A stretch of DNA of 64,000 nucleotides from positions 62,001-126,000 of the forward strand of contig JBEWZL010000048.1 in the NCBI GenBank assembly GCA_045837725.1, read 5' to 3'. Below the pieces are notes generated by a model. The model saw only the letters and a program-made list of their open reading frames with translations, made no database searches and was not told the origin of the DNA. The number at the start of each line of letters is the position of its first letter. Position 1 is the first letter of the stretch. The stretch is from Vermamoeba vermiformis (lineage: Eukaryota). Below are positions 1 through 64,000 of the stretch, piece by piece. The position numbers and the translations under genes were made by a program.

Positions 1-728
1 TAAACGCTGCAAGTGTCGTGTCGGTCACGTGGGGCACACTATCGGAGGAGTTTCCGCCATTTGTGAGCGTGAGATAAGGCGTCACAGTGAAGTTGACAGG
101 TTGGTTGAGGATCGTGGTCCAACCGCCCGAAGACACAAATTCGTACGTGTCAATCGAGGATTGGGTTAGCACCACGAGTGTATTGTCGTTCATAAACTGA
201 ATAAACTGCGCAGTTGATGTTGCAAAACTAAAAAAAAATGAATTAAATGGATGCAGGATTTCCGAAGTATTTTAAATAATAAAATTAGGAATTATACTTA
301 CGAGGTAATATTTTCGAACGTTCCGGTTGGACTAAGCTGAAAAGTATCAATATAACCCTGGCTTAGAGCCCCGAACCAATTTCCGTTTGTGGTAATGTAG
401 CTAGGTTGTCTCGTCCAAGCCATTTGATAGGTTATTGTAGTATATGTACCTTGGCTATCTCTTTCAAATACAATTATGCGACCACCGCTATTGAGATCGT
501 AAACAAAAATATATTTGCCGCCTGCTGCGTTTAAAGAAGGGCAATCGGGAAAGTCAGGGAGACTACTGCCACTAGTAGCATAATCTAGCAATTGGACCGT
601 CTAAAAAATATCAGTTAATTGATTCAGTTCAGATGCGTTGGATCGGCGACACTTACTGGCACTCCGCCAATGCACAGGTGGACAAAAGCCAGTGCTAGTG
701 CAGCATATATAGCAATACGAGCCACCAT
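1..728 (-). CDS. Secreted beta-propeller/FG-GAP-like surface protein, 5' part only (runs off the window); paralog of the gene at 1203-3128
   Basis: ATG at 728 opens a signal peptide (MVARIAIYAALALAFVHLCIGG). Exons align with the neighbouring gene (NAAGGxYI.V.D...GRIIVF.RD.QGTY, ITTNGNW.G.L...G.IDTFQ) with the same intron positions. Confidence 0.7.
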
Positions 729-1202
729 CAGGCTTTGTGGTGGTTACCGCATCAATTTGACATATTTAAAGCAAATCTTTTAGCTTAATTTAGCTTTCAA
801 TTCACGCGATCTTTGCGGAGCGAATCTGAGCGTAGAAGAACATATTTTAGGTTCCAAATGCCGCGACTAAAAATGACATACCCTAAAATCGCCATTCCGA
901 CCGCAACGAACTAACATTGAGATGCAGATGGGATCAGATGTGCCAGTAAGCATCGAAAAAATTATTTGTATAAGACAAAAATTATCTTACTATCCGGCTT
1001 GGTTGGTTGGACAACTTTAACACGGCGTGCAAATTGTGTAACCATGAGATCGAAATTGTTAAACTCACCAGCATCAATTAAGTACTCTGAATAATAATAC
1101 GTTAATAATTATTAAATTATAATTTTTAATTTTTAATTTTGTACGTACGGCTACCATAGAAACCTGTCTGGAGGCGGATCTGTTTTCCCTTCGTTTCATT
1201 TC

Positions 1203-3128
1203 TCAAAGCTGTGCGAGTGCGAGCAACGGAGTCTTAAAAAACACAAATAACCTGTTGTGGGAGCTCGATGAAATTATCAGAAACAATGCGCAATGAAAGA
1301 AACTTCTGCAGCTAGAAAAAAGTCCACAAACAACCATAAGCGACAGGATTACTGATCGATTCAAACGAGTGCCAGCACTAGTGACTTTGCCTGCATCGTT
1401 TGGAATCGGAACGTTAGTTTGGATCGGAGGAGTGTTGGTCGTCATCGGTGAAGTCGCTGGATTGGGTGATTGAACAGGTGAAGCTGGACTGGGCGGTTGA
1501 ACAGGCGAAGAGACAGGAAGACTATAGCTCGGTGCTGACTGCGAAGGCGAGCTGGAAGGAGATGGAAGAGGTGAGGCAATTGGACTGGAATTTGGCGACA
1601 CCTCGATTGGTGCACTAACAGGCGATTCTACCGGTGGATCGATGGGTGTCACTGGAGGATTGACGCACGTGATCGTTGAATTGCAGTACAACGTGTCAAA
1701 TTCACCGCGTGAAAAGCTGAATGTAAGTGTGCTGGTGTCTCCTTCGAATCGAATGTTCTTCAAATTGACTACCGTGCAGCTGTCCCCAACTGCATAGAGT
1801 TGATCATTTGAGACACTGAATATTTGACACGTGTCAGAAGTGACATTTTGACACTTTTGCTTGATTGGCAGGTAACAGGGAGGAATGAAGGCTTGGTACG
1901 CAATAGCAAGTGGGAAATCTGCCGTGGATGCTGTTTGCACAATGACCTCGGAATCAGTTTTCATAAGACTAAAGCCAAAATATACTCTATCACTTCTGCC
2001 AATGAATCGAGTAGTGAACCGCCAATCTCCACCAGCGTTTCGCTGCAGATAAATAACTGATCCAGCCCTAGCGTCATCAGGGGCACCAATTGCAATCAAG
2101 TTTCGATCAAGCAGAAGCATTGAATACCCAAAGTGACCATCTAACGTGGCTACTTCTGAATTTACGACGATTCTGGTTAAGTTCCATGAGCCGTTATTCT
2201 TTTGGTAGATCATAATTCTTCCAAAACTTGTTGAATTCTGCACGAAGGAGGTATCAGAAAGCACAACAGTGTCATCGCCGTTCCAAATAATTCTATTGGC
2301 GTGGTACTGCGTTGTGTCAACCGTGAGGCCATCAACGAGAGTCCACGACTTGTCGGCGTTGCGAGTGTACAATTCAACGACACTTCTGAGTGGATTGAAT
2401 GCCGCAAGTGTCGTGTCTGTCAAGTGAGGTACGCTGTCATTCGCTTTGCCTCCATTATTATACGAAAGATAAGGGTTTACAGTGAAGTTGACACTTTGGT
2501 GCTGAACATTCGTCCAATTGCCATCCACGTATTCGAGAGTATCAATCGAAGCTTGATCGATCAGCACGAGAGAATCATCGCCCATAACTTGCATGAATCG
2601 AGCAGACGAAGCAAACCTTAAGAAACAGATCCGATTAAAGTTCCGCTTCGGATCAAATCACAAAAAAATCTATTATTTAAAAAGCTAGCAATATACTTAC
2701 GAATTAATATTAACAAAGGAATTGTTGGAGGCAACCTGGAAGGTGTCAATGAAACCAGTTTCGTTGAGGGTACCAATCCAATTTCCGTTCGTGGTGATAA
2801 GAGCTGCCCACCGAGGCCATGGACTCTGCGCTAGTCGTGTTGCATACGTTCCTTGGTCGTCTCTAATAAACACAATAATGCGACCAGCAGGCTTTCCGAC
2901 AATATCTTGGACGACAATGTAAGTGCCTCCTGCTGCGTTGAAAGTCGGACCAGTAAACGTGGTGTGCATAAAATTGCCACTCGTAGCAAAAGATGTCAGT
3001 TGCACGGGCTGATTTAAAAAATGAGCGGATCAGGTTCGAAAGAAAATAATTCTCTCACTTACTTGACTTTCACCAGTGCAAAAGAAGGCTAGAATTAGGA
3101 CCAATATTAGGGGTAATAGACTATTCAT
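1203..3128 (-). CDS. Secreted, probably GPI/TM-anchored beta-propeller protein with FG-GAP-like repeats and a Ser/Pro-rich stalk
   Basis: Signal peptide MNSLLPLILVLILAFFCTG; 3 exons; GHFGYSM...LIAIGAP and YFGFSL motifs; Cys-containing domain; S/P-rich linker; hydrophobic C-terminus. Confidence 0.7.
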
Positions 3129-3341
3129 ACTTGTGGTGCTCGTTTCTGTTGTTTGGAAATAATGACAGCGATTCTCCTTCGCATTGTTTGCCAACATCTC
3201 TGCGGAGCTGTTCCGACCTTGCCGATGCAATGCTTGAACTTTAATCAAGCGCGTGGCTTATTTTATCATCTAAAGAATCTTTTCCGACCACCAAACAAAA
3301 GATGCAAGGGTCCAGATCCATTTAAAATTTTAAAATTTATG

Positions 3342-5195
3342 TCACCAAAGAGCCAATAGGATCACACTCAAAAACACCATAGGTGTCATCATCATAGAGC
3401 CAACAGAGACATGAGGTCGCGAAGAAGCATCTTCAGCGGGTACCGTCACATCGATTGGTGTCTCATCCGCAATGGGTGTCTCATCCATTGGGGGATCGAT
3501 AATTGGCGTTGGATCAGTAGGAGCGCTAATGGGCGTGTTGTCCGGGACAGGTGCCTCTTGCGGAGTGTTCGAGGGTGTCGGCACGGGCTGAGGTGGTGCT
3601 TGCGGGGTCACTGGAGGATCAACAGGAGGTGAGACTGGCACAGGGATTGGTACTGGGACAGGGGGCGGGGAGATCGGTACGGGGACAGGAGGCGGGGAGA
3701 TCGGTACGGGGACAGGAGGCGGGGAGACCGGCACAGGAACGGGCACCGGGATTGGTGGAGGAGGTGCGGTCAAAGGCACTTGTGCCACAGGTCCTTGTTG
3801 GCCAACAGGAATGCCAATGTCGGGATTGTTGTTACCATTAGTTCCGACCCATTGACCATTGCACAGTGGATATGAGATGGGTTGATAAGCTACATCAGGT
3901 ATCTGTGCGACAGCACCGTACATTTGTGCCATGTAGTAGTACGCTGCACGCGGGGCTAATTTGTCTTTTCTCGTTTGCCATTGATTCATTGCACCACAAT
4001 CGACATTGACAGCGAGCAGTCCAAACGCTTCTTCATCAGCATAGGTGCCTGGAAATGCATAGTTGCGTGCATCATCTCTGTCTTGCACTCCCCAATTGCC
4101 AATCTTCCACCACTCATCGACCCAACTGAATGCGTAGCCACCAGAACAGATGGTGTTGTGTGCCACGATGTCGTCCCAGTGCACTCTGAGGTACCTGCCT
4201 TGGTCGTTAGAGTTGTCGGGCATCATCACAAAGTTGCCATTTTGACGCGTGCTTGACGGACAGCCGAACTCAGTGATCAAAAGTGCTTGAGTCGAGAGTG
4301 AAGCAAATGTCGTGAAAAGTTGATCGAAGCCTGTATCAACTCTGCCACGATAACAATTGATGCCCCAAGAATCCAAATTTGTAAGAGGAGTGCACTGCAA
4401 AGCGGCGCGAACAGAACCAAAGGCATCGTCAACAATGGTGGTCGATGTCAATTTTGACGGGGCAGTCACTTTGACACGTGCTGCAATGCTGTCAATCCAT
4501 TCCCAGAATTTGCAATTGGATCGCGTGACCATATTGTTCTGTTCGTTGCCAATGATGAATCCCATCACTGCTGGATGAGTGCCGTATCGTTCGGCGAGGG
4601 CCACCACAATGTTGCTCAAAATTTCACGCGTCAAGGCATTGGCTTGCTCTTTAGTATCGTCAATTTGATACCACTTGCCGTCTGAAGTCTGAAAAGTGTA
4701 GCTACTTGGCGCGGTAGGGTAATTGTCGTACGGACCAAGGTACGCAAACGGCGTGCTGATGGCGTAAGTGATCAACACGTAGATCGGATTTACACCGTTA
4801 TTCCACAACTTGTCAAAGAATGTAATATGGTCCCTATTGATATACAATATGTGAGTACTAATGCTTGGATGATATTTAAGGAGCACTTACAAAGCGACAT
4901 CAGAGTTCGGATAATTGAGTTGAATGTTGTAGATCCGAATCGAGTTGACACCTGCTGCACGCATCAATGGCAGATCTCGATCGTGCAAGTGCGACCAATC
5001 AGCGTGAAACAAGTCACCCCATTGTGTTTGTTCGTTCACTCCACCTCCTGGTGGCAAAGGTGCGTAGTTCACTCCTTGAACTGTGAATACTGCACCGTCT
5101 TTGAGTATTTGTCGATTGTTGACACTCCATGTCGTGGTCTGAGCATATATAAGAGGTATTAGCAGAGCTAATAAAATAAAGCCGGATCCACGCAT
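3342..5195 (-). CDS. Secreted clan GH-A TIM-barrel glycoside hydrolase (GH2/GH72-like) with Pro-rich stalk and GPI-like tail
   Basis: Signal peptide; GVNYAP and DLPLMRAAGVNSIRIY; acid/base motif IGNE; nucleophile motif ITEFG; FSWVDEWWK; one intron at about 4833-4890. Confidence 0.8.
3625..3765 (-). repeat. 30-nt coding tandem repeat (PVP(V/I)SPPPV units) in the GH stalk
   Basis: Repeated gggacaggaggcggggagatcggtacg on the + strand. Confidence 0.8.
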
Positions 5196-5695
5196 TGTAG
5201 TAAGTTGTGGATCTTAGTTCAAAATTTGAAGTTATTGAATTACAACTTGTCGACAAAAAGTTTTTATATGGCAAGTAAATGGTTGGATATTGTTGTACGA
5301 GTCATGACGAATGCACCTTTCGGAAATTTCGCGGAACAAACCAATCCTTACCTGGTAGAACCGAAAATTTACGCGTCGAAGGGGAAAAGTCAACTCGTTG
5401 CGGCTATGCACTCTTTTTCGCGCATAATTTGCGGTAATTCTACCGTAACAATAGCCGTAATTCTCATTCGGATCATGCAGTACGTTTTGAAGACAAAAAA
5501 ACGAACCTAAAATGACTTTCCGATTGATATCAAAGCTATTTGAATTATTGGCATTTTTACGGTACCTTTTTCCACCGAATTTCAATTGCTGTCGCCAGGT
5601 CGGCCAGATCCTCATTTAGCCTTCTGTCGTAAAAGAAGGTCACTCATTGCCTTTTTAGATTTCATAATAAGGTAAATATATTACCCTTTATTATT

Positions 5696-6786
5696 CTAAT
5701 GATGGGTATGCGCTACATTATCAAAGATGAAAAGGAGATCTTCATCCGTTTCTGTAGCCATTCGTGCCTTTTCGAAACTTTCAATTGAAGCCGAGCATTG
5801 CGCTATGAAATAAATATTTAGTTATATTAATAATTACTTTATAAGCCAAATTTGTAATTATTTTAAAACAGTGGCGGATCGTGGTTTAAATGAACTTACG
5901 CTGAGCAGAGCTTGGGTCCTTGTATAGAATCTTATTATTATGCTCATCGATGCCCTCAATGAGAATATAATGCCCTTCAAATTCGCCCTTTGCATTCTCA
6001 GTGTGAGCACAGAACTTGTCGATAAACCGGTCTGTCAGAGATTGACAATGATGACATGACATCAGCGCTGAATCGATTAATGCTATAATTATTCCGCCTT
6101 TGCTAATATGTTCTTTAATATGATCGAGTGATTGGCTCCTAAAATTGAAGATTAGACGTAAAGATTCGGGATGACGATCCGAAGCTCTGAAAATTCGCTT
6201 ACTTCTGTACTATAGTGATATTATTGCTTGATGCCTTGCTAAATAATTCATTTACACGCTTTTCATCGTCTTCAAACTCTTTTTTGTAAAAGTCCTAAAG
6301 CATAAGTTTTCGTTCAGTGAAAATTCTGGATGCGTACAAAGCCGACTTACATTGTATGCGTATTCTGCCTTTGCGCCGATGGTGATCGTGTAATATACAA
6401 ATGGTATTTCATATTTCTTAAGCAAGTAAGCCAGATCTATCGTCCAAATTGATTGATGTTTTATTTCATTTTGGATCAGCTCTGCCAGCGATGAATTTGG
6501 CTTATTAAAGGCTCTAAAATTATCATTAGATACTTTACACTGTTTTATATAGTGAATCATTTGAATAAATTACTGCTGATTTTTCATTAATTTAAGAAAA
6601 TATTTTCAATCAAGATCTAATCTTTAAGATATTTGACCGAAAAATTATGCGATTATTTTAAATGTCTTACTTTAATACCATCGAGGTGCACGCTAAGCCA
6701 CAATCCCATTCGTTGTTTTGCTGCACAAAGGGGATGTTGAATTTATTGTGTTGCACTTCCTTTGGGTGACTACTGAGGCAATCCAT
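5696..6786 (-). CDS. GUCD1: GUCD1-like protein (peptidase C39-like fold)
   Basis: Spliced product contains IPFVQQNNEWDCGLACTSMVL, SIWTIDLAYLL, FEGHYILIEG, YKDP and FEKARMATETDEDLLFI. Confidence 0.85.
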
Positions 6787-7224
6787 TTACTATTTTTTGG
6801 TGATAAAAATACTTGCACGGAACTGGTGTATGTTGCAGTAGGTTTCAAAATGATAAACTACGAACCCACACCGGGGGAAAATTTTCTTTTTAAGGGGCAC
6901 GTGATGAAATGAGCTTTTGCATTGCGAAATAACGTGTGTTGTACCTCAGATAAGCAGCTGTTAGAGGCACAACTAATAATGGCGACCTCTGAACTTAATG
7001 TAACGAGTGAAACGCACCCGAAAAAAAGGATAGCCCGATCTCATGCTAGCAACGAGCCCGAAACTAAGAAAATTCAATAATCTATTTAATAAAATGTGGC
7101 AGACAACTTGAATTAATTGCGCAGATTTTTGACGGACAAGCTTCCGTCAGCGAGAAGAAAAATCACCAAAAATACGTTTGTTCCAATTAACATCGTCAGT
7201 GACGAGTACCAGACACATTAACTC

Positions 7225-8497
7225 ATGGAGTACGTACAGAATATTTTAAACTAATTGTGGCGCTTACCATTTGATTTTTACCAGTCGAAAGCGCAAGCCG
7301 GCAGACATAGAAGAAGCTAAAACAGATACAAAAAGAGTCAAATACTCACACGATATTTATGTAAGGCAAATTACGCATTAATATTAGTAACGGTTTGACA
7401 TCCGCATCTGATACTTTTTCTAGAAGGTGTCAATAGCAGATATTCCAAATGAAGTTCTTTCAATCATTCTTGGATATATTAGAAAAGCTAAATATCGAAA
7501 AGAACTGCGATTAGTCAACAGTAAATGGTGCAAACTTGTCACATCCTACTACTTCCGGATTTGCCGCCGTACTTTAACCAAAGAACAAGGCGCCGAGTTA
7601 ATTCAATTATTCGGGCGATACGAACGACCTATTTGACTATCTTTCCCCGTATTAGAGGCTTTGCTTCCTTCTTTTTGGCAATTGACGAATCTGGTCGCCC
7701 TGGATATTCCTTACATGAACCTCACTGACATTAGATACACTTGTCTCACGAATCTTACGTACCTTTCCATTAACAATGTCAAGGACACCGAGACTAGTAT
7801 GGAAATAATACGACATTTCACTAAGTTGAAGAGCCTTCGTGCCACTGTACTTTTAGACAACAATCTTCGATTGCCTAATTTGGTATCACTCGAATATCAG
7901 CATATCCGCAATCTAGTCCATACGCCTGACATACAATGGCCATCACTTACGCATTTAAACGCACCATGGCTTGGCATGATTAGTCCAAAGCAAGCGTTCA
8001 ACGTGAAACACTTGACCGTGCTCAGCGAGCACAACAGATCTGAGAGAACGCAGAAATGCTTTACTGGCTTGCAGACACTAGTCTCTCGTAATATAATGTT
8101 CGATGACTTGCCTATGTCATTGACCAGATTAGAATTCACTTACAAAACTACAGCGGATCAGACAGCCATGATTGAACGATTGACCAATTTGAAAGTGCTA
8201 TTAATAGATGAAAGCACTTCCCATTTTAATATTAGCGCAATGACCAACTTAGAGAGCTTTCGACTTATACGTCCAGGCGATTATACCCAGGCATTAAGAA
8301 ACCATCGATTTTTGGAACAGATCTGGCCCAACAAATTGACAAGATTGGAGTACATTATAGAGAGTAGGAAACACATGAATATGATCAGCAGATTAACAGC
8401 ATTGCGGCACTTGACACTCCACTGCGTTTTTGCCACATTAATCGACCACGCAGTCCTTGGCACTTTAACGCGATTAACTCGCATAGAATGGCCATAA
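7225..8497 (+). pseudogene. F-box/LRR gene with an in-frame premature TGA at 7634-7636
   Basis: F-box SIADIPNEVLSIILGYI...LRLVNSKW; the frame continues past the TGA into LRRs (LTNLTYLSI, LTNLKVLLI, LTALRHLTL). Confidence 0.65.
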
Positions 8498-8692
8498 TAG
8501 TTCTAATTTTTTTATGGCTATTTATAGTAACAAAAAGTCGCGTGGAGAATCAACCAAATGACACGTGTCATTCGTTCGGGAGAAGAAAATTGGTTATAAT
8601 TTTATCCAGAACTCCGTTCTTAATTTAAACAGTCATTTCGCCGTTACATAAACTTGACGAGAAGTGATATTACTGCTAGTATTACGTGACGT

Positions 8693-10323
8693 ATGGAACC
8701 AGCGAGCAATTCAACGGCAGATCCGTTTTTTTGTACAACGAATGAAGATTGTTTTTACCACGGCATATGTACAGACTCAAAATGCATTTGTTATACATTG
8801 TGGACAGGTACGTCATATTATTATAACGAAAATCAATAGCAACTTACGCTCGCTAACATCGATAAAGATGTAAAATTAATTGTTGTACATAAAAAGAATT
8901 TCTGTCGAATCGTTACAAAAAATTATAATTCAAACTTGAATAATGCATATAAATACTAATAGTAATTATCAAGAATAGCGCCTAATTATGCAATGAATTT
9001 CCTAACTAAATTGTTTGTCATTGCAGGATCTCAATGTGAAACGAACAAGGTCGATTCAAGTGATACTATGTTCATATTCTTTTGGATACAAAATGCGATC
9101 GGAGCAGCTTTATTCTTAGGCATAGCAATCGCTGCACTCGTCCAGATGAAATTTCTTGCGGAACAGAAAAGAAAAATTAACCGCAATAACTTTGTAAGCC
9201 TTCCTCCTGATTATCAATCCGCATAATACAATAGTATACCTTCCATATAGCTCACTCTCGTGTATGCAGGCAAACTGGCTACTTTTCATTCTGATTGCAT
9301 TCATCGGATTCGGTACGTTATCAAGATCCAAAAAATGTGGTCAACTAACGCCATAATTATAGAACGAGTGTTATATTTGATGCTCGATCCATATAGATAC
9401 AGAGGAATCATAGGTGCAGGTAATAAAGAAGTAATTTCAGTCGGATGAGATCACTAACGAATAATTTTTAGTTGCCGAAGCGATTCTATTTGGCCTTGCT
9501 ACGTGGGGCTTCGTTTGTATATATCTAATTATTATAGTTATATGGTATGTAATCGAAACAAATGCGATTGACGGACGATCATATTAACTTTCTTATTACA
9601 GGATTAAAATGTACACAACCGCGAAGAACGCCGAACAATTCATCACTAAATTAATCAAATACATATTCATGTTGATGGCTTTCGTACTCTGCGTCCAAAT
9701 AACTTACGACGTCATTCGCGCGATCTACGCCGCTGGCCAAGCAAGAACGATCGCTTTAAGTACGTCGAAAACCCTTATTTATGTAGCATAGTATTAATTT
9801 GATCTATTATAGTCGTTTACTTCACTTTTGCAGTCGCTGCAAGCGTTGCAGCAGCAATAATTTTCTTAGTGTACGGCAGATTGCTTTACAGAAGGCTGAA
9901 GAAGTTCAGAGAGCACGATCCAACGCGCCAATCTAAGATCGATAAGGTAAACTACATATATACAAAGTCTCGCTTGTCCAGTCCGCAACCATAACGAGAT
10001 CTACAAGAATGGCAACCGGATCTCGAATACTGTCTAACACTTTGCTTTAGGTCATGAAGTTTACGACTGCAGCTAGTATAGTAGTCATATCATATAGCTT
10101 CGCTCTCGGATCACTCATCGTGGTTACCTTGATCTACGGTGAAGCCGTAAATGTGTTTTTGATCTCGCATTTCCTGCAACGATTGGCTGAAGTCGGTGGC
10201 TGCCTTGCTATACTCATCACGCATCATATCAACATCAATAAGCATCGTGTTCAAATCACAACAGCAAACAGCGCCAATATGGCCGGAAGCGCTGGATCTA
10301 AAACGCAAGACCCAGAGAAGTAA
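8693..10323 (+). CDS. EGF-like domain plus multi-pass (about 7 TM) receptor-like membrane protein
   Basis: Exon 1 gives CTTNEDCFYHGICTDSKCICYTLWTG, spliced to SQCE (6-Cys EGF pattern); about 7 hydrophobic segments follow over several exons. Confidence 0.7.
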
Positions 10324-10835
10324 CAAAAACGACCGTCGGTATTATATACTCCTATAATACGCACGCAAGGTAAATTGTATTATAAAATTACGTCTTTACA
10401 ATCTTCGATAAGAAATTCAGATCAAATTCATTCAATTTTCGTTCAGTGAAGTGGCCTCGACTTCGTTGACCATTCGTTGGTTCAATATGCGTTGTAATTG
10501 TTATGATATTACGACAACATTGATAACTAATGCGGCTTTAAGTCAAATTGAATAATTATTCGTACTTCGTATCGGCAGATTTGCCGCGTTGTGTACCAAA
10601 GTAGCCAATATGCGACTTTTCACGTAATTAACAGCTATTTGACAGCAATTGAGTAATTGCAAGCTCAGGATTGCGATCTTTAATTATTTTCCTCGAAATT
10701 TCCGGATGTTGTCTGCCCTTGGACAGCGAATCGGCAATCGAAGTATAAATTGGCGTAAATTAGTAAAAACATTTAAATTACAATTTTACTAAGCGACAAT
10801 CAGAACCACAACTCGACGCATCCAGAAAAAAATTA

Positions 10836-12560
10836 ATGGTTCTCGGATCCCGCTACGCCGCAGTCGCTATAGCGCTACTACTTCCTTTAATATATGCCCA
10901 AACCACAGAATGGACCGTCAATAATCGACAAATACTCAAAGACGGAGCAGTATTCACAGTTCAAGGAGTGAACTACGCACCTCTGCCACCAGGAGGTGGA
11001 GTGAACGAACAAACACAATGGGGTGACTTGTTTCACGCTGATTGGTCGCACTTGCACGATCGAGATCTGCCATTGATGCGTGCAGCAGGTGTCAACTCGA
11101 TTCGGATCTACAACATTCAACTCAATTATCCAAACTCCGATGTCGCTTTGTAAGTGTTCCTTAACATATTATCCTAAGCATTAGTACTTATATTATATAT
11201 CAATAGGGATCATATTACATTCTTTGACAAGTTGTGGAACAACGGTGAAGATCCGATCTACATCCTGATCACTTACGCCATCAGCACACCATTTGCGTAC
11301 TTAGGTCCATATGACAATAAGCCTAATGAAACAGCTAGTAGCTACACTTTTCAAACTCCGGATCTGAAGTGGTACCAGATCGACGACAGCAAAGAACAAG
11401 CCAATGCTTTAGAACGAGAAATTCAAAGTAATATCGTCAATGCTATTGCTGAACGATACGGCACTCATCCAGCAGTGATGGGATTCATCATTGGCAACGA
11501 ACAGAACAACTTGAAGACGCAAGCTAATTGCAAATTCTGGGAATGGATTGACAGCATTGCAGCACGTGTCAAAGTGACTGCTCCGTCAAAATTGACAGCC
11601 ACAAGCATTGTCGACGATGACTTTTTGACAGTTCGATCGGCCTTGGCATGCACTTCTCTTTCTAATTTGGATGTTTGGGGCATCAATGCTTATCGTGGCA
11701 GAGTGGATGCAGGCTTTGATCGACTTTTCACGACATTTGCTGAACTTTCGACTCAAGCACTTTTGATCACTGAATATGGATGCCCTGCTAGCACACGTGA
11801 AGATGGTCATTTTGTGATGATGCCCGAGAATTCTCGAGACCAAGGCAGGTACCTCAGAGTGCACTGGGACGACATCGTGGCACACAACACCATCTGTTCA
11901 GGTGGCTACGCATTCAGTTGGGTCGATGAGTGGTGGAAGATTGGCAATTGGGGAGTGCAAGACAGAGATGATGCACGCAACTATGCATTTCCAGGCACCT
12001 ATGCTGATGAAGAAGCGTTTGGACTGCTCGCTGTCGAAGTTGACTGTGATGCACTGGACCAATGGCAAACGAGAAAAGATAAAGTTCTGCCGCGTGCCTC
12101 GTACTACTACATGGCGCAAATGTTCGGCGTTTTCGAAGAATTTCCTGATGTCGCTTTTGAACCAATTACTTATCCGTTATGCGATGGTGAATGGATCGGC
12201 AACGGAACTAATCCCGACATTGGCATTCCTGTCGGCGAACAAGGACCAGTGTCCCATGTGCCTTTGACTGCACCTCCGCCAAGACCAGTGCCAGTCCCTG
12301 CACCTGTCGCTAGTCCTATGGCATCGCCTGTCTTCCAAGAGCCAGTTCCAGTTTTGACACCTGTCACTTCGGGTACTCCACAAGTGACACCTGTCAGCGA
12401 TGCTACGCCAGTTTCTGATTCGACACCTGTCAACGACAATACGACGCCAGCTGTCACTGTTACTCCTGTCTCGGGTGTCAATAACGATGTTGTGTCATCC
12501 TGCGCGACATTGGTGGCTTCACTATTAATGATTGTTATTGCCTCACTCATGCTTATGTAA
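10836..12560 (+). CDS. Secreted clan GH-A glycoside hydrolase, inverted paralog of 3342-5195
   Basis: Same motifs (IGNEQN, ITEYG), same single intron (about 11150-11207), long near-identical DNA blocks, GPI-like C-terminus. Confidence 0.8.
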
Positions 12561-12718
12561 ATTTTTATTACAATAGATAAATTAGTGTTAGATTGTTCGA
12601 ACCATTCTTTAATGCCTGCAAAGGCGGATTAATCCTCGTGGCAAGAGACGTGATATGAGTATATTCTTTATAGAAAATTCGCACGATTTACATGTTACTG
12701 TACAATTAATTCAAACGC

Positions 12719-14719
12719 TTAGCGCATCTCTTGCGTGGTCGGGTTCTGCTTCGAAGTGCTCTTTGAAGACATCGCAGAACTCTTAACCATGCGCGGGACG
12801 TGCAATGCGAATATTTGAGAGAAGCTCAAAAAGGTTAATAAGAGGTTGCCGATGAACCAAATCGCGAAGAATCCATAAGGAATGTAGAATAAGACCGATA
12901 ATCCTCCGACAGCCACTCCAATAGCCCATAATAGCAGCGCTGAAGCACTCATCCATATAAAATCACTCGTCTAAGGCATTAAATCGTTAGTGAATGAACA
13001 TTAAGGCAAAAATAAAATTGATAAAATTTTGTAACTGAAAAAGTGATGTTCGTTTTGATGGGCACTCACTCGTTTGAGCTTTCTCATTCGCTTTTCTGGA
13101 TCACTTAATGCTCTTCGTGAAGCTTTAAGTGCCTTGTACAGTCTTATGCCAGTTATAGCGAAAAATATTACAGTTCCGAATACGACTACGATGTACAAGA
13201 CACCTGCGACGGTGATGAAGATGTTAGCGTTAAATCCAACGCCTCTAGTGACTGCAAGTGCGCATTCTAGGCCTAGAAGAACTCCAAAAATGACCCAGAA
13301 CACAATTCTTAGCCGATCCAAGTACGGATTTATACTGACGTTGACTTTGATAAACAATTCGTGCCTGATCCATAGTTAGATAAACAGAAGGAACAATAGT
13401 TTGCTTACCAATAGAAGCTGATGAGTAGTACACTAACGACGGAGAAAGGCCAGCTTAAAGTAAACAAGATCTGCGAAAAAAGAAACGGGTACAAGGTGCG
13501 TGATTGCAGCGGATCCACAGCGGCACCAAGAAGTCGAACTGATTGAACGATTAGATCCATGTATCGTAGCCGCCAGTGTGCACTTACTGATATTAGCAAT
13601 AATCTCAAACCAAAGCACTGTCTGCGGAATTGACTGCTGAAACCCTCGTCGTCGGATCCACATGATTTGTTTGTAACACGCGAATATTAAGCAGCTGCCA
13701 ATCAGTATAGACAATATGACGCAATAAGCTACTATAGCCCCTCCCCGTAGTACATCGTCCCAAGGGTTATTATCTACATAAATATAAGTTGACATGTTTT
13801 TTTACGTTGCGAATCTGCGTTGGGGATCGCATCCAACGTACCTTGAGATGTGACTCGAACAGTGATATTTTCGTATTTAGCCACATAATCTAGTAATGTA
13901 TACGCTGATTTAGCGGAGATTATGACCATCGGTTGGTATAAACCTCGCGTGTTTGTGCCATCCCAATTATAAGCTGGAAATCCAGGATAATCGAGATCCT
14001 CTATAATAATCATATTTAGAATTACATAGAAATATATAATTAGGTTAATAAGGACTTACTAGGCGTTGAAAGTGTCATGCTGATCAAACAAAGCGGGTTC
14101 TTCGCCGAATATTTTTTGGCTTCTTCTTGATCGCTCCTGAAACTGCGCATCAAAACGATCCTATAACAATAATGTAAGTTCATATTATAGCAAGAAAGCG
14201 TTAAAATCGCTGATCTTACTTGTTCGTTAGATCCGTGTCATTTGAAAAAGTTAACTGGCCAGTGACATCGAAGGTCCAATCAACAGGGCCTACCAAAGTC
14301 TGTCGAGGACTTAAAAATTCCTAAATATAGAGCTTAAATTAAAACCATCTCGCAATACATTTCGGGATCGGATCCTTAATAGGAAATTTTGACAAATGAC
14401 ACGTCTCGCAAACCGACGCTAAATTAACTATGAATTATATATTTATAATAACGCTTAAATCGTTATTTAACTATGACATTATTTCCATAGTGATTGGAAA
14501 GATGCCGCAAAAAAAATCGATTTTTTAATTGATTTCGTAAAAATAAATACACGTTAACCCGCTGATATATCTATATTAATTCTTTAGCACTAAAATTAAT
14601 CTAATGTAATCGCAAAAGGGAATTACCTGCCCTGCCAGCTCTGGTGGATATAATATTACTAGCGAATTGACATTTTGGCAAGCAGTTGATACAATTATCA
14701 CTATCAAATATATGTACAT
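12719..14719 (-). CDS. Signal peptide plus PA-like extracellular domain plus about 7 TM segments (receptor-like)
   Basis: MYIYLIVIIVSTAC signal; DVTGQL...KIVLM and PMVIISAKSAYTLLDYV...NITVRV (PA-like); then NPW and several TM helices. Confidence 0.65.
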
Positions 14720-15160
14720 CCTCTTTGCTATTTGTTAAAATAAAATTAGTCTATAAATTAACTCCGGATGTGGTTGAAAGAATCCAAAATTTAACTTACC
14801 GGAGCTTGACAACGCGTGTGTAAGTGCTCTCATATCTTCATTGGTCTAATCAAGTATGTATATGGCCAGTTGATTGTCCTAAGCGTTGTGTTTGTTTTGT
14901 CACGTCGTAAAAAATTTTATGCCTAATTTCGATTCACTTTGTCGGTGCCGCCACGCCGAAAGATTCACATTACTGTATATTGCACTAATGACCCCATATC
15001 ATGGCACCAAATTGTTCGCTAAATGAGTGAATTGCGTTCGGTGGGATTGAGATCCTGGACCAAAAATACAGCGGTCGTTTTTTTTTTGCCATTTTTTGTG
15101 CGGTACGCAACGAACAAAGTATCGCATCTGTAAATAAGAATATATATTATAAACCTTCAC

Positions 15161-16944
15161 ATGGCGGATGTAACAGATCGAGACACTTTTTGGAGCAAGA
15201 TGGCGCCAGGAGCCCTTCTTAGAGCGCTCAAAGAATATATTAGCTACAAAATAGACTCAATAGACGAAGACCTTAATATTCATACCAATCTATTTCAACA
15301 TTTGTCTGGGTAAGAATTGAAATTTTTCGTATTCTTCTGCGGTGGTGACTCATCTGCTTTTAAAAAATTAAGAAGTGATTCTAAAATTAATATTTATGGT
15401 TATATAATATATTATAACGATATCCCATAATTTAAAAATAATTTTGAAGCGATTGAAGTTGATTTATGTTGTTCTTAACACAGGTACTTCGCCTCGATCG
15501 CATTCTTGACGACACTTTACGGAATTTCTTACATAGAAGACCCTTCTACATATGTGAGTATATATTAATACCATATTCGTCGATTATTACCTCGTTCTAG
15601 ATTTTAAAACTAATTATTGCAACTTAGATCGTGATCGCGACAAGTCTTTTGGCATTCAGCACATTTTTAACGATTGATTTCTTTCAAAAATATGAAAAAC
15701 ATCAATTATTGCACTTAGTGAATAGAGTAAGTTGGATTTCAAGCGAAGATCTGTCACAGTAGATCTCCTCAAAAATTCTTTAGTTGTAATTCATTTTATC
15801 GATAAAACATGTATATAATAATTTTGATATAATAGAGTGGCGCTAAATATCCCTCATTACGCGCTGAAAAAGTCATTAATCGAGATGTGCCTGTCCTATT
15901 CGTTTGGGAGCCTTCAATCTCGTCCACCGTATTTTTCACGTAAGCACAATATAAACATTACGACTACGATAATATAAGCCTCATACTTTAAGTACGTGGC
16001 AAAAACGGTAGATCGCGTCAAATTTTCTTACTTACGTTGATGATATGATAGATGGTGCAATCCACTCGCAGTAGCCATAGCATTAATAGCGAATACTGAC
16101 GGCATCAAATCGACGCCGAGAATGTGTTTGTTCGGTGTGGCGTTGTTGTTGGGACTGCAGATCCGCGCATTGCTGTCAAAATACAATAGAAAGATTGAAG
16201 ATAAAAAACTCATTTTTGAAGAAGGTACGGGACCTATAATAATATTTATATATATCATATCATTATAATGCCTGCTAACTTGGCTAATATTCGCTCAAGA
16301 TGCTACGTAACACGTGTGATTTTAACGAGTTTTTCTTTAAAGGTGCATTCATCAATTCTCAATTCTACGAAAAGAATTATGTATTAGCATCGCCTGAGAC
16401 ACGAGCAGCTAATTCACAAAGCTCGCCGGATCTTGTCAACGCATCCACAACCTCGATGAGAATTTCGAATTCTGGCATTAGTCCTACAAAAACTATTGCC
16501 AGCGTCAAGGAGAGCCCATTCTCCGAATATGGCACTAATTACTCGCTAATGGGCCGAAAACCAACTATGCCAATCTCGTACGGCACCTCGCAAGCAGATG
16601 CGTCCCCTCCGCGCCGAGAATCGCCCGTGAGATCAGCACCGTCGTCTAATCCTAGCTCTAGACACTCGAGCATGGAATTTCCAACGAGTTCTGGTTTGTT
16701 TTCAATGATGGATGGGAACTCCAGGCCTTCGTCTTTTTACGGCCATGGAAATCAAAATGGAAATTCGAACAGCGTTTATGGACTAGCTAATGCACCTCCA
16801 TATACACCTCATATTGGCATGAACGGATCGCATGACATGCATATGATGGACCAAGATCAACAGCATAACCAACAACAGCCGCAACGACGAACGACTTTCG
16901 GATTGGATCAAGATCCGCCAACGTCATCGCTTTACGACTTCTAA
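15161..16944 (+). CDS. Nur1/Mug154 (DUF2418)-like membrane protein with disordered C-terminus
   Basis: Spliced product has two TMs, then VPVLFVWEPSISSTVFFTWCNP, two more TMs, then LLSKYNRKIEDKKLIFEEM. The resemblance to the family is from memory only. Confidence 0.5.
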
Positions 16945-17324
16945 ATAATACTTTTGTGAATAGTACCTTACCTTTGTTAAATATAAACTCAATATTTTCG
17001 ACTAACTAGTCATTTATTAATGTTACAACAAAACTATGGGGCTACTAATGCACATCCAAAACAAAAATCAAGTTTTAAAGGCATGCTTTGAACACTTATT
17101 TCCAAATAAGGAAATCACGTGCTCGTTGTGCCGTATTCGTGCCTTTTCTTCTTATTATTTTTGATTTTGTAATAGTTATTTCGCGTTTAGATCAGATCGC
17201 GCTGAAACTGAACTAAACTTTCGTTCATGTTTTTGAATTATATTATGAACGATTAGCTTGTTATTATTATTAATATTATTTACACTTGTTATTATTAAGA
17301 ATGTTATTCCAACAGGTGGATTTC

Positions 17325-20132
17325 TTAGGCGTTAGTATTGTAATACTGCCTATTTGTCAAATTTACCACGTGTTGCTGTTGTTCGGCCTCGTAAGATTGG
17401 TACGGGGAATAATATTCTTCGTTGTTCGGTGAGACGTACTCTTCGCAGCTCTCGTTAGTAACGCCATAATCACTGTCCATGCCGGATCTGCCTCCGCTGT
17501 TGTACGCATCCGCGTCATACTGATCTTGCATGTCGGCGTAAGCATAAGCATCGGGGTTGCCATAATAAACCTCGCCAGAGTCAGCGCTTTGAGAGGTCAA
17601 TGAGCCCGAGCGGCCTGACGACGTGTCATAGACAATAGTGTCAAAGATGGCTTGGTCTTCTTCGGAGGGTCCGCCGAAGTTGATGAATTCGGGGGTAGCT
17701 CCGGCAACACCACCCATAATACGAACAAACAACGAGCTCAATGGCTGTTGTTTCAGCATCTTGTCGTGTTCGTTCCAACAGAATTGGGCCAAAGGAGCTA
17801 AGTTCGTGGCCAAAAGCATCTTGAGCAACTAGATTTGGCGCAAAAATGATTAGTTACCATTACAAATGCAACAAATAATCATTATTATGCTAGCATATTA
17901 TAACATTAGTAATTATAATTAGTAATAAATTACGATTAAGCCACAAAAAACTGAACTTTCAGAAGTTCGATCAGATCGGGACAAAAGACAGAAGAATTGA
18001 AGACTTACAGCTTCCTTGCCCGCAATATTGTTGTTGTAGTAGAAGAAAGGCAGCGCCGAGAACAAAGTCATGTGACTAACAAAGTACGAAGGGCAATCTG
18101 ACAACAAAGCCTGCGCGTGGAACAAGAGCTCATCCAGCATTTTCGAGGCTTCCGTGTGATTTCGGGCCGCGCATAGGCATAGCATCTTGACGATGCAGTA
18201 CGTGCATAATAAGTAATTTCTATAATTAGAGTTAGTTAAATTGAAAGGAAATCTACAACGAAAAAAAATGTTTTTGGATGGAGTTTCAAAACTTACTTGG
18301 AGGTCGATTGTTGTGCTAAAATAATCATAAGCAATTCGTCGAGCTTGTACATCAAAATATCTAACTCCAAGATGTTATTCTTGTGTAAATAAAACAGGGC
18401 GAGTTTGCTGATCTAAAAATAGAAAAGTGCGTTAGATCCTGGCTTGAACTACTGACAATCGCAATAAAATCAATACTAACCTCCTTAAGAGAGTACAAAA
18501 CGAACAAAAAGATTGAAGTAGGTCTCAATCTCGTTTTGGTCTCGGATATTTGGATCAGATGAGCCACATCCTCTTCCGGAGCGAAGAGAATCAGCCAGTC
18601 AATAGCATTAGCTAAGGACTGATAGATCATAAAGTCTCCGTCAATGTCCTTGTCTTCAACAATACCCGCGCGTCTGCACTTGGCTTTGAAGTTCTTTGTC
18701 GCCGTTGCAACGACATCTGGATGCTTATCCGCGAGTTGAACGATTCGTTTCAAATATGTTTGGACTTCTTCAAAATTGCCCATGGATGCTGCAAAATTGG
18801 ATAAATTAACCAAAATATTCATGCCGTGAGCCAGATTCTGCGCTGAAAATTCATCGTTGGCGTAATGTCTGTAGCGATCATAAAAAAGATCAAATTAGTA
18901 CGTCTATTGTATGATTCATATAAGAATACTATTCTCTTAAGGCTTAAGATAGTCAAAGTGCGATCCATTAATTTTCCATAAAAGGAAAAATTAAATCGCG
19001 AAGTCGGAAAACTTTCGCGCTGACCGTGGAAAATCATACGCAATGACCCGACGATGCAAATTAAACGCAAATATATATATAAAAGGTGAATGCAAGTTAA
19101 TTTCTGCAAAGAGAAGAATTTCAAGCTAAGCCAAAAATATTTAGTGGCATGCTGGTACGCGTGTTGAATGAATCAATATAAAGCCATACCTAGCCTCCTT
19201 AAAGAACTCCTCAGCTGCTCTAAAATCTCCTGCTATCAAGGCTCCATTCGCCATAATTGAGCTCATCGAAGCAATGCGGATTTCATCTGCAGTTTTAAAA
19301 CAAAGCAGTTAGGGACTCACATCCATTCAATAACGTACTAGATCTAGTTCATAATAATATAACTACGTACCAGTATCGCTAAAGTACTCGCTAGGGTTCT
19401 CATAAGGCAATCTCAAGCGCGTTACTTGACCAAGCGTATTGTCATACTTTTGAAAGTAGAATTGGAGTGCAGATAGGTTCCATAATTTGCTTGCACGAGC
19501 CATTACGAACTGTACTTTCTATAGTACCATATTAAGGCTTGTTAGTAAATCATAGCGTGGATTATTAATTAACAATCCAGGCACGATATGAATAGAATTG
19601 AATTGAATATCTATCTAGCTAGCCAATTCAATCAAAATTACTTGCAAGATACTCGATATTATTGAATTTGCAATAAGAATTAATGAAAATAAGCAGTTAA
19701 TTTGACGTTTTTTGTTGTTACCTGACTTTCACGAGTAAGATCTTGCAATGCTTTCTTAAAGTTATGGTTCATCTCTTGATTTCTGTCTTCTTGTAATTTT
19801 AATAAGGCTTCTAACTCCTTTACGCGAGCCTCTAATGATTCTGTTTCACAATAAATGAGCGGACTGTCCAAATCCAGGTACCAAAAGCGTCTGCTTACCC
19901 ATAGAGTGCTTAGCCTTCACTAAATATGTACACGAATTCCCGCTTTTCTTGCAGCGATTGCAAGGCTGACCACCGTCGCCTAATCCAGATTAAAAAAAAT
20001 TGCGCGATAATTGAAAATTATTTACTTACACTTCTTATGCTGCTTTTTGCAATACTCGCACGATTTATAGTTCGGGCCATTATTTTTGTTGGCCTTTTGA
20101 ATCTCTTTTTCTTCTTTGATAGGTCTATCCAT
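17325..20132 (-). CDS. Zn(II)2Cys6 binuclear-cluster transcription factor
   Basis: Spliced N-terminus SCEYCKKQHKKC|DGGQPCNRCKKSGNSC, then coiled coil ESLEARVKELEALLK, a helical domain and an acidic tail. Confidence 0.85.
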
Positions 20133-20689
20133 GTTTCAGTTTTTGATTTGATCGTTAATGTTAATCGGCGCTCAAAGGCTCCAACTATTTCGCATACGGA
20201 CAAAAGACGTTCCAAAAACAGGTAGTGGAGTCGGTTTTGTTGTGTCCGTCCTTGTGTCTAAATAATTCAGAAAATAGATTAATTTTACTAAAAAAAATCA
20301 CTAGTCAATCTCCCTTCAATAACTTGACGCGTAAACTGGCCATTGTAAAAGAGACATTTCACACATTCCAGTATCTTTACAAGATCTTCATCTGGCAACA
20401 CCTGCGAAATTTGAATTCCTACAAGCGCGAGTAAAAAAAAAACGAAGGTTGATCCGGATTTGATCTATTTTAAGCAACGCTTTTTATTTACATCGCTATC
20501 TTGTTGCTTAAATGAACAGTATTTACACGTTTTACGGCCTCACTACATCGTCAAAGGCCTATCAAACAACTGCATTGCTCCATTCAATCTCGCGCAGTTA
20601 ACTTTTAAGGAAATTTGCCGCTAATTAAAAGTTTAACCGTGCGAATTTGAGTTCTCTGGAGTACCAAGAGGGCTCTTAAGAAGTATTCA

Positions 20690-23381
20690 TCACTTTCTTG
20701 ATGCAGAGCGACGCAGTAGTGATGGATCAAGCGTTACGCTAACTCCGAAATTTACGGTCGAGTTAAAGGTCAAATACTCAGCAACCGCACCAACGCACTT
20801 GGCGTGGAACGGCTGCATAGGCTTGTGCGCGATCATCAAGCGGAACTGCTCCATGCAGAGCTGCGTGACTGGGCTCTGCGGATCGTACGTGCCGATCAAC
20901 TAAAATAGAACCACGTAAGTAAGAGAGTACAGTAATCGAGCTTAGTTCGGAATGCCCGATAAAAAGAATTAATTTAATTAATTTACGTCATAAAAAAATA
21001 TCATGGCTGAGATTGCATTAATTTTTACGACAAAAAGAAAAGCTTAAAATAGAAGTCTGCTACACTACCTCGTTTAGTTGCTGCTCGGCCTGCAAGTAGT
21101 GCAATAGAGGTAAAGCAGCGAACGTCGTCAACATTGCGTGGTAAAAGCCCTTTACGACCGCGTAGTAGCGGGATGCAATCTTGATCAGGCTGTCTACTTC
21201 GCTCCACATCATTCCGGTTTGATGCGCCGCGAGATATGCGTGCATACGCGTAATGTGGTATATGAGAAGCAGGAAATCCCTGTTACGGAAGTCAATATAA
21301 GTATTGCAGTACAATTAACGGATATGATCCGATCCGGTAAATTGTGCCAGAAATAGCATTGGAACTACTCATATGCGCAATAGTATATAAATGACAATTG
21401 AAAATAAGCGGTTACCTTTGTTTTGGAGGCAAATCATTTATGTCGTCTAGATGCTTGTCGATGTTATCAAAAAATGACTTCAATTCAAGTATTTGACCGC
21501 TCTTCATGCAGTAGTGCGTGTATCGACCAAGCTAAACATATTAATCGTTAGTACTAAGCTATTTGAAGCGGTTTGGTTCGAGATCCAAAAATAGATCTAT
21601 AATTAGTGGTCTTGAATGGTGTCGGCCAACAAAGAGAACGACGCACATAATTACTATATATAGTATATTATTATACTGCACGACTTACCTCTCTTAAAAC
21701 GAGCCGCAAGTACATGAAGGTCGTCGGAGCCAATTGCTTGTACTTCTTGCCGGCTTCAATGCACTTGAAAAACTCGCTGGATGGAGCATGCATAGTCTTC
21801 CAATCATGCGCTATCGCTACTGTATGATAAAGTTGCGCATCCGGATCGTTCTCGTACGCGTCTTGCAAAAGCATTTCTTGGCTTTGAATAACCTTTTCCA
21901 TCCGCGGCCGCTCTTGTTCGCCGATCTGTATCACTTTGTTCAAAAATCTATCGAGCTCTTCTGAGGTCCCGCAGCTCATGGCATAATTAGCGAGGTTAAT
22001 GTATGCTTTTGCCATCAAATCCGGCTGATCGCGAGTATCCATCGACTCCAATTGATTTCTAAATAATAGATTAATAAGACTACATTATAGTTCATACTAT
22101 TATCGTATTAATAAACTAGCTGCAACCGATTTGATAGTTATGAATTTCTTCCTCGGTATACGCATCGGATGCGGTAACTTACATGCTTTCGCGATAAAAG
22201 TCCTTTGACTCTTCAGTATTGCCCATTATTAACGTGCCATTGGCCAAGATAGAATTCATTAACGCGCCACGCGCCAGATCTGCATGTCAAAAAAAAGTTA
22301 GGCAAGAATTTTAACTGGCCACAACAGTGTAATCAACTTAATATAAACCCTTATAGGCCAATACATCGCGAGTACTATTAATTATTGCTAGCGGAAAGAA
22401 ATCGCGACCGATTTGTGATTCATTTTTTAATTCACAATTCGGATCTGCATCAAAAAAACAGTTCTAAAGCACGTACCTTGATCAGAAAAGTATAGAGTAA
22501 CGTCCGAATATGGTAGTGTTTGTAGCGTTATCTCGCCTAGTGTGTCCATATATAATGTAACGTATTCGGTCAAATAGCTCGTTTTGCAAAAGTTGACAGC
22601 ACGCAAGACAATCTTCGTTGCTTTCTGCAAATAAAAGATTAATATCACAACGAGGCATATTACGTATAATATAAGCCCTCAGGATAATTTTTAATCAGGA
22701 AAGCATTATTTTTGTAATTTTCAAGTCTTGCTTACAAAATTAATTTGGTCCCAAATCACAAGATTAAAATATATTAAATGCTATTAAACGCCGAATTAAA
22801 GAAACGAATTTATATAATAATTAGCATCGCGCAACGCGGTTTGAGTACGTTTGATAATATTCTAAATAAAGTAACACCAAAAATCGACGCAATTAATTAA
22901 TGCGCCCGTAAAAACTCTAATTATCGAGATATTTGAGCATAATAATGAATTTGAGTACGTACTGTTTTGATATACTCGATTTCTTGTAATGTGGCATTCA
23001 GTCTTTGTTGCAAATCCAATTCGTCGTTATTCCTCTCTTCAAGTTGCTCTTCTAACAGTTTTATTTTCGCTTCAAGAGTCTCTATAAATAACAGTAATAA
23101 GTATATCGCTTAAAATTCTGATAGTGACTATTATGGAATGGATTTTTAGAAATCTGGATCTTACCTGAATGTTGTGCCATTAAACTCTTGTTAAAACGGC
23201 ATGCGATGTTCTTCTTCCTGCATAGTCCGCAAGGAAAATCGCCATCGCCTGTAATTTAAAAATAATTCAGATTAATAATTAAATTTTCGGATCAAGCAAG
23301 CGGTTATATTAATTAATACGTACATTTCTTATGGATCTTTTTGCAATGTGCGCACGAAATATGTTTTGTGGTCTTATCCAT
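20690..23381 (-). CDS. Zn(II)2Cys6 transcription factor, tandem paralog (3' end approximate)
   Basis: SCAHCKKIHKKC|DGDFPCGLCRKKNIAC, then LEAKIKLLEEQL. Downstream exons align with the neighbour (AYINLANYAMSCG vs ILVNLSNFAASMG; TFAALPLLHY vs LFSALPFFYY). Confidence 0.8.
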
Positions 23382-23835
23382 GGTGAGTTATTTCATAATG
23401 TGGTGTGCGTGCGCGTGGAAATAAAAATTTGTGCTGAAAGGCAGTGACACGCCCTAATTTAAATGCTAATTATAGCTGTTGCCTATATATGGAAATCCTC
23501 GGAACAGCGCATCGTATCTTCGCTCGAACATAATAAATCCTAATGTGACATTCTGAACCAGTCCCATGTTGCGATCTGTTTTGGAACGCCGTTACAAACT
23601 TCAGCTGATAAGTTGAAAATGTATGATTACGCTGATTTACATATTCATAGTAATTGATATAATTGTACAGGTACTTCATTATTTCAGAATTTATCGACGG
23701 AGCTATTTTTTTGGTCCGATCCGCCAAAAACTGTATTTTTTTGCCATATTTGGTACACAATTAATATGTTAATAGCCCGAATCTTAAGCAACACTTTAAA
23801 TTATATAGGTCTATACTAACACTATGCTAAATTTA

Positions 23836-25406
<1,571 letters not shown>

Positions 25407-25565
25407 AGTGTCGCTCTGTAATAAAAATAATAATTATTTCTCTGGTAGCAAATTTTTTCTTTGTCCCGGTCAGTTTTTTGATTTGTTAATCGTTATAGTA
25501 TAACTACCACTATAATTTAAGGTATAATATTTTAGTTTTATCTTGCAAACGAATCCAGCAACAAA

Positions 25566-28095
<2,530 letters not shown>

Positions 28096-28514
28096 ACCCG
28101 ACTGCGATCAAACTAAAGAATATTTTAAAATAAATACTTGCGAATTTTAATAACACGAAGCAGCGTAAATTAATATACGACATTCATAGTACTAGTCTTT
28201 GGCTCGTTAAGGTGGATTTTCAAATAAAAAATTGTAGACTATTACGTTTCTATTGAAAACACCACAAGTGCTGAATATTAACACTTTGAATATTTTATTT
28301 ATACGCGCAATATCATATTGTGACTATGACAGAAGATACGCGCACTAAAATAACGGTGAGTTGGAAGATACTGAATTTATTTTTGTAATTGAATTTTAAT
28401 TAATTATTAACGAATAGCATTGTATAGTTATCTAATTAACTATTGATATCAGGTGTGGTCTCAATTTGACCTCGATCACGTGTTGAGAGGCGACAAGAAT
28501 TTTTCGATCGAGGG

Positions 28515-29849
28515 ATGAAGAGGATCTATTTGGATCACAATAGAGGATTCACTAAGCTATGCAAAATGCTTGAAGCCGATAACGAACATATTCGTACACT
28601 AGATATTGATTTTGATTGGCTCGACGACAAACAAGTCTTGATCCAATTGCTCAAAGTGAGCAAATCCATCGTTAATTTGCATTTAGCAATTTCGACTCAA
28701 ATGACTCCGCAAGATCTGAACGACATTACAGAAGTTATTATGGAGCACAAGACTATTCAGCGATTGACTTTCACCAGAACCAGATTCATTTTTGACACGA
28801 TTACAATTCAAAAATTTGCTGAGCTGCTATTGGCCAGTAAAATACCAGATCACGTGACTTTTGCAATCAAGATCAAAATGGTCAATCCTCAAAGCGAAGA
28901 ACAAGATCCCAGTCCTATCTTTGAAAATTCAGATCTGCCCGTCTTACTGGATCTAGTCGCAGCAACAAAATGCGCTAAATTAGCTATATGGACCTATGGT
29001 GACGAGCTCAACTTGGATACTAAGTTTATATGCGATTATATACTAGCAGGAAAAGTACCAACATTAACAGCGCTGATTATTGACGGTCGAGTGCCTACAT
29101 CCGAACACTGGATCCGACTTTTACACCACACAACCACGCTGAAAACATTTAAAAAAGCTGGCAGTTTATCTCGGAACATCGGAGATTTCGAATCGGAGTA
29201 CTTCCGAGCCCTGGAAAAGTGTCAAGTACGAGTCTTGGGGTTGCCGCAGGTCGAAAAGTTAAAAGACGATAAAAATTTCTACAAATGCTTGTATCAGGCC
29301 CTAAAGAACAACAAATTCGTGGAAAAATTGATTTTGACCCAATGTGACAAGCACTACCATCACGGAGCGTATTTCGAAGCTCTGCTCCACGAAAATGATA
29401 CCATTAATTTTTTAGAAATATTTGTATATGATTATGAACATAACCCTAATATAATCTGGCCTGGCGATTCAGTACCGTTTGGGGCTTCCCTGGTGGATGC
29501 GGTGAAAACGAACCAATCAATAATCGGCATTAATGTTGGCGACGATATTCTTGGCGCGGAAAATTATAATGATCTGGTACAAATAATGCAAAGAAACCAA
29601 AAATTGCAAAATTCAGCCGTTTGGGCAGTCATTGCAATAATTTATAACATGGCACGTGACAAGAATTCTCTGGGAATTATTCCACTGGAGATTTGGTCAA
29701 TAATTTTCTCGTGGATAAGAATCCCTGGCGTGGCACTAAACTTTGCACCAATTTTCCAATCGATCTTTGCAGATCCTACCGTACGAAGAGTAATTCCCAG
29801 AAAGAAATTGCGAGCGTACACCGATCAAATAGAGCGCAAACAGAAATAA
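28515..29849 (+). CDS. RNI/LRR-like protein with a C-terminal F-box-like segment
   Basis: Uninterrupted 444-aa ORF; LKNNKFVEKL and VKTNQSIIGINV RNI-like repeats; C-terminal IPLEIWSIIFSWI. Confidence 0.55.
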   Translation: MKRIYLDHNRGFTKLCKMLEADNEHIRTLDIDFDWLDDKQVLIQLLKVSKSIVNLHLAISTQMTPQDLNDITEVIMEHKTIQRLTFTRTRFIFDTITIQKFAELLLASKIPDHVTFAIKIKMVNPQSEEQDPSPIFENSDLPVLLDLVAATKCAKLAIWTYGDELNLDTKFICDYILAGKVPTLTALIIDGRVPTSEHWIRLLHHTTTLKTFKKAGSLSRNIGDFESEYFRALEKCQVRVLGLPQVEKLKDDKNFYKCLYQALKNNKFVEKLILTQCDKHYHHGAYFEALLHENDTINFLEIFVYDYEHNPNIIWPGDSVPFGASLVDAVKTNQSIIGINVGDDILGAENYNDLVQIMQRNQKLQNSAVWAVIAIIYNMARDKNSLGIIPLEIWSIIFSWIRIPGVALNFAPIFQSIFADPTVRRVIPRKKLRAYTDQIERKQK

Positions 29850-30040
29850 TTGTAATAACGATGCAATTTCGTTTGTAAATTAATAAAAATTTTCTCTTTT
29901 CTCACAATTAGTGAAAAACTCTCATTTTTTATGCGTCAGTTTATTAAATTTGTGAGATAAAATATTGTCATTATTATTGATGGTATTACTGTAATAGTCG
30001 TAATGATTGTTATTTTTTATTATTAACACGTGTCACTATG

Positions 30041-32450
30041 TTACATGTCGCCGTCAGTGCTGGACTTCAAATACTTCTTTTGGTAATCACTCAACGACGT
30101 CTGGGCCCAGTCTGGCAATGCACGGCGTTTAACTAGTGAGGTATATATATTAACATTGCTGTATAATAACGGTACTAACTGCTTCCTGGACTTACCTCCG
30201 TCACTAGATCCAGCGGATGTACTAACAGTTGATTTTGTTGTAATCTTCGCACTCGTAGTACTAGTATTGTTATTGCTGCTAGTAGGAGCTATTTTTTTCT
30301 TCTCGTCAACGCCCGTAGAAGGCTTTGGCTTAGTAGTGTTATTATTGGATGTCGCTGCAGGTTGTGGTTTTTTCTGTGGCACTTTCGCCGTTGATTTTTT
30401 CGTTTCTTGTTCGTGATCACTATTATCGCTATTATCGTCATCGCTATGCATCTTATTAGCCTTAATTGTTGATTTTTTGGCCGGTTGAGCGGCAGCTGGT
30501 TTGACCGGTGCCGTTGTATTTGCCTTTTTAGGCAATGCCGCTGATTTAGGGGCTATTTGAGTCCCTGGTTTTGACGGGTGTGAAAATTCCTTGAAATGTT
30601 GCGGATTTTGTCTGTAACAATTTGCTCCGTACTTGCACGGCGGTAGATCCGACTCAGCGTCTTGATCCATTTTATCCTCGTCATCGTTATCATTGTTATT
30701 ATTATCTTCTTCGACTTCCATATTGTCATCGTTATCATTGTGCTTCTTATTTACAATCGCTTCGTTCTCGTTGTCAGATTCTGGGTCGACATCCGCATCC
30801 AGATCCGCTTTTTCTTCATCGCCGTTATCATCATCGTTATTATTAACATTGCTATTGTTTAAGTGCGGATGCGAATATTGCTTAAAGTGCATCGGATTCT
30901 TTTGATAACAGCTCGCGCCATATTTGCACGGCACAAGTCCCGCGTTGCCCTTACTTCCGGCATTTGCAGCACCACTAGAGTTATTTGCAGACGCGGGATT
31001 TTTCTTTGCAGGACTCGTGCCCGGCGACTTCTTACTCTTGGGGGTAATATTAAGGACTTCCTCGACATTAATAGCCTTAATATTTGAGAACAAAATGGGG
31101 TCCTGCAACCGGATCAGAATCCAAAAAAAATATTCTTTTAAAATTGATAAAATTTACCTTATTACAGTCCGCAGGTGACCTCTTAATATGCTTCGCCTTA
31201 TTATCATCGTTGTAATTGTTGATTACATCTTCCCAAGTCACATCCTCTCGCACTCGCATAAACGAAGGAAATCTCGGCACACCATTGTTAGTGACCTCTT
31301 GATATTGAAAAGTGACTACTGAACCGATTGGCGGAGGATGTGTGTGTTCATATTCAGTGAATCCATTGCCTAATGTGAACTGCACTCCATTCGGACTAAA
31401 AAATAAAATTTTCGGGATCAGATCCGGATCCATTCTCCATCAACATTATTGATATTAATATAATATTTTGTATATAGCACGTACAGTTCGCATTCGAGGT
31501 GTCTATGTTTTGGATTTGTATTGCCTTTTCTGTAGCCAGTAACTTTAGCTTCTTCGTCATGAAATAATTTGACCTTCAATAATGTGTCTGAACGACCTCG
31601 CTCGTAAAAAGAGCCAGCTTGACGTAGCATAAGACCTTCGCCTATTAAATCGAATTAATATTAGTGTTTTAAATCAATAGTAACGAAAAAGATATTTCGG
31701 ATTTAGATCCGGGCTTTTACCTCCAGCTTCAAGGACGTCTTTTAAGGTGTCTTTAAGGTGCTTCAATCCAGTGCATTTCTTAACCGCTAATACGGCAATA
31801 TGAGTCGCATTGGCAGGCACGTTTGATTTTAAGTACTGCATCCGCTGTTCAAACGTTCCTTTCACTTTAGGTGCATCAAATACTACGAATTTGAGGTCTT
31901 TCCATTCTTCTTCAACTGGATTCTTAGTCTTTTTAACTATACTCGTTGTTTTTTGAAACAATCCACGACCAGCCCTGTCAAAAAACCAGATCTTATTTCC
32001 CGCCCAAATTTAAATGACAGATCGGACAAGCTGCCAAGCCATAGCACGAATTATATTGATATATTCATTATATATTTAATTAACGAGCTTATTTAATTCT
32101 TAAATGATTTTTAGCGGTTAAGATTTCTGATAAATAAAATAATTCCAATTAACGTTAGAAATTACGCACCATAATTCACCATCTAGGACTATATTAGGAA
32201 ACACTTCAGTAAAAAATGCAGGAGCATTAAATCGATTGCCAGATCGCGAGTAAAAATGTTTGCCGTCAAAATAAGCACGGATGCCATCCTAAAATGTAAA
32301 TAATCAGAATCGTAATTACTATTAATACCCGAATATTCATTTTTAATAATAATTACGCACCAGCTTTTCACTCATCCAGTAACCGGTCGGATCGATGCTC
32401 TCGTCCCATTTCTGGGCTAACATTACTTGCGAAGCCTCTGCTGCACTCAT
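30041..32450 (-). CDS. Minimal ATP-dependent DNA ligase (adenylation and OB domains) fused to two PBZ zinc fingers
   Basis: Motif I WMSEKLDGIRA; LDGELW; FVVFDAP; GGEGLMLR; LLKVK; GVPRFPSFMRVR. PBZ motifs PCKYGASCYQKNPMHFKQYSH and PCKYGANCYRQNPQHFKEFSH. Confidence 0.9.
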
Positions 32451-32749
32451 ATTCGTTTTAATAAATATAGTTGAATTCGAGTGCTGGTCTCGCGGATTAC
32501 AATAAAAAGGGGTCAGGCTTTTTCGTTAAAAGGTAAATTAATCTTCGATTCTGAGAATTCACTGTCGTTTAACTTGTACTACAACGCAATGATCGATTGG
32601 TTTTATGTGGTAAATATTACTTCATTTCTTTAGTCTTGAAAATATAGATCACATAATGTCTCATAGTCGTTGTACATCCAAAAAAAATTCAACAGGCGGA
32701 GAGATCGAGTTCATAATAAATGATATTTATTGAATTGTTATTTAAATAA

Positions 32750-34676
32750 TTATTGTTCTTCGCCTTCATCACCAACAAGTTCCTCAGGCGGTTCTGGCTC
32801 GACGAAATCTATGGCCCACAACCGTGTCAGTCCTTTTAGATTTTCTTCAATCTCGCGCGCTGCTGGGTCATTATAATCCATATTACTAATCATTAGAACT
32901 TGTAGAGTAGTCAAATGCGACAGATTTTTCCAGCCATGATCCAGGTGAGCGATAGACAAATCCGTTAAATCCGACAAAACTGTCAGTCGCAAGATATTTT
33001 CGTCGTTAAATAAAGTTTGCACTGCCAAACTTGTTAACGTTGTTATTTGTATAATTGTATCGATCCAATCTTCGTCAATATTTCCGCTGCACAGATCCAA
33101 TTTTTTCAACGGCAATTTAGCCAGTTGAGGATGATTATAGCCAGTAAGACGATCGGACTCAAAATATAATTCCGTGAGGTTCGTGAGTTCTCCAAGCACT
33201 CTTAATACTTCAGAACTAATAGGGCCACAAAATGTCAATGATTCTAGATTCGTCAATAATCTGATCTCCTTTGCTGGAATATCATACGCGTCAATCGCTA
33301 ACATTTTTAAGCTATCGAGTCCGTTTAACGGGAATTCTCTAAATAGTGGTGCTTCAGACATGACTGAGAGCTGCGTTAAATTTGAAAATTTAGCCAATAA
33401 CGAGAAATTCGAATAAGACTCCTCGTAATTGCCGTTCTCGTCTGCACTCTCAATGAGATCTATTCTCTTAAGTCCAGTAAGGTGCGTTATAGTGTTAAAA
33501 TTGAATCCATTTTCAAAGCGCAATTTTAAGCGAGTTAATTTTGCCACATCCACTTGCATTTTCATAAATCCATTGCCTTCTGCAGTAACAGCCATTTTTA
33601 GGCATGCCAAATTTGGTAAAGTTAATGAGGATAACCAATCAGACGAATGATACGTTTCTGTATCGATTTGAATCGACAAAACTTGCAGATTCGTTAAAGT
33701 TCCAACGGATCTGAAATATTCTTCTGTAATACTCTTAGCTCTTTTGATATGGAGTGCTGTTAACTTTGTATTATTATGAATGTCTGGATCGATTTTAATT
33801 GCGTCTATTTTCAGCAGTTCTAACGAGGGAACTTTGCTGTAGTTGATCGGATCCGAAATTGCTAGCTTTTCATCGTCAGATAGGCCGTGATATCCTTCTA
33901 CGTAGTCTCTAAGATGTAGCTCTTTCAAATTTGTAAATCTTGCTAAATTGTGGTCGTCATTAATGGTGTCCAAAATAAGTTTTGTTAATCTTGACGGATT
34001 TTAGGATCAAATCCAAAGGAACAACTGTTTCTCCCGACTTCTTAACCGAAAATAGCATTAAATCTTCTATACCAGTATTCGTTTGTAATACTTCCATATG
34101 CTCTTCTGTATTATCAAATACGCTTATTGAGCTCGGGATGTGTTTTGAGATCGACGAAGGCAATGGCGCTGTTACATCGAGGTACTTTAAATTCGTATAA
34201 TATTTCAGTAATTGTTGCCAATCGTCAACTTTAGCGTCTTCTTTGATTTCAGTTATTTTCAACGAGGTCAGATTTGACAATGTTCCGATGTGAGTAAGCA
34301 ATAATTGCTCGCCTAATCGCACGTTCTTCTTAAAATACAAGCCAATAGGCTTATTATACTTTGAAAATCGATTAACGATCTCCGGTAGTGTCTCTGGTCG
34401 GGTGTAATACAACGTGAAATTTGAGTAGTCGATCAGATCGAACCACCTCGTGCATACTGCTCTTGATTGTCGCGTGCTTTTATCGTCCAAGCAAGAGAAT
34501 ATATGTTGCTTGAGGATCTCGGTGGGTAAACCTTCCTACAGCCAGAGCCAGGTCAGATTCGTTAAAAATATTGTCTAACAAATACACTCCAATACTATTT
34601 GCAAAAAATACTATAATATTTATGGTAATTATTAAAATTAAAAGGAGGTTATTTACTTGAAATGCTTTCTTACCAT
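32750..34676 (-). CDS. F-box/LRR protein with an apparent +1 frameshift near 34000
   Basis: First exon codes only ATG, spliced to EGLPTEILKQHIFSCLD (F-box); many LTNL.L repeats. The two ORFs join if one base of the T4 run near 34000 is removed. Confidence 0.65.
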
Positions 34677-34869
34677 TTGGCTGGATCGTGCGTAGTTCTG
34701 TCCTGACGCTCACAAACAGACTAATTTATTATCATGCTGGCCATAAATAAATAATGTTGTTGTTTCGATACGGGACTGTAACACAAAACAAGCCCAATTT
34801 CTTCTTTGGTCCCGTATTGAGGCCACAAAAAGTTTCAGAAACAAAGTTTAATAAGTTAAAAATCTATAT

Positions 34870-37800
34870 TTACAATTCTTCCATTGATTGCATCTCTGCT
34901 GGCACTTCAACTCGTTGTTGTTGTCTCTTTTTACAAACGAGACAGCACAACAGCGCGTAAAATGAGCCTTGATGACGGACTGGACCCATGAATGAGAGCA
35001 GCGCAGAGAAGAAAAACAACGTGAATACGACACTCAAGAAACTGTTGACCGCGATAATAACACCAAAGGTAACAAAGACTAAATGGAAAAAGTCAGATCG
35101 GATCCAAAAAAATCCGTGCGAGCGTCGTAGTTGGTACGTACTTTGTACAGTGCAGAATAACAAGATAAAGACGGCACCCATAGTAGTTAATGAGCCACTC
35201 ACGACTGAGAAGCCCATGCTAGTAAGCGCGTGTCTGAGCTTATTGGAACGTGACTCGGAGTACTTCAAGTTGTAGGTCTCGGCGATGTGAATACAATAAT
35301 CCTGTTCATCACGTGAGAAAATGTTGCTGAGAGTGACTTGCACGTGGTAACTTACGACTGAGAGACCAACGAGGACTGTAATACTGAGTGCTTCAACGAC
35401 ACCGAGGGACCAACCAAAGATCCAGAAACAACCCAGCATGACTGCAATGTTGCCGAGGACCGACACAATGGCGAGAATAGACACAACCAGGTTGCCCGTG
35501 AACACGAGGATAGAGCCGAGAGCAACAATAGCCGAGACTATCAGACCCCATTTAATGCCACTGACAGCTACTACTTCGGTGATCATAATGTCCCATGCAT
35601 GTGTTGTATGGAACGCTTGTGCCTTGGGCGAGAGTTGATTCACTTGAGCGATGAGTTCATTCCATTTCAAGAAATCGTTGTAGTTCTCGAATGACGTGCG
35701 GCCTTTCACAATGGTCTAGAAAAAAAATTAGATCTTGATCTCGTAAGGCACGATCTCCAGCCAAAAATCTGCACGTGCTCTTGGCAAGATTAACAAAATA
35801 GGAAAGAAGAGCAAAAAAGAAATGCCGCGACCCGGGATTGAACCGGGGGCCTCTAGATCTTCAGTCTAACGCTCTCCCAACTGAGCTATCGCGGCTTGTT
35901 TCGTGACCGACCACTCGCCCCAAACGAGCCGGGTCATAACGACCTCTATAATAACCCACTAACGCTGACTTACCGTTTGGAAGTGATATCGGACCCATCT
36001 GATATTGATCTTGTCAGTTCTGTTGTTAATCAGTTCAAAACCAACGTCCCAGAGCCAACTCTGATCCAGTCGTGCCATAGTGCCGATGAACTGCGCAGAC
36101 AACAAGTAGAAATTGCCTTTGTTCAAGACTGGGAATGACATTCTCTTCTTTATCAGCCACTCTTTGAAGTTCTGTGACAAGGGTTAGTTTCAAATAAAGA
36201 AATTTCTAAGTAACGTACCTGCATGTAACAACGAGTCTTGCCAGGCTGCACGAGCTCAGAATTGTTTGAGATCATGATGCACGCTGACAGTAATGCTCGC
36301 TGAACTTCCGGATCTGCAACCTCAAAATCGGGATCGTAGATAACGTTTCCTGATTTTTCCTAATTTGGCAATAATAGTTAGCCACGCACGCTACATTGTA
36401 ACCAATCCTTACTTGGAAGATGTTGTTGGGATCAAAGCCAGTCGCGTCCAAGCCCTTAATACCGAACACAACATCGATTTCTTCGAAGTTGACTTGGTTC
36501 TTGTAGCACTCGTTGTTGCCTCCGCAGACACCACATTGATCGAACTTGGTAGCTGTAACATGAAGACGTCAGTCTCATACTATTATTATAATATCAAGGC
36601 CGTACTTGAATAAGGCACGTGATCGCAGCCACCGCAAGTCGTGTTGTCACCACCGCAGACACCACATCCGTCGATTGTTTTGTTCGAGTACAAAATGCCG
36701 TCACAACCACGACATGAAGTGCTATCACCACCACAGACACCGCAAGCGTCCAATTTCTTGCCTGAGTTTGGTTTACCATCACAACCCAAGCACGCGTTGG
36801 CGCCACCGCAAACACCGCACAAATCAAGTGTTTTGTTGGAATTTTTGACACCGTCACAGCCTGTCAAACGGTTAATTATTGTAGAAATCAAAAGGTCTAT
36901 TCGAGACGTACCCAAACAATCATTCTTGCCACCGCACACGCCACACTGGTCAACTTTCTTGCCCGAGTTAGGCACGCCATCGCAACCAGCGCAAGAGCTG
37001 CCGTCGCCAGCACAGACGCCACAAGCGTCCAATTTCTTGCCTGAGTAAGGAACGCCATCACAACCAGCACACGAAGTGCCATTGCCACCGCAGACGCCAC
37101 AAGGATCATAGCCTTGAGGACATCCGCTGATTGGAGCAGCAACAGGCGGGTTAGGATTGGACACTGGTGCTGAAACGGGTACAGTGACTGGAGGACGCGG
37201 AGCCAATGGTGCTTTGACAGGAGGGGAGACAGGGGTTGGTGTTGTGGCTACAGGCGGAGAAACAGGTGTTGGAGGTTTGACGGGCGGAGGGCTCGGTGTC
37301 TGTTGTACAGGAGGATTGGTGCACGATGAGCCGTCACCGCCACAAACACCGCAAGTGTCGTACTTCTTGCCAGAGTTAGGCACGCCATCACAACCAGCAC
37401 ATGAACTGCCGTCACCACCGCAGACGCCACAAGCGTCCAATTTCTTGCCGGACTTGGGCACACCGTCACATCCAGCGCACGTGCTGCCATCGCCACCGCA
37501 AACACCGCAAGCGTCACGTGTCTTGTTTGACCATGGGATCCAATCACAGCCAGCACAAGTCGAGTTCGTGCCGCCACAGACACCACAAGCGTCCAGTCGT
37601 TTGTTAGAACCAGGCACGCCATCACAGCTGACGCAAGAAGTGCCGTTACCACCACAAACACCGCACTTGTCGCGGAACAGGAAGGCCGCGCAACTTCGCG
37701 GGATTTTGCCCGTGCAATCACGACACGTGTCACAATTGCCGTTACAAACACCACAAATATCTTTTGTGGCCCCTGAGTTCAGCACACCGTCACAGCCGTA

Positions 37801-40746
37801 CTTGAGATTAGGATCCAAGCTGATAGCCGCACCTGTCGAGTAGAACAAGCCGTTCAATTCCCAGTTCAAGAATCGTTGCAAGTTACTCGATGACGGGAAC
37901 AAGGTTGGCACGTGATCTGAAGTGCGCAGCTGAGTTACTGAGAAGATTGAAGCGCCAATGACCAGGGCAAAGACGACGATAATGATGACACGTCGTTTTT
38001 CAATCATAGGTGCGAACTTGAAGCGGAAGAATCGTTCAGCATAATTATACCCTTGGCCACTCTCGTCTAAATCACAATTAGCTCCCTAAGAAATTTCACA
38101 CGACCGTCAGACACTTACCGCTATCAGAGTCCTCGCTGCTGACTTCAAATGAAGCCAATTGAGTGCTCGAGTATTTCATAGGCTTGTAAGCAACGCGATT
38201 GCTAATCGAGTTCCAAAGCTTTCGCATCGGATCAAATCGCTCGAGTCTCTTCTTCCAGTGCCTCTCCCAAATGACCAAGACAGCTGGGTACCATGAAATA
38301 GCCATAAAGTAGTTGAGCATCACGAGCATGCCCATGAAAATACCGAAAAATCTTAAGGCGGGAATGGTTGACACGGCATTGATACCGAAGGAAGCAGCGG
38401 TCGTAAAACTCGTGACTTGTGATATTGGTTAGATCTTGGACAGTAGTCAATAGGGAGTTACTCTAACTTACTAAAAGTTGCTTTTGCAGCGTGTCTTATA
38501 GTCTGTGCAAGACGTAGTTCAACGTCGTTAATGTTCTCATAGTGCTGGAACATGTTGAAGAACACGAACAAATCTGAACAATTGTTAGTATTAATAATTG
38601 AGTATGATCGTGATCTTATCTTACCATCAACACCAACACCGATAATGACAAACAAAGCTAAGACGTTCAATACACCAACGTGATCGACTTGCAAAATGAC
38701 ACGGAAGATGAAGTAGACACTTGGCACGAGGTGATTAGCCATGTCTTGCTACCATTCATGAAAATAATATGCTACTTACGTTGGGAACGAGAAGCAGATC
38801 ATTAGCATGCCCATGAATGAAGGGAAGAACGAGCCCATGGAGACGTACATCACTGTAAAGAGGGTCAGATCCAAATTTCCGAAAACTCAGATATTTGCTA
38901 CTTACACAAGAATACGACGGTCAAACTAGCAAGGGCTAATGTAGCATCACCCCAAACAGTTTGAAGAATTTCGTGGTCAGTGAGTGAATTTCCACCGAAC
39001 ATGATTGGTAACTCGTCCGAATCGAGGCTCTTAAAGAACGACAGCTTGGAGTTGATGAATTCGCGGAACTTTTGCCACTGCTCTTCTCCCTTTTCTTCGC
39101 TATATTGCACCAAAATAAATATTGAGGCAACAACTGTAGGAAAATTTTAGGGTCTCAAAGTACCTCGAGTAGAAGCCCTTGACAGGTCTGCCGAATCTGA
39201 ATTGAATGCGGAAGTACTCGCTGACGGGACTCGCAGGCTTGAATCTCTCGTCTGTGAAGTGATAAATGCCTTGTCTGAACACTGCTGTCAGTGCCTCAAT
39301 GAGATCTGCTTGTGTATCGCCTTTGCCGTCAGGAATACCGACACCTGCGCATCAATAAGTAACACAGTCATATTATTAGTATTGTAATAGGTACCTGTAG
39401 TCGGATCATGTGACGGGTAAAAGAATGGCAGCAAAGATTGAGGTTCTTCGCATTGCAAAACTCCTTTGTCTGAAAATGCTTGATTAGCACTGCATCATCT
39501 CGCTGAACATTAATATAATATGCCCTTACAAAAAGTAGTCGTGCAAAAGTCAGTGTAGCCTTCAATAGCCTCCACTCGCTTCTTGATCTCGTTCATCTTC
39601 TCGATATACTCTGGCGTGATGACATTGCCGCCTTTCTTCGGGGCAAAGAACACGAGATGCACGCTCCAAGTACTATCTCTGGACTGCGTAGTGCGCAATA
39701 CCTGTGCATTACCAATGTTAGAATATTTCCAGTAATTGTCTGTTTTACGAAACGTGTTTTCGAAAACCTCGGGTGAATTATTACGAGCGTGCTAATTATA
39801 GTATGAATATCTTCGTCCAAATTTACATTTAATCTTGCTATTATATTTGAATAATTTCAGTTTCGGAAACGCTTACCTGTGATCCAAGTTTATAGTCTTG
39901 AGTAATGCTTAATCCAAACGAAAGACCGTCCTTAGTGGTATATTTATAGTCCAAAGGCAATGATAAGTTGATGTTATCAATATTGGACAAAGAGTCAAGT
40001 TTCCACTCCGGATGCGCAAATCCTTTGAAAAAGTCTGGAACTGAATCCACGGAACCAGATGCTGATGCAGACGATGAAGGGAGATATCGTTGAAGGATGT
40101 CCCACCATGTTATTAGGAAGTGATAATAATCATTCTGTGCGGCTTTAAATGCCTGAAAAGTAACGCAAGATCTGTCAGCAAACAAGTGACAGTTAATACC
40201 ATACTACGATCATACCTCGATTTGTATAATGACTTCGTGACCTCTGGCACGAAAAGAACTCAAACTGTAGTCGATCTGGACCGGATAAGTGACTGCAATC
40301 CCTGTTAACACGATCTACCACAAAAAATGATTAGTTCCAGAATAATGTTAGTAATATTAGATGAAATTGCAACTTGTATTAATATCATTTGGGGTGGTAA
40401 TGCTTCGAAATTGATGTCATGTGCAATTACGGGTGAATTTCTGCTCGGAAACAAACGAGACAGATTCAATTTCCCAAACAAAATAAAATAGATAATTAAT
40501 ATTACTTACGGGAATAGCAGCAAAAAATATAAGACTTAATATGGGAAATCTTGCGATGATCGTGGCGTACCACAGCTTCTTGTATTTGGACATGAACGGT
40601 TTATCAGATTCATCATCGTCATACTTTCTTATCGTGTCCTCTTCTTCACTGTCGCGCCTTTCTCCGAATACTTGAAGGTCGTCTTCTTCATTATCGAACC
40701 TGCTTAATGCAAGCTCAACTTGATCATCCAAAGTTCCTTTGCTCAT
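34870..40746 (-). CDS. Dispatched/Patched-family (RND/SSD) 12-TM protein with a Cys-rich repeat insertion
   Basis: SSD motif IIGVGVD|DLFVF; TSFTTAASFG; IPALRFFGIFMG; second-half motif LVGLSV|DYCIH; VVSGSLTT; multi-exon. Confidence 0.85.
35823..35895 (-). tRNA. tRNA-Phe (GAA), inside an intron of the Dispatched-like gene
   Basis: GCCGCGATAGCTCAGTTGGGAGAGCGTTAGACTGAAGATCTAGAGGCCCCCGGTTCAATCCCGGGTCGCGGCA, 73 nt, full cloverleaf, followed by a T-run. Confidence 0.97.
36500..37800 (-). repeat. About 13 Cys-rich coding repeats (GCDGVPNSGKKLDACGVCGGDGSSC) split by a Pro-rich linker
   Basis: Visible in the ORF 36586-38007 translation and in the next exon. Confidence 0.9.
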
Positions 40747-41065
40747 AAATGCAACTTATTGGTCAAAGAAACTAAGGATTTGAAATATATCTATAAATAC
40801 AATTTTTACAATATATACAGAGATGTGGTCGTTATGTCTTGTGATGGAACAATTTGAAGACAAATTAAGAAAAATTGTTTTGGTCTCGTGTTATTGCAAC
40901 GAATCACTCGTATGAGCACTTGAAAACTCTTCTACAAGGTAATGGTTACCTTTTGATCATGCGCAGATTTGACGCTGCAAATACCGGCAAGAACCTTGGG
41001 CCAAATCCAGCGGAAGAATTTCCACTTCGGTCATTAAAACCACATTGCTCCGTGCGTAACGATAT

Positions 41066-41518
41066 TTTAATAGTACAATAATACATAGGAGTCTAAATCA
41101 GCTGAAGTTATTGTTTGACTCCATTTACGAACTTGATACCAAAATCTTTTTCCAATATCATTTGCTCGATCTTGGATTGAGGTTTATAGCCTGATATAAT
41201 AAAAATCTGTCTTAATTATGGATGTTTCTAAAGTGTGGGTTGTTAGTATTACCTCTGGGAAGAGATCGAGGATCAAAACCTCCATCCGTTTTAATAGCGT
41301 ACTTTGGCTCAGGATTTTCCTTTGGAGGCTCTACTAATTTTCTACACATTTAAATTAATATTATTGGACTTAATATTGCAAGATAATAATTGAACTGTCA
41401 AAATCAAATTGACTTTTACTCAAACAAAATCTTACTTCAGACTCGCGCCTTGACTTGCAGCGGTGACTTTAACACCTTTAAGTACTTCTTCTATTTCGCG
41501 ATCTTCTTGGCTTGTCAT
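41066..41518 (-). CDS. Small hypothetical protein (3' end uncertain)
   Basis: ATG at 41518; three exons joined by canonical introns keep an open frame (MTSQEDREIEEVLKG...PRSLPRGYKPQSKIEQMILEKRFW). Confidence 0.45.
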
Positions 41519-41633
41519 CTTGCTGTTCGGATAGCGTTCAATGATTCAATTTCAAAAAATAAAAGATTTTTTGTTGCAACCCGTAAACACAGTTGGATCC
41601 GATCGTTTGGCTAAATTTGGACTTATCGTAACT

Positions 41634-42810
41634 ATGAGTATACTAAAGAATCCAGAGTACTCATTTCCTCCTGAAGTCTGGGTCAACATTTTTCGTTTTG
41701 CGGACCCAGATCTCATTTTCGATCTAGAAGACGTATGCACATTTTTTAGACAAGAATTAAATAATAAAATATTTCCTGGCAATATTGCTGTAAATCGCGG
41801 TACGTATTAATAGCGACTGTTCGATAAAATATTAATATTGTATTTTAATTATTAATTTAATTTGTCGATTTTAAATACAAATCGCTGGTTAATCTTGTAG
41901 TATAATAGAATTAATTAGAAAATTTCGGAATCGTCGCGCAACAATTCCAACCGTTCATAAAATCGACCTTGAGGCAAAACCGTTAGAATTCAATATTGGA
42001 CTCGTTGGCGAAGAAGGCGTTGGTAAAACTAGCTTATATACAGCATATGCACAAAAATCACCGATTATGATCAACTTAATGTACGGATCTGGCGACAGAC
42101 CTGTAAGCTTCGTTATCAAAAAGCTGCTAACGTTACTAACGACCGAAATAATCTATTAGTTCATTACTAAAGCTAAATACGAAGGTCATGAAGTTATTTT
42201 TAAGCTCGTAAGTAATATTTACTGTGTTTCGATTCAACTTAAAGTTTGATTCTAACGCGTGTCCAGGTCGACTTAGAACGCTTTTCAGGGCAGTTTGAAC
42301 CACCTAAACTTGACTTTAGCACCGCGCATGGTGTTATGCTATGCTACGATGTGACGAAAACAGCAAGTCTTGCCTCTTTGCTCAAATTCTGGCTGCCCTA
42401 CATTGTCGCCAAGTCACCGAGTAACACCGTGTTTTTCCTCGTGGCTACAAAGACTGAAACGCCAGAACGCGAACGAAAAGTATCTCAATATATGGGAGAG
42501 GCACGTTAGAATATATTATAGTTCCTGTGAGTATTTACTAACGTATCGTTGGCTCCAGTCTATTGCGCAAATATTACGGATGCAGTATTGGGAAGTCAGC
42601 TCGGTGAAATACACAAATATTACGCAGCTATTTGCTAGCATGCACAGTGCAATAGTTCACGAATATCATACGTAAGTACAAATTGAAGTAATGGAGATCT
42701 TGCCATGGCTAACTCGATCGAATTCTAGCTCTGATCCAGCAGAGCCAAACGGAGGCAAATCGCATAACCATCATCACCACAACGCCAAAGACAAATGTTC
42801 TGTAATGTAA
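41634..42810 (+). CDS. F-box plus divergent Ras-superfamily small GTPase fusion with CaaX end
   Basis: F-box FPPEVWVNIFRFAD...LEDVCTFF; P-loop GEEGVGKTS; VMLCYDVT; FLVATKTE; YWEVSS; ends KDKCSVM*. Confidence 0.8.
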
Positions 42811-42931
42811 ATAAAGACGTTTCGTTCCTATCTTGAAATTTACGAAATGGAATTCACAAAAGCAAAAAAAAACTCGAATTCAACCGGCAATAATTTATTT
42901 TGTCGATCAGATTGATTACAACACGTCTCAA

Positions 42932-44553
42932 ATGTATCCTTATTACCAAGCAAGGGATCCTAACTACCCTCCTTATGATCCGAATATGCAACCGGGTTAT
43001 CCTCCTCAACCTGGATTTCAACCCGGATACCCACCTCAACAACCCGGCTATCCGCAACAACCAGGTTATCCACCTCAACAAGGATACCCTCCCCAACAAC
43101 CTTATAATGCAGCACAGCCTGGCTATCCACCACAACAAGGGTACCCGCCTCAACAACCCTACGCGCAACCCGGATACCCTCCTCAACAACCAATGGCTGG
43201 CGGATACGCTCAATATACAGACCCTCGATACCAAAATATGTACAATAATATACCACCCTCAATGCCCTTGCAGCCTTTGAATGGAAAGAAAAAAGCCGTT
43301 TTAATTGGCATTAATTGTAAGTTCATGCTAATACGTTAATTTCGCATAATAACGCGCTCCATTATTTTTAAATTATTTTTTGAAATTATTATTATAAAAA
43401 TAGAAAATCAGAATTCAATTTTAATTTTCTTAAAAGACTTCGGGACCTCATCTGCCTTGAAAGGATGCATTAACGACGTAAAAAACGTTGCTGTAAGTAA
43501 CACCTCATATTGCGATCGTCATAATAATATTTTTGAAGCAACTTCTCATGACTTACGGATTTCAATTCGATCTCATTCACTGCTTGACCGACGATCAACA
43601 AGAACCATTTTGGAAGCCTTACAAAGCTAATATTTTAAGGTACTATAAATAGCACCTCCGCTACGTGCAATATAATTTACCCGATCCTTACAGAGAAGTT
43701 GAATGGCTCGCGTTCAATGCTCAGCCAGGCGACAGTTTATTCTTCATGTTTTCAGGCCACGGCGGTCAAGTACGCTAATACTAATGACGTAGTATAATTA
43801 CTACAGTATAGCTAATTTTATAACCGTTAAGGTGAAAGACAGAGACGGTGATGAAGAAGACGGCTATGATGAGACTATTTGCCCGTTAGATTATCAACAA
43901 AGTAATATTATTAATATGCAACTGATACATACGACGGTATTAATTGTTAATTGTATTTTTAGACGGATCTATTGTCGACGATATTTTGCACGATAAATTA
44001 GTCAAGCCATTGCCACAAGGTTGCAGATTGACCGCACTGATGGATTGCTGTCACAGCGGCACTGGATTGGACTTGCCTTATGTAGTCACTGACGATGATG
44101 AGCGAAACAGATACAATCAGGACTTCAGGTACGCGAGATTGATATTCAAACTATACTTGCCTAATATGGAAATAAAGTCTTGCTAATCTCACTTTCTAGA
44201 ATGATGAGCCCTTCAGCAGCGCGTATTGCCCAATCAAAGACCTCGCAAGGCGACGTGATCTTGTTCAGTGGTTGTCAAGACGATCAATGCTCCGCTGACA
44301 GTTCGTTCGGTCGAGAGCCACAAGGAGCAATGACGTACTCGCTGTTGAATGTGTTGAAGTCACATCCGAGTGTCAGTTATAAGGAGATGTTGAGAAAGAT
44401 GAGAGCCGCGCTGAGAGCGTCAACTACGAAATTCAGTCAGGTAAGTACAGATGCGTTAGATCTACGATTAGATTTGTCCTAACGTACGTGCTCTAGGTCC
44501 CGCAAATGTCTACTGGCAAGCCATTCGATGTCAATGCACCATTTGCGATTTAA
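42932..44553 (+). CDS. Type I metacaspase with Pro/Gln/Tyr-rich prodomain
   Basis: [24 protein letters not shown] (catalytic His), [18 protein letters not shown] (catalytic Cys), [17 protein letters not shown]. Confidence 0.95.
42985..43195 (+). repeat. Coding (Q)PGYPPQQ repeats of the metacaspase prodomain
   Basis: Seen directly in the translation. Confidence 0.85.
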
Positions 44554-44809
44554 AACTTTAATATTTGTACCACCACAAAACATCTTGTAGAATATTTTTC
44601 GGAATAAATGTTTGTTTGCAATTGCACAGCACCATCGAATGAATATTAGTGCCTGGTGGTTGGTAGCACTCACGGTCCAAAACAGATTGCGGGTCTCCAC
44701 GTGATCATTCAAATTTTTCATGAACGGACCATTTTTTCATGCACGAAGCCACAAAAACTCAATTCAAGTTGACTTTACAAGTAACACAAACACAACTCAC
44801 TAAAACATC

Positions 44810-46278
44810 ATGGAAGCCTGGCACAAATTGTTAGAGACCACCACTGTCAAGTCGGTGATCTCGGAGAAGAGACGTGATCTTATTTCTATCCCTAGCCGCG
44901 GAAACGTCTCGGATGCCCTTAGAGTACGTGACTGGGATGGCGTTTTATAGTATAAGACCACTCCTAATTAATTTACTTTTAGCTTATGGAATTGGAAAAC
45001 ATTTTGTCTTTGCCCGTCATTGACCACGACGTAAACAAATTTATTGGTTTTATTGACGTATTGGATATTGCTGGTAAGGTTTGAAAAGATCAAAATAAAT
45101 TGTGTTGATTGAGAATTTTAAAAATTAATTTTGATCTCATCTAGGTTATGTTTTGGCTTTGTGGCGAAAGATTTCGCCTGAATTAGACGAAAAACGATTC
45201 CCTGCTGATATGTATATGAACCACAGCGTTTCTGAAGTATTGAGTAAGTGACACCACCGAAAAAAACTTTTCGCAAGAAAGATCCGGATCAACAAACAAA
45301 TTCAAAATCAGCACCGGTGCATGTAATATTTTGCTTTTTCCATGCATCTTCTGCGCAATTATTACCCAAGATAAGCTCTACGAAATTTCTATTGTTTTTA
45401 ATGAACCCAAATCGTGCGACGTGTTTTAGTCCCGTCTATATTAATTGTTAGCCAATACAATATAATTAATTATTATTTTAATGCAGATTTCTCGCACTGG
45501 AACTATCCCGTCTTTATTTCAGAAAATGCTTCGATGCGCGAACTTTTGGCAATGCTCAACGAGCCCAAATATCACCAACGATTGCACCGCGTAGCAGTTG
45601 TTAGAGACAACAAGGTCGTTAATGTCATCAGCCAGTCTGACATCTTAGGATTCGTCTACGAGAACGTTAAATTGATTCCAGACATCTTGGTAAGCAATAA
45701 TTTTTAGGTTTTGTTCCCGAGCTTAAAATTGACGCTCGTCTTCGCTGATAGGCCAACAAGACTTTGGAAGAGCTCAAGTTTGTTAGACCCTTGATCTACG
45801 TCAGAATCGATAGCCCCTTCGTTGACGCTCTCGAGATCTTGTACAAAAACAAAATCAGTGGTTTGGCTTTGGTCGATAATGAATTCCACTTGCGTGGTAA
45901 CTTCAGTGCTAGTGACTTGAGAGTAAGCAGCTCAGAAATATCGATTATTTTGGTACGATTGTAACGTATTCCTGTTAGGGCATGTCACCCACCTCATTCC
46001 ATTACTTCAACGGCTCTGTCTTGATGTTTTTGGCTAAGGGCACGCACTCGGTAAGTGGCGTAACTACGCGATAAAGAGTACGTGAAGCTGATATCCTCTG
46101 TCATTAGACTGGCTCTCGTCCCTCACTGGACACTCCTCCCACCACTACTCTGCGCGAGGCTATTCTTTCCTTGAAGAGAAACAAAATCCACCGAATCTAC
46201 GTCGCAGATCAAAGCGACAGACCACTTGGTTTGGTTACCATCAGCGACATCATCTCCGTTCTGAACGTACTCCCTTAA
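44810..46278 (+). CDS. CBS-domain protein (4 CBS repeats; AMPK-gamma/SDS23-like)
   Basis: NILSLPVID...FIGFIDVLDI; LHRVAVV...VVNVISQSDIL; ISGLALVD...GNFSASDLR; IHRIYV...GLVTISDII. Confidence 0.85.
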
Positions 46279-46407
46279 GCAGCCAATCTTTTTAACCATG
46301 TTCATAGCCACATATTAATATAAAGCCGATTTACAAGGCATAAGTGCAACGAGGCTTGTCTGCTGATCGGACTGCACCCAAAAAAATTGAAGCGACGGAT
46401 AAGGCAA

Positions 46408-46480
46408 GCCGCGATAGCTCAGTTGGGAGAGCGTTAGACTGAAGATCTAGAGGCCCCCGGTTCAATCCCGGGTCGCGGCA
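46408..46480 (+). tRNA. tRNA-Phe (GAA), intergenic
   Basis: Identical 73-nt sequence to the copy at 35823-35895, followed by TTTCTTTTTT. Confidence 0.97.
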
Positions 46481-46817
46481 TTTCTTTTTTGCTTTTCTAA
46501 CCGCGTCGAGCTGCGCAAAGTGGTCCAACCCAGTCTTTTTTTTTTGTAGGTGCTTGACTACGCTTATCCTAGCGTCGATATTCTCCTATCCCAAGTTCTT
46601 CTTGGAATTGACAGATCCACTTAGGGCTGTGGTTTCAAAGCCCGATTTGTACCTTCTTTCATAAGACATACTCTAAACTGTTTGGAACCTTTAATTTATT
46701 GTCGAGATCTCGCTGGTGGTAAAGCATCAAGGGACCATTAACTTGATCACGAATCTGTTTCGACTATCTACAAAATGTACAAAGAAAAGTTTTGCAGCAA
46801 TGGCCCACATGAGTTAT

Positions 46818-47759
46818 TTACAGGATGTTCCATTTGCCGGTCTTACGATAGGAGGTCAAGACGCGGTGGCAGGTACGCCTAACTTTCAGATCTTCGTCAT
46901 TGTGTAGGTCTATTGAAAGATTATTAAAAAATTGAGGGTTATAGTCGATATTAATTACCTTCTAGAGCACGAATAATATCGTCTTCACGTTCCTTAGGGC
47001 TTCCGTCGCACAAGTTGTGTAAGACTTGATATCTGACGTTAGCTAATTACAAGAATAATTAATAACTGCTAACACAATAATTATTGCTTTAGATGGTCGA
47101 ACTTACGATCAGGATCGGAGGTCATTTCGATAATTCTGTTCCAGAAGGCCGGTACGTTTCGTTTAACGTGACAGGGACACAGATCTCTCAGGGCAATCTT
47201 GCGCGCAACAGGATCGGGGTTCCTAGTGTAGTCAATGAACTCTTCGATGGAGACGCAAGCCTCTTTTTCGACTTGATCTCGACCATCCTTAAGACCACGG
47301 ATAACAACTTCGTAGGTGTTGCCATATTTAGGATTAACGGCCTCGAAGGGGTTAGCGGTATCAGCTGTAAAATCGAGCGATTAGAAACTGTGGAAATTTA
47401 AAAATAAAAATTCAATTTAGAAAAAAAATTAAAAAATAAATTTGCGTTTCGCTGCATTGATACATACTTCGTAAGGAGTTACCAATGGTAATCGGAGCGT
47501 CCAATTTCTTTACAGCTTCACGTTTCTCTGCTTTTTCGAAACCGAGAGCTTCCATCAGCTTATCGACAACGGCTTCCGTTTTAGCCTTATCCTTGTTGTT
47601 GTCGTACTCGTTCAAATAGTCCTTGAGTGTTTCTTCGATCTCTTCACGAGTGGAAGTCAGATCGGTCACAACTTCAACCAAGTAATCAATAATAGTATCG
47701 TCGTCAATTTGATCTCTCACATGATCCGATATAACTTGTTTGATTTTGATGTTCGACAT
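46818..47759 (-). CDS. PWI-like N-terminal domain plus HEAT-repeat protein with an LCPCH motif
   Basis: IDDDTIIDYLVEVV...; DPVARKIALRDLCPCHVK; D.NVRYQVLHNLCDGSP; DEDLKVRRTCHRVLTSYRKTGKWNIL*. Confidence 0.7.
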
Positions 47760-48369
47760 ATTGTGTTATGTTTTTGTGTTTTTGATTGAATGACAACGAT
47801 GTTGTGCGTGGGTATAAATCATACCCCATTCTTTTATTTTTCGCAGTCTCGCAAACAGGCATGTCCGTTATGAGAAACGATGACAAAGCAACCAAAAATA
47901 TCTCGTTCAAAGAAATATCCTAAAAATAAGTATCGCCTTCTTGGTTAGCTTCGTGCGAGGCGAAACTGGGATGGCCACATCTGCTATCCAGTTTGTCGTT
48001 CTTCTAATATTTTATTTTGCCACAGATAAATTTATTTTGCGACGCAGGAACCCGGGAGCGAGACGTTTAATGATGAGATATTTTAAGCAAATTAATTTAC
48101 CAAAACAAATCTCATTTTCAAGTCTGGACTCTAGTTCAATACCGAGTTTGGCCAGCCGTTACTAATAATTTTATCCTTCCAAATTGACTAATTGCAAATA
48201 GTGTTCTGTTTTTGTCCTTATCGTTCAAGCAATGATCCATCTGAGCCATTTTTAGCAACGGCTGAACGAAGCACAACAGATAGTCTCACCAAAAGCCAAT
48301 TGAATTTGTCCAAGCTTTGCTAGCTTTGTCGCCTCATTGTGCATTACTTTGTGAGCTAAGTCGTTACAA

Positions 48370-51300
48370 ATGGACTTTGCTGCTGCATACGTACAAGAAA
48401 AAGATCTGCTCGACGAACTACTCGGTGACGAAGGTTAGTAATAAACTTGCAATATTTACCTAAATTCATTTAAATGACGCGTCTGTTTCTCAGATCCAAA
48501 GGACATCTACAAGAAGACGGGCTACGACGAGGGTGATAGCTACGATAATGATAAAGTAAAAAGTCTGTACTGTTACAATGACGAAGAAGCAGACAATTAC
48601 GACGATGTTGAAGATGGCTATGGTATAGGTTACTCATCCGACGAAGCTGAAGTAGAAGATCTGGTCTCGATTCATTCTGGCGGCTACTCCGACCATTTTA
48701 TTGCTGAAGAAGATGTTGAAGAAGGCGATATCAAGACGAAATTTATGGAACCTGAAGAAGAATTGCCGGTACAAAGCGTAAAATCAACTTTAACTCTAGG
48801 GTAATTTATTTTAAATTATAAGAAACGAGCTAATATTTAATTAATATTTTAGAAATTCTGGAGTCACTAGAAGCACTTCTAGAACAGTTTCGGTCCCGGT
48901 AGTTAATAAAAATGAGGATGAAAATAATAGGCACCAAAAGAAAGATTGGAATAAGAACTTTCAAACTATTCTCGGTGAAGAAGAGAGCGAATATAAATAT
49001 CAACGATTATCGCAAATCGCGCATGAATTTAGTAAGTACAACGCATTTCAATAATTTTCTGAATGGTGTACCTACTCAACAGCCTACTAACTGTCATGCT
49101 TAGTATTTGTTGCTGAGACTTATGGCAAGGTCATTATTAGCGAGATCAACGTCCCAGTGGAACAAAAAACTATTCGACCGATCTCGATCGGAGGTCAAGC
49201 TGGAGGAGAAAAATACATCGCGCAAGGAATTCTATTCAAATATCCTTTAACTATATTTACTATTAGTATTAACTTATCAAATCATAACCATCCTTAACTT
49301 TGGTACATTTGCGTTGGATGTCAGCAACCTTTACGGCGGAAATGACGAGTATGCTCAGAAGGCTGCTGGTCATGACTTAAAAGGTCTCATCCACTACAGC
49401 TTGGCGAATATTCCTGGCCTGCACTTCCCTTTGATGGCGCTGATCCACTACATGGGCTATTGTTTGATTGCTGTATGTACACTCCTGCCGCTTTTAGATT
49501 ATCGATACTAAGTACTATATAGATGTCATTACTTCCTATAGGCAAAGATTCGCTTAAAGTAAGTCCTAATCTAACCGAGCAAATCATATCTAACGGATGC
49601 TTAGTACGGTTCTGCGGATGCAGGCAAAACAATGCACTTTGACATTCCAGCAATTAACGAGGTAATAAAATCTACCTATTACGATAAAAACTCACTCTTG
49701 GGGGTAGAAAATGAAAGCAGCAGGAGAGGCACTTAATTTGAAAGGACATATCGCGGGACTTTCTAAATACCAAAAGCATTTGTGCTATGCACCGGGAGAT
49801 ATCGAGTGTCATTTGGGAAAGGTAATATACATTGCACCCATTTATGAAAAAGGCTTACGCGATCTAGGATGGTCGTTTTTATGTTCTCGACTTTGCTCGT
49901 ACGTTCCCTCCGGAGGCTGTTTTGAAGGACTCCCAGTAAGTTTGTATTGTTAATAACGCTCCTCGTACTAACGAATCGTATTATAGTGCTGAGAAGGGTC
50001 AAATTTTGTTCAAGTTACTTCGTCCTGAACTCGTGAGAAGAAATAAAGTGCCGCTGTCATCCGATGCCTTCACTGGTATGACAACGCGTTTGTAGTGATG
50101 AAATTATTAACGTGTTGTAATAGGCTTTGGCATGAGCGACCCTCTGCACAAGACACACAACAAAGAAGTGACTGAGGCAACCGAGCGATTGTTTACCGAA
50201 ATTATTCCGGAGTTCGCTAAAAGAGCAAAGGACACGATAGTCGATCCTGCAAAATACCTCTCTGCCCTTGACGGCAATCTCGTTAAGGAAATCCACAAAG
50301 AAGGTAAGCGCGCATTTCAATTCCGACTCACATACTCATTCCCGATTAGGCATTAATGTGCGTCACTTGGGCCTCGTAAGGCGACTCTTTGGTTTGGACT
50401 ATAAAGGCCATAGTCAATGTTTGATTGAGATGGTATTTCACTTCATTAAACGTACTGTCACTCACTTCAACGATAGGTTGCACGAGCAATCAAGAACAAG
50501 TTAAAGCGACAGTGGCGAGCCATTACCAAAGTCAATCAATACATCACTGAAGAACAGTGCAAACAAGTCACCGTAGTGTTGTTGAATAAGCTCTACTCGG
50601 ACTCAGAAGATTCGACGACTTTTTGGACCGAGAAGATGCCAAAATATCTGAAAAAGAAGTTCCGATATTCTTTATTTGCTTCTGAAAAGGGAACCGATCT
50701 TAGAAACTCGTTCAATGACAATTCATTTGCTGCTTTAACTTTGTTGAAGAGAATTCAGCAAATTACTGGTACGAATTTCGAGCTAACGCTTGAACATTCA
50801 CTCACTGATAGTTTTTTTTAATAGGAATTTTGCTGTCATCTAGTGCTGGAAATGATTTTAAGGGCTTTAATTCGATTACGTTCGTTCACTCTGACATCGA
50901 AAGAATTCAACCCGTCGTCAAAAATATGCACATCATTGGTAAGTATCAACCTCTGATAGCTGAAAATAGTACTAAGCGATGATATAGATGTGGCCGATAC
51001 TCAATTACTATTGTGGAATGGTATCCAGAGCGTTGGTCGAGAGTCCGAACGAATTTTCTCGCTTGCCCTGGAAAAGATTGAACAGAACAGCTTTTTAATC
51101 GTAAGGAATTGATCTTAAACGTCGCATTGTCTAACGTGAACCAGACTTTGCAAGTCACCAAAATGCTTAAGATCGCCTACCAGTTGTATCAGAAGGCCAA
51201 AAAAGATATTGTACGTAAAAAAGTTCAAGTCCGTGGACAAGTACCCTAAGCTTTTTACTTTTTAGAGATCGATCTCTATGAACTTGGCGAGCAAACTACT

Positions 51301-53348
51301 GGACGCGATTATTCGATTGCAACCGAACACTGAAACTGCATATATTTTGTATGCTAAGCTGCGGTACTTAGAACACGCAAGTAGCCTTGTCCTTGAAAAA
51401 CTGCAAGAGGTAAACTAAGACACATGGGTGGTTATAAGGTGGTAATTATTAATGTGGTTTATATCACAGGGATTGGACATCCTTCCTGAATCGCCATTAT
51501 TGCACTGCGAGTACCTCAAAAAAGCCGTGCAAGACTTGTACAAAGTGCAATTATACAATATCGACGACAAGTACTTGGCTGCGCAAAAGGGTCACTTCGA
51601 AATGGCGTGCAAAGAAGGCTTTTTAACTGGAATCGCGGAGGCGTATTACGGCGCAATGTTGCTGCTGGTCGGCAATGAAGAGCAACAAAATGAAGCTGTT
51701 GAGAGACTAAAAGTAAGTTCGTGACCGCTACGTCTACACGCTAAATGTTTCCACAGCGCGCAGAATCGGCAATGCCTCAAAAATTCACGTCAGTGTTGAA
51801 GTTGATAGCAGCGAGATTTGCCATGCACAGACGCTTCGCACGCATGTAAGACTAATTAATTAAAGAAAATAATAGTACTTACTTCTAATTTCAGGGCAAA
51901 ACCATTCCATCTTTTAACCCGGATTCAGCCGATATTATCTCCCAAACACTACAGCGAGTTCGACTCTATAACAGAGGTAGCAGCGATTGACACCTTGAAC
52001 GATGCCGCCCTGTGTATTCTCGCTAAAGTACTTCAACATTTGAGTGACGTCCACTTGAGCAAGTAAGGACAGACGGATTGTCATAGAAGTGCTAATTCTT
52101 TTATTCATGAACAGGAGCGAAACACTCTCCAGCGCGACGATTGTTGAATTGCTACAACACAGATTGAGCTCGTTGAATCGATTGGTGTTGGAGGGATTTG
52201 ATGACTTGCCAGCGACGTTCATTGCCACTCTGACCCTGTGCAAATCGTTAAAGGCTCTTGAACTGATGGGCACTAACACGACGCTAGCTGAAGTCTGTCA
52301 GGTACTGGAGCACATTCAACTCAACGTGCTTCACATCCCCGGTATGTCGCTCGTACTAGCGAAGGCCTGCGACTGACTGATTTATTTCCAGGAATAAGAG
52401 AGCTGAACCCGAGCAATTTGTCAACAGTATTGTCCTTCAAGAACATCAGGGACCTGAATATCGCCAAAGCTGATCTGACAAAAGAAGAGTTGACCAACGT
52501 GCTTGATAACGCAAATGTGTCTCGTTTGTTTTTGGACGGCATTCAAACGCTGGATCTGGACATGATGAAGAATTATTTTGCGCGAAACAAGGAACTGGTG
52601 TGCTTTTCAGTGCAAGGCTGTCCCATTCCTGAAATGGAAGTCATCAAATCGTTCATTACCTTAGGCCACGAGAAGTTGCAAGTGTTGATCTTGCCTTCTG
52701 GTCGAAGTCAGCTCTTCTCGGGCGAGCACACTTGGAATGCAACAGTTTACACGCACAAATTCCCTAACGGCAGTCGCGTTGAAATTAAATTAACAGCCAT
52801 AGACCAGGTACGCCATTAAATTGTTATTTGTAAACTGTACTAACTGATGCCTTATCTTCCATAGGACCCAGCGTTCCATAATTTTATCGTCATTTCCATT
52901 GGATCTCTCGCTGGAGCTGTTAACGGCACGGTCAAGCAAAGCGACAAAGAACAGTTGTTGTCATTCGCTGAAACTACACTTACGCGCACCATAACGTTCC
53001 AGGCCGGCGATGAACGATACAACATCGCTCACATGGTATCAACTCAGCAGCCCAAGCTGGTGTACAATGGTAAGACCGGTTGTAAGCCATCTGTGTTTCC
53101 GTGCTGATCCACTTTTGTTTGTAGGCATTTCCGAATATTACTCACCAAATTTAACCAACTACGTGTGTTACGGACTAAACGTAAGCTCTTGTCGTCATTT
53201 ATTGCATTTGAACTAATCACTGTCGTTACAAAAGGTCTTCCCGCAGTTCGCGACCACAGGAATGATCAGAGTACCGCCAAAGACCGACATATCGTTCTTG
53301 CTTCCCATCGTGACTGTTTTTATGCTCAAGAGAAAAGCTACTATTTAA
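48370..53348 (+). CDS. Clu (clustered-mitochondria) domain protein with TPR-like and LRR-like C-terminal regions
   Basis: FVAETYGKVIISE, GGQAGGEKY..QGILFKFALD, AQKAAGHDLKGL, PLMALIHYMG, GDIECHLG.DGRFYVLDFARTFPPE, KLLRPELV, IHKEGINVRHLG. Confidence 0.85.
49240..49306 (+). other. U12-type AT-AC intron (67 nt)
   Basis: 5' ATATCCTTT, branch site TCCTTAAC at 49291-49298, 3' AC. Removal restores the in-frame GILFK-FALD motif. Confidence 0.92.
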
Positions 53349-53418
53349 ATTTGATAAAATCAATAAAGGTTGATCCTGTTTTTGTACGATCCGCAAAATT
53401 TTTATTACTTCCAACCAA

Positions 53419-54069
53419 ATGAGCAACATAACAGACGATGAACTATTGTCGCGATTTAAGAAATTAACAGAGAATGATAAGAATATAGCAAAGCCTGTCC
53501 CCACTGAAGAAGAGCTGCACGACAGATTGAACCATCTCTCTGACGGACAATGGCACGTCATTCACCATTTGAAGCCAAATATTAATAAAATAGAACGACA
53601 AAAAACAGAGCAAGAAGAGATCGATGAATTATTGAATAAGGTTGCAGACGAAACTACGATCGAGGAATCAGGAAAACAGAAAATTTCAGATGACGAATTG
53701 TACAAGCGATTTTATCATTTGGTCGAGACTAGTGCCTCTCCGCTACAAGAAAAACGATCAGAAAATAATGAGCCGATGATTGAAAGCGAACATGAGCAGA
53801 TTGAGCAAGTGGTCAAACAGATGAAAGAAATGGCTGAGCTTGAAAAGAAAGAAAAAGAGCAAAAAAAATTAAATAAGCAAAACAAGGCGAAAGAGAATCC
53901 CACTGAAGACATTGAAGGAACAGAAATGAAGCGTAGAAGGAAAAAGAAAAAAATGAAGATCCAGATTGAAGTTTCTGACTCTGGTTCAGAAGGCTCAGCT
54001 GAAGAAGATGAAACTACGGAAAGCGATAGTGATTGTTCCGTAAGTAGCCTGTCTTCCGATGATTATTAA
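53419..54069 (+). CDS. Hypothetical charged/coiled-coil protein with repeated D/E-E-L-x-x-R-F/L motifs
   Basis: Uninterrupted 216-aa ORF; DDELLSRF, EEELHDRL and DDELYKRF resemble ESCRT-III-type C-terminal motifs. Confidence 0.6.
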   Translation: MSNITDDELLSRFKKLTENDKNIAKPVPTEEELHDRLNHLSDGQWHVIHHLKPNINKIERQKTEQEEIDELLNKVADETTIEESGKQKISDDELYKRFYHLVETSASPLQEKRSENNEPMIESEHEQIEQVVKQMKEMAELEKKEKEQKKLNKQNKAKENPTEDIEGTEMKRRRKKKKMKIQIEVSDSGSEGSAEEDETTESDSDCSVSSLSSDDY

Positions 54070-54521
54070 GACGTGAGCCTGGTTTGTACATAAATCCACC
54101 CTTGTAAATAATAAAATTGCTGCGTAACGCTTGCAGACTTTACTATACTATCCATTTGTTATTATTGCTAAATATAGACCATAGTGTCATACTTTGAAGT
54201 GTTCTTGAAAAATGTTTGACTTAGATGCTTTGTCACGCGGAACATTTTTTCTGTATTATCTTCTTTTGCTCCCTCAGCTCAACACTTCTCATATTTATAT
54301 AAACAGTTTTTCAACTGCTTTATATTTATCTCCCCCTAATCAGTTGTTACCCCCACTTTACGTCGTCAGTTTTAATCTTCATCCAACGTAAGAATATATC
54401 TGATTATGCTGCGTTTAAACAATTTTCACTATAAATATAGCAAAAATATAATGATCCCCGCGATACGGCTATATTTGTAATTATTACGAAATATGAATGA
54501 AAATAACGAAAACTTTTCCAG

Positions 54522-57500
54522 ATGTCGAAGAGTAACGGTACTCCCAAGCAAGAAAGAAAGAGATTCACCGGCCGTGTGTTAGGTGTTTCTTCTGGTGATA
54601 CTGTCACCGTTTTGGAATTGGACAACGTCAATACCAGAACCGATGAGCCGCCAGCTTTGCTCGAACTTACTTTGTCCAGCATCCAAGCTCCTCTTATCGG
54701 TCGTCAAAAGAACCCCGATGAGGTTAGTATTTTTACATATTATTTTCGAATATTATAGCATATTTGGGCATTTGCTTTGAATAGCTAAAATGAAACTTGA
54801 GATTGCAAAATATTCCGCACTCTAATTGCGTCTCAATTGTTCAAAATTACTCTTAATAATTCCTAAAATATGCGATCAATGCAATAATAATAGACCACTC
54901 GTTAATTGGCTCCAGATATTTTTGGTGGATTGTCATCCTGACTTACGAATTTTCTATTTAGGACTTCGCTTGGGCCGCTCGCGAGTTCCTTCGTCAAAAG
55001 CTGATCGGCAAGAAGATTGCTTACTTCGTCAACTTCCGTTCTGGAAGCAAGGCTTACGGTGAGATCTTTTTGCGCAACGAAGATGTGCGCTTGAGCGTCG
55101 TTCAAGCTGGTTGGGCCACCGTCAAGAAGAAGGACCAACAACGCGAAGGCACTCAACAATTCAAGTAAGTATTAATACGCGAACTAGCTGCCTTTGATTG
55201 GTTTTTACGAGCTCAATTTGATCCGGATATTCTGTTACGTAATTATTCTAAATATTATAACAGTATAACTATAATTATTTGATTAATATTGGCTTAATGT
55301 GAATATTTTTCTTTTTTGTAGCCGTTTTGAAAACTCCTCTCGGCATCCGGGCAATAGAATTGGTTTCTAACCTGCATCTTGTTATCAATAGGGACATCCA
55401 AGCCTTGACTGATGCTGAGGAGAAGGCTAAGAATGAGGGCCGCGGCAAGTACAGCAACAAGAAGAACCAAGCTCAACGAGACGTCATCACCAAGTTCAAC
55501 AACGTGGATGTATTCTCTCAACTCAAGGGCAAGCACGAGAATGGTAAGTAATCGTACTGTCTTACAGTCGCTATTATCAGATTACCAAGAAACGGTTCTG
55601 CGCTATTATTGGCATTAGACGATGATAGCAAGAAAAATTATACTCGGATGCAGTCTTCAATATTCGAATTTGTGGAGAATTTAAACTCCTAATAATACAA
55701 TGCAATAATAATGGCGCACCGCATCGTTATTCTACTCAATTTCTCATGTTCTAACACGTCATCTGTTATCTTCAGCCATTGTCGAGAAGGTCATTACTGG
55801 CTCTACTTTGCGTGTGTATTTGACCAAGAGCAAGTACTCGCTCGTCGTGCAGCTCTCAGGCGTTGTTTCGCCCAACTACAAGTACAACTTGCCTGAAGAT
55901 CAACAAGACCACTACGCCACTGCCGCCAAGTTCTTCACTGAGTGCTGCTTGTTGAACCGTGACGTCGATGTTGTCCTCGAAGGTACGTGCATCAGATATA
56001 GCAGTATTGCCTCATTGGGACTCTTTGTTGCGTTTTTTTATTTTGAAACACATCCCAAATCCATTCATTCCTTCGAGTTTTTCAACAGTTAGGCGTGGTT
56101 ATTAATATGATTTCGTGCAGGTATTGACAAGGGTGACAACTTCTTCGGCACCGTGTTGTACAACGACAAGAACATCGCTCTTGAATTGTTGCGTCAAGGT
56201 CTCGCTACTTACGTCGATTGGACTGGCAGCAAGACTGAATTCGCCAACGAAATGCGCGATGCTGAAGCGTAAGTACTCGATTGGTCCATTTACGTTGGTC
56301 GCAGAGAGTTTCAGATCTGTTCTTTTGACCGTTACACGGAAGCAAGATCTGCTTAGCAATTTAAGAACGCAAGAGAGCATACGATACGAAGCCTATTAGG
56401 TTGACGGAAGTCGTGACTGAACCAAGAGTGGTTTACGACCGATTTTTATTGAGCTAAGTGGCTTTGTTTCGTTTAAGCTTCGATTGGCGCGGGATCTGGT
56501 GCAGTATTGTTAGTACGGCAAGTAGTGACCCGAACACGCAGTTGAAAAGCGTCTCGGGCACGACCACACTAACAAGAATGCACCGCTTCCCGTCCGATCA
56601 GCGAAGTTAAGCTTGTTCAGGCCTTCTTAGTACTGGGGTAGGAGACTACCTGGGAATCGGAGGTGTTGTGCTCTTCTCTTTTTTGCTTTTGCTCTTTTTT
56701 GCTTTTGCTCTTCTTGCTTTCACGACTATTATTTACTTTGCCTTGTTATTGTTTATGCCTTGTTTTTTAACAACAATTTTTTTTCGGATGTAGTGCCGCC
56801 AAGAAGCAACAATTGCGCCTCTGGCAACACGGAGTTCACCGTGAAGCTAGCGCCGCTCAAAACCAAGCTAAGGAGAACAAGTCTAGCAAGTAAGTAGAGA
56901 TCAAGCAGCGGAACTGGAGTCACTCAGATTTAGATTTTTTGATCTGATTTTCTTGCTTGATACTGACCTGAGACTTATAGGAACGAACTTGTTGGTCGTG
57001 TTACTCAAATTATCAACGTTGGTACCATTGAAGTTGCCGAACTCGAAGGGTAAGCCCAGAACCAGATTTTCAACCGATCTTCCAAGATAAGCCCTGGAGG
57101 CTCTTCTTTTAAATAGTATGACGTACTAATATTTACTCATGATAGTAACGGATTGGGCCGTCGCCACAAGGTCACCTTGAGCAGCATCATTGTTCCTCGC
57201 ATGATGAACAAGGATGAGCTGGCCAAGGAGAAGGAAGAAGGTGCCAAGACCACCAAGGAAGACGATCAACTCGAGGCTGCTTATGCCTGGGAGGCTCGCG
57301 AGTTCTTGCGCAAGAAGCTCATCGGCAAGAAGGTCAGATGTGTTTTCGACTACGAGCGCAAGCAACAAAAGGGCGAAAAGAAGGAATGCTACACTGTCTA
57401 CCAAGACAAATCTAACATTGCCTTGGACCTCACCAACGCAGGCTATGCTAAGGTTGTTAAGCACGGTCGCGACGACCTCCGCTCAGCTGAGTACGAAGAG

Positions 57501-59262
57501 CTGATCTTGGCCGAGAACAACGCGCAAAAGCAAGGCAAGGGCTGGCACGGTCCTCGCGGCAAGAAAGCTGCCTTGCACTTGAACGATTTGTCCAGCGCTG
57601 ATGCCACCAAGGATGCTACTAAGCTTAAGGGCATGTTGCCTTTCTTGACACGCACTGGCAAGGTCAATGCTGTAAGTACATTCCGAATGTGGTTCGATCG
57701 GACATTATTCTCTCGAGTTTATACTCCTATTGCCTTAAAATATTTCCGTAATATTATATTAACCTATTTTTAGGTCGTCGAAATGGTTTTCAACGCCACT
57801 GGTTTGAAGTTGTGGATCCCTCGCGAGAGCTGCATGATCTCCTTCGCTTTGCAAGGTGTTCGTTGCGAACGCGTTGAGAAGACCAAGGACGGCAAGGTCA
57901 ACCCCGCCGCTGAAGGCAGCCAAGCCTACTTGTTCGCTCGCGACCACCTCATGCAACACGAGGTTGAAGTTGAAGTTGAAGCTTTGGACGCCAAGACTGG
58001 TCGTTTCTTGGGCAACCTTTACATCAACAAGAAGAACTTCGCCGTCACTTTGTTGCAAGAGGGCTGGGCTTTCTTGAACTACGGTGTCGCCAAGAACTTG
58101 AAGAATGCCTCTGAGCTCCGTGAGGCTGAAGAGTCCGCCAGAGACAAGCGCAAGAACCACTGGGTCGACTACGATCCTAAGGTTGAAGAAGAGGCCCGTG
58201 AGAAGCGTCGTCAAGAGAACGCTGAGAAGCGCAAGCCTCAAGCCACTCCTGAAGTGATCAACATTGTTGTCACTGAGATCTTGAGCGGATCTGAGTTCTA
58301 CTACCAGACCGTTGGTGAAGAGCTCAAGGCTTTGGAACAAGTCGAGAAGGCTCTCCGCGAACAATTGACTTCCGAGGAGTTGAGCGAGGCCTTTGACTTC
58401 AACAAGGCTGGTGTCAAGCTTTGCGCCGCTCAATTCAGCGCTGACGGTCAATGGTACCGCGCTGAGATCAAGGGTGTTGCTGATGACGGCGAGTACATCG
58501 TGCAATACGTTGACTATGGTAACGTAAGTATAGCTAAGCGGAGATGAGGTTCGATCAAACAGATCCTCTTCAATGATCGTTGGAGCAGATCTTGCATCCT
58601 TTTACCACGCACATTTGATATCCTTATTTTGGTGATTTATTTCAGTCTAATTTGAGGTCAAGTAGTGTGCAATATTCAAAATCAAGATCTGCTCTAACGC
58701 TACATCCACAATTTTTTCACCCTCGTACTTACACCTTTAAATACAGATGGAAAGCGTCCCTGCTGTTCCTTCCCGCATCCGCAAGTTGGACGATGCTTTC
58801 AACGAGACTGTTTTGCCTCGTCAAGCTCGTCTTGGCAAGCTGGCCTACTTGATCTGCCCCGACCTCGATGACGAGTGGGGCCGAGACGCCGCTGCCGCCT
58901 TGAAGTCCCTCGTTTGGGGCCACGAGTTGGTTGCCAACCCTCAATCCCAAGAGGGCAACGTGACCACTTTGATCCTCGGTGAGCCTGAAGGCAAGGTCCA
59001 CGTCAACGCCGCCATGGTCCGCCAAGGTCTTGCTCGCGTTGAGCGCCGCTACGAGCCTTACTTGCAACAATTGGTACGTAGCCCTGTGTATTACCATATT
59101 AGGCAATAGAAGTACTCACCGAGGTGTTATTTTTAGATTGACAGACTCCGCGAAGAAGAACAACACGCTCGCACTAACCACTTGAACATGTGGCAATACG
59201 GTGACATCCCCGATCAAGAAGAGGATGACGATTACAACAGAAAGAACAGACGAAGAAAATAA
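54522..59262 (+). CDS. SND1: Tudor staphylococcal nuclease (SND1/p100)
   Basis: Repeated SN domains (VSSGDTV, FAWAAREFLRQKLIGK, YAWEAREFLRKKLIGK); Tudor domain CAAQFSADGQWYRA...VQYVDYGN; ends NMWQYGD. Confidence 0.95.
56556..56674 (+). rRNA. 5S rRNA gene inside a Tudor-SN intron (56269-56793)
   Basis: 119 nt; helix I GGGCACGAC pairs with GTTGTGCTC; conserved GCACCG..TCCCGTCCGATC.GCGAAGTTAAGC, TTAGTACT and CCTGGGAA; T-rich terminator follows. Confidence 0.93.
56671..56720 (+). terminator. Pol III terminator region with tandem CTCTTTTTTGCTTTTG units
   Basis: T6 runs in repeated 16-nt units immediately 3' of the 5S gene. Confidence 0.7.
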
Positions 59263-59412
59263 GCTGATAGAGCTTAGAAGTATGTAATAATGTGGGTGTA
59301 GTATAGATCCGGATATAAAAACCCAAAACAATTACAAAAATATTGCAGGCCCATCTTCTTGCAGTCTGACTGAAGCTTTAATGGTTATGTTGCAGGAAAC
59401 AATACATCGCTA

Positions 59413-60807
59413 TTAAAACGTGACCAACAACGTAAATGCAGCCAAATACATAAACAAATTCTCGCCGCGAGATCCGCTACTGACATTGCCAGGAGCTCGA
59501 GCAGGTGTAGCACTGCTAGATGGTGCCGCGGTGTTAGATGGTGCCACGTTGTCGTTAGGCGTGGCCGTGGTTTCTGGGGTGGAACTTGGGGGCTCTTCGG
59601 TTACCGGTGGAGCTGGCGCAGTAAACCGCCACAAAATCTTGTCTATGTAGCAACGAGCACGTGCGGCCTGTTGTGGAGTGAACGTGGTTTTGCAGCTCGC
59701 AGGTGTGTTTGTCATGTAATTGTTTAGCGGCCGTGTAGACAGATCGATCTGACTAAACGAGGCACCGTTACAATCCGTAGTCGCTGTACAAGCGAACAAA
59801 ATTAGTTAACAATTCTTAAGTATACTGCTAGTACGTCTAATGACTGTTTCAAGCAACGGCTGACTTACTTCCACCATTCAACTCTGTGCACGAGAAAGTA
59901 GATGGCACTGGTAAAGTGTCGTTACAGAAATCTCCGACAATATTTAAGTCAGGGGAATCCAAGGCCTCACTGCACGTACATGAGTCAATAAATGCATGAT
60001 ACAGACCTGTCAAACAATAGGTATTAGTTCTCGGAGATAATTTCAAATTTTTTGATTAGGTCTCCAATTAGTACTCACCAAAAGCGTGACCTAGTTCGTG
60101 TAGCATGGTTGAAGAGCCTGCGTCTAATCCGCCTCCGTATATGTTGATAAGACCGTAATAATATTCCGGACTTTGATCAAAATTGATATTTTGTGGAAGA
60201 TAATAATAGCCTCCAGTAAGCGTGTTGTCGCTAAAAGTAGAGAATATTAGCGTCATTGAACCAGGAACTGATAATTCTTTGGCGACTTGAGCGTTTGTGT
60301 CGTAGGCGTTAGAAACCAAGGAAGTGTATTTGTCCGTAACATTAACGGTAATGTCCCATTCCACTTTGAAGAACGTCATATATTGTTGCCTCAATAACTC
60401 AATCTATATTTACCAAATTAAAAAAATTAAGATGAACCGAACCGATGAAAAAAGAACTCAAATCCTGCTTACTTGCGTGTTGAAATTGGTCAAAATGTCT
60501 GCCGATAAATCACTGGAGCAAAAAACGACGTAGAGTCTTAGCCTGACAACAGGGGTGTTTGGTCCAACGTAGTACAAATCCCTACGCAAGAAAAAAAGTC
60601 AAATAAGTTATAATTACTGTACGATTATAGTCATAATTACCTAACATCAGGGTCGTCGCATTCGTGTTTGCCACACGCGGGTATGCCCTTGGCGGATGTG
60701 GTTTGGCCGGGAGGCGGCGGAGGAGTAACGCATTGGAAATCAGAGGAGGCCAAATGCGCTGTTGCTACTCCGATATACAATATTAAAACGAAGAAATACA
60801 CCTTCAT
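59413..60807 (-). CDS. Secreted, GPI-like anchored M43 (pappalysin/ulilysin-like) zinc metalloprotease
   Basis: Signal peptide MKVYFFVLILYIGVATA; HELGHAFG|LYH zinc motif; GDFCNDT; NNYM Met-turn; FTPQQAARARCY. Confidence 0.88.
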
Positions 60808-61120
60808 AGTCGTCTCTTAGACCAAAATAGTCAAATATTGCCGATACTGTCAGTTTTTTCCCTGATGAAATTTGGAAAGCGGACCTTCACCCGGAAAGCG
60901 GAACGACAGCGGTTTTACGCGATCGAACATTCTAGCATGCGCCAAAGTCGACTCAACTCTCAATCATTTAATGGACGGACTACCAAAAGTTATTATCTGA
61001 GATCTGGTCAGCGCTTCTTACCAGGTGTCGAACGAACAGTGGTCGGTCCAAATACAATGGAATCACTGAAAGAAGAAGTACGTCACCTTTGTAGGCCCAA
61101 AAAAAAAAGCCTAATTTGGT

Positions 61121-61340
61121 GATCCAAACGAATGCAATTCCTCCATACAACTAGTCTCGTGGTATTAACGAAGGACTAGTCACTTTTACTATGGACAGCA
61201 TTAATTCAGACTCTTGTGGTCTGCCATTCGATAACTACTTCGCCGCTAAAGTCATGACAACGACTGGTGGTCGGGCGGATCTTGGTCCGTTGAACGTATT
61301 CGATTACCCGAGACTGATTTCTTACTCGATCTGACTGAAG
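61121..61340 (+). pseudogene. Decayed partial duplicate of the downstream gene, with internal deletions
   Basis: Matches 62501-62668, then short pieces of about 62760-62877; contains stop codons and substitutions. Confidence 0.85.
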
Positions 61341-61658
61341 CTACAATGGTAAGTATTTAAATGATACGTGTTTTTTTGGCCAATCTAATAATTTATAGTG
61401 TTGCTGATCGAGCGAATTTTTTGGCTGCCTTAAAGGACAGTTTCTACTTATTAATAATGCAGTTACTGTTAGGCCCTTAATCTCAGTCATTCATTAGGTC
61501 GGTCAACGTGCTCTGTTGATTGGAAATGTCAGATTATTTGATGATTTTGACATTTACGCGTCCGGTCCCGTGTGAGTCACTTGACGAACATTTAAATTTC
61601 TTGCTCGAGATTTTTTTATTATTTATTTTTTGCTGCGCCGTTAAACAATATCTGACAA

Positions 61659-63908
61659 ATGTTTGTCTTTCGCTATTGCAGATCCCTGGCCTTGGTGCTA
61701 TGCCTATGCGCAATAATTTCCATAAATGCGCAGGTTATTATTGCCCCGACACCTCCTCAACCGAGTAGCTCGACTGAAGTGGTTGGATTCATCTTCCAAA
61801 ACCCTACAAATCAATCTCTACCTGCCCAGCACATCGTTTTTGGACATCCGTTCGTGGAAGGAAGATTAAAAACAGCCTCTTCAGTAGCTGTTGTTCAAGC
61901 CACCTCCGGATCTACTTCTGTTCCTGTCCAAATTAGCGTCAAAGCGACCCATACGGATGGATCTGTCAAGCACGCAGTATTAGTGGCCCAACAACCGTCA
62001 CTTGATGCAGACAGTTCATTGCCCTTAATGTTGACAACGAAGTCTGCCTCGAATATTGGATCCACGGTTGATTTGGGTAACTTCCCATCTGCATCTGTCA
62101 CAATTTCGATGACAATTACGCAACCTGCTTCACAAACATTCAATGTTGATGTCTCTTCAGCCCTTAAGACTGCCTTATCATCCAACAGCGTCTCGTATTT
62201 CTTCCAAGGACCATTGGCAACTCAAGGACGAATTATTTTGCCCGTCGTCAGCTCCTTCCGCTTGGCCCTCGACATTACGCTGTTCTCTGATGGCTCTTAT
62301 TCAGTCGATATTCAATATTTGAACGATATTGCAATGGCTCCTGTCGGCGGAACAATTGTTTACAGCACAACGATCGCATCCAACGTAAAAACTGTTTACA
62401 GCGCAGCAGATCTGACCCACTATCAATACCAAACATGGCACTATGTCTACTACTCTAACCAAGAGCCTCTCGTCAACGTCCAGTTCGATGTTTTGAGCTT
62501 GATCCAAACGAATGCAATTCCTCCTTACAACTACACTCGCGGTATTAATGAAGGACTAGTCACGTTTACTATGAACAGCATTGATTCAGACACTTGGGGC
62601 CAGCCATTCGATAACTACGGCGTCACTAAAGCCATGCCAATGACTGGTGGTCGAGCGGATCTTGGTCCTCTGCCCCTCTATACCACTGCTTGGATCATCT
62701 CACAAAACAACTATATTCGACAATATATGCTGGGTTGGGGAGAGGCTGCCGGCTCGACACCGTTGAACTACTTTGCCAAGAATGAATCACGCTGGTTGAA
62801 TGTATTCGATTATCCGAGACTGTGGTTGGACACGCGGTGCATTTCTTACTCGATCTGTCCGACACAATTCACTGAAGAGAACACGTGGCAGCTCGACACC
62901 GCGCACTTGCCTAATATGGCATTTGTGCCCTACATGGTCACTGGTCGACGCTACTACCTGGACCGCATGGAGGCTGTTGCCGCGTGGGTAGCCAGCACCA
63001 CTTGGGACGCACTTCGACGTCAAGGTGGTGAAGCTGAAATGGGCTTGTTGTACGGCGAACAGCTGCGAGGTGCTGCGTGGGGCCTGCGAGAAGTCGTGTA
63101 CGCCAAGTACATTAGTCCTGATGACACGCCGATGAGAAGTTACTACGACAAGATGGTCTTCAATCATTTGTCGTGGTTGAACAATCAAACTGATTCGTGG
63201 ACAGCTAAGACTGGTGAAGTCTATGGCATCATGCTGGCATTCAGTTACGGCGGAGATTTCATTGTTCCGCCCTGGCAGACCGATTTCTTCGCGAGCACAA
63301 TCTCCACGGCACAAAGACAAGGCGAACCATTGGCCAAACAGTTCCTAAAGTGGTCCAAGAACTGGGACGTTGGTCGATTTTTGCACGATCCGCCATTCAA
63401 CAAACAAAACGGCGTGGCGTATAATATCTGGTACGGCAATGCTACTGAATTTGTCACTACGTGGGCGCAGTTCCAATACGAACAAGAGGCACGTGGCTAC
63501 AATAATGTCAATTTTAAAGAGAGCAACGGATATTACAGTCAACTGGGACTGATGACACTTGTCATGCATCAAATCAATGACCCGAGTGACAACGATGCCG
63601 TCACTGCTTTTAACTGGTTGTCAACTGCTGGTGCTCCTTATACTACCGAGAATGATTTCAGAAACGATCCGACATTCGGGTAAGTGGTAGATCAAACTAA
63701 AAAATATTGAAAAATATCTGTGAAAAATTTATCTAATGATGATATTTTGTTTAGTATGGCTCCTTACCCAGCACGCGTCAATGCACCCGATACAGAAATT
63801 GTTGCAGCACCAGTGTCGGGTCCTGGTGCTCCACTAGCCACTTCATTCGCCTTGCGTTTGAGTGCTATGTTTGCCTTGTTAATGCTCGCTCAAATTTTCG
63901 TTCTGTAA
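61659..63908 (+). CDS. Secreted, GPI-like anchored protein resembling bacterial carbohydrate-active-like hypothetical proteins
   Basis: Signal peptide; VFGHPFVEG, DGSVKHAVL, MPMTGGRADLG, DTAHLP, EQLRGAAWGLR, PPWQTDF. One 2-kb exon plus a short last exon (intron 63680-63754) that encodes the hydrophobic tail. Confidence 0.75.
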
Positions 63909-64000
63909 TAAAATTTCGTTGTCATACCAATTTACATTCTTCGAGTACAAGCTGAGATGGGTTTTACAAACCTTCCTCTTTGTCACAAAACCGTTAAAGG

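Follow-up and report, generated by a model that had tools for sequence, protein, structure and literature searches.

The window, a stretch of 64,000 nucleotides of Vermamoeba vermiformis DNA analysed as a whole, carries the gene for Tudor-SN (SND1), whose 11 exons join into an open frame of 934 amino acids and match the Pfam profiles SNase (PF00565) and TUDOR (PF00567). Intron 5, the longest of its 10 introns (the other nine measure 63-239 nt, and the background median in this genome is about 58 nt), hosts a 5S rRNA gene on the coding strand. The features of the locus, in window coordinates, are the following.

54522..59262, + strand: host gene Tudor-SN (SND1)
56121..56268, + strand: exon 5, on the 5' side of the 5S intron, covering positions 47-94 of the 107 of the SNase profile
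56269..56793, + strand: intron 5, host of the 5S cassette, 525 nt, phase 2, GT..AG
56471..56514, + strand: anti-5S arm, collinear with the reverse complement of 5S nt 13-57 but degenerate; its predicted pairing partner in the pre-mRNA is the 5' half of the 5S
56518..56555, + strand: conserved block at -38 to -1, likely an upstream Pol III promoter element
56556..56674, + strand: 5S rRNA gene, 119 nt
56567..56573, + strand: branch-point-like heptamer CACTAAC, 5S nt 12-18, lying where the arm pairs most strongly
56605..56652, + strand: putative internal control region (box A, IE, box C), 5S positions 50-97, assigned by position
56679..56706, + strand: Pol III terminator T-runs, T6-GC-T4 twice (T6, T4, T6, T4), a short tandem duplication
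56794..56889, + strand: exon 6, on the 3' side of the 5S intron

Four RNA runs (X14, X15, X20 and X22, the library type of X15 not being on record) were aligned to positions 55300-57800, and intron 5 is removed in all of them. The 56268->56794 junction is present in contigs of X14 and X15, and raw reads of a diverged strain, whose exons are about 93-95% identical, skip the intron (8 junction reads in X20 and 15 in X22), with four strain-specific letters at the start of exon 6; splicing is visible in RNA for six of the ten Tudor-SN introns. The copy-specific part of the intron, 56308-56475, has zero depth in the four runs, and reads over the 5S sequence are assignable to no locus since the copies are identical. 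The 5S gene is thus nested in a U2-type GT..AG intron that is spliced from the Tudor-SN mRNA, and the sequence-only reading was right to place an intact sense 5S gene in the largest Tudor-SN intron. That reading would have been given up had the flanking exons stayed unjoined or had the copy been silent and different from the expressed 5S; exons 5 and 6 are joined in RNA, and the window copy has the majority sequence.

The gene matches RF00001 over model positions 1-120 with 104.7 bits (gathering score 38), and in isolation it folds into the canonical five-helix form. The paired helix I and the repeated terminators that had been noticed earlier both hold, the former in the Rfam alignment and the latter from 56679-56684, the first T6 after the gene, onwards. 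Its internal control region, in which box A, IE and box C are presumed to follow the Xenopus numbering, is intact and has the same sequence among the copies, 55 of the 60 core-matched copies being identical over all 119 nt. Besides the 5S gene, an Rfam search of the 64 kb matched two tRNA-Phe genes and nothing else, which agrees with the earlier remark that neither a tandem array nor rDNA lies nearby; a search of the 200 additional nt with which intron 5 begins, and of the other Tudor-SN introns, gave no match to a snoRNA or any other RNA of that database. Three other identities were considered and do not fit the locus: a tRNA-5S dicistron of the Yarrowia type (intron 5 contains no tRNA), a 5S-derived SINE (SINE3; the copies comprise the full 119-nt 5S, and beyond it lie short T-runs and unrelated flanks) and a snoRNA-like RNA processed from the intron (the gene has its own conserved block and terminator, both common to intergenic copies).

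The gene had been called solitary, which is true locally, the next 5S on the contig being 66 kb off, and false genome-wide, where 64 or more nearly identical copies are dispersed. Sixty of them, on many contigs and none in tandem in the assembly as given, were located with a 23-nt core pattern, and an Rfam search combined with the upstream motif added four variants. The closest pair lies about 18 kb apart, and 21 kb separate the nearest copy from the single 18S primer site, which was placed with both V. vermiformis primers given in the accessible text of PMC5057267 (expected product, 502 bp). As judged from the assembled sequence, the family is therefore dispersed as single copies with no rDNA linkage, a statement that applies to assembled loci, since collapsed or unassembled arrays would escape detection. 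Four twin loci with flanks 93-99% alike were removed, leaving a set of 56 copies. Two copies are damaged, L044 by a 13-nt deletion and L183 by a 1-nt insertion. "Orphan" upstream blocks did not turn out to be lost genes: three belong to 5S variants, one to an insertion at L059, and one is a copy of the block before a tRNA-Met gene. A scan of metagenomes for the 5S pattern returned mostly a second organism and a single locus of the same species, the strain copy L134, which has about 45 extra nt inside the conserved block.

Locations were assigned with a gene model self-trained on the window, 20 unselected 10-kb stretches and the 5S loci (background: 59% coding, 20% intron, 21% intergenic), after masking of the 5S cassette and adjoining tRNAs. 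Among the 60 copies, 49 are called sense-intronic (6 of them with a margin below 5), 1 antisense and 10 intergenic; before tRNA masking, the calls were 46, 1 and 13. The margin of intron over intergenic is 11.5 for the window locus (L028). All four added variants are sense-intronic as well (margins 3.7-22.7, three of them with a shorter mask), which brings the total to 53 of 64 copies and the strand bias to 53:1. Requiring a margin of at least 5 and leaving out the twin loci gives 40 sense-intronic, 1 antisense and 7 intergenic copies among 48. Chance would make about 18% of non-coding sites sense-intronic, for a p of about 6e-17 (39 of 56 used). Most of the intron calls are those of the self-trained model, 48 of the 60 loci being free of RNA or two-sided Pfam support. 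Transplanted cassettes were called correctly in 35 of 40 sense introns, 36 of 40 antisense introns and 39 of 40 intergenic sites; with such accuracy in every class, the strand bias is not an artefact of the method, and a classifier bias from T-rich flanks is ruled out. Moreover, the same Pfam family occurs on both flanks at 12 of the 45 loci for which both sides were scanned (excluding twin loci and short exons), always on the 5S strand, with consecutive profile positions at 10 loci and repeat families at 2. One of these families, thymidylate synthase, runs across the 5S intron at L025, which the gene model had called intergenic; Rfam found nothing known next to the 5S there.

The hosts identified by Pfam include a kinase, an aminotransferase, an acyl-CoA dehydrogenase, a protease, thymidylate synthase, glycogen synthase and others. 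The genome-wide search with classification of locations that had been proposed from the window yields mostly sense-intronic copies; the idea that dispersed 5S genes are hosted in introns stands, and its restriction to a conserved housekeeping gene falls, the diversity of unrelated hosts ruling out Tudor-SN as a special one. The lone antisense call, L059, is probably an artefact: 904 bp, flanked by a 10-bp direct repeat, have been inserted between its block and its gene; judged by its sequence, the site looks like a sense intron. The insert is present in one copy only and has no Pfam match. L037, which has an opposite-strand gene on either side (margin 0.3), may be genuinely antisense. Cryptic splice sites are not supported as the cause of the missing antisense copies, the best antisense donor (2.2) and internal acceptor (2.4) not exceeding those of the sense strand. 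We regard the genome-wide nesting of 5S genes in introns, in sense orientation, as almost certain.

This bias is shared by tRNA genes. In a partial sample that is in part linked to 5S loci, and from which two loci of a probably mitochondrial contig were dropped, 72 nuclear tRNA genes comprise 31 sense-intronic, 1 antisense (margin 2.6) and 40 intergenic; all seven U6 matches are called intergenic. The 31:1 bias of tRNA genes suggests that sense nesting is a general habit of Pol III genes with internal promoters in this genome, strongest for 5S. At eight of the 60 5S loci there are tRNA genes no more than about 2 kb away; all of them share the strand of the 5S, and the nearest tRNA end is at a distance of at least 70 bp.

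Several signals point to transcription by Pol III. All 56 copies have C at -1, the columns of the -38 to -1 block are conserved in about 45-56 of the 56 copies, intronic and intergenic (the window copy agrees with the consensus at 35 of 38 positions), and 59 of the 60 copies possess a run of five or more Ts within 22 nt of the 3' end, the terminator of a type 1 Pol III gene. An upstream TGAC element common to 5S and tRNA genes was considered and rejected, TGAC at -38 to -41 having only 17 occurrences among 72 genes. No gene matches the TFIIIA finger profile PF22110 better than a nine-finger C2H2 gene (L187, 775-2341), which scores 24.1 bits, below the cut-off of 27; a search of PDB did not tell this TFIIIA candidate apart from other C2H2 proteins. 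The cDNA libraries of the RNA runs show no pile-up of 5S 5' ends. We consider Pol III transcription of these genes highly probable, and the window copy is, from its sequence, best read as a normal, independently transcribed Pol III gene. Of the three fates earlier entertained for the intronic 5S, namely Pol III transcription, release from the intron and an effect on host splicing, the first fits best, given the block, the pyrimidine at -1, the T-runs and the nine-finger candidate, and release is disfavoured. Since about four fifths of the copies are intronic and no array was found, the intronic copies must be the main source of 5S, barring an array missing from the assembly.

What we term the anti-5S arm is a stretch at about -100 to -41 of intronic copies, ahead of the block, that is collinear with the reverse complement of 5S nt ~10-57, though degenerate. 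It had escaped the sequence-only reading and is, in our view, the most unusual feature of the locus. In the window the arm has an alignment z of 3.7 (p 0.005) and a duplex energy of -41.6 kcal/mol (z -4.7); in the ensemble fold, helices I-III have a probability of 0.00 and helix V one of 0.92, and the arm-5S pairing also appears in the minimum free energy structure of the complete intron 5. Across the family, an alignment z above 2 is reached by 17 of 47 intronic copies and 0 of 9 others (p 0.0015), and a duplex energy z below -2 by 21 of 46 intronic and 0 of 9 intergenic copies, the latter against nt 1-45 only and not against 40-85 or 75-119. The signal is specific to its template: the reverse complement of 5S 1-65 gives a mean z of 1.99, compared with -0.30 to 0.42 for four control templates. 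One control, the sense 5' half, was positive in 6 of 47 copies, from partial tandem duplications or by chance. When sequences from -110 to +139 were folded as ensembles, 5S nt 11-45 paired with the arm at 0.4-0.7 in intronic copies versus at most 0.2 in intergenic or shuffled ones, and the pairing probability exceeded 0.5 in 31 of 47 intronic versus 0 of 7 intergenic copies (p 0.0014; L044 and L059 dropped as damaged, L025 counted as intronic). Helix II falls below 0.2 in 42 of 47 intronic, 2 of 7 intergenic and 17 of 47 shuffled sequences, helix V being untouched. The intergenic controls for the arm number only 7-9 copies. In five held-out flanks, the alignment test gave p values of 0.028, 0.002, 0.032, 0.156 and 0.002, four of them below 0.05; duplex energy passed in two only. 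No comparable arm against tRNA was detected in three flank windows of the 31 intronic and 40 intergenic tRNA genes (mean z about -0.1 to -0.7).

Complementarity extends to the block, whose core can pair with -2..+9 in every class of copy (92.8% of cells paired); taken together, the 90 nt upstream thus look like one arm of a long, imperfect palindrome. The block was rejected as a covarying RNA stem, RNAalifold not recovering the stem and covariation not rising above that of shuffles. Within the arm, changes that keep pairs outnumber those that break them in the 14 best-aligned copies (C>T 22/132 versus G>A 10/209; A>G 14/132 versus T>C 6/209). Shuffled flanks have C>T and A>G rates (0.17 and 0.10) near the real ones, so composition explains part of the G-U excess, the contrast arising from better-kept G and T sites. 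In 254 of 276 pairs, the arms are closer to the 5S template than to one another. The pairing probability is 0.5 or less in 16 of the 47 intronic copies, some of which have no arm (L025 and L055, L025 being clearly intronic); the arm would therefore be at most helpful and not obligatory.

What the arm covers may be significant for splicing. NACTAAC/CTRAC is the commonest branch motif of the genome, CTRAC occurring in the last 45 nt of 186 of 618 predicted introns versus 38 on the opposite strand, and CACTAAC at 5S nt 12-18 is a good match. Pairing with the arm peaks at nt 16-20. The acceptor at a usable distance from this decoy branch point is weak, scoring 0.4 at nt 46 versus 1.8 for the 5th percentile of predicted sites.

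The palindrome could be a neutral relic, in which a founder cassette with an inverted duplication (centre near -13) was copied with about 100 bp of flank, its functionless arm decaying ever since and ordinary Pol III genes being tolerated in sense introns. Such an origin would account for complementarity that continues across the block as far as +9 in both intronic and intergenic copies, and for the absence of a strong arm from a third of the intronic copies; the star-like relation of the arms is also expected from independent decay of a perfect ancestor, and arm strength rises with block identity in the intronic set (rho 0.36, p 0.012), a correlation to be expected from common descent. However, the arm is absent from all seven intergenic copies, even from those with near-consensus blocks (L010 and L051), whereas intronic copies with diverged blocks (L047 and L052) have one; sites that tolerate only Watson-Crick pairs are better kept than wobble-tolerant ones, and collinear pairing over 45 nt survives in arms rich in indels. 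On this evidence we judge neutral decay unlikely, and the patterns of pairing modelled here make it probable that the arm is kept by selection on RNA pairing.

Alternatively, 5S could be excised from a Pol II-made intron in the manner of snoRNAs, with the upstream hairpin as the mark for the 5' cut. The 53:1 sense bias would follow from this, and RNA reads that join 5S to upstream flanks of other loci (18 reads in X20, 8 and 7 in X22) point the same way; the extra nucleotides in the block of L134 are also awkward for a promoter acting at a fixed distance. Yet the block and terminators are common to intergenic copies, the arm would unfold the 5S rather than present it, tRNA genes are equally biased, the inner stem lacks covariation, a TFIIIA-like candidate gene exists, and intron-derived coverage is absent at the Tudor-SN locus, all of which make release from the intron improbable. 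Still less credible is that the window copy is a silent passenger, a recent SINE-like insertion or pseudogene uninformative about 5S production: expression is indeed unassignable among identical copies and damaged copies do exist, but this one shares the sequence of the 55 identical copies and has a near-consensus block and intact terminators, and the intronic share of the family, with no array found, speaks against it.

We favour the explanation that these are independent Pol III genes whose Pol II-made passenger copies are disarmed by the arm, a putative function that folding models lead us to hold with moderate confidence. A dispersed 5S family has spread, in sense orientation, into introns of many unrelated genes, and the sense nesting means that the host pre-mRNA made by Pol II carries the full 5S sequence as a passenger. 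A Pol III transcript starting at +1 would leave out the arm, which would thus be confined to the Pol II pre-mRNA. There the arm, made first, is predicted to capture 5S nt ~10-57 as they emerge and to block helices I-III. The surface recognised by L5 consists of helices II-III and loops B-C; TFIIIA binds these together with loop A. The purpose of the capture may be to hide the branch-point-like heptamer from the spliceosome and the beta-domain from L5 and TFIIIA, as an unmasked fold could draw the pre-mRNA or lariat into the assembly of 5S RNPs. The masked intron would be spliced and degraded normally, and the Pol III transcript, devoid of the arm, would fold correctly. Antisense insertions would be purged for a general reason common to tRNA genes, perhaps head-on collisions of polymerases or pairing of the pre-mRNA with abundant Pol III RNAs. 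The arm may thus be a way for an rRNA gene to occupy an intron harmlessly. In its boldest form, which we put forward tentatively and with some doubt, V. vermiformis would make most of its 5S from sense introns thanks to the anti-5S strand: the Pol III copy folds, the Pol II copy is deliberately misfolded and so invisible to the spliceosome and ribosomal proteins, and this self-masking would have let 5S spread through a genome of short introns.

Intron-encoded snoRNAs and mirtrons likewise are structured RNAs in sense orientation inside spliced introns, and are processed from them; unlike these, the 5S genes retain Pol III signals, and misfolding is predicted for their intronic form. RNA structures can also sequester cryptic splice signals, and attenuators and anti-antiterminators rely on alternative folds. 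As in those systems, an upstream strand would here capture a downstream element co-transcriptionally, with the difference that the captured element is an entire rRNA domain and that two polymerases acting on one DNA would give two folds.

Linearly scattered 5S genes are described for Neurospora crassa, Schizosaccharomyces pombe and Acanthamoeba castellanii (PMC1635290) and dispersed ones for non-pathogenic Cryptococcus (PMC12633873); the accessible text of a preprint on S. osmophilus deals with centromeric 5S copies. In V. vermiformis, as in the first four, single 5S genes with their own flanks are found genome-wide and off the rDNA. Unlike what the accessible portions of those papers describe, which report neither intron nesting nor an orientation bias, about four fifths of the copies here are sense-intronic and associated with an anti-5S arm. 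The second metagenomic organism, whose 5S genes are also dispersed, has 20 of 21 loci called intergenic, an indicative figure as the model was not trained on that organism, and is armless (z above 2 in 2 of 23). Pol III genes within protein-coding introns are known from Caenorhabditis elegans, where 56% of the intronic tRNA genes have the orientation of the host and the host promoter can exert an influence (PMC4999229); there the genes are tRNAs, with no masking arm mentioned in the text available, and here 31 of 32 intronic tRNAs and 53 of 54 intronic 5S genes are in sense. Dispersed 5S genes near same-strand tRNA genes recall the dicistrons of Yarrowia lipolytica and Trichomonascus, in which, according to the sections available, the 5S follows a tRNA at 1-3 bp in one fused unit and needs no TFIIIA for its synthesis (PMC2566860, PMC13130702); in contrast to these, each 5S here stands well apart from the tRNA and has its own block and terminator, and a TFIIIA-like candidate exists. 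The literature searched, outside whose scope many subscription papers and supplements fall, contains no intron-nested 5S family, anti-5S arm or case of two polymerases giving two folds.

The 5S gene itself is a member of RF00001 of the known dispersed kind; its genome-wide sense nesting with an intron-specific anti-5S arm is new in the literature searched and, if the arm proves functional, would be more than a variant of dispersed 5S. About 50 independent loci form a natural series for the cost of a structured Pol III RNA in pre-mRNA, together with a candidate fix at the RNA level. The finding bears on the orientation bias of Pol III genes, on the homogeneity of identical dispersed rRNA genes and on the splicing of long introns in a genome of short ones.

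In the intron of Tudor-SN that hosts the 5S gene (intron 5), the distance from donor to 5S is 287 nt versus a median of about 140. Folding at minimum free energy predicts a separate long hairpin in this extra part (window 56269-56470), for which we found no Rfam match. In the diverged strain whose raw reads make up RNA run X20, two reads carry an A-run immediately past the 3' end of the 5S gene, at position 56675, and these A-tailed reads are possibly polyadenylated decay intermediates. The thymidylate synthase intron at L025 (minus strand) extends about 400 nt downstream of its 5S copy (about 1080-1480) and includes a GC-richer stretch, without an Rfam match at gathering level, which is a possible undescribed RNA.

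tRNA genes also occur in introns. The window contains two identical tRNA-Phe genes:

35823-35895, minus strand: tRNA-Phe(GAA), in sense orientation within a predicted intron of 258 nt (35716-35973).
46408-46480: second tRNA-Phe, called intergenic, directly past a stop codon.

The gene model calls the intron around the first of these tRNA genes with a margin of 22.6, and the minus-strand host gene has no Pfam match. Elsewhere, the intergenic tRNAs at L081, L083, L089, L090, L095 and L103 often start 50-80 nt past the stop codon of a gene on the same strand. Some of these tRNA genes called intergenic may lie within 3' UTR introns, which are invisible to the gene model. Small clusters on a common strand combine a 5S gene with one to three tRNA genes (L006, L010, L024, L034, L035, L039, L050 and L054), the tRNAs being Met, Ile, Asn, Val, Gln and Thr; at L035 and L054, a single intron, supported by Pfam, houses both the tRNA and the 5S gene. 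Three divergent U6-like genes with altered 3' parts (L115-L117) were seen alongside four identical canonical U6 genes. In the second organism, known from metagenomes, 5S genes at L146 and L147 form divergent, head-to-head pairs whose members are about 400 bp apart.

Several 5S copies are altered in themselves or in their upstream region:

L044:2071-2176: damaged 5S copy with a 13-nt internal deletion, whose twin (L049) is intact.
L183: 5S copy with a 1-nt insertion.
L033: variant 5S copy with two substitutions close to the 5' end.
L181:3013-3926 (G000 C300, near 562000-562900): single-copy 904-bp insertion, a few bases upstream of the 5S start of copy L059.

The upstream flanks of L002 and L006 contain partial tandem copies of the conserved block (-38 to -1) and of the first few 5S bases, before an intact cassette or tRNA-Met, an arrangement suggesting that 5S genes have been duplicated locally and lost. 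The 904-bp insertion splits the 5S gene from its own block and anti-5S arm; it has an open frame on the minus strand, its left end is rich in T, and it comes with a direct repeat of 10 bp. It resembles a retro-insertion that targeted the start site of a Pol III gene.
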